The notes beneath the pieces were generated by a model that did no database searches, was not told the origin of the DNA, and worked only from the letters and a program-made list of their open reading frames with translations. Shown here piece after piece: positions 1 through 28,852 of a stretch of 28,852 bases of DNA (positions within the stretch are counted from its first letter, which is position 1; each line of letters opens with the position of its first letter). Location: NCBI GenBank assembly GCA_046318155.1, contig JBKCUU010000111.1:1-28852 (forward strand). The letters run 5' to 3'. The position numbers and the translations under genes are program-made. This DNA comes from Bdellovibrio sp. GTDB lineage: Bacteria; Bdellovibrionota; Bdellovibrionia; Bdellovibrionales; Bdellovibrionaceae.

Positions 1-535
1 GTAATTTTTTGATCACGTCAAAGAACACCACTTTCATGCCGATGGCCTCGGCCAAGACACTGACTTGGCTGCCAATATGGCCATAACCGACGATGCCGAC
101 AGTTTTACCGCGAACTTCGCGCGAGCCATCGGCCGACTTCATCCAACCGCCCTGATGCGCCAGCGTGTTGCGATCTCCAAGTTGCCGTGAAAGCACAATC
201 ATCTCGGCAATGACCAGCTCGGCCACGCTGCGAGTATTGGAGTGAGGCGCATTAAAAACCGGAATGCCATATTGATTGGCGGCAATCAAATCAACTTGGT
301 TGGTGCCAATACAAAAACAACCCACGCCCATCAAGTTGGGATTACAGGCCAGAGCTCTGGCGCTGATTTCGGTTTTAGACCGAAGGCCGATGACCTCGTA
401 ATTGGGTAAAAGCTCGCAGAGTTCCTTTTCGTCCGGGGCATGCACCAGGCGGGTGACGACAGCGCCCAGCCCCTGAAGAATCGTTTGCGCAACGGGGTGA
501 ATACTTTCGACCAGAAGAATCCGTGTGTTTTGCAT
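1..535 (-). CDS. serA: D-3-phosphoglycerate dehydrogenase, N-terminal part (runs off the window start; absent from the ORF track)
   Basis: Manual translation from ATG at 535: MQNTRILLVESIHPVA...IGLRSKT...GCFCIGTNQVDL...GIPVFNAPHSNTRSVAELVIAE...EVRGKTVGIVGYGHIGSQV. These are SerA motifs plus the Rossmann GxGxxG. Confidence 0.95.
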   Translation of the reverse strand, partial: MQNTRILLVESIHPVAQTILQGLGAVVTRLVHAPDEKELCELLPNYEVIGLRSKTEISARALACNPNLMGVGCFCIGTNQVDLIAANQYGIPVFNAPHSNTRSVAELVIAEMIVLSRQLGDRNTLAHQGGWMKSADGSREVRGKTVGIVGYGHIGSQVSVLAEAIGMKVVFFDVIKKL

Positions 536-644
536 GGGCCCAGTCTGACACAAGTGCCAACAGAACTCATGAAGCATTGCGATGGGACGCCCTGCAATAA
601 CCCTCGATTTTCTCCGCGGAAACGATGATTCTTTTCACTTGAAG

Positions 645-2000
645 ATGAACTCTACTTTTTCGCTCCTCTTAGTTGATGACGACAGGTTGATAGCAGACTC
701 CTTACGTCTGCTGCTCAAGAAGTCGCCATGGACCCTCACGGTGGTCACCAATGAAGCGTCGGTTCCGACCGAGGGCAGCTTTCATGCCGCGTTTGTTGAT
801 CTGCACCTGACCCCTGACACGAGCAAGGCCGAAGGCACCGGGGTGATGGCAGGTTTGAAAGAGCGCTTTCCGCGCACCGAGATCATTGCGATCTCGGGTG
901 ATCTCAGCCTCGAGCTGATGGAAAAGTGCCTTGCTCATGGCGCGAAAAAATTTTTAGCAAAACCTTTGATGCCTGATGAAGTGATGGCGACGCTTGAAAA
1001 AGTCGAAGCGCTGTGGCGCTTGCGCGAAATTGAACACCGTCCTAGTCCAGATCGCGCTCAGTGGATTGGCCGATCAAAAACTAGCGATCATCTCAAGTCT
1101 CAAATCGCGCAACTCGTGGGCGAAAAAGGTCCCATTCTGATCGAGGGCGAAACCGGCACGGGAAAAGAAGTGGTCTCGCGGCTTTTGCATCAACAAGACC
1201 CGGCGCGGCCCTTTATTCCGGTCAATATCAGCGCGATCCCCGAGACCTTGTTTGAGTCTGAACTCTTTGGTCACGTGAAAGGCGCTTTCACGGGCGCGGA
1301 TCAAATGAAAGTGGGCCTCGCCGAAGCGGCCAATGGTGGCGATCTGTTTTTAGACGAGATCGAAGCTTTGCCACTCGCTCAGCAGGTCAAGCTCTTGCGC
1401 TTTCTCGAGAGCGGTGAGGTTCGCAAAGTGGGCGGTAAAGAGACCACCCGGCCGCACGTGCGCGTGATCGCGGCTTCCAACCAAAATTTAGAGACCCTCG
1501 CAAAAGAGGGTAAATTTCGCGAAGATTTGTTGTTTCGTCTTAAAGCTAAAAAACTTTTACTGCCGCCACTACGTGACCGCCTTGATGATCTCGAAGATCT
1601 GGCAAAATACTTTTTGGCGCACGAGCGTCCGCGCTCAAATAAAATGTTTACAGCTGATGCCTTTGCGCTCTTGAAAACATACCGCTGGCCCGGCAACGTG
1701 CGCGAACTTAAACGCGTGTGTGAGCAACTGGCTTTGACCAGTCCCTTGCCGATGATCCGTCCCGAAGATGTGCAAAAGATTTTGTTCGTCGACGGAGACA
1801 GCTCGGGAGCGGCGAAGACCGCGTTTAACTTAAAAGATGGCAAAGGCCTGCAAGAAAAGCTCGATGCCTTTGAAGCTGAATTGATTCAGTTCGCTCTGAA
1901 TGAAATTCGCGATATTGACCGCACGACTGAAACGCTCAAAATGTCGCGAAGTGGGCTGTACAAAAAAATTAAAGACTATGGACTTGAGGTGCCCTCATGA
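645..2000 (+). CDS. Sigma-54-dependent response regulator (NtrC/AtoC family: receiver, AAA+, Fis-type HTH)
   Basis: Receiver LLVDDD...VDLHL...KP; Walker A GETGTGKE; ESELFGHVKGAFTGA; LFLDEI; FREDLLFRL; WPGNVREL; C-terminal HTH (MSRSGLYKKIKDYGL). Start placed at in-frame ATG 645; the ORF track starts at 582. Confidence 0.95.
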   Translation: MNSTFSLLLVDDDRLIADSLRLLLKKSPWTLTVVTNEASVPTEGSFHAAFVDLHLTPDTSKAEGTGVMAGLKERFPRTEIIAISGDLSLELMEKCLAHGAKKFLAKPLMPDEVMATLEKVEALWRLREIEHRPSPDRAQWIGRSKTSDHLKSQIAQLVGEKGPILIEGETGTGKEVVSRLLHQQDPARPFIPVNISAIPETLFESELFGHVKGAFTGADQMKVGLAEAANGGDLFLDEIEALPLAQQVKLLRFLESGEVRKVGGKETTRPHVRVIAASNQNLETLAKEGKFREDLLFRLKAKKLLLPPLRDRLDDLEDLAKYFLAHERPRSNKMFTADAFALLKTYRWPGNVRELKRVCEQLALTSPLPMIRPEDVQKILFVDGDSSGAAKTAFNLKDGKGLQEKLDAFEAELIQFALNEIRDIDRTTETLKMSRSGLYKKIKDYGLEVPS

Positions 2001-2917
2001 ATGGAGCTTGGAGTTCGCCCATTTACCGAGAAACCGCCCTGATTGTTTTGTCGTTTATTTTTATCTCGGGACTCATCGTCTATTTCTTGCGCAAGAAGAA
2101 CCATTATTTTGTGGTGTCGTGGGCGTCGATCAAGAGCTGGCTGTTTGTGGCGCCGATCTTGTTTGGGCTTTTGGGTTTGCCTGAGCCTTGGCCTTTGGTG
2201 GTCTTGACGTGCTTGGCCCTACTTGGGGCGAAGATCTTTTTTCAGCTCATGGGGATGTACCACCGCAGCTACTTTGTGATGATCTGCTACGCTGGGATTA
2301 TCGCCTTAGGCGCCTGCGTGTGGTTGAACCGCTTGGACTTGTACAACCTAGTGCCGATGGTGGTGCTGGGTGTGAGTTTGTTTGTGCCACTTGTCCGCAA
2401 TAACTACAAGCGCATGATTCAGTACCTCTCGCTGACCAATTTGGCCTTCGTCTTATTGGGTTGGTCGTTCATGCATTTGGGTTTGATCTTGCGGTTTCCC
2501 AACGGAATTTACGAGCTCATGTACCTGATCATCTTGACCGAGTTTTGCGATAACACCAATTTAGCGATCTCGCGCTACTTTAACCGCTGGAAGCTCTTTG
2601 ACCGCATCGATACCAAGCGCTCGCTCGAAAGCACATTGATCGCGGCGGCCTTTACGATTGCGCTGGCCTTTGCGATGCGCCACTTGCTCCCCGACCGCTC
2701 GCAAGTGTACTGGCTGACGTCGGGCTTGGTCGCGGCGATTGGCGGGTTGTTTGGTGATTTGGTCATGACCGTGATCCGCCGAGATGCGGGGATCAAGATT
2801 GTGGGCGCGTTTATCTTGGGCCGCGGTGATTTCTTGCACCGGGTGGATCGATTGATTTTTGTCGCGCCGTTTTATTACTACATCATGGATTACCTGCACT
2901 CGGTCCATTACCTGTGA
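1997..2917 (+). CDS. Phosphatidate cytidylyltransferase-like (CdsA/YnbB-like) polytopic membrane protein with a divergent signature
   Basis: Many TM segments; LTEFCD and GGLFGDLVMTVIRRDAGIK...FLHRVDRLIF align by eye to the CTP_transf_1 C-terminal region. ATGA overlap with the upstream regulator. Confidence 0.8.
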   Translation: MNGAWSSPIYRETALIVLSFIFISGLIVYFLRKKNHYFVVSWASIKSWLFVAPILFGLLGLPEPWPLVVLTCLALLGAKIFFQLMGMYHRSYFVMICYAGIIALGACVWLNRLDLYNLVPMVVLGVSLFVPLVRNNYKRMIQYLSLTNLAFVLLGWSFMHLGLILRFPNGIYELMYLIILTEFCDNTNLAISRYFNRWKLFDRIDTKRSLESTLIAAAFTIALAFAMRHLLPDRSQVYWLTSGLVAAIGGLFGDLVMTVIRRDAGIKIVGAFILGRGDFLHRVDRLIFVAPFYYYIMDYLHSVHYL

Positions 2918-2924
2918 GAACCGC

Positions 2925-3779
2925 ATGAAAGATTGGGATTACGAAAACGAACAATGGACCAGGCTTCCGGATCACCTGAAACATTTGCCGCTTTTTACGC
3001 GGCACCTTGATTTGTTTTCGATGGCGGTCCGTGCCGTGTGGGCGGTGATTCTGAAGGTTTTCTTTTTCAGATTTTATATTTACCTTAAAGTTGAGGGCGA
3101 CTACGGCCCGGTGTACAAAAATTATCCGCGGCTTTTGATTATCTCAAACCACGCTTCGCACTTAGATGCGGTGTCGATTGCGGCCAGCATCCCGACGCAG
3201 TACTGGATCAACTTGTACATCGCGGCGGCTAAAGATTATTTCTTTACGAACCCGGTGTTTACGTTTTTTTCCCAACACTGTTTGGGCGCGATCCCGATCG
3301 ATCGCAAAGACAAACGCGGCGAAGCGATCCGTTTAATCACCACATTACTGAGTGAACTGCCGCGCATGTGGCTGATCTTGTTCCCTGAAGGAACGCGCAG
3401 CAAAGACGGCAAAATTCATGACTTCAAACGAGGCGTCGCCATCTTTGCTGAGCGCACGCAGACTCCCATTTTGTTTTTGTACCTCGAGGGCAATGGCGCT
3501 TTGTGGCCCAAGGGCGCACCTTTCGCAAGACCGGGCAAGCTTGTGATCCATGTGGGCCCCGTCAAGCAACCAGCCCCGATCGAAGAAATCTACGCCGACT
3601 ATAAGCAATGGGTCGTCGGCATTAACCCGCACGCCTTCGATGACGCCGAAAACGCCGATTGGAAGCCTTATGTGCCACAAGAACTCAGCACTCAAAGCGA
3701 GTTCGAAGAGGACCGCGAGGCAGAGACAGATCAAGACCGCGAAGACCCCCCAGACCTCGACGGCATCCAAAAAATGTAG
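2925..3779 (+). CDS. Lysophospholipid / 1-acyl-sn-glycerol-3-phosphate acyltransferase (PlsC family)
   Basis: HxxxxD motif NHASHLD, PIDR and FPEGTRS motifs; acidic C-terminal tail. Start at ATG 2925 (MKDWD). Confidence 0.92.
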   Translation: MKDWDYENEQWTRLPDHLKHLPLFTRHLDLFSMAVRAVWAVILKVFFFRFYIYLKVEGDYGPVYKNYPRLLIISNHASHLDAVSIAASIPTQYWINLYIAAAKDYFFTNPVFTFFSQHCLGAIPIDRKDKRGEAIRLITTLLSELPRMWLILFPEGTRSKDGKIHDFKRGVAIFAERTQTPILFLYLEGNGALWPKGAPFARPGKLVIHVGPVKQPAPIEEIYADYKQWVVGINPHAFDDAENADWKPYVPQELSTQSEFEEDREAETDQDREDPPDLDGIQKM

Positions 3780-3849
3780 CTGCTACATGGTGTGGAGGCG
3801 CAGCATTAGGCGCTTGGGTGTGGTAGAGTCTATTCTGGAGTGGAGGCGC

Positions 3850-4740
3850 ATGAACATTCAAAAGACGAAGCTTAAAATTGGCGATTATGAAGTTTGTCCC
3901 GTTCCAACAGGGATTTTTGCTTTGGATGGCGGTGCGATGTTCGGCACCGTCCCCAAAGTACTCTGGGAAAAAACCAATCCGCCGGATGAGAAGAACCGCA
4001 TTCCCATGGAAGCGCGCGCGCTCCTACTCAAATCTCCGACGCACAAAATTTTAATCGATTGCGGAAACGGCGCGGACTTTGTGGCCAAGTATGGTGATAA
4101 GGTCGGTGGTAAGTTTGCCGAGATTTATGCCGTCAAAGAGGGCGGCCCCACGCTTTTAAAGTCATTGGCGGCGCATGGGCTTCGACCCGAGGACATGACC
4201 CATGTTATTCTGACCCATTTGCACTTCGATCACTGCGGTGGTGCCACGACTGAAAGAAATGATGAGATTGTACCGACCTTTCCGAACGCAACCTATTACG
4301 TTCAAAAAGCCAACTATGAGACCGCCTCAAAACCCAACATACGCGAAAAGGCCAGTTACCTCGCTCCTAACTTTGAACCCTTGCTTCAAGCAGGCGTGCT
4401 TGAGATTTTAGACGGCGATGTTCAAGATTTGCTTCCCGGCATTTCGGTGCACGTTTCGAATGGGCATACCAAAGGTCAACAAGTGGTCAAAGTCACTGGC
4501 GGCGGCCAGACTCTTTTGTATTGCGGAGATGTCATCCCGACCAGTTCGCACGTAAGGCTTCCATGGGTCATGGGGTATGATCTTGAACCCTTAAAACTCA
4601 TCGAAGAGAAAGCGACATTCTTAGACCCCGCATCTGCAGGCAATTGGTATTTGTACTTTGAGCATGACCCGTACTGCGATGCCGCGACAGTCGTGAAGCA
4701 AGGTCCTGACTACGTGGTCAAAGACCGCTTTCATCTTTAG
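3850..4740 (+). CDS. MBL-fold metallo-hydrolase (YtnP / AHL-lactonase-like)
   Basis: ALDGGAMFGTVPKVLW, THLHFDHCGG, GHT, GDVIP, WVMGYD and FEHDP motifs; GGAGG RBS before ATG 3850. Confidence 0.93.
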   Translation: MNIQKTKLKIGDYEVCPVPTGIFALDGGAMFGTVPKVLWEKTNPPDEKNRIPMEARALLLKSPTHKILIDCGNGADFVAKYGDKVGGKFAEIYAVKEGGPTLLKSLAAHGLRPEDMTHVILTHLHFDHCGGATTERNDEIVPTFPNATYYVQKANYETASKPNIREKASYLAPNFEPLLQAGVLEILDGDVQDLLPGISVHVSNGHTKGQQVVKVTGGGQTLLYCGDVIPTSSHVRLPWVMGYDLEPLKLIEEKATFLDPASAGNWYLYFEHDPYCDAATVVKQGPDYVVKDRFHL

Positions 4741-4957
4741 TTTTCACGGCGACGACCACTGTCGGGCGCAAGCTTTCGCCAAGGTCATCCCTCACGCCGC
4801 GAGTGTTGACGAAGTCGGCGCGGCCAAAAAATGCCGTGAAAGACATCGACGAGATGAGCCGGGTAGACCTGAGTGCCTTGAGTCCTAATCCGACGAAGGA
4901 TTTGTCTAAAAACTCAACGTTAGCGGCGCGTTAGCTGACCAAAAGCTTCGTGTATTT

Positions 4958-4987
4958 TTGACGGTGACCCCATGAACTTGCTATTGA
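4958..4987 (+). promoter_or_regulatory. Possible sigma-70 promoter for tRNA-Arg
   Basis: TTGACG (4958-4963), 18-nt spacer, weak -10 TATTGA preceded by TG, 12 nt before the tRNA. Confidence 0.35.
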
Positions 4988-4999
4988 TCAGAGATCAGT

Positions 5000-5076
5000 G
5001 GTCCCGTAGCTCAGCTGGATAGAGCAACTGCCTTCTAAGCAGTAGGTCCCTCGTTCGAGTCGAGGCGGGATCGCCA
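5000..5076 (+). tRNA. tRNA-Arg (anticodon TCT)
   Basis: Acceptor stem GGTCCCG/CGGGATC, D arm TAGCTCAGCTGGATAGAGC, anticodon arm ACTGC-CTTCTAA-GCAGT, T loop GTTCGAGT, encoded CCA. Confidence 0.98.
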
Positions 5077-5100
5077 AACTTACCAATATCCAAACGATAG

Positions 5101-5121
5101 TCACCTCCGCTACGGAGGTGA
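5101..5121 (+). terminator. Hairpin downstream of the tRNA (possible terminator)
   Basis: TCACCTCCG-CTA-CGGAGGTGA perfect 9-bp stem; no U-tract on the + strand. Confidence 0.45.
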
Positions 5122-5292
5122 AATAAGAAATCCCAACTTTAGTTTTGGAGGGACCGGTGCGATCAGCCAACCCTAAGATCTACTTGAACATTCCATCATT
5201 TCCATCATTTTCCCAAGGGACGTAAGGGGCGTCCCTTGTCAATTTTGTCAACAGCCCGGGGCCCGCCAGCTCCCCAATACCCCTTCCCATGC

Positions 5293-5308
5293 TGGAATAG
5301 CTTTAGCA
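5293..5308 (+). promoter_or_regulatory. Putative sigma-54 (-24/-12) promoter
   Basis: TGGAAT-AGCTT-TAGCA with exact GG-N10-GC spacing, about 50 nt upstream of ATG 5359. Confidence 0.4.
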
Positions 5309-5358
5309 GATGAGCTGTCAAACTGCGCATTTGCCAAGGCCGCCGAAGGAGTCCGATC

Positions 5359-6204
5359 ATGTTTAAACTCAAGCCCGCACTGACGGCCCTCGTCCTGACC
5401 ACCCTGTCGACCGTTGCCCTGGCTCAGTCGACTCCGGGCCCCTACCACAGCTACAAATTGCAATTTTCAAATGACGAGCAGTACACGATGAATGCCGATC
5501 TCTATACGATCGTGAGCCACGTCGATAGCGGCTGGGATCAAGAGCGGGTCTCATTTGCGGGATCAAAGCGTTTGGTCAACTTTTCGAAAGACAAAGTCAT
5601 CACGCGTTTTGGCTTTATCAGCAGTTACGGCGGCGGCGATCAAGGCTTTAGCCAAGACGAGATGACCTTCGTTGCGGACTCAGTTGCAGGCTCACACAAA
5701 CTCTCGTTCAGCCAGCCCAAAGGTTTTTACATCGCGGGCGGCAACTTGACTCTTTGCCTTTGCGAAGTTTTACGCGACCTGATCCATGGAACCGAGAAGG
5801 CTTCAACCGCGCAAACCCAAAACTTTTTCTTGGTCTCCGACGCGATTTATGATGACGTCAGTTATTTTCCACCCGAGCTGACCCGCACTTCGAATGGCGC
5901 AAAATTTAATCTGCTCCAGCTTGAACAAACGACCGGACTCACAGACGCCATCCTGACGGATTACATTCAAACGCGTGTGGTCGGCAAAAGAGGTCTTTTC
6001 TGCGAAGGGCAAAATTACTTTCAGCACGCCAACATCAATCCCGCAAATTTGACCTTTGAGCTTTACCGGGGCGCACGCCAGATCGCAAAGATCGGCCAAA
6101 AGGGCCGAGTAATCAAATTGATTTTGGCGCCGGCTGCCCAATTAGATGAAGTCAGCAAAGCCTTTGGCCTGGATAAATACTACCCCGTTTTTGAGGCGCC
6201 CTAA
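5359..6204 (+). CDS. Secreted hypothetical protein
   Basis: 281-aa ORF, AAGGAG RBS, Sec signal peptide MFKLKPALTALVLTTLSTVALA|Q; no recognised domain. Confidence 0.8.
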   Translation: MFKLKPALTALVLTTLSTVALAQSTPGPYHSYKLQFSNDEQYTMNADLYTIVSHVDSGWDQERVSFAGSKRLVNFSKDKVITRFGFISSYGGGDQGFSQDEMTFVADSVAGSHKLSFSQPKGFYIAGGNLTLCLCEVLRDLIHGTEKASTAQTQNFFLVSDAIYDDVSYFPPELTRTSNGAKFNLLQLEQTTGLTDAILTDYIQTRVVGKRGLFCEGQNYFQHANINPANLTFELYRGARQIAKIGQKGRVIKLILAPAAQLDEVSKAFGLDKYYPVFEAP

Positions 6205-6240
6205 CTTCACTTGATTCAGACTTCAAACAAACAGCCAGGC

Positions 6241-7356
6241 TCAGGGCCCGGAGGTTTTCTCATGGCAGAGGGGAAACGCGTTCACGAGTCGCAAAAACCG
6301 CTCGAATCGGCGCTCGCCCGCTTTTTTGTAATCGTCATCAAGATAAGAGGGATGAAACTTGAGTTCTTGGGCCTCTTGCACCCAACTGGCTCGGCGCTGC
6401 TGAACCAATTCGCCCAGGCACTGACGCCCGAGCTCTGACTTCATCCGGTTATCACGCAAAGGTGCCCAGTAGCGCGAAAATCCGCGCCAAGGCCCCGCGG
6501 CGTCTGCCGTGAGATCGACCGTGATCGCCTGATCTCGCTTCATCATTTGGCTCATCATTCGAACGGCGCAGCCCATGTTTTTGCGCCAATCAAACAAGTC
6601 ATCTTGAGTTTGAATCATCGTGCAGCCGTACTTACGATCACGAGATGAAACAATCGAGAGCTGCATCACGCCCGTGCTAAACACATGCTCGCGCGCTGAC
6701 GAGAGCTGCGTCTCGTACAAAATCGTGGCGATGTCATATGAACTTTCGTGCTCGGCCAAAACCGAGATGAACCGCGCCCAAAATGCCAGGCGCTGATCTT
6801 GATCGAGTTTGGCGTAGCGAGGGCAGTACCATCTGATGTCTTGAGGAACCGTCTCGAGCAAGGCTTGGCCGTCGGCTCGCAAGGTCTGAACTAAAAAAGC
6901 CGTCCACGTTTTGGGATGACTCAACTTTTTCCAGGGATATCCGTGCCACAACGGAAGGGTCGCCGACGAAACTTTACCGGCCAAGGCCTCATCAAACATC
7001 AGCAGGCCGGTCGTGTTGGGTTCTTCTCCTTCCACAGGAAGATTTGCCGGCGGCAATGGGTTGGGTGGCCGCGACGGCGTCGGAGAAGGCTTCGGTGTCG
7101 GCGCAGGTGTCGGTGCAGGCGTCGAGGTTGGTGTGGGTGTTGCCGGCGGCCTTGGTGTGGGAACAGGTGTGGGCGTAAAGACGGGCCGAGGCGGCGGCGT
7201 GGGGACCGGCGTCGGAACTGGTGTGGGCGTTGGCGTTGGCAAACAAGCTGGATTTGTTGGCTTCGGCAGCACAATTGGAGGACGCGAATGAGCAACCAGG
7301 GCGGCGCCCAAAACCACCACCAAAAGACTTGCGACCTTGTAAAAAGACGACTTCAT
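6241..7356 (-). CDS. Secreted lytic transglycosylase (SLT / lysozyme-like) protein with a Pro/Thr-rich linker
   Basis: Signal peptide, (PT)n stalk, then SVLAEHESSY (catalytic E-S), STGVMQLS (GLMQ-like) and DLFDWRKNMGCAVRMM (LxDPxxN-like). Confidence 0.75.
   Translation of the reverse strand: MKSSFYKVASLLVVVLGAALVAHSRPPIVLPKPTNPACLPTPTPTPVPTPVPTPPPRPVFTPTPVPTPRPPATPTPTSTPAPTPAPTPKPSPTPSRPPNPLPPANLPVEGEEPNTTGLLMFDEALAGKVSSATLPLWHGYPWKKLSHPKTWTAFLVQTLRADGQALLETVPQDIRWYCPRYAKLDQDQRLAFWARFISVLAEHESSYDIATILYETQLSSAREHVFSTGVMQLSIVSSRDRKYGCTMIQTQDDLFDWRKNMGCAVRMMSQMMKRDQAITVDLTADAAGPWRGFSRYWAPLRDNRMKSELGRQCLGELVQQRRASWVQEAQELKFHPSYLDDDYKKAGERRFERFLRLVNAFPLCHEKTSGP
7050..7240 (-). repeat. Low-complexity Pro-Thr coding repeats
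   Basis: Encodes PTPTPTPVPTPVPTPPP...PTPAPTPAPTPKPSPTPS. Confidence 0.8.
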
Positions 7357-7518
7357 TCGCACCTACCCAATCGGTCTGCTATCCAAAGTCAGTGCCGAGC
7401 GAAGGTTAACCCATTGCTTGGCGCGGCCCCTCGCTTGAAGAAAAAACCAGGACGTCCAAGCTTTTGACAGCACCAAGGGCCCATGCCATCCTTTTGAAAT
7501 CAACAGAGGAGACCTCTC

Positions 7519-7851
7519 GTGCATTTCAAAACTTTGGTTCAATCGCTCTTAACAATCTCGGCGTCGATAACTGTTCTGAGCTGCGCGTCCCCCAGCAAAG
7601 ACTCTCGCACTCCTGCTTCGGATAAGCCCAGCGAAGTTCATTGCACCATGGCCGCACAAACTTTGATCAACGATTGGTTTAAAGGCCAGATGGTTGTCGG
7701 GTGCGAAGCAAAAAAAGTAACTTACAAAGAACCCTATATGATCGAAGATCATGCCTGCTCAGTGGCGGGAACGGGGATGAACACCACGCTGAGCGTGCGC
7801 ATGAAATTTGATCCCATCACTCGCGAGTGCTTAGCGATTTCGAATCGCTAA
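7519..7851 (+). CDS. Small Cys-containing lipoprotein
   Basis: GAGGA RBS, GTG start, lipobox VLSC, RTPAS motif, four further cysteines. Confidence 0.75.
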   Translation: MHFKTLVQSLLTISASITVLSCASPSKDSRTPASDKPSEVHCTMAAQTLINDWFKGQMVVGCEAKKVTYKEPYMIEDHACSVAGTGMNTTLSVRMKFDPITRECLAISNR

Positions 7852-7866
7852 GACCCGGGCCGCTCT

Positions 7867-8283
7867 GTGGTCGGTTTTTTCTCGTTCTTTTCATTTTTGT
7901 TTCCCGCCTGGAAGTTCTTTAGCCAAACTGGAACCGTATTTCGAATCGAAGCACGGTGGGAAAACGGTCCTCCCGACTGGCAGCAAGTCTTCAGACCAGA
8001 GGAACTCCCCTTTAAATTCTGGTCGTTTTTATATGATGAGCCCAGGCTCAGTCATCTCTTGGCCTACTCATTGGTCGAACGCTTGGCCCAGCAACCCGAC
8101 AAAACAGAGTCGCCCTCTCTCCAACTCTTGATCGAACTGATTGGCGCGGTCACGAGAGTTCGCGTTCAAGACCCCTCTTGGATTCAGGTTCGTCTTTGGA
8201 CGAAAAATCCACTTCAAGGTCAGACCAGCGAGGCGCTTTATTTTGAATCCGATAAAATCACCAGGACTGGTGATGTCACATGA
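7867..8283 (+). CDS. Hypothetical protein, SdpA/DUF5819-like partner of the HTTM protein
   Basis: N-terminal LFPAWKFFS (PxWxFF-type) motif; ATGA overlap with the downstream HTTM gene. Confidence 0.6.
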   Translation: MVGFFSFFSFLFPAWKFFSQTGTVFRIEARWENGPPDWQQVFRPEELPFKFWSFLYDEPRLSHLLAYSLVERLAQQPDKTESPSLQLLIELIGAVTRVRVQDPSWIQVRLWTKNPLQGQTSEALYFESDKITRTGDVT

Positions 8284-9029
8284 GTTTGCAGTCAATCACT
8301 TTTTTGACCGGGCTCCTGCTGATTTGGTCCCTGCTGTTGCAGGCTCTTGAAGAGCGATGGTTCTTTAAAAAACTGAATCCGCTCTTGCAGCCTTGGTCCA
8401 GCTCATCGTTCTTGCAAATCGAGGGACTGATTTTGATGGCGGCGGGACTTTGTCTGATGGACCTGCATGAGTCCGCGCCCTATTTGCTTTTTTTTGGAGC
8501 ATTGAGTTTGCTACTGGACCGCCTCCGGCTTCGATGGAAGCTCAAAGGCCCGCTCTCGGGTGGAAGTGATCAGGTCACGCTTTTAACACTGACCTGCTTC
8601 ACCTTGGCCACAGGCGTGCTTGCTTTTGAGATTGATGAGCGCATCGCAAAAGTGGCGATGGCCTACCTGGGACTTCAAACTTTGCTCTCTTATGTCTTAG
8701 CTGGCTTTGCGAAACTCAAGTCGCAAGATTGGCGACAAGGCCGCGTACTTCAAGAAATTTTATTTCACAGCCAGTACCCTGTCCCTCGCAAATTGCGAAT
8801 GAAGACCCGTCCCAAAAATCTGGGCGCACTTCAGCTGCTGTCTTGGCTCGTTCTATTTTTTGAATTGAGTTTCGTGCTCGTGCTTTTCGACTTCAGGCTC
8901 CTGGCGATTTGGATGCCGTTGGCTTTCATTTTTCATTTGCTGAACACCTATCTTTTTGGCCTCCACCGATTTACCTGGTCTTGGCTTGCCGCTTACCCAG
9001 CTCTTTTCTATTTTGCGTCTCTTATTTGA
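8280..9029 (+). CDS. HTTM-domain membrane protein (SdpB / VKG-carboxylase-like)
   Basis: Multiple TM helices with GPLSGGSD, YVLAGFAKLKSQDWRQG, FFE and FHLLNTYLFGLHRF motifs. Confidence 0.82.
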   Translation: MSLQSITFLTGLLLIWSLLLQALEERWFFKKLNPLLQPWSSSSFLQIEGLILMAAGLCLMDLHESAPYLLFFGALSLLLDRLRLRWKLKGPLSGGSDQVTLLTLTCFTLATGVLAFEIDERIAKVAMAYLGLQTLLSYVLAGFAKLKSQDWRQGRVLQEILFHSQYPVPRKLRMKTRPKNLGALQLLSWLVLFFELSFVLVLFDFRLLAIWMPLAFIFHLLNTYLFGLHRFTWSWLAAYPALFYFASLI

Positions 9030-9195
9030 ACGCGAAACAGTCGAGTACTGACGATCTGATTTCGGGGAATTGGGAGCTCCTTCAACGGAACGACCCGAGC
9101 GCTCACAGCGCGAAACTGCTGACAAGTCTGCCAGTCAACGTCAACCCGGCTCTCGATGAGTCGCACGAGACGCTGACGACAAAAAGGCGCACAGA

Positions 9196-9242
9196 GAAAA
9201 AGCCCCGGAGGCGTGGCTAAAGCCACGTCGAGGAGCTTTTTC
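9196..9242. terminator. Imperfect palindrome between convergent genes (bidirectional terminator or REP-like)
   Basis: GAAAAAGC...CGTGGCT-AA-AGCCACG...GCTTTTTC. Confidence 0.55.
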
Positions 9243-9289
9243 GAGTACGTCATTTGTAGCCAGCAAGGACAAGACCAATGCGCGTTTAT

Positions 9290-10837
9290 TTATGCGTTAG
9301 TCAATAATACCTTTAAGAGCTCGGGACCAAAACGCTCGAGCTTGACCTCACCTAAGCCGTACACGCCGACGAGCTCGGTCATGCCTTGCGGATTTTTCTG
9401 CGCAATTTGACGGATTGTTTTATCCCCAAAGATCACAAAGGCAGGAACATCGAGTTCGAGCGCTTTGGCTTTACGCCAATCGCGCAAAAGCTCAAAGCGC
9501 ATCTGCGCTTCATCGCTCCATGGTTCATCAAAGACTTCAGGGGTCCGCTTCTTTTTGCGCAATCGGGCGGCATTGGCCGTGATCGAAACAGCCTTAGCTG
9601 GACGCTGCACCTTACGCGACGAGGTCGGTGCACAGTTGTCACAATGCCCACAGTGGCTGATCCGCTGAGAGTCTTGATAATAAGTTAGAATCTCGCCATG
9701 ACGGCACTCACCGCCGCCCTCGGCATAGGCCACCAAAGCGTTCAGCGTGTTCCAGCGCGATCGTTTTATCTCGGCCGGCGCTTCAGAGCTGGTGATAAAA
9801 AAAGACTGCAGACCTTTGTCCTTGGCCGAATACAACATCACGCACGTCGAAGGATCACCATCGCGCCCAGCGCGGCCCATCTCTTGATAAAGAGCATCGA
9901 TGTTGGCCGGCATGTTAAAATGCACAACCAAGCGCACGTTGGGATGATCAATCCCCATCCCAAACGCGTTCGTGGCGACCAAAATGCGATCGGTGCCGTT
10001 CTCGTAATCGCTCTGCACGCGGCTTCGCTCGGCGGAGGCCAGGCCCGCGTGGTAGCGATTCACACCTTCAAAACTTTTGCTGAGTTCTTCGGCGACAGCT
10101 TCGGTCACTTTGCGAGTTCCGCAATAAATGATGATGCGTCCCTCGGGCGTTTGCCTGATGGCCTGCTTTAGAACTTGAAATTTCAGGTCTTCGTCTTCAC
10201 AAGCTTCAACTTGAAAATACAAGTTGGGCCGGTAAAACCCGTGAACGTGCCGAGCAGGCTTTTGCAAAGCGAGGTTGCGAGAGATATCAGCCAGTACCAG
10301 CGGCGTTGCCGACGCGGTCAGCGCCAGCACTGGCACATCGGGCCGCAACGTCTTTAAAGATTTGAGCTGTGAGTACTCTTGGCGAAAATCATGTCCCCAC
10401 TGCGAAACGCAATGAGCCTCGTCGACGGCAAACAGAGCGATCTTGCGGCCCATGATCCAGCGGTGAAAGCCCTCTTTTTGTGTGCGCTCCGGCGACATGT
10501 ACAAAACAAAGGGACCGCCCGCTGACATTTGCGAAAAAATCTGACGTTTCTCATCTTCGGTTTGGCCCGAGTGCAGGCAGCCCGCGGGAATCCCGCGCCG
10601 CTTAAGACCCGCCACCTGATCTTTCATGAGCGAGATCAAGGGCGACACCACGATCACAAGCTCATTTTTCAACACAGCGGGCAGTTGATAACACAAAGAT
10701 TTGCCGCCGCCCGTGGGCAAAACGGCGAGCACGTCTTGATTTTTTAAAACCGACTGCAGAATCTCGAACTGACCTTTGCGAAAGGCCGAGAGCCCAAACT
10801 TGTCTTTTAAAATTTGTTCGACAGAGGGGCTGGTCAT
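9290..10837 (-). CDS. recQ: RecQ-family ATP-dependent DNA helicase with HRDC domain
   Basis: [54 protein letters not shown], Zn motif CRH...CGHCDNC, and HRDC (LRDWRK...[11 protein letters not shown]). Start at ATG 10837. Confidence 0.95.
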
Positions 10838-10978
10838 CGATTCTACTCTTGTTGGTAAAAGCCTGAGGATCCTTTGGCGGACCTGCAAATGAGGAGTCTG
10901 CCAAAAAAAGCCCCAAACTGGAAATAGAGAACTCAATATGACGATGCGCGGACCCACTCTTTCGCATGGGCTAACGTA

Positions 10979-11467
10979 TCATTTGAGATTTTTTAAAAAC
11001 GCAAAGTCCCGATCCATCACGGTTTTGCGACCATCACTGCGGGCGTTGTCGATCGCGCGGTCACAGACCGTTCGCAGATGCTCGGACAAAGCCTCCATGA
11101 CCGACGCGGAGGTGTTCATATCACCGAGGGCTTGAATAAAATCTTTGACTCGAGACGCGATCACCAGCACCTCTTGCGTTGGGGCCGGCCCACGGCTGCT
11201 CTTGACCGGCGAAGCTAAACTCGCCGGCACATCGGATCGAACAACAAGGCGATTTTTTTGAGGTGCGGTCATTTCGACAGCGCCAGCGTCGCGGTGACGA
11301 GCACCCGGCAAATGCGTTTCAAAACATTGCATATTGCAAAACACGTATCCGGTTCTTTGACCATTGCAGGTCGAAACGCTGCAGATGAAATATTTCTGAC
11401 TAAAGTTGATTGTCTTTTTACAAGTGCTGCACTTTTTCCAGCCGTCTGCGTTCGGTGTTTGCTCCAT
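10979..11467 (-). CDS. Bacterial histone-fold protein with an N-terminal ZZ-type zinc finger (Bd3044-like)
   Basis: C-x2-C-x12-C-x4-C-x9-C-x3-C-x3-H-x5-H, a Pro/Ser linker, then EVLVIASRVKDFI...MNTSASVMEALS...AIDNARSDGRKTVMDRDF, closely resembling Bdellovibrio histone Bd0055 as recalled. Confidence 0.88.
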   Translation of the reverse strand: MEQTPNADGWKKCSTCKKTINFSQKYFICSVSTCNGQRTGYVFCNMQCFETHLPGARHRDAGAVEMTAPQKNRLVVRSDVPASLASPVKSSRGPAPTQEVLVIASRVKDFIQALGDMNTSASVMEALSEHLRTVCDRAIDNARSDGRKTVMDRDFAFLKNLK

Positions 11468-11500
11468 TGATCCCTCAATTTAAAAAATTGCCTTTGGCAA

Positions 11501-11980
11501 TCATGTCACTGATAAAATTCGGTACTCGCGCATTTGTTCATTGATTTCAAGCTCGGCCGTCTCGCCCGCTTTAAGCCCCAAGAGAGCCTCTCCCAGCGTA
11601 GAATGTGGGGTGATGACCTTTACATTTTTTCCAGCAAAATTCAAGTTCACGCCGCCTCCTTTAGGCATCACAAAAACCAAGCTGTGCTTGCCTTTCGACT
11701 CCACTTCAACCAAGGCCGTTGAAGAGATCCGATCTGTTTTAGAAAAGTTTTTAAACTCCGTGGTTTTGAACATTGAGATAACTTCATCGATCTCACCCGC
11801 ACGTTTGGCTTGAGCGCCGGCAAGGTAAGAGGCCTCGAGACCAAAAGTATCGTATTCGTTTTCTGGCTTACTTTCTTCGTGCGTGGCCGCTTCGTGCGTC
11901 GCTCGGGCCGCGTTGATCAGAAGAACCAACTCTTCTTCAAGACTTGAAATGATCGCGGCGACCAGTGCTCTTTTGTCCAA
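11501..11980 (-). CDS. GreA/GreB-family elongation factor-like protein (non-canonical)
   Basis: Coiled-coil N-terminus with ENEYDTFGLEASYLA and C-terminal ITPHSTLGEALLGLKAGE. Probable TTG start at 11980. Confidence 0.85.
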   Translation of the reverse strand: MDKRALVAAIISSLEEELVLLINAARATHEAATHEESKPENEYDTFGLEASYLAGAQAKRAGEIDEVISMFKTTEFKNFSKTDRISSTALVEVESKGKHSLVFVMPKGGGVNLNFAGKNVKVITPHSTLGEALLGLKAGETAELEINEQMREYRILSVT

Positions 11981-12153
11981 AACGAACCTCTTTGATTTCC
12001 TAACTTTGATATCCAAGCCTAACTGGCATTTGAAAGAAAAACAAAGGCCTGCCTTCAAACTCCGACAGGGAACCGTCAGGAGATCAAAAAGGGCTCGCCT
12101 TTTAGGAATGTTAAAGCTATGTAAAGCCCGAAATCCAGCGAAAGGATTCTCCC

Positions 12154-13065
12154 GTGCCGACGAACGCTCTTTTTATGACCTTGGTTTTGGCTTTCTCAGG
12201 TGCCGCGAGCGCCCAAACAGCTCCCGACTCTGGCGAATCCAAGCTTAAAATCTCGAACGTCATGTCCAATAAAAAGTTTCAAGCGGACGACACGCTGACA
12301 GATGCCAAAATGAAAGCGGATGATGGTTCACTCTCTCGCTATAGCCTACGCACCAATTTGTCCTACTACGGTCCCACGCTGACGGATTTGGAGGCTAAAG
12401 ATCAACCCAATCCTGATGGGTCCGTTGGATCTTACGCCACAGCCCTAGGCGGCTCGTTAGGTTTTCGTATTCGCTTGAGTCCCACGCGTACAATCAGCAT
12501 GGGGACAGGCTTGAAAGCGCTGTACCCCATGCACGGTATAGAGCGTTTTGACATGAATGATCCGTACGTTTCTTACGATATGGCCTCGCGCTTCTGGGGT
12601 ATCCAAATGCGCAACTCACCCGGATTTAGCATTGTGACAATCCCCAACTACACAAAAATAGGTGAGTACGCGACTTTGGATTTTAAGAACTCACTGATCT
12701 ATGATCTTGGTCGATCTGGTTTTGCTGTCGGCTTTGATACGTCCTTCGGCTACTTCTTGTACAACCGAGGTTATGAGCGGCGAGATGGCAAAGCCGCGCG
12801 CAATAATTTGTCGCTCTCGCCCAACATCAAGTACAACTTCACCGATAAGTTTAACATGAACACGTCCGTGAACATGAGCTTCTGGAATCCTCGCACGGCC
12901 CAAAGCCCTTGGATCATGTGGAATCGCACGGTGACTCAAAGCGTGGGCTTTGGTTACGCGATCAAACGCGATATTTACGTGAGCCCCTACTTTCGCATGT
13001 TTCCGAGCCGATTGGCCGCGGACACAACAACATTTAACTTATCTGCGATCTTGTCGATTCTGTAA
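12154..13065 (+). CDS. Putative outer-membrane beta-barrel protein
   Basis: AAGGA RBS before GTG, signal peptide (..AASA|Q), aromatic-rich alternating beta-strand patterns (LSLSPNIKYNF, SVGFGYAI, IYVSPYF). Confidence 0.65.
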   Translation: MPTNALFMTLVLAFSGAASAQTAPDSGESKLKISNVMSNKKFQADDTLTDAKMKADDGSLSRYSLRTNLSYYGPTLTDLEAKDQPNPDGSVGSYATALGGSLGFRIRLSPTRTISMGTGLKALYPMHGIERFDMNDPYVSYDMASRFWGIQMRNSPGFSIVTIPNYTKIGEYATLDFKNSLIYDLGRSGFAVGFDTSFGYFLYNRGYERRDGKAARNNLSLSPNIKYNFTDKFNMNTSVNMSFWNPRTAQSPWIMWNRTVTQSVGFGYAIKRDIYVSPYFRMFPSRLAADTTTFNLSAILSIL

Positions 13066-13118
13066 TTTTCTCGGCTCATTCCACCACCGCCACCATCGTT
13101 AACCACAAAGAATTGAAT

Positions 13119-13147
13119 GAAAAGTGTCTCGTCCTGAGGCACTTTTC
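13119..13147 (+). terminator. Hairpin after the beta-barrel gene
   Basis: GAAAAGTGTCTC-GTCCT-GAGGCACTTTTC, 12-bp stem with one G-U pair. Confidence 0.5.
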
Positions 13148-13181
13148 TTAACATGGTCCCGGCTATTGCTGTCTCAATACT

Positions 13182-13208
13182 TAAGTCTAGTCTCATTTAT
13201 GTCGAAGA
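13182..13208 (+). promoter_or_regulatory. Possible sigma-28 (FliA) promoter for the pilin cluster
   Basis: TAAG-N15-GTCGAAGA versus consensus TAAA-N15-GCCGATAA. Confidence 0.35.
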
Positions 13209-13214
13209 AGAGAC

Positions 13215-15986
13215 ATGGACTCTTTGGGGAATCACCACGTCTCACGGCTGAATCAGCGTGGGAACACTCTCTTGACGGTTCTTATGCTGACGGCCGCCGT
13301 CTCGATCGGCTTTTACTTCTTGTCTGATCAAGTCATCATGCAAAAACAGCAGATCGAAAAGAACGCCTCGACCCTACAGCTGCGTTTAGGACTCCACTCG
13401 GTTGTCGATTACGTGTTGTTTGGTATCAAGCAGCGCTGGTGCTTTGGTGATACGCTGATGCCCGATGCCACCTGTGATTTGTCTCACTCCGCAAGCGTCG
13501 AGCGCTTGTTGATGAGCGAAGCTCAAGAGAACTTCATTCGCGCCACTGCGACCTCAGGAGTTTCTGTCGGACCTTTGCCAAGTGGAGCCATTTCTCTGCA
13601 GGGCTTTCGAAAAGTGATCTCGATGAGCGACCTGACGGTCCGCCACCCCCTGTCGACGATCTTGTCTCGAATTAAGAGTGACGATCTTCGCTATATCATT
13701 GTCTCGGTCGACCGGGATAACAGCTCGGCCCTGCCGACATCGGGCCGCGAAGTTTACTTGCACATCAAAGTCACACTCTCGAAAAATACGACCGGCGATC
13801 CGCTGATGTATGGAACGTATCCGCTGACAGCGGCTTCATTTACAAGTGTGCACCCTCGCGAACTGGGCTCCTTTGCATTGATTGTTGCTGGAAACATGCG
13901 CCTTGATAAAGCCTTCAACGAGTCCCTCCCGCGCGGTGACGTGGCTTTTCATAAATTTGCCAACAAAAGTGCACTCGGAACTTCGCCCGGACTTCTCTTT
14001 GAGAGTCCGGTGTTTGTCAACCGCGATGTCCATATGCCTTTTGTATCGACCAACGACCGCAAAGCTTCTGACCTTGCGTATAGCCCTGTTACTTTTGCTG
14101 AACGCATCTACATGGGGGATGGACGTGTTTACGAAGGTGGAGCTCCTTACTTACCCGCCACATCGGGAGCGCCCGGCGACCAGTACTGGACCGACAACAA
14201 ACTCTTTGGTGGATTCTTACGCGGCCTAGAAAATGATGGCGCAAGGGATGCGGGCTTAGACTTTGTCGGACGGCTCGATAGTGGGACCGTCGTGGATACG
14301 ACCCTCGCCCATAAATGCACGATGTACAATCTTTCCATGAATGATCTCAATTTTATTGCTCAGGCAGAATTGCAAGTCGAGCGCCTGAGTGCTTCGACGA
14401 CAAAATCAACTTTTCGCATGGGCCTCAAACACGACATTGAGTTTGTTCCGCAATCAAACACCGCTCGCGGCCCTTCGACCAACAACTGGGAAGGCACGCA
14501 GACCCACACGATTGAGTCGGCTCCCCAGCGCCAGCCGATCATGGAAGTGGACGTCTACTTTGAGAACCAGCGCCTGACGGCACAGATGACCCGCAACTCG
14601 AAACTGACGATCCGTCCTGAGTTTTTCTCGAACATCAATGATGAAATTTCGAGCCGCGAGCGGGAGCTTGAACAGATCAATGATACCATTTCTGACTTGC
14701 AAACAGAGGCCAGCCGCGACCGAGTCATTTTGGCGGACAAGCAACGTGATCTAAATAATGTGCAAGACGACCTGATCGAAGAACTCGCAAAAAATCCGCG
14801 CAACAACTCAAAAATCAATAGACTACGAGACCAAGAAACTGATCTCAAAAAGGACGTCGCCAAGTACACACGCGAGATCGCCGATGGCGAGGCCGCGGTT
14901 GATGTCGCCAATAACAAAAAAGTAGCTTTAGCTCCCGCGATCGAGAGCCTCAACGAGCAAAAGATCAACCCTCCAGAAATGATTATTGACGTCGACACCG
15001 TGACCCTTGGTGGGAATTCGCAACCTCATCTCTCGGAAATCAAGTTTGAGTTTCGCAATTCGCAAAACATGAGAAACTCGGCTCGCAACATCGTGGCGCC
15101 TCAGGTTTATGTCAAAACTTACGATGGTTCCTTTAGCAAGAGCAGACCCGTTGTCTCTGGCCGCGACAATGCAAATTTAAAAGGATACTTTAACTTTCAA
15201 GTCAGTGGCACGGATATCGTGCCTCCAACCGGCATTTCAAAAACCTTGGGCACAGGTCCCGAAGTCGCGGTGCCGACGAGCACGACTGATTTGTTTGCTT
15301 TAGCCGAGAAGTGCAACACAATGACCTACACAACAAGCGGCAATGCCTTTGGTGCCGCCGCCTGGGACTTTTCATTTGCAACGCGCTCACGCCACTCGTG
15401 GAACTTTACTCAAGATCCGAATCATCCCGACCAGGGGTTTCGCGATCCCTTGCTCGACACCTTGGTTTTTGACGGCAACAACTCGGCGCCTGGAGTTACG
15501 ACCTTTCAGGTCCGCTCGATTGTTGGCGAATGCATCATCAAATCAACAGCAACTTTTATCACTGGTTTTCTGACCTGCGATCACTTAATCATCGAACCAC
15601 GTAATCGACCCTTGCGAATTATTGCGACTATTATTGCTTCAAAAGCCACGATCGACCCGACGGCATTTCAATCCGGAATCCGCTGGAGCAGTATCTACTC
15701 ACCTCAAGCGACACCTGAGCTCAGAGCAGCTGGAGTTCTCAAGTCTGTTTCGGGTGCTGCGTGCAACTCGGGCAACTCCCCCATTTGGCATCCGGTGCCT
15801 TCCATTATCGAAACCGCGGATCGCTATGCCTGCTACCCAGTGTCTCTTCGCTTAAAAGCGGATCCTTTTACATGGACAACGGTCGATCCCGATTGCGGTC
15901 TACTTCCAGGCGCGCCTTCAACCAAATGCAAGAAGCGTCTTGTTCGTTATTTTGTTGTCGAGCAAAGCCGGGAGTCTGGCCTATGA
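13215..15986 (+). CDS. Very large PilX/GspK-like minor pilin with an internal coiled coil
   Basis: Class III signal NQRG|NTLLTVLMLTAAVSIGFYFL without Glu5; 923 aa; coiled coil at about residues 473-583; Cys-rich C-terminus; first gene of a coupled prepilin cluster. Confidence 0.7.
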   Translation: MDSLGNHHVSRLNQRGNTLLTVLMLTAAVSIGFYFLSDQVIMQKQQIEKNASTLQLRLGLHSVVDYVLFGIKQRWCFGDTLMPDATCDLSHSASVERLLMSEAQENFIRATATSGVSVGPLPSGAISLQGFRKVISMSDLTVRHPLSTILSRIKSDDLRYIIVSVDRDNSSALPTSGREVYLHIKVTLSKNTTGDPLMYGTYPLTAASFTSVHPRELGSFALIVAGNMRLDKAFNESLPRGDVAFHKFANKSALGTSPGLLFESPVFVNRDVHMPFVSTNDRKASDLAYSPVTFAERIYMGDGRVYEGGAPYLPATSGAPGDQYWTDNKLFGGFLRGLENDGARDAGLDFVGRLDSGTVVDTTLAHKCTMYNLSMNDLNFIAQAELQVERLSASTTKSTFRMGLKHDIEFVPQSNTARGPSTNNWEGTQTHTIESAPQRQPIMEVDVYFENQRLTAQMTRNSKLTIRPEFFSNINDEISSRERELEQINDTISDLQTEASRDRVILADKQRDLNNVQDDLIEELAKNPRNNSKINRLRDQETDLKKDVAKYTREIADGEAAVDVANNKKVALAPAIESLNEQKINPPEMIIDVDTVTLGGNSQPHLSEIKFEFRNSQNMRNSARNIVAPQVYVKTYDGSFSKSRPVVSGRDNANLKGYFNFQVSGTDIVPPTGISKTLGTGPEVAVPTSTTDLFALAEKCNTMTYTTSGNAFGAAAWDFSFATRSRHSWNFTQDPNHPDQGFRDPLLDTLVFDGNNSAPGVTTFQVRSIVGECIIKSTATFITGFLTCDHLIIEPRNRPLRIIATIIASKATIDPTAFQSGIRWSSIYSPQATPELRAAGVLKSVSGAACNSGNSPIWHPVPSIIETADRYACYPVSLRLKADPFTWTTVDPDCGLLPGAPSTKCKKRLVRYFVVEQSRESGL

Positions 15987-16453
15987 CAAGGCAGCAACTC
16001 ACGGCCAAAAAATTACTGTCTTCTCAAGCCGGCTTTTCGTTTGTCGAAACTCTGATTGCTTTGGGCGTATCGCTCATCGTGATGTCCGGCCTTGTTATCG
16101 GAACTTATTTTATTCGTAAAATGTCAAATACAGTTCAAATTCGCTCAACTGAAGAAAAGCAGATCACGCAAATTATCGAAAATATCCGATCGTCTGTCGA
16201 AAAATATCAAATCACCTACGACGATACCGAAGACGCACGAAACAAACTTCTTGATATCGCCGTCTTGCCCATGGCTTGGAACGCAACAACTGTCACCAGT
16301 AAGGATTTGTGCAAAGATTGTCCTGGTCGATTTGGTTTTGTCATTCAGCCCTTTCAGGGGATGCGTGGACTCTATGTCGTGACCGTCAGACTTACCCACA
16401 CAGACTGGGCTGAAGTTTCTAAAGACTTTCAATTCGTCGTGAGCGTCCGATGA
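15983..16453 (+). CDS. Type IV prepilin-like protein (PilV-like minor pilin)
   Basis: SQAG|FSFVETLIALGVSLIV N-methylation motif with Glu5; ATGA overlaps at both ends. Confidence 0.88.
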   Translation: MTRQQLTAKKLLSSQAGFSFVETLIALGVSLIVMSGLVIGTYFIRKMSNTVQIRSTEEKQITQIIENIRSSVEKYQITYDDTEDARNKLLDIAVLPMAWNATTVTSKDLCKDCPGRFGFVIQPFQGMRGLYVVTVRLTHTDWAEVSKDFQFVVSVR

Positions 16454-17415
16454 TGAAACAGAATCAAAAAGGGTTTTCACTGGTAGAAGTTCTGATTGCG
16501 ATGGGAATATCGGCCATTATCATATCCGTCGTCGTCACGATGATTTTTGACCTGACAAAAAAACAAAAGGAGCTGAGTAGCAACCTTGCAGCCACCGTTG
16601 ATGCGTTGCTCGGTGAAAACTCGATTTTTGTTGATTTACGCAACATCGAGCCCTCGTTTAACAACATCAATGTTCCTGATGATAGCAGTGCTTCCTTCTT
16701 TGAATACTATCCTGACCTTCCAGAAGGTCTTATCTCCCGCAAGCTCTCGCGGACGATCACGCTGGAGTTAAGCGGCAAGACGGAATTCTTCTTTTTGCAG
16801 TCGGATCCAATTGCGGGCCCTCTGCTCGTGTACAATCCTTCCATGGCTTACGATATTGGTCCGGCTCCCGCGAACATCGCAACTTCGGCAACTTTGGATT
16901 TTGTCTCTTTAAACCGGAACGACTTGGTTTTGAACCAGCGACCACAATTCTGGGTCAACGGAAAAACTTTAATGATCGATACGCCCGTTCGGGTCCGCCC
17001 AGTGAACAATAATGTCGTTGACTTGATGGTTCCGCCTCGCTCTCCCGCTTTTATTGGCCAGGTCCAGGGGCAGGCGCTCAATCTCGATAGCCGCTTTGCC
17101 AGAATGTTCAACTACTCGCACCCCCTAACGGGAGTCTTGATTCAGAATGCGGATCAGTTTTTGCGAACGATGCCATCGATGGGCGGCGCAAGCTCCTATG
17201 CCCGGATTCGCCCCGTGCGCTTAGTGAGGTATTACCTCGAAAAACAAAAGGATTCGAATTACGCCGATGCAGCCGTTTTGTATAAATCGGTTTACGCGGA
17301 CGGCGCTTTCTCGGCTCCGTTTCTCATTATGGACCAAATCAAATCCATTCAGTTTCAACGTGATACGGTTAATCAAAAAGTGATGACGTTTTCGTTGCAA
17401 AAGGCGGGACAATAA
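16450..17415 (+). CDS. Type IV prepilin-like protein (PilW/GspJ-like minor pilin)
   Basis: NQKG|FSLVEVLIAMGISAII motif, DLRN helix, C-terminal 'VRYYL...FLIMDQIKSIQF' pattern typical of PilW/GspJ. Confidence 0.88.
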   Translation: MMKQNQKGFSLVEVLIAMGISAIIISVVVTMIFDLTKKQKELSSNLAATVDALLGENSIFVDLRNIEPSFNNINVPDDSSASFFEYYPDLPEGLISRKLSRTITLELSGKTEFFFLQSDPIAGPLLVYNPSMAYDIGPAPANIATSATLDFVSLNRNDLVLNQRPQFWVNGKTLMIDTPVRVRPVNNNVVDLMVPPRSPAFIGQVQGQALNLDSRFARMFNYSHPLTGVLIQNADQFLRTMPSMGGASSYARIRPVRLVRYYLEKQKDSNYADAAVLYKSVYADGAFSAPFLIMDQIKSIQFQRDTVNQKVMTFSLQKAGQ

Positions 17416-17436
17416 GAACTGGCAAGGGGGACCAGC

Positions 17437-18621
17437 GTGAGACTTCTACTTTTAGTCTTAATGGCGGTGGCGGCTATTCCGGTTTGGGGACAAACAGGGA
17501 GCGTCAGAATTCCTACGACCGTCAACTCCGAAGGCGGCGGCGGCGAGGTCGCGCCGGTCCCGGCGAGCTCGAACGTCACGGTCACCTATCGTGATCGTAT
17601 TGTTGTGCGGTTGACGAATAGTTGCTTTGCAACAAACTTAAGAAGTGTCAGCAACCCCGTGTCTCCCTATGGCACGATTGCGGCAGATATGACTTTAGAA
17701 GCGGCCGGCATTACCCACACTATTGGCGTCAGCTACCCGGGTCAGGCTGTTTCCGTTGCCGGCAACGGCGTCCAGACGCCGACAACACTCTCAGGCGCGT
17801 CTTTGCGTGGACCAAGTGGCACAACAGGAAGTGTTTACGGCAACACCGTCCAGCTTGTCGTTCCTGTCACGTTTAGTTCGACCACAGATGGCGCCGGCAA
17901 CATCACTCAAACTCCGAAAAGAATCAGCGTGAAAAGTGCGGCCTTCAGTCAAATTGTCGATTGCTCGACAAACAATTGTGGAACCTACATGGGTCAAAAC
18001 GGACCCTTGAGTGGCAACATCGGTAATGCCGTGGCATCAGCCGACAATTCAACCATCGAAATCAACGTCGCCTTTCCTGGCCAGACTGGCTTCTGTGGCG
18101 GCTGGTTTTCTCCGTTGATGGTTTTTCAAGATGACGCCCGTCCGCAATTTACTGGCGTGACTGATTTTCCTCTGCACGACTTCGGCAAAACCTATTGGCC
18201 CGAAGCCGGTAGCCCCGGCGCATTCATCGCTTTTGATCGAGATAAAAATGGTAAAATCGACAAACGCGATGAGCTCTTTGGAGATTCAGACAAAGCTAAA
18301 AATGGTTTCGAGGCCTTTCGCGACATCGACAGCAACAAAGATGGATGGATCGACAGCAAGGACAAAAACTTTAGGCATCTGGTGTTGTGGAGAGATAAGA
18401 ACGGCAATGGGATCTCCGAAAAAGGTGAGCTCGTGAAGCTTTCAAAAACAATTGAAAAAATCTCACTGAATTATTCAAAAGGCCACCTGCGGCCGATCGG
18501 GTTACATGCCGAGGAGCGCGAAGTCGCGGCCGCGCACCTCACGAACAAGAAAACAATTCAGGTCGTCGACATGTGGTTTGCTCCCTATCTGAAATCAAAC
18601 GGGAAATTGTCAGGTCTCTGA
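17437..18621 (+). CDS. Secreted protein with a C-terminal FrpC self-processing-module (SPM)-like Ca2+-binding domain
   Basis: Signal peptide; Ser/Thr/Gly-rich beta region; SPLMVF...FIAFDRDKNGKIDKRDELFGD...NGFEAFRDIDSNKDGWIDSKDKNFRHLVLWRDKNGNGISEKGEL. Confidence 0.8.
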   Translation: MRLLLLVLMAVAAIPVWGQTGSVRIPTTVNSEGGGGEVAPVPASSNVTVTYRDRIVVRLTNSCFATNLRSVSNPVSPYGTIAADMTLEAAGITHTIGVSYPGQAVSVAGNGVQTPTTLSGASLRGPSGTTGSVYGNTVQLVVPVTFSSTTDGAGNITQTPKRISVKSAAFSQIVDCSTNNCGTYMGQNGPLSGNIGNAVASADNSTIEINVAFPGQTGFCGGWFSPLMVFQDDARPQFTGVTDFPLHDFGKTYWPEAGSPGAFIAFDRDKNGKIDKRDELFGDSDKAKNGFEAFRDIDSNKDGWIDSKDKNFRHLVLWRDKNGNGISEKGELVKLSKTIEKISLNYSKGHLRPIGLHAEEREVAAAHLTNKKTIQVVDMWFAPYLKSNGKLSGL

Positions 18622-18642
18622 TCACAAAAATATTTTCTGAAC

Positions 18643-20295
18643 TCAAGCACCCAAGCCTAACAAGAATTTTTTGATATCGATGTCAAACGGTGTCGCGACA
18701 CCGTTTGCCGGCGAAGGAGTCAAAAGCTCGTCGAGGCTAAAATCCATCCTCAGATCATAGCGACGGATGTGCTGATTGCGAAGACGCTGCTCACGCGTGT
18801 ACCAGAGGCGCTTAATTTGCGAATCACCACAAGTCTGGAGCTCCCAAGAACTTGCGCCCCAGCGCAGCTCGACGCAGTGGTAGGGATCAAACGACAACGC
18901 AAACAAACGCTGACGAATTTGCTCCAAATTTAAAGTGACTCCCTGACCCGCACTGTTCGTATAGGTCATCTGACAACGCGTGCTTTCAGCGTTGTAAACA
19001 TCTAACAGTTCGCGCGGCAGATTGGGCCCCGTGTAAACGACTGAAGGATCTTTAGCCGCAATTTTTTTCATGTAACCATCGGCTTGATCCAATAAGTCAC
19101 GAAACGAAACTTTAAGCTGTGCATCTCGAGAGGGCGTTGAATACGTCTCCCATTCGCCTTGAGTCCCATAAATATTTTCGGGTAACCGGGTGGGGTGCTC
19201 TTTATTTTGGATCCCCGCTTTGATCGCAACATCCACGGCCAGAACCCGATCTTGCACCGATTGGCAAAGATCCTCAAGCGTCGATCTAAAATCATCAACG
19301 GGCAAAATCCGCAATTCACCCTTGGCGAGCTTGAGCCGTGCATACTCATAATAGCTCACAGCCCGGCCCTTGTAGGTAAAACGCGCCTGCGTCCAATCCG
19401 CAGCATTGCCCTCGGTTCCAAAAAACTGCTCGGTTCCATAATGCGCTAAACTTTGATTGGGAACGGTTTCAATTCTGCCGCCGAGCCAAATCCCTTGGGC
19501 ATTTTGAGACGCACCGACCAACTTGACGGGGCGCCAGTTTTTAAAGCCGGCACCTTGTCCTGGCTGCGAGCGAACAAACTTAATCGAAAAAGCCCCTGTC
19601 GTGAGCGAGTTGTCAGGGTGCGCATCGACGTAGTAAACTTTGCCATCATCGGTGATTTTATAAACCATCGTGACATGCCCATTGGGATCATACAAAATCG
19701 TGCCGGGCACGATCGCCTCGCGGTCGAGCTTAACAGGATAAAAATCGGCAAAGAGCGCGCCCGTGTCGTTGCCTTTATAGTTGACGCGAAAATTGCCTGA
19801 ATCTGTCTGATTCGGAATCTGATTGTTAAAGAGGTCGATGGCGTTGGCGAAAGACCCATTTCGAGTGACGACGTCGATCTTTTTAGACACTTCGTTGCCC
19901 TGGGCCGAGTAGCGCAAATCACCGCGGTTGCCGGGGACGTTTCGCAGCTTCATGTCGCTCGCAAAAGAAAAGGGCAGGCCATTTTTGAACGCAAAATACC
20001 CGCGCACAAAATACGGAAAGTCGGCGCAGTCAGCATAATAACGAAGGCCTGCGGGATCTGAAACGCGGTAGGTATTGGCCGCTGAATTAAAGCACTGAGT
20101 GACCGTGCGGCAGCTTCGGGTTTCGACCGTCTCACCTAGGCGCTGGACAAAAGCTTGAAAGTTTTTTTCATCGCCCGACGACCAATTTGTTTTGAGAATT
20201 TTCCAAGCAGAAGAGTTTTGCGCCAGAACAGGATGACAGCTGTAAGCGCTCATCGTCATGGCTGAGAGGACACAAATTTTGAGGAAAGAAGGCAT
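18643..20295 (-). CDS. Secreted hypothetical protein with putative papain-like (NlpC/P60-type) Cys-His dyad
   Basis: Signal peptide; ADCADFPY and PGTILYDPNGHVTMV...YYVDAH motifs; multiple Cys in the C-terminal half. Confidence 0.6.
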   Translation of the reverse strand: MPSFLKICVLSAMTMSAYSCHPVLAQNSSAWKILKTNWSSGDEKNFQAFVQRLGETVETRSCRTVTQCFNSAANTYRVSDPAGLRYYADCADFPYFVRGYFAFKNGLPFSFASDMKLRNVPGNRGDLRYSAQGNEVSKKIDVVTRNGSFANAIDLFNNQIPNQTDSGNFRVNYKGNDTGALFADFYPVKLDREAIVPGTILYDPNGHVTMVYKITDDGKVYYVDAHPDNSLTTGAFSIKFVRSQPGQGAGFKNWRPVKLVGASQNAQGIWLGGRIETVPNQSLAHYGTEQFFGTEGNAADWTQARFTYKGRAVSYYEYARLKLAKGELRILPVDDFRSTLEDLCQSVQDRVLAVDVAIKAGIQNKEHPTRLPENIYGTQGEWETYSTPSRDAQLKVSFRDLLDQADGYMKKIAAKDPSVVYTGPNLPRELLDVYNAESTRCQMTYTNSAGQGVTLNLEQIRQRLFALSFDPYHCVELRWGASSWELQTCGDSQIKRLWYTREQRLRNQHIRRYDLRMDFSLDELLTPSPANGVATPFDIDIKKFLLGLGA

Positions 20296-20400
20296 AAATG
20301 GCTCCCTGGGTAAAGACAGGATTGCTTCTAGGCACCTTCCTCCAGGGGGCTCAACAGATTTAAAAATGCCTTACAGATTTTACAACCACGTCAGCCGACG

Positions 20401-21795
20401 TTAAGTCCGCTTGTAGTCATCTTGATACCGAATGATGTCGTCTTCACCGAAATAAGTCCCTAATTGCACTTCGATGAACTCAAGTGGTGCCGAATTGGGA
20501 TTGCGAATGCGGTGCTTGGCTCCCAACGGAATCTTGACATAGCTGCCGGCCTGAACCGGAGTGATCTCGCCGTTGATCACGACCTCACCTGCCCCCCGCA
20601 CCATGATCCAGTGTTCTTCGCGTTTTGCGTGAGACTGGTACGAGATTTGTGATTTTGCGTTAACCACGATGACTTTTGATTTGAAATGCTCTTTGTCACG
20701 CAAGACTTCAAACCGGCCCCATGGTCGTTCTTCAAACACATGCTCGTTCGCCAGCTTCGGATCTTCGGCTTTCAGGTACTCAACCACCGTCTTCACGTCT
20801 TGCGTATTGCCTTTCGATGAAATCAAAAGCGCATCCTCGGTATCAACGACAATCAAGTCTTCAACACCGACAAGAGCGTAACGCTTGTCGCGCGAGGGAA
20901 GCACAAAATTATTTTTTGAATTCACTTCGAACGGCGTGCCGCGGGTACGGCCCGTACGCTCATAAACTTCGGCGACCGCATCCCAGGACCCCACATCACT
21001 CCACCCTGGATCGCAAGGGACGCAAAGCAGCTCTTCACCCGAGAGTTTTTCGATGATGGCGTAATCGATACTGATCGAAGGCATTTTGGCATAAATGTCT
21101 TTGATGTTTGAACGGTCGACCTTAAGCCCCGAAACGCTCTGCCAGATCTGCGGCTGATACTTTTTAAAAAGATCGATCATCAACTGCACGGGAAAGACAA
21201 AAATTCCGGCATTCCAAAAATACGAGCCATCCGACAAAAATTGGCGTGCCGTTGCCGCATCGGGCTTCTCGTGAAACTTCACAACCGAAAAACTCGAGAG
21301 CTGCTCGTTGTAAGAATGCGGAAGCCGTTGCGTTTGAATATAGCCGTATCCCGTCTCGGGAGTTTTGGGCTTGAGACCGAGCGTGACAACTTTACCTTGC
21401 TTGGCCCCTTTTTCGGCCAAATCTAAAGCCGACAAAAAAACATCGAGATTATCGACCAAGTGGTCGGCCGGAAACACACCGACGACTTCATTTTGCAAAC
21501 CCTTGAGTTCTAAAACTTTGCAAAGAACGGCAATCGCGGGCGCCGTATTTTTACCTTGCGGCTCATACACGATTTCGACTTGCGGAAAACCAGCCTCGAT
21601 TGCTTTTTTCTCGGTAAAATCTCGAAGAGCAATCGACGTGATAATCATCGGTGCGGGGCCAAAGCTGGCTAAACGTTTGAGCGTCAAGTTTTGCAACGGC
21701 TCTTCAAACAGATCGTTAAACTGTTTTGGAAACTTCGCGCGCGAAATGGGCCAAAGGCGCGTTCCGCTTCCACCTGATAAAATCACTGGGATCAT
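20401..21795 (-). CDS. manC: Mannose-1-phosphate guanylyltransferase / mannose-6-phosphate isomerase
   Basis: PVILSGGSGTRLWPISR, PKQF, EPQGKNTAPAI, ADH, FHEKP, WNAGIF, SIDYA, WSDVGSW and cupin ERPWG...QSHAKREEHW; GAGGA RBS before ATG 21795. Confidence 0.96.
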   Translation of the reverse strand: MIPVILSGGSGTRLWPISRAKFPKQFNDLFEEPLQNLTLKRLASFGPAPMIITSIALRDFTEKKAIEAGFPQVEIVYEPQGKNTAPAIAVLCKVLELKGLQNEVVGVFPADHLVDNLDVFLSALDLAEKGAKQGKVVTLGLKPKTPETGYGYIQTQRLPHSYNEQLSSFSVVKFHEKPDAATARQFLSDGSYFWNAGIFVFPVQLMIDLFKKYQPQIWQSVSGLKVDRSNIKDIYAKMPSISIDYAIIEKLSGEELLCVPCDPGWSDVGSWDAVAEVYERTGRTRGTPFEVNSKNNFVLPSRDKRYALVGVEDLIVVDTEDALLISSKGNTQDVKTVVEYLKAEDPKLANEHVFEERPWGRFEVLRDKEHFKSKVIVVNAKSQISYQSHAKREEHWIMVRGAGEVVINGEITPVQAGSYVKIPLGAKHRIRNPNSAPLEFIEVQLGTYFGEDDIIRYQDDYKRT

Positions 21796-22044
21796 CAATT
21801 CCTCATGCAAATCTGCGGCTTTTTAGCCGCTGTTTGACCGACTGTCTTATTTTGCCCGCCTGACGGCCTCGAGCAAGGGCGGTCACAGGGCCCTTTGTGT
21901 TCAGAAAACAACGGGGCCAGAGTACAAAAAGGCTCGGAGAATGTCGACCTCGCTCTGCGAAATGTCGGGACCCGCAAAGCAAGAATGGACAGCCCCGGCC
22001 TCCAAGGCGATACTCAACCTGAAGTTACATCAGGAGGAGCATCC

Positions 22045-23163
22045 ATGTCTCAGATTCCTTTTATCGATCTGAAAGCCCAGTATAAAGCCCTAAAACCAAA
22101 AATCGACGCCCGCATCATGGCTGTTCTCGAACACGGCGCCTACGTGAATGGCCCCGAGGTCGCCGAACTCGAAGCCAAACTCGCGGCGTTCACCGGCACC
22201 AAGTACTGCTTGGCGTGTGCCAGCGGAACCGACGCGCTGATGATCCCTATGATGGCGCTCGGTATCGGTGAGGGCGATGAAGTGATCACCACCGCTTTTT
22301 CGTTTATTGCAACCGCCGAAACGATCGTTCTTGTGGGTGCAACCCCGGTCTACATCGATATCGATCCCGTCACTTTTAACATGGACCCCAAAAAAATTGA
22401 GGCCGCGATCACGCCCAAGACAAAAGCAATCGTGCCGGTTTCTTTGTACGGACAAATGGCCGATATGGACGCGATCAATGCGATCGCAAAAAAACACAAT
22501 TTGTTCGTGCTTGAAGACAACTCGCAAAGATTTGGTGCAAATTATCAGGGCCAACGCTCGGGTTCGATGACCATTGCTTCGGGCTCTAGCTTCTTTCCGG
22601 CAAAGCCTTTGGGTTGTTATGGTGATGGCGGCGCCGTTTTCACGAACGACGATAAACTTTTTACCGTCATGAAAGAGATTCGCGAACACGGATCTGAAAC
22701 TCGCTATTACCACACGCGCCTTGGAATCAATGGGCGCTTGGACACGCTTCAGTGCGCCATTCTGTTGGCAAAAATGGAACGTTACGAGTGGGAGATTGCG
22801 GCTCGGCAAAAAGTGGCTGAACGATACACCGGGGCCTTTGCCTCGATCAAAGCCGAAGGCTTTTCGACTCCCAAAGTGATGCCAGGCCAAGACAGTGTCT
22901 GGGCCCAGTACACACTCACCGTGCGTGACCGTGCTGGCTTTCAAAAGCGCATGACAGAGCTGGGCTGCCCCACGTCGATTCACTACCCGCGAATTATGCC
23001 CGAGCAACCTTGGTACAAAGCCAACCTCAAGTCGCCTCAGCATGACTGGAGCAAAGCACGCTGGGCCGCCGAGAGCGTCATCAGCCTTCCGATGTATCCT
23101 GATATGGATGAAGCGACTCAAGACAAAGTCATCGATTCGGTGAAAAAGGCGCTTGGCGTTTAA
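22045..23163 (+). CDS. DegT/DnrJ/EryC1/StrS-family sugar aminotransferase (WbpE-like)
   Basis: IPFIDLKAQY, SGTDAL, SFFPAKPLGCYGDGG (PLP lysine), GINGRLDTLQCA, SLPMYP; AGGAGG RBS. Confidence 0.93.
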   Translation: MSQIPFIDLKAQYKALKPKIDARIMAVLEHGAYVNGPEVAELEAKLAAFTGTKYCLACASGTDALMIPMMALGIGEGDEVITTAFSFIATAETIVLVGATPVYIDIDPVTFNMDPKKIEAAITPKTKAIVPVSLYGQMADMDAINAIAKKHNLFVLEDNSQRFGANYQGQRSGSMTIASGSSFFPAKPLGCYGDGGAVFTNDDKLFTVMKEIREHGSETRYYHTRLGINGRLDTLQCAILLAKMERYEWEIAARQKVAERYTGAFASIKAEGFSTPKVMPGQDSVWAQYTLTVRDRAGFQKRMTELGCPTSIHYPRIMPEQPWYKANLKSPQHDWSKARWAAESVISLPMYPDMDEATQDKVIDSVKKALGV

Positions 23164-23187
23164 TACAAAGTTTGCGAGAACTGAGTC

Positions 23188-24039
23188 ATGACTGGATTTA
23201 AAGCTCTCGCAAAACCTGTGGTGATGACTCATTCCTCTGGCACATTTACCTGGGGGGATGGCAAATCATTCGTTCTCTTTGCGGGGCCCGATATCATCGA
23301 AGATGAAGGCATGGTTCTCGAAACCGGTCGCGAAATTCAGCGCGTCTGCAAATCACTGGGCATTTCTTGGGTTCTGAAATGCTCCTTTGATAAAGCCAAC
23401 CGCCAATCAGCCACCAGCTTTCGCGGCCCCGGCACAAACTCGGCCTTGGACTCTTTGAACAAAATCAAAGGTGAACTGGGCTGCCCGCTTTTGACCGACG
23501 TTCACGAGACTATTCAGGTGCAAGAAACAGCAAAAGTGGCAGACGTGATCCAGATCCCTGCTTTTTTGTCGCGCCAAACAGATTTGATGGTGGCGGCCGC
23601 AAAAACCGGCAAAGTCATTCACATCAAAAAAGGTCAGTTCTTAGCGCCGTGGGATATGAAAGCGATCGCCGCAAAAGCCGTGAACGCCGGCAATTCAAAG
23701 GTTTTACTGTGTGAGCGCGGGACGACTTTTGGTTACAACCGTTTGATCAATGATATGACCGGCTTGGTTGATATGCGAAACCTCGGCTTTCCAGTTGTCA
23801 TGGACTGCACTCACTCGACCCAGCTTCCGGGCGCCACCGGCGAGAGTTCGGGCGGGCGTGGTGAAATGGTGTGGCCCTTAGCCCGAGCCGCCATGGCTGT
23901 GGGCGTGGATGGGATCTTTATTGAGACACATCCCAATCCCGAAAAAGCCCTTTGCGATGGTCCGACTTCGCTGCCTTTACGCAATCTTGAGACTCTCTTG
24001 AAAAATCTCATTGCGATACAAAAGACGCACCAGCTTTAA
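23188..24039 (+). CDS. kdsA: 3-deoxy-8-phosphooctulonate (KDO8P) synthase
   Basis: SFDKANR, FRGPG, TDVHE, QIPAFLSRQTDL, KKGQF, LCERG, DCTHSTQLPG, ETHPNP and CDG motifs. Confidence 0.92.
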   Translation: MTGFKALAKPVVMTHSSGTFTWGDGKSFVLFAGPDIIEDEGMVLETGREIQRVCKSLGISWVLKCSFDKANRQSATSFRGPGTNSALDSLNKIKGELGCPLLTDVHETIQVQETAKVADVIQIPAFLSRQTDLMVAAAKTGKVIHIKKGQFLAPWDMKAIAAKAVNAGNSKVLLCERGTTFGYNRLINDMTGLVDMRNLGFPVVMDCTHSTQLPGATGESSGGRGEMVWPLARAAMAVGVDGIFIETHPNPEKALCDGPTSLPLRNLETLLKNLIAIQKTHQL

Positions 24040-24101
24040 GCCGGCCCTCTTTTTATTTTATATCTCTTCGCGATGGGTTGCCAACGCCCCGAGGGCCGGA
24101 C

Positions 24102-24198
24102 GCGATTTTCGTTTTTCACTTTTTTTAAAAAGAAAACTCAAGAGACGCCGGCCAAAGAAATTGAAACGGCCCGCGGTCGTTTTGAGGAGATGCTATGA
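24102..24198 (+). pseudogene. 3' remnant of a RelE/Gp49(HigB)-like toxin gene
   Basis: AIFVFHFF, then a frameshift in a T7 run (24120-24126), then KKKTQETPAKEIETARGRFEEML*. This matches the HxFxKKTQKTPxxEI C-terminal motif. ATGA overlap with the next gene. Confidence 0.75.
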
Positions 24199-24497
24199 AA
24201 TCCTATTTTGAAGCAAAAAAAAATTGAGAAGAACTTTGCGCTTTACTAGGACTTCCCGAAACCGAAGCTCCTAAATTACGAATCCGTTTGGATTTGGCTA
24301 AGGCTATTCGCCGTGTTATCGAGAAAAAAGATCTCACCCATGCTGGCGCCTCGGTAAAAACGGGAGTTGGTCGTACAGCGATTACGGCGATCATGATCGA
24401 TGGCGTCGACCACGTCTTTACCAACTCCAACTTCCTTCGCTTGCACCGGCTTCTTGACGCGGCTGGCGAGCCAGAGTTACATCTGATCCACCGATGA
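24195..24497 (+). pseudogene. XRE/HigA-like HTH antitoxin with an in-frame stop
   Basis: GAGGAG RBS; MKSYFEAKKN*EELCALLGLPETEAPKLRIRLDLAKAIRRVIEKKDLTHAGASVKTGVGRTAITAIM; TGA at 24225-24227. Confidence 0.72.
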
Positions 24498-26329
24498 ATC
24501 TCTTGCAACTTCAAAATGGCTATAAGCACTTTGGAACAAAAACTTTGTTTGAAGGCGCCAGCTTTGCTTTGCAAGAAGGCGAACACGTCGGCGTGATCGG
24601 CCCCAATGGGGCGGGCAAAACAACTCTGTTTAAAATTTTGGCCAACCAAGATTCACTGGATGAAGGTGAAATCACCAAGTCTTCAAAGCTGCGTCTCGCG
24701 TACCTGGAGCAAGAGGCGGATTGGGCGCTTGATCTCAAGGTCGAAGATTTTTTGACCAAGAACTGCATCAAGCCGATTTGGGAGCTCAAGCAAATTGGTC
24801 TGGACATCGGGCTGAACGAGACCCACTTTCAATCACCGCTCAAATCTTTGAGTGGTGGGTACCGCATGCGGGTCAAACTGCTTTCGATGATCGGGCAAGA
24901 ACCCAACTTGATGCTGCTGGATGAGCCCACCAACTTTTTGGATCTTGAAAGCGTGCTCGCTCTCGAAAAGTTTTTGCAAAACTATGAAGGTGCGTTTTTG
25001 TTGATCTCGCATGACCGCGAATTTTTGCGCCGCACGACCGAGTCCACACTTGAGGTTGAAGCCGGTGATATCACCAAATTTCCGGGTCACATTGACGATT
25101 ACTTCGAGCAAAAGGCCGAACTGCGCACCCAGCTCGAGGCACAGGCGGCCAATAGCGAGGCCAAACGCAAACACCTGCAATCGTTTGTCGATCGCTTTCG
25201 CGCGAAAGCAACAAAAGCCAAGCAGGCGCAAAGCCGTCTCAAGCAGCTGGATAAAATGGAGCTCATTGAAATCAAAGATCTCCCCGTTCGCAGTCACATC
25301 AAAATCCCCGTGCCCTCGCACACGGGCCGCGAGATTTTAAAACTGACGGATGCGGAGCTTGGATACCCCGGCAAAACAGTTCTTAAAAATGTGCAGCTGC
25401 GCCTAGAGCGCGGCGTTCATTTGGGGGTTGTGGGTCACAATGGCGCGGGGAAGTCGACGCTGCTCAAATCTTTGTCGGAGGCTTTGCCCTTGCTCTCGGG
25501 CGAGCACAAGCTTGGGTATCAGGTCAGCCTGGCGCTGTACTCGCAGCACTCAACCGAGCAGCTCGATGTGAATGACAGCGTGATCCAATCTTTGCAAAGC
25601 GCCGCGCACCCCGATTGCCTGGCCCAAGATATCTTGGCGATGGCCGGGTCTTTGTTGTTTTCGGGCGATGATATTCACAAAAAAGTAAAAGTTCTGTCGG
25701 GCGGCGAAAAGTCACGCGTGGCCCTTGGTCAAGTTCTGCTGAAGCGCTGTCCTCTGCTGCTGCTCGATGAACCGACCAATCACCTGGACTTTGAAACGGT
25801 TGAGGCTCTGACCGAATCCTTGCGCGCCTATCAAGGCACCATTATTGTAGTCAGCCACGACCGCAGCTTTATCGGCCGGGTCGCCACGCAAATATTAGAA
25901 ATCAAAAATCAGAGCTTGGACCTTTATCCAGGGACTTATGACGACTATGTATGGAGTCTACAAAAAGGCAACTGGGGTTCTTTGCCGGCCGTCCAAGCTG
26001 GGGGTCTTCGTCCCTCCGCCTCGAGCGGCTCCGAGAAGGATGAGGCGTTTAAATTTAATTACCGAGACCGCATCAAAGAGATCAATGGCCGGATCAAAGA
26101 CTACCGCCGCAAAATCTCGAAATGCGAAGAACTGCTACTTTTTCAGTCACAAAACCGTGAAAAGATCCTGGCCCAGCTCTTATCCGCGCAGGGACCGCGG
26201 GCCGCTGACCTTGCGAAAGAGTTGAACCTCGGCTCGGCCGAAATTGATCGACTCGAAGAGGATTTGCTCAGGCACCTTGAAGATCTTGAGGCCGCTGAAA
26301 AAGATCTGACAAAAATCCAGGATTCATAA
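24494..26329 (+). CDS. ABC-F family ATP-binding protein (YheS/Uup-like)
   Basis: Two ABC domains (GPNGAGKT/LSGG/LLDEPTN and GHNGAGKS/LSGGE/LLDEPTN), linker FRAKATKAKQAQSR, C-terminal coiled coil, no TM segments. Confidence 0.95.
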   Translation: MNLLQLQNGYKHFGTKTLFEGASFALQEGEHVGVIGPNGAGKTTLFKILANQDSLDEGEITKSSKLRLAYLEQEADWALDLKVEDFLTKNCIKPIWELKQIGLDIGLNETHFQSPLKSLSGGYRMRVKLLSMIGQEPNLMLLDEPTNFLDLESVLALEKFLQNYEGAFLLISHDREFLRRTTESTLEVEAGDITKFPGHIDDYFEQKAELRTQLEAQAANSEAKRKHLQSFVDRFRAKATKAKQAQSRLKQLDKMELIEIKDLPVRSHIKIPVPSHTGREILKLTDAELGYPGKTVLKNVQLRLERGVHLGVVGHNGAGKSTLLKSLSEALPLLSGEHKLGYQVSLALYSQHSTEQLDVNDSVIQSLQSAAHPDCLAQDILAMAGSLLFSGDDIHKKVKVLSGGEKSRVALGQVLLKRCPLLLLDEPTNHLDFETVEALTESLRAYQGTIIVVSHDRSFIGRVATQILEIKNQSLDLYPGTYDDYVWSLQKGNWGSLPAVQAGGLRPSASSGSEKDEAFKFNYRDRIKEINGRIKDYRRKISKCEELLLFQSQNREKILAQLLSAQGPRAADLAKELNLGSAEIDRLEEDLLRHLEDLEAAEKDLTKIQDS

Positions 26330-26450
26330 AGCCTAGACGGCACACCCATGAAAGCCGTCCCGCGACACGTCTGGCGGAGGCATGGCTTTTCATTTATCCT
26401 GAACAGACTCATAAAGAAGTTAACAAAAACCACAACGAAAGGGTTTTTAA

Positions 26451-27095
26451 ATGAAATCGCTCTTTACGATCGCTCTGACCTCAGCCATGTTGGCCTCGCC
26501 GGTTGCTTTCGCAAAAAAAGAAACCAAGCCTGTGAAGCCTGGGTCTGCAGTTATGACTTTAAAAGTCGACGCCGCAAAATCAGAAGTCAAATGGACCGGC
26601 CAGAAAGTTTTGGTCAAATCAGCTCACACCGGCACGATCAAAGTGAAATCCGGCGAGCTCGAGTGGAAGGACAACACCATCACAAAAGGCAATTTCGTGA
26701 TCGACATGGCGTCTTTGTCGAATACGGATCTCAAAGGCGATCCCAAACAAGCGGACCTTGAAGGTCACTTGAAATCAGCTGACTTTTTTGACGTGGCTAA
26801 ATTTCCTGAGTCAAAATTGGTGATCACATCAGTCAAAGTTTTGCCCGCGCCTGCGGCTGTGGGCCCCACTCACGAAATTACGGGTGACCTGACTTTGAAA
26901 GGTGAAACTCACTCGGTGACGTTTCCTGCAACTATCACAAAAACGGACAAAGGTGCTGAGGCCGTTGCGAACATTAAATTGGACCGCACCGTTTGGAACG
27001 TGAAGTACGCTTCAGACAAATTCTTCAAAGGCTTGGGCGACAAAGTCATCGCCAACGAAATTGAATTGGCTTTGAAAATCAGCGCGAACAAGTAA
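26451..27095 (+). CDS. yceI: YceI-family lipid/polyisoprenoid-binding protein
   Basis: Signal peptide; VDAAKSEVKW, HLKSADFFDVAKFP, ITGDLTLKG and LDRTVWNVKY motifs. Confidence 0.92.
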   Translation: MKSLFTIALTSAMLASPVAFAKKETKPVKPGSAVMTLKVDAAKSEVKWTGQKVLVKSAHTGTIKVKSGELEWKDNTITKGNFVIDMASLSNTDLKGDPKQADLEGHLKSADFFDVAKFPESKLVITSVKVLPAPAAVGPTHEITGDLTLKGETHSVTFPATITKTDKGAEAVANIKLDRTVWNVKYASDKFFKGLGDKVIANEIELALKISANK

Positions 27096-27121
27096 GTTTG
27101 TTTTAGAGTTGATGATCGAGA

Positions 27122-27151
27122 AGGACCCGCACAAAATGCGGGTCTTTTTTT
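27122..27151 (+). terminator. Rho-independent terminator
   Basis: GACCCGCA-CAAAA-TGCGGGTC followed by T7. Confidence 0.88.
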
Positions 27152-27800
27152 ACCTTGGGCCCTTACCCTGCACCGAGATTTTGAATCCACAACCAGCACA
27201 AGACGCTAAGCAAATCTGTCAATACCGCTAATTACGCTTGGAGAACCTCTCCAGCCACTGCCTCAATCTTGCACAGATTGAGAACATCTTTCGGTCTAGG
27301 AAAAAAGGACCAGCTCTGATGCATAATAAACTTACTTCAGTTAGACGATCTATTCTAGTTAATGTACAAGGTGCAGAAATCTCATTATTGAACTAAAGCT
27401 TTTCAAGATACTCGCGACAAGCAAGGCGGTGTTTAGCGTTTGGAGCTTAAATGAAATTGCTTTTATTGGTCTTGCTTGCGTCGTTTTTCCAATTCGCGAC
27501 TGTGCAAACGAAATTTGTAACGTTCTCACCCGAAAATGGCTAATGGACCGCGAGATCATTAGATACGACTGATCTCGAAGACGGAATTTACTTATTGCAG
27601 TTGACCACGGGCCCCGTACGGCCTTGGCTGCTTGATCAGTGTGAAGGCCTCACTCCCATCGAAGCTAAGCGTCAGTGTCGATTTAACAATCTGAACGAAA
27701 AACTCGAAGTCGACTTTGGTCGCGCAAGCGGAGTTGTGCTCAGGATTGACGGTGTTAAATTCCAGAACAAAGTTCTCATCAATAGATCAAAACCATTTAT

Positions 27801-28712
27801 TCAAGCGCTCTTACAGGGCCTCGAGCTGCATATTGATCTCATATATTTTACCCGGATGCGCCACGAATAGGCTATAATTTTTCCTGAGGCATAAATCACA
27901 TTTCGCTTCAAATTAAACACACTTCCGGAGTCCCGGAAAAAGTTGACTTGTTTGCCATCAACGTAAACACCAAAACCACCCGTTACTAAATCGGCCCCCT
28001 CATCCCTAATCACCCCGCCTTGGAATCCAACGACCATAACATTCCCGATGGAGACTGCACTATGAGCGGCACGAAGGTGATTGGGAGCGAGGAACCGTAT
28101 TTGATTCGTAAGACCGATGTCTTGGTAAACGCCGATGTTGCCATTCAGCTGGTTGTTGGTCAGTGCGAGCGGCGTGATCCGCATATTTTTTTCGGGGATT
28201 TCATAGGATGCCCCGCCTGCAAACGGCTCATAGGTATTTGCGCTCGGATCAAAAATGAAAAACTTACCGAAAGAATCATTTAATAGAAGTTTTTTACCGG
28301 CCGGGGTGATCTCGCGAATTGCGAAACCCATAAATTCTTTTGTGGTCGAACTGGTTTTTACGATGTCAAACGTTTTGCCCCAATCCGTCGTATAGTTGTG
28401 AAAACCATATTGCCCGGCTTTCGCCAAAAATAGCTTTGGTCCAACCGCGCCTGCCACATTGCCAACTTGTGACCACCATGGATAACTGCAAAAATCCGAA
28501 CTGTACCGCAAACGTCGGAAATTACTTTCGGAACTAGCACGGCTGTAAACACCACGATTGGTCGCGACAATCAGACTCGTTGATGTGGACAATTCCGCCT
28601 TCGGTCGCGACTGAATGAGGTGCCCTTACGCCACCGGCAATAGTTGCCTCCGAAAAGTTGGTCCCGCCATCTTTCGAGTAGTAGAGATTTCCGAGACTAA
28701 ACCCCTGACTGA
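27801..28712 (-). pseudogene. BNR/Asp-box repeat (beta-propeller) gene fragment, frameshifted and cut by an IS
   Basis: The ORF at 27801-28592 has Asp-box YTTDWGKTF. Another frame upstream (28712 to about 28600) reads VSQGFSLGNLYYSKDGGTNF, a second Asp-box, and abuts the IS end. Confidence 0.65.
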
Positions 28713-28716
28713 CTAG

Positions 28717-28852
28717 CAGGCCGGTGAAAAACCTGGCCAGCGGCCGGTTTTTCTACCTACCTGCATTTGCCTGAGCCAAAATCGTATCGTAGACTGCGTT
28801 CATGCGTGGCACAAAATCAGATCAAGAAGACATGTTCAGTTACATTTCAATG
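28717..28852 (+). mobile_element. Left end of an IS5-family (DUF772 / IS1182-like) insertion sequence, truncated by the window end
   Basis: CTAG (28713-28716, candidate target site) followed by terminal-repeat-like CAGGCCGGTGAAAAA and a transposase start. Confidence 0.78.
28802..28852 (+). CDS. IS5-family transposase, N-terminal 17 residues (partial)
   Basis: MRGTKSDQEDMFSYISM matches the typical MRGxxxxQxxMFSYxS start of these transposases. Confidence 0.75.
   Translation, partial: MRGTKSDQEDMFSYISM

Follow-up and report, generated by a model that had tools for sequence, protein, structure and literature searches.

A Bdellovibrio zinc-finger histone and the frequent occurrence of its ZZ-like finger without a histone fold

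A gene of Bdellovibrio sp. (assembly GCA_046318155.1, 95% complete) almost certainly encodes a ZZ histone, an added member of a known family of thousands of sequences that was described in 2024 (Schwab et al., PMC11390915). What is new here are the counts of stand-alone fingers, that is, genes that encode the zinc finger of this family and no histone fold; because such genes are frequent, the finger, not the fold, appears to be the part whose job needs to be found. We tentatively favor the view that the ZZ histone is a minor histone variant in which the fold would serve to hold an autonomous, basic finger on DNA; the finger itself would most likely bind nucleic acid there. The gene lies in a window of 28,852 nucleotides, which is the whole stretch of DNA that was analyzed (contig JBKCUU010000111.1; Table 1).

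The zinc-ligand pattern of the open reading frame (ORF) is not a chance occurrence, given that, out of 36,739 segments in a six-frame translation of the genome, just one (the ORF itself) matched a loose C6H2 pattern, as did none of 20,000 shuffles of the protein, that 2,082 homologs were found among 2,114 candidates (667 representatives at 50% identity), and that the pN/pS values point to selection. In the comparison with the related locus L002, these values were 0.11/0.64 for the finger, 0.10/0.60 for the histone fold and 0.40/0.53 for the linker; the finger and the fold are under purifying selection, the linker much less so. The named loci nearest to the gene are from Bdellovibrionales, and proteins with 61% identity are encoded in the B. 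bacteriovorus strains Bd5 (L009) and YOA24 (L004). The AlphaFold2 model of the full protein has a mean pLDDT of 76 and a pTM of 0.39. The Pfam search of the protein yielded only a sub-threshold histone match (E 0.01), so the expectation of the initial annotation that standard pipelines would label the protein hypothetical is plausible, although some homologs carry the JGI label 'histone H3/H4'.

Table 1. Features of the ZZ-histone gene and its immediate neighbors in the window
Feature	Position	Strand	Evidence or comment
RecQ-family helicase with HRDC domain, downstream neighbor	9290..10957	-	orthologue in 1/80 related loci (L002)
ZZ-histone gene (P0001)	10979..11467	-	162 aa, ATG start; homologs, purifying selection in both domains
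Bacterial-dimer (HBb/Bd0055-type) histone fold, residues 99-155	11003..11173	-	L1 NTS, L2 RKT, RD clamp; profile, Foldseek, VIA
Flexible linker, residues 70-98	11174..11260	-	pLDDT <50 at 75-93; length 20-49 in homologs; pN 0.40
Conserved linker motif, Arg and hydrophobic residues, R73-L-V-V-R77	11237..11251	-	116/120 linkers vs shuffles
ZZ-like two-zinc finger, residues 10-69	11261..11440	-	ligand invariance, pLDDT 84.9 when modeled alone, fold matches, net charge +5, pocket positions
Shine-Dalgarno-like GAGGGA	11471..11476	-	upstream of the ZZ-histone ATG; GAGG-type ribosome-binding site 5 nt from start
GreA/GreB-like ORF, upstream neighbor	11501..12058	-	common to 1/80 related loci (L002)

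The C-terminal domain is a histone fold, as had been claimed from the MNTS and RKTVMxRD motifs, which are present at residues 117-120 and, as RKTVMDRD, at 147-154. A profile built from 120 homologs retrieved HBb/Bd0055 of B. bacteriovorus as the best match (8cmp, E 2.2e-17), followed by HLp and HTkC; in Foldseek, the fold matched HBb (8fvx) with a probability of 1.00 and an rmsd of 1.6 A over 56 columns with 48% identity (1.6-1.7 A across the HBb structures), and the VIA-align Z score for the same comparison was 6.8. Of the ten DNA-contact residues of HBb that are named by Hu et al. (PMC11317129), seven (S9, K12, N22, S24, K52, T53 and R57) are identical in the ZZ histone (S105, K108, N118, S120, K148, T149 and R153; offset 96), and K10 is conservatively replaced by Arg106, so that eight of the ten are kept or conservatively changed; T8 and K16 correspond to Ala104 and Gln112, respectively. 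The kept states hold in 114-120 of the 120 homologs; among the L1-L2 contacts, N118 is found in 117, T119, T149 and R153 in all 120, and K148 in 114, with Arg in the other 6. The position of HBb K13 is occupied by Asp, and by Asp or Glu in 120/120 homologs; the A56 position is acidic in 119/120, and Asp is found there in plain singlet histones as well. The fold carries a net charge of -2, compared to +2 for the same span of the genome's own Bd0055 ortholog.

Thus, the ZZ-histone fold shares with the solved structures of HBb/Bd0055 (8CMP, 8FVX, 9EZZ, 9F0E) the short fold and the intact RD clamp and differs from them in the loss of T8, K13 and K16 and in its negative charge, whereas HBb has neither a finger nor a linker. 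With 98 extra residues and Asp and Gln in the K13 and K16 positions, the protein is not an HBb-type single fold with helix-1 lysines; its features, namely, the eight-ligand finger, an alpha3 fold with RKTxxxD and, on weak scores, a HERC2/p300/ZZZ3-like finger, are those of ZZ histones. From this pattern of residues, we infer that the paired L1-L2 grip on DNA is kept and the helix-1 grip is weakened; the conserved residues also suggest that the fold dimerizes and binds DNA.

The ZZ histones of Schwab et al. (alpha3 subfamily, PMC11390915) are described as having the same N-terminal finger with C4 and C2H2 ligand sets, a bacterial-dimer-like C-terminal fold and a non-conserved pocket. The two-zinc Cys6-His2 pattern reported in the initial annotation stands: C13, C16, C29, C34, C44, C48, H52 and H58 are all present and are invariant in 120/120 close homologs, and all eight ligands are kept in 154/156 diverse fingers, a set that includes the query, 47 fold-less fingers and 108 distant representatives. 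Assigned by spacing from the legend of Schwab et al., one zinc site would be formed by C13, C16, C44 and C48 and the other by C29, C34, H52 and H58. In the ZZ histone D0LYE7 (PMC11390915), seven of the eight ligands have the same spacing as here, but the last C4 ligand is placed by the figure legend, the only source for this comparison, two residues past the previous Cys, in contrast to four in this finger (C44, C48) and in 154/156 fingers; the difference may be genuine or may stem from an error of numbering. In two loci of family f19 (L141 and L149), the loop between the fourth and fifth Cys is shortened, and the otherwise conserved segment with Arg38 is missing.

Pfam, NCBIfam and PDB sequence searches assigned no family to the finger. 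In Foldseek, all of the first ten matches were ZZ domains or ZZ-bearing chains (p62, HERC2 and KCMF1 among them), none significant (E 0.12-0.38, TM about 0.5). The top VIA-align match was a chain of the RSC remodeler (Z 5.1, rmsd 2.6, 49 aligned residues). The matched stretch of this chain is presumably its ZZ domain. The next matches were Nbr1 (4.8), CYLD (4.4), NosL (4.4), ZZZ3 (4.3), a COL2 B-box (4.2) and TRASH (3.4), and an Ada2-module chain was matched as well. Treble-clef fingers of the B-box, TRASH/zf-FCS and NosL types thus score within 1 Z of ZZ domains or just below them, with B-boxes (4.2-4.4) level with ZZ; no B-box was found among the best 25 of the 37 Pfam families listed, and the FCxxxC motif gave weak scores to zf-FLZ in 21/120 and to zf-FCS in 4/120 family members, all of them sub-threshold. 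Among ESM Atlas structure matches, the finger's own family came first, followed by clusters bearing zf-FCS, RING and ZZ_ADA2 (TM 0.51-0.57); feature matches led to unnamed clusters of 69-78 aa (0.83-0.84), which we treat as a lead only. Eukaryotic ZZ domains (p62, HERC2, Nbr1, ZZZ3, p300) are therefore the best, though weak, structural neighbors and share the C6H2 order, but they have no sequence match to the finger in Pfam or PDB, and the finger differs from them in its longer loop between ligands 4 and 5, its basic surface and the lack of the pocket. The ZZ assignment proposed previously is accordingly sustained as ZZ-like: ZZ domains head both structure searches, but on weak scores and with the B-box within 1 Z. 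Judging from the model, 'ZZ-like cross-brace finger' is a fair label.

The finger is present in 166 of the 301 genomes of the phylum, nearly always in one copy, and in 35 of the 75 other genomes of the order. It is fused to a histone fold in 116 of the 166 genomes and stands alone in 46 (L082-L090, L092-L098, L104-L140), with one case split by a frameshift and three cut by a contig end. This classification drew on 105 full-length matches, 60 loci with a partial or doubtful match and two cases located by their identifiers (G267 among those); a finger was considered stand-alone when neither the ORF itself nor any reading frame of the flanking ~2-3 kb (shorter at contig ends) contained a fold. 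Stand-alone fingers are either short (65-75 aa) or long (105-125 aa), and in none of the 46 loci does a histone gene adjoin that of the finger. In genus g42, five fragmented genomes (91-98% complete) encode a stand-alone finger, and no histone was found in them with three queries. The genomic place of the stand-alone gene is conserved in family f15, where it precedes a gene for a membrane (sodium-translocating) pyrophosphatase in 11 loci (L083-L089, L134, L137-L139) and directly follows a GalE-like gene in 6, which argues against decay; in family f28, it directly precedes a branched-chain aminotransferase gene in 5 loci. Where a lone stand-alone case sits within a group of fused forms (G222), it could have arisen by recent truncation. 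In the split case (L133 in G044, positions 2525-2987), the finger and the fold are encoded in overlapping ORFs in different frames, which may reflect a frameshift, a sequencing error or fission in progress. In the finger tree, which was built from 63 columns and 85 rows and retains many open forks, 7 changes between the fused and solo states are needed, at least 3 of which are forced by well-supported branches.

The architecture varies further among 150 distant representatives: 91 combine the finger with a fold, 12 with two folds (P0122, P0123, P0127-P0132, P0140, P0145, P0158, P0168), 13 consist of two folds, 26 of the finger only (many of these being fragments), 7 of the fold only, and there is 1 other. 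Within the 12 finger-doublet proteins, the L2 motif is kept in the first fold of all 12 and L1 in that of 4, and the second fold has retained L1 in 9 proteins and L2 in 7, as if one DNA grip per pseudodimer were favored. No longer fusions of the finger were found among proteins of 285-2000 aa, a weak piece of evidence. Section 8, the available passages and the searchable supplements of PMC11390915 contain no mention of stand-alone fingers or of a finger with a double fold. Our literature search, which drew mainly on openly available papers and on the searchable parts of that article, returned neither an experimental study of any ZZ histone nor a paper that deals with stand-alone fingers, in line with the earlier description of zinc-finger histones as a defined but functionally uncharacterized family; in the accessible part of PMC12701072, the subfamily is only listed.

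Two observations concern other histone genes of these lineages. Double-fold histones of the bacterial-dimer type that lack the finger are encoded in two genomes of family f19 (L151 in G173 and L152 in G033). In family f22 (L100, L111, L112, L120), the fused genes contain an internal Met codon seven residues before the fold with a purine-rich stretch ahead of it, and the start of a plain histone in this family (L147) coincides with the equivalent Met, so that a single gene may yield a long as well as a short histone; in the genomes of f22 with the internal Met, the fused gene is the only match to a Bd0055-type query.

Apart from the ZZ histone, the genome encodes one further histone, a 64-aa Bd0055 ortholog in a separate gene on contig C112, and a third type of query detected no others. 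In its own locus (L081, G000:C112:10000-16500), the Bd0055 ortholog lies between a metallophosphoesterase-like ORF and a secretin-like fragment, with a MurD-like gene further upstream of the former, these labels being assigned from the translations alone. By a hand count, 29 of the 30 other genomes of the order with the fused type encode a close Bd0055 ortholog; in several genomes, for example, G219, G047 and G074, the fused protein is the sole match to a Bd0055-type query, and according to Schwab et al., only 50% of the proteomes with a ZZ histone contain a second histone (PMC11390915). According to Hocher et al. (PMC10627809), strain HD100 has two histone genes, and Bd3044 is the longer, less conserved one and is unable to replace Bd0055. 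The ZZ histone of our genome would by inference be the Bd3044 ortholog, the link of the name running through the two histone genes of HD100 and not through a sequence comparison. HBb/Bd0055 is described as abundant and probably essential (PMC10627809, PMC11390915) and the ZZ histone of B. bacteriovorus as weakly expressed (PMC11390915, section 8); bd0055 and bd3044 peak together late in growth according to a 2025 preprint (10.1101/2025.09.24.678257).

In the scenario that we favor, the ZZ histone would be a minor variant beside the major Bd0055/HBb-type histone, and a dispensable one given the presence of the finger in only part of the order and of the phylum. Its C-terminal fold would pair in a handshake dimer, either with a second copy of itself or, in most cases, with the abundant Bd0055-type histone. 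This dimer would grip the DNA backbone without sequence preference via the conserved L1-L2 sites. The grip would be weaker than that of HBb because T8, K13 and K16 are replaced by Ala, Asp and Gln and the domain is net acidic. The formation of heterodimers cannot be general, considering that a second histone is found in half of the proteomes and that the fused protein is sometimes the only match to a Bd0055-type query. The finger would bind two zinc ions in a cross-brace and act as an autonomous unit, given that loss of the fold leaves it in place, with the fold serving as an optional tether on the chromosome. The finger is basic (median net charge +5; 0 or less in 2/156) and lacks the acidic pocket of eukaryotic ZZ domains (see below), which leads us to propose that it binds nucleic acid; it would thereby provide the doped dimer with a second, flexibly linked contact to DNA or RNA, which is the least certain step of this scenario. 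Such a contact could bridge nucleic acid segments or bias where the variant sits, with the Arg-hydrophobic motif of the linker helping. The existence of 12 proteins, among the 150 distant representatives, with one finger on a double fold implies that one finger per dimer can suffice. A complex prediction for residues 7-82 and a dimer of the protein's own fold with the Bd0055 ortholog, with two zinc ions included, gave a score of 0.00 and a mark of 0.32 and was accorded no evidential weight.

Positive charge alone does not establish nucleic acid binding, and an acidic protein would be just as plausible a partner of a basic finger. We consider it rather unlikely, though next in rank to the nucleic acid scenario, that the finger and the Arg-hydrophobic motif form a protein adaptor that recruits a non-histone protein, such as a component of transcription, condensin or a protease, via an acidic surface of this partner while the fold provides the tether to DNA. 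The linker of the ZZ histone is rich in Pro, Ser and Ala and, as originally annotated, flexible (Table 1). The motif within it is found in 116/120 fused linkers, compared to a mean of 8.7 in shuffles, and a related hydrophobic-Arg-Arg motif ends the disordered tail in 28/28 long stand-alone fingers, compared to 0.27 in shuffles, a pattern that resembles a docking motif. Five non-ligand surface residues of the finger (W10, V31, S32, R38 and P54) are invariant in close homologs, the finger persists where no histone is found, and a precedent is available in Nbr1 ZZ1, which also engages surfaces beyond its pocket (10.1101/2021.02.07.430097). Against the adaptor, no candidate partner emerges, the gene neighborhoods vary between families, 19/47 fold-less fingers have tails of less than 40 aa, most of which end before the motif, and the search of proteins of 285-2000 aa yielded no fusion that would name a partner, although this last point carries little weight.

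It appears improbable that the six Cys and two His residues make the finger a switch that senses oxidation or zinc status, such that its unfolding would alter the DNA binding or the turnover of the attached histone. The low expression fits a regulator (PMC11390915) and the eight ligands are invariant, but a structural zinc site would equally have invariant ligands, and the surroundings of the gene show no recurrent redox or metal genes.

The residues of the finger that are equivalent to the pocket residues D129, N132, D147 and D149 of p62 were located by cysteine spacing, not by superposition, from the presumed positions of the p62 cysteines. With this mapping, the equivalents are Ser14, Lys17, Gly40 and Val42; Asp or Glu is found at the four positions in 0, 1, 5 and 0 of the 156 fingers, respectively, and one of the positions is Lys or Arg in 150/156, so that on this criterion the finger falls outside the eukaryotic N-terminus readers. 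Eukaryotic ZZ domains grip the N-terminus of the ligand in an acidic pocket with three conserved residues, mostly Asp (10.1101/2021.02.07.430097), and binding by p62 requires each of the three aspartates of its pocket, D129, D147 and D149 (PMC6197226). The initial annotation had proposed a chromatin protein with its own reader module, whose finger would recognize N-terminal peptides or the tails of histones. A tail reader built into a bacterial histone is an appealing idea, and it draws on the ZZ domains at the top of both fold searches and on the shared C6H2 ligand order, but it is highly improbable in view of the missing acidic residues, the basic charge of the finger, the tail-less Bd0055 orthologs and the five genomes in which the finger occurs and no histone was found. 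Schwab et al. likewise note the lack of conservation of the pocket in ZZ histones and regard the binding of tails as unlikely (PMC11390915). Very little probability attaches, too, to a fold that makes no contact with DNA and, as a dominant-negative or chaperone-like partner, titrates the major histone from it. This would suit the net acidic fold and the acidic residues in the K13 (120/120) and A56 (119/120) positions, but the near-invariant L1-L2 contacts would then be hard to explain, and Asp is found in the A56 position of plain singlet histones as well.

The nucleic acid scenario can be extended to a broader claim, of which we are doubtful, namely that predatory bacteria possess a wider, as yet undescribed system, of which the ZZ histone represents the fused state. 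In this system, a small basic, pocket-less, nucleic acid-binding ZZ-fold protein would work without a histone and would repeatedly have become attached to, or detached from, a single tethering fold or a pair of them. If so, the histone fusion would exemplify, in bacteria, a histone variant that brings an effector domain to chromatin. Should the finger bind nucleic acid or a chromatin enzyme, this would be, to our knowledge, the first functional bacterial histone variant with an effector domain, and the result would bear on the origin of the eukaryotic ZZ fold. These possibilities are directly testable with the stand-alone version of 65-70 residues and in B. bacteriovorus, which carries the fused version, can be cultured and is amenable to genetics.

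The gene neighborhood of the ZZ histone is not conserved and is silent on function: excepting antisense ORFs of the gene itself, no neighbor family is found in more than 9/81 loci. A functional tie to the RecQ or the GreA-like neighbor was rejected, given that these are common only to L002 among the 80 loci; the other helicase matches, present in 7 loci, are DEAD-box-type proteins with 20-29% identity. An opposite-strand ORF detected in 39 loci was taken to be an antisense shadow of the ZZ-histone gene. The scan for promoters and terminators gave counts not above those in shuffles (1 vs 2.0 and 4 vs 5.2). A terminator-like hairpin with a T run lies at 11486-11502 on the minus strand, between the GreA-like gene and the ribosome-binding site of the ZZ histone, and such sites are no more common than in shuffles. 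Elsewhere in the window, the segment 13215-17415 on the forward strand, which is shared with L002, contains an ORF of 923 aa that has no clear match in Pfam and, after it, two ORFs with prepilin N-methylation motifs, and is possibly a pilus or type II secretion-like cluster.
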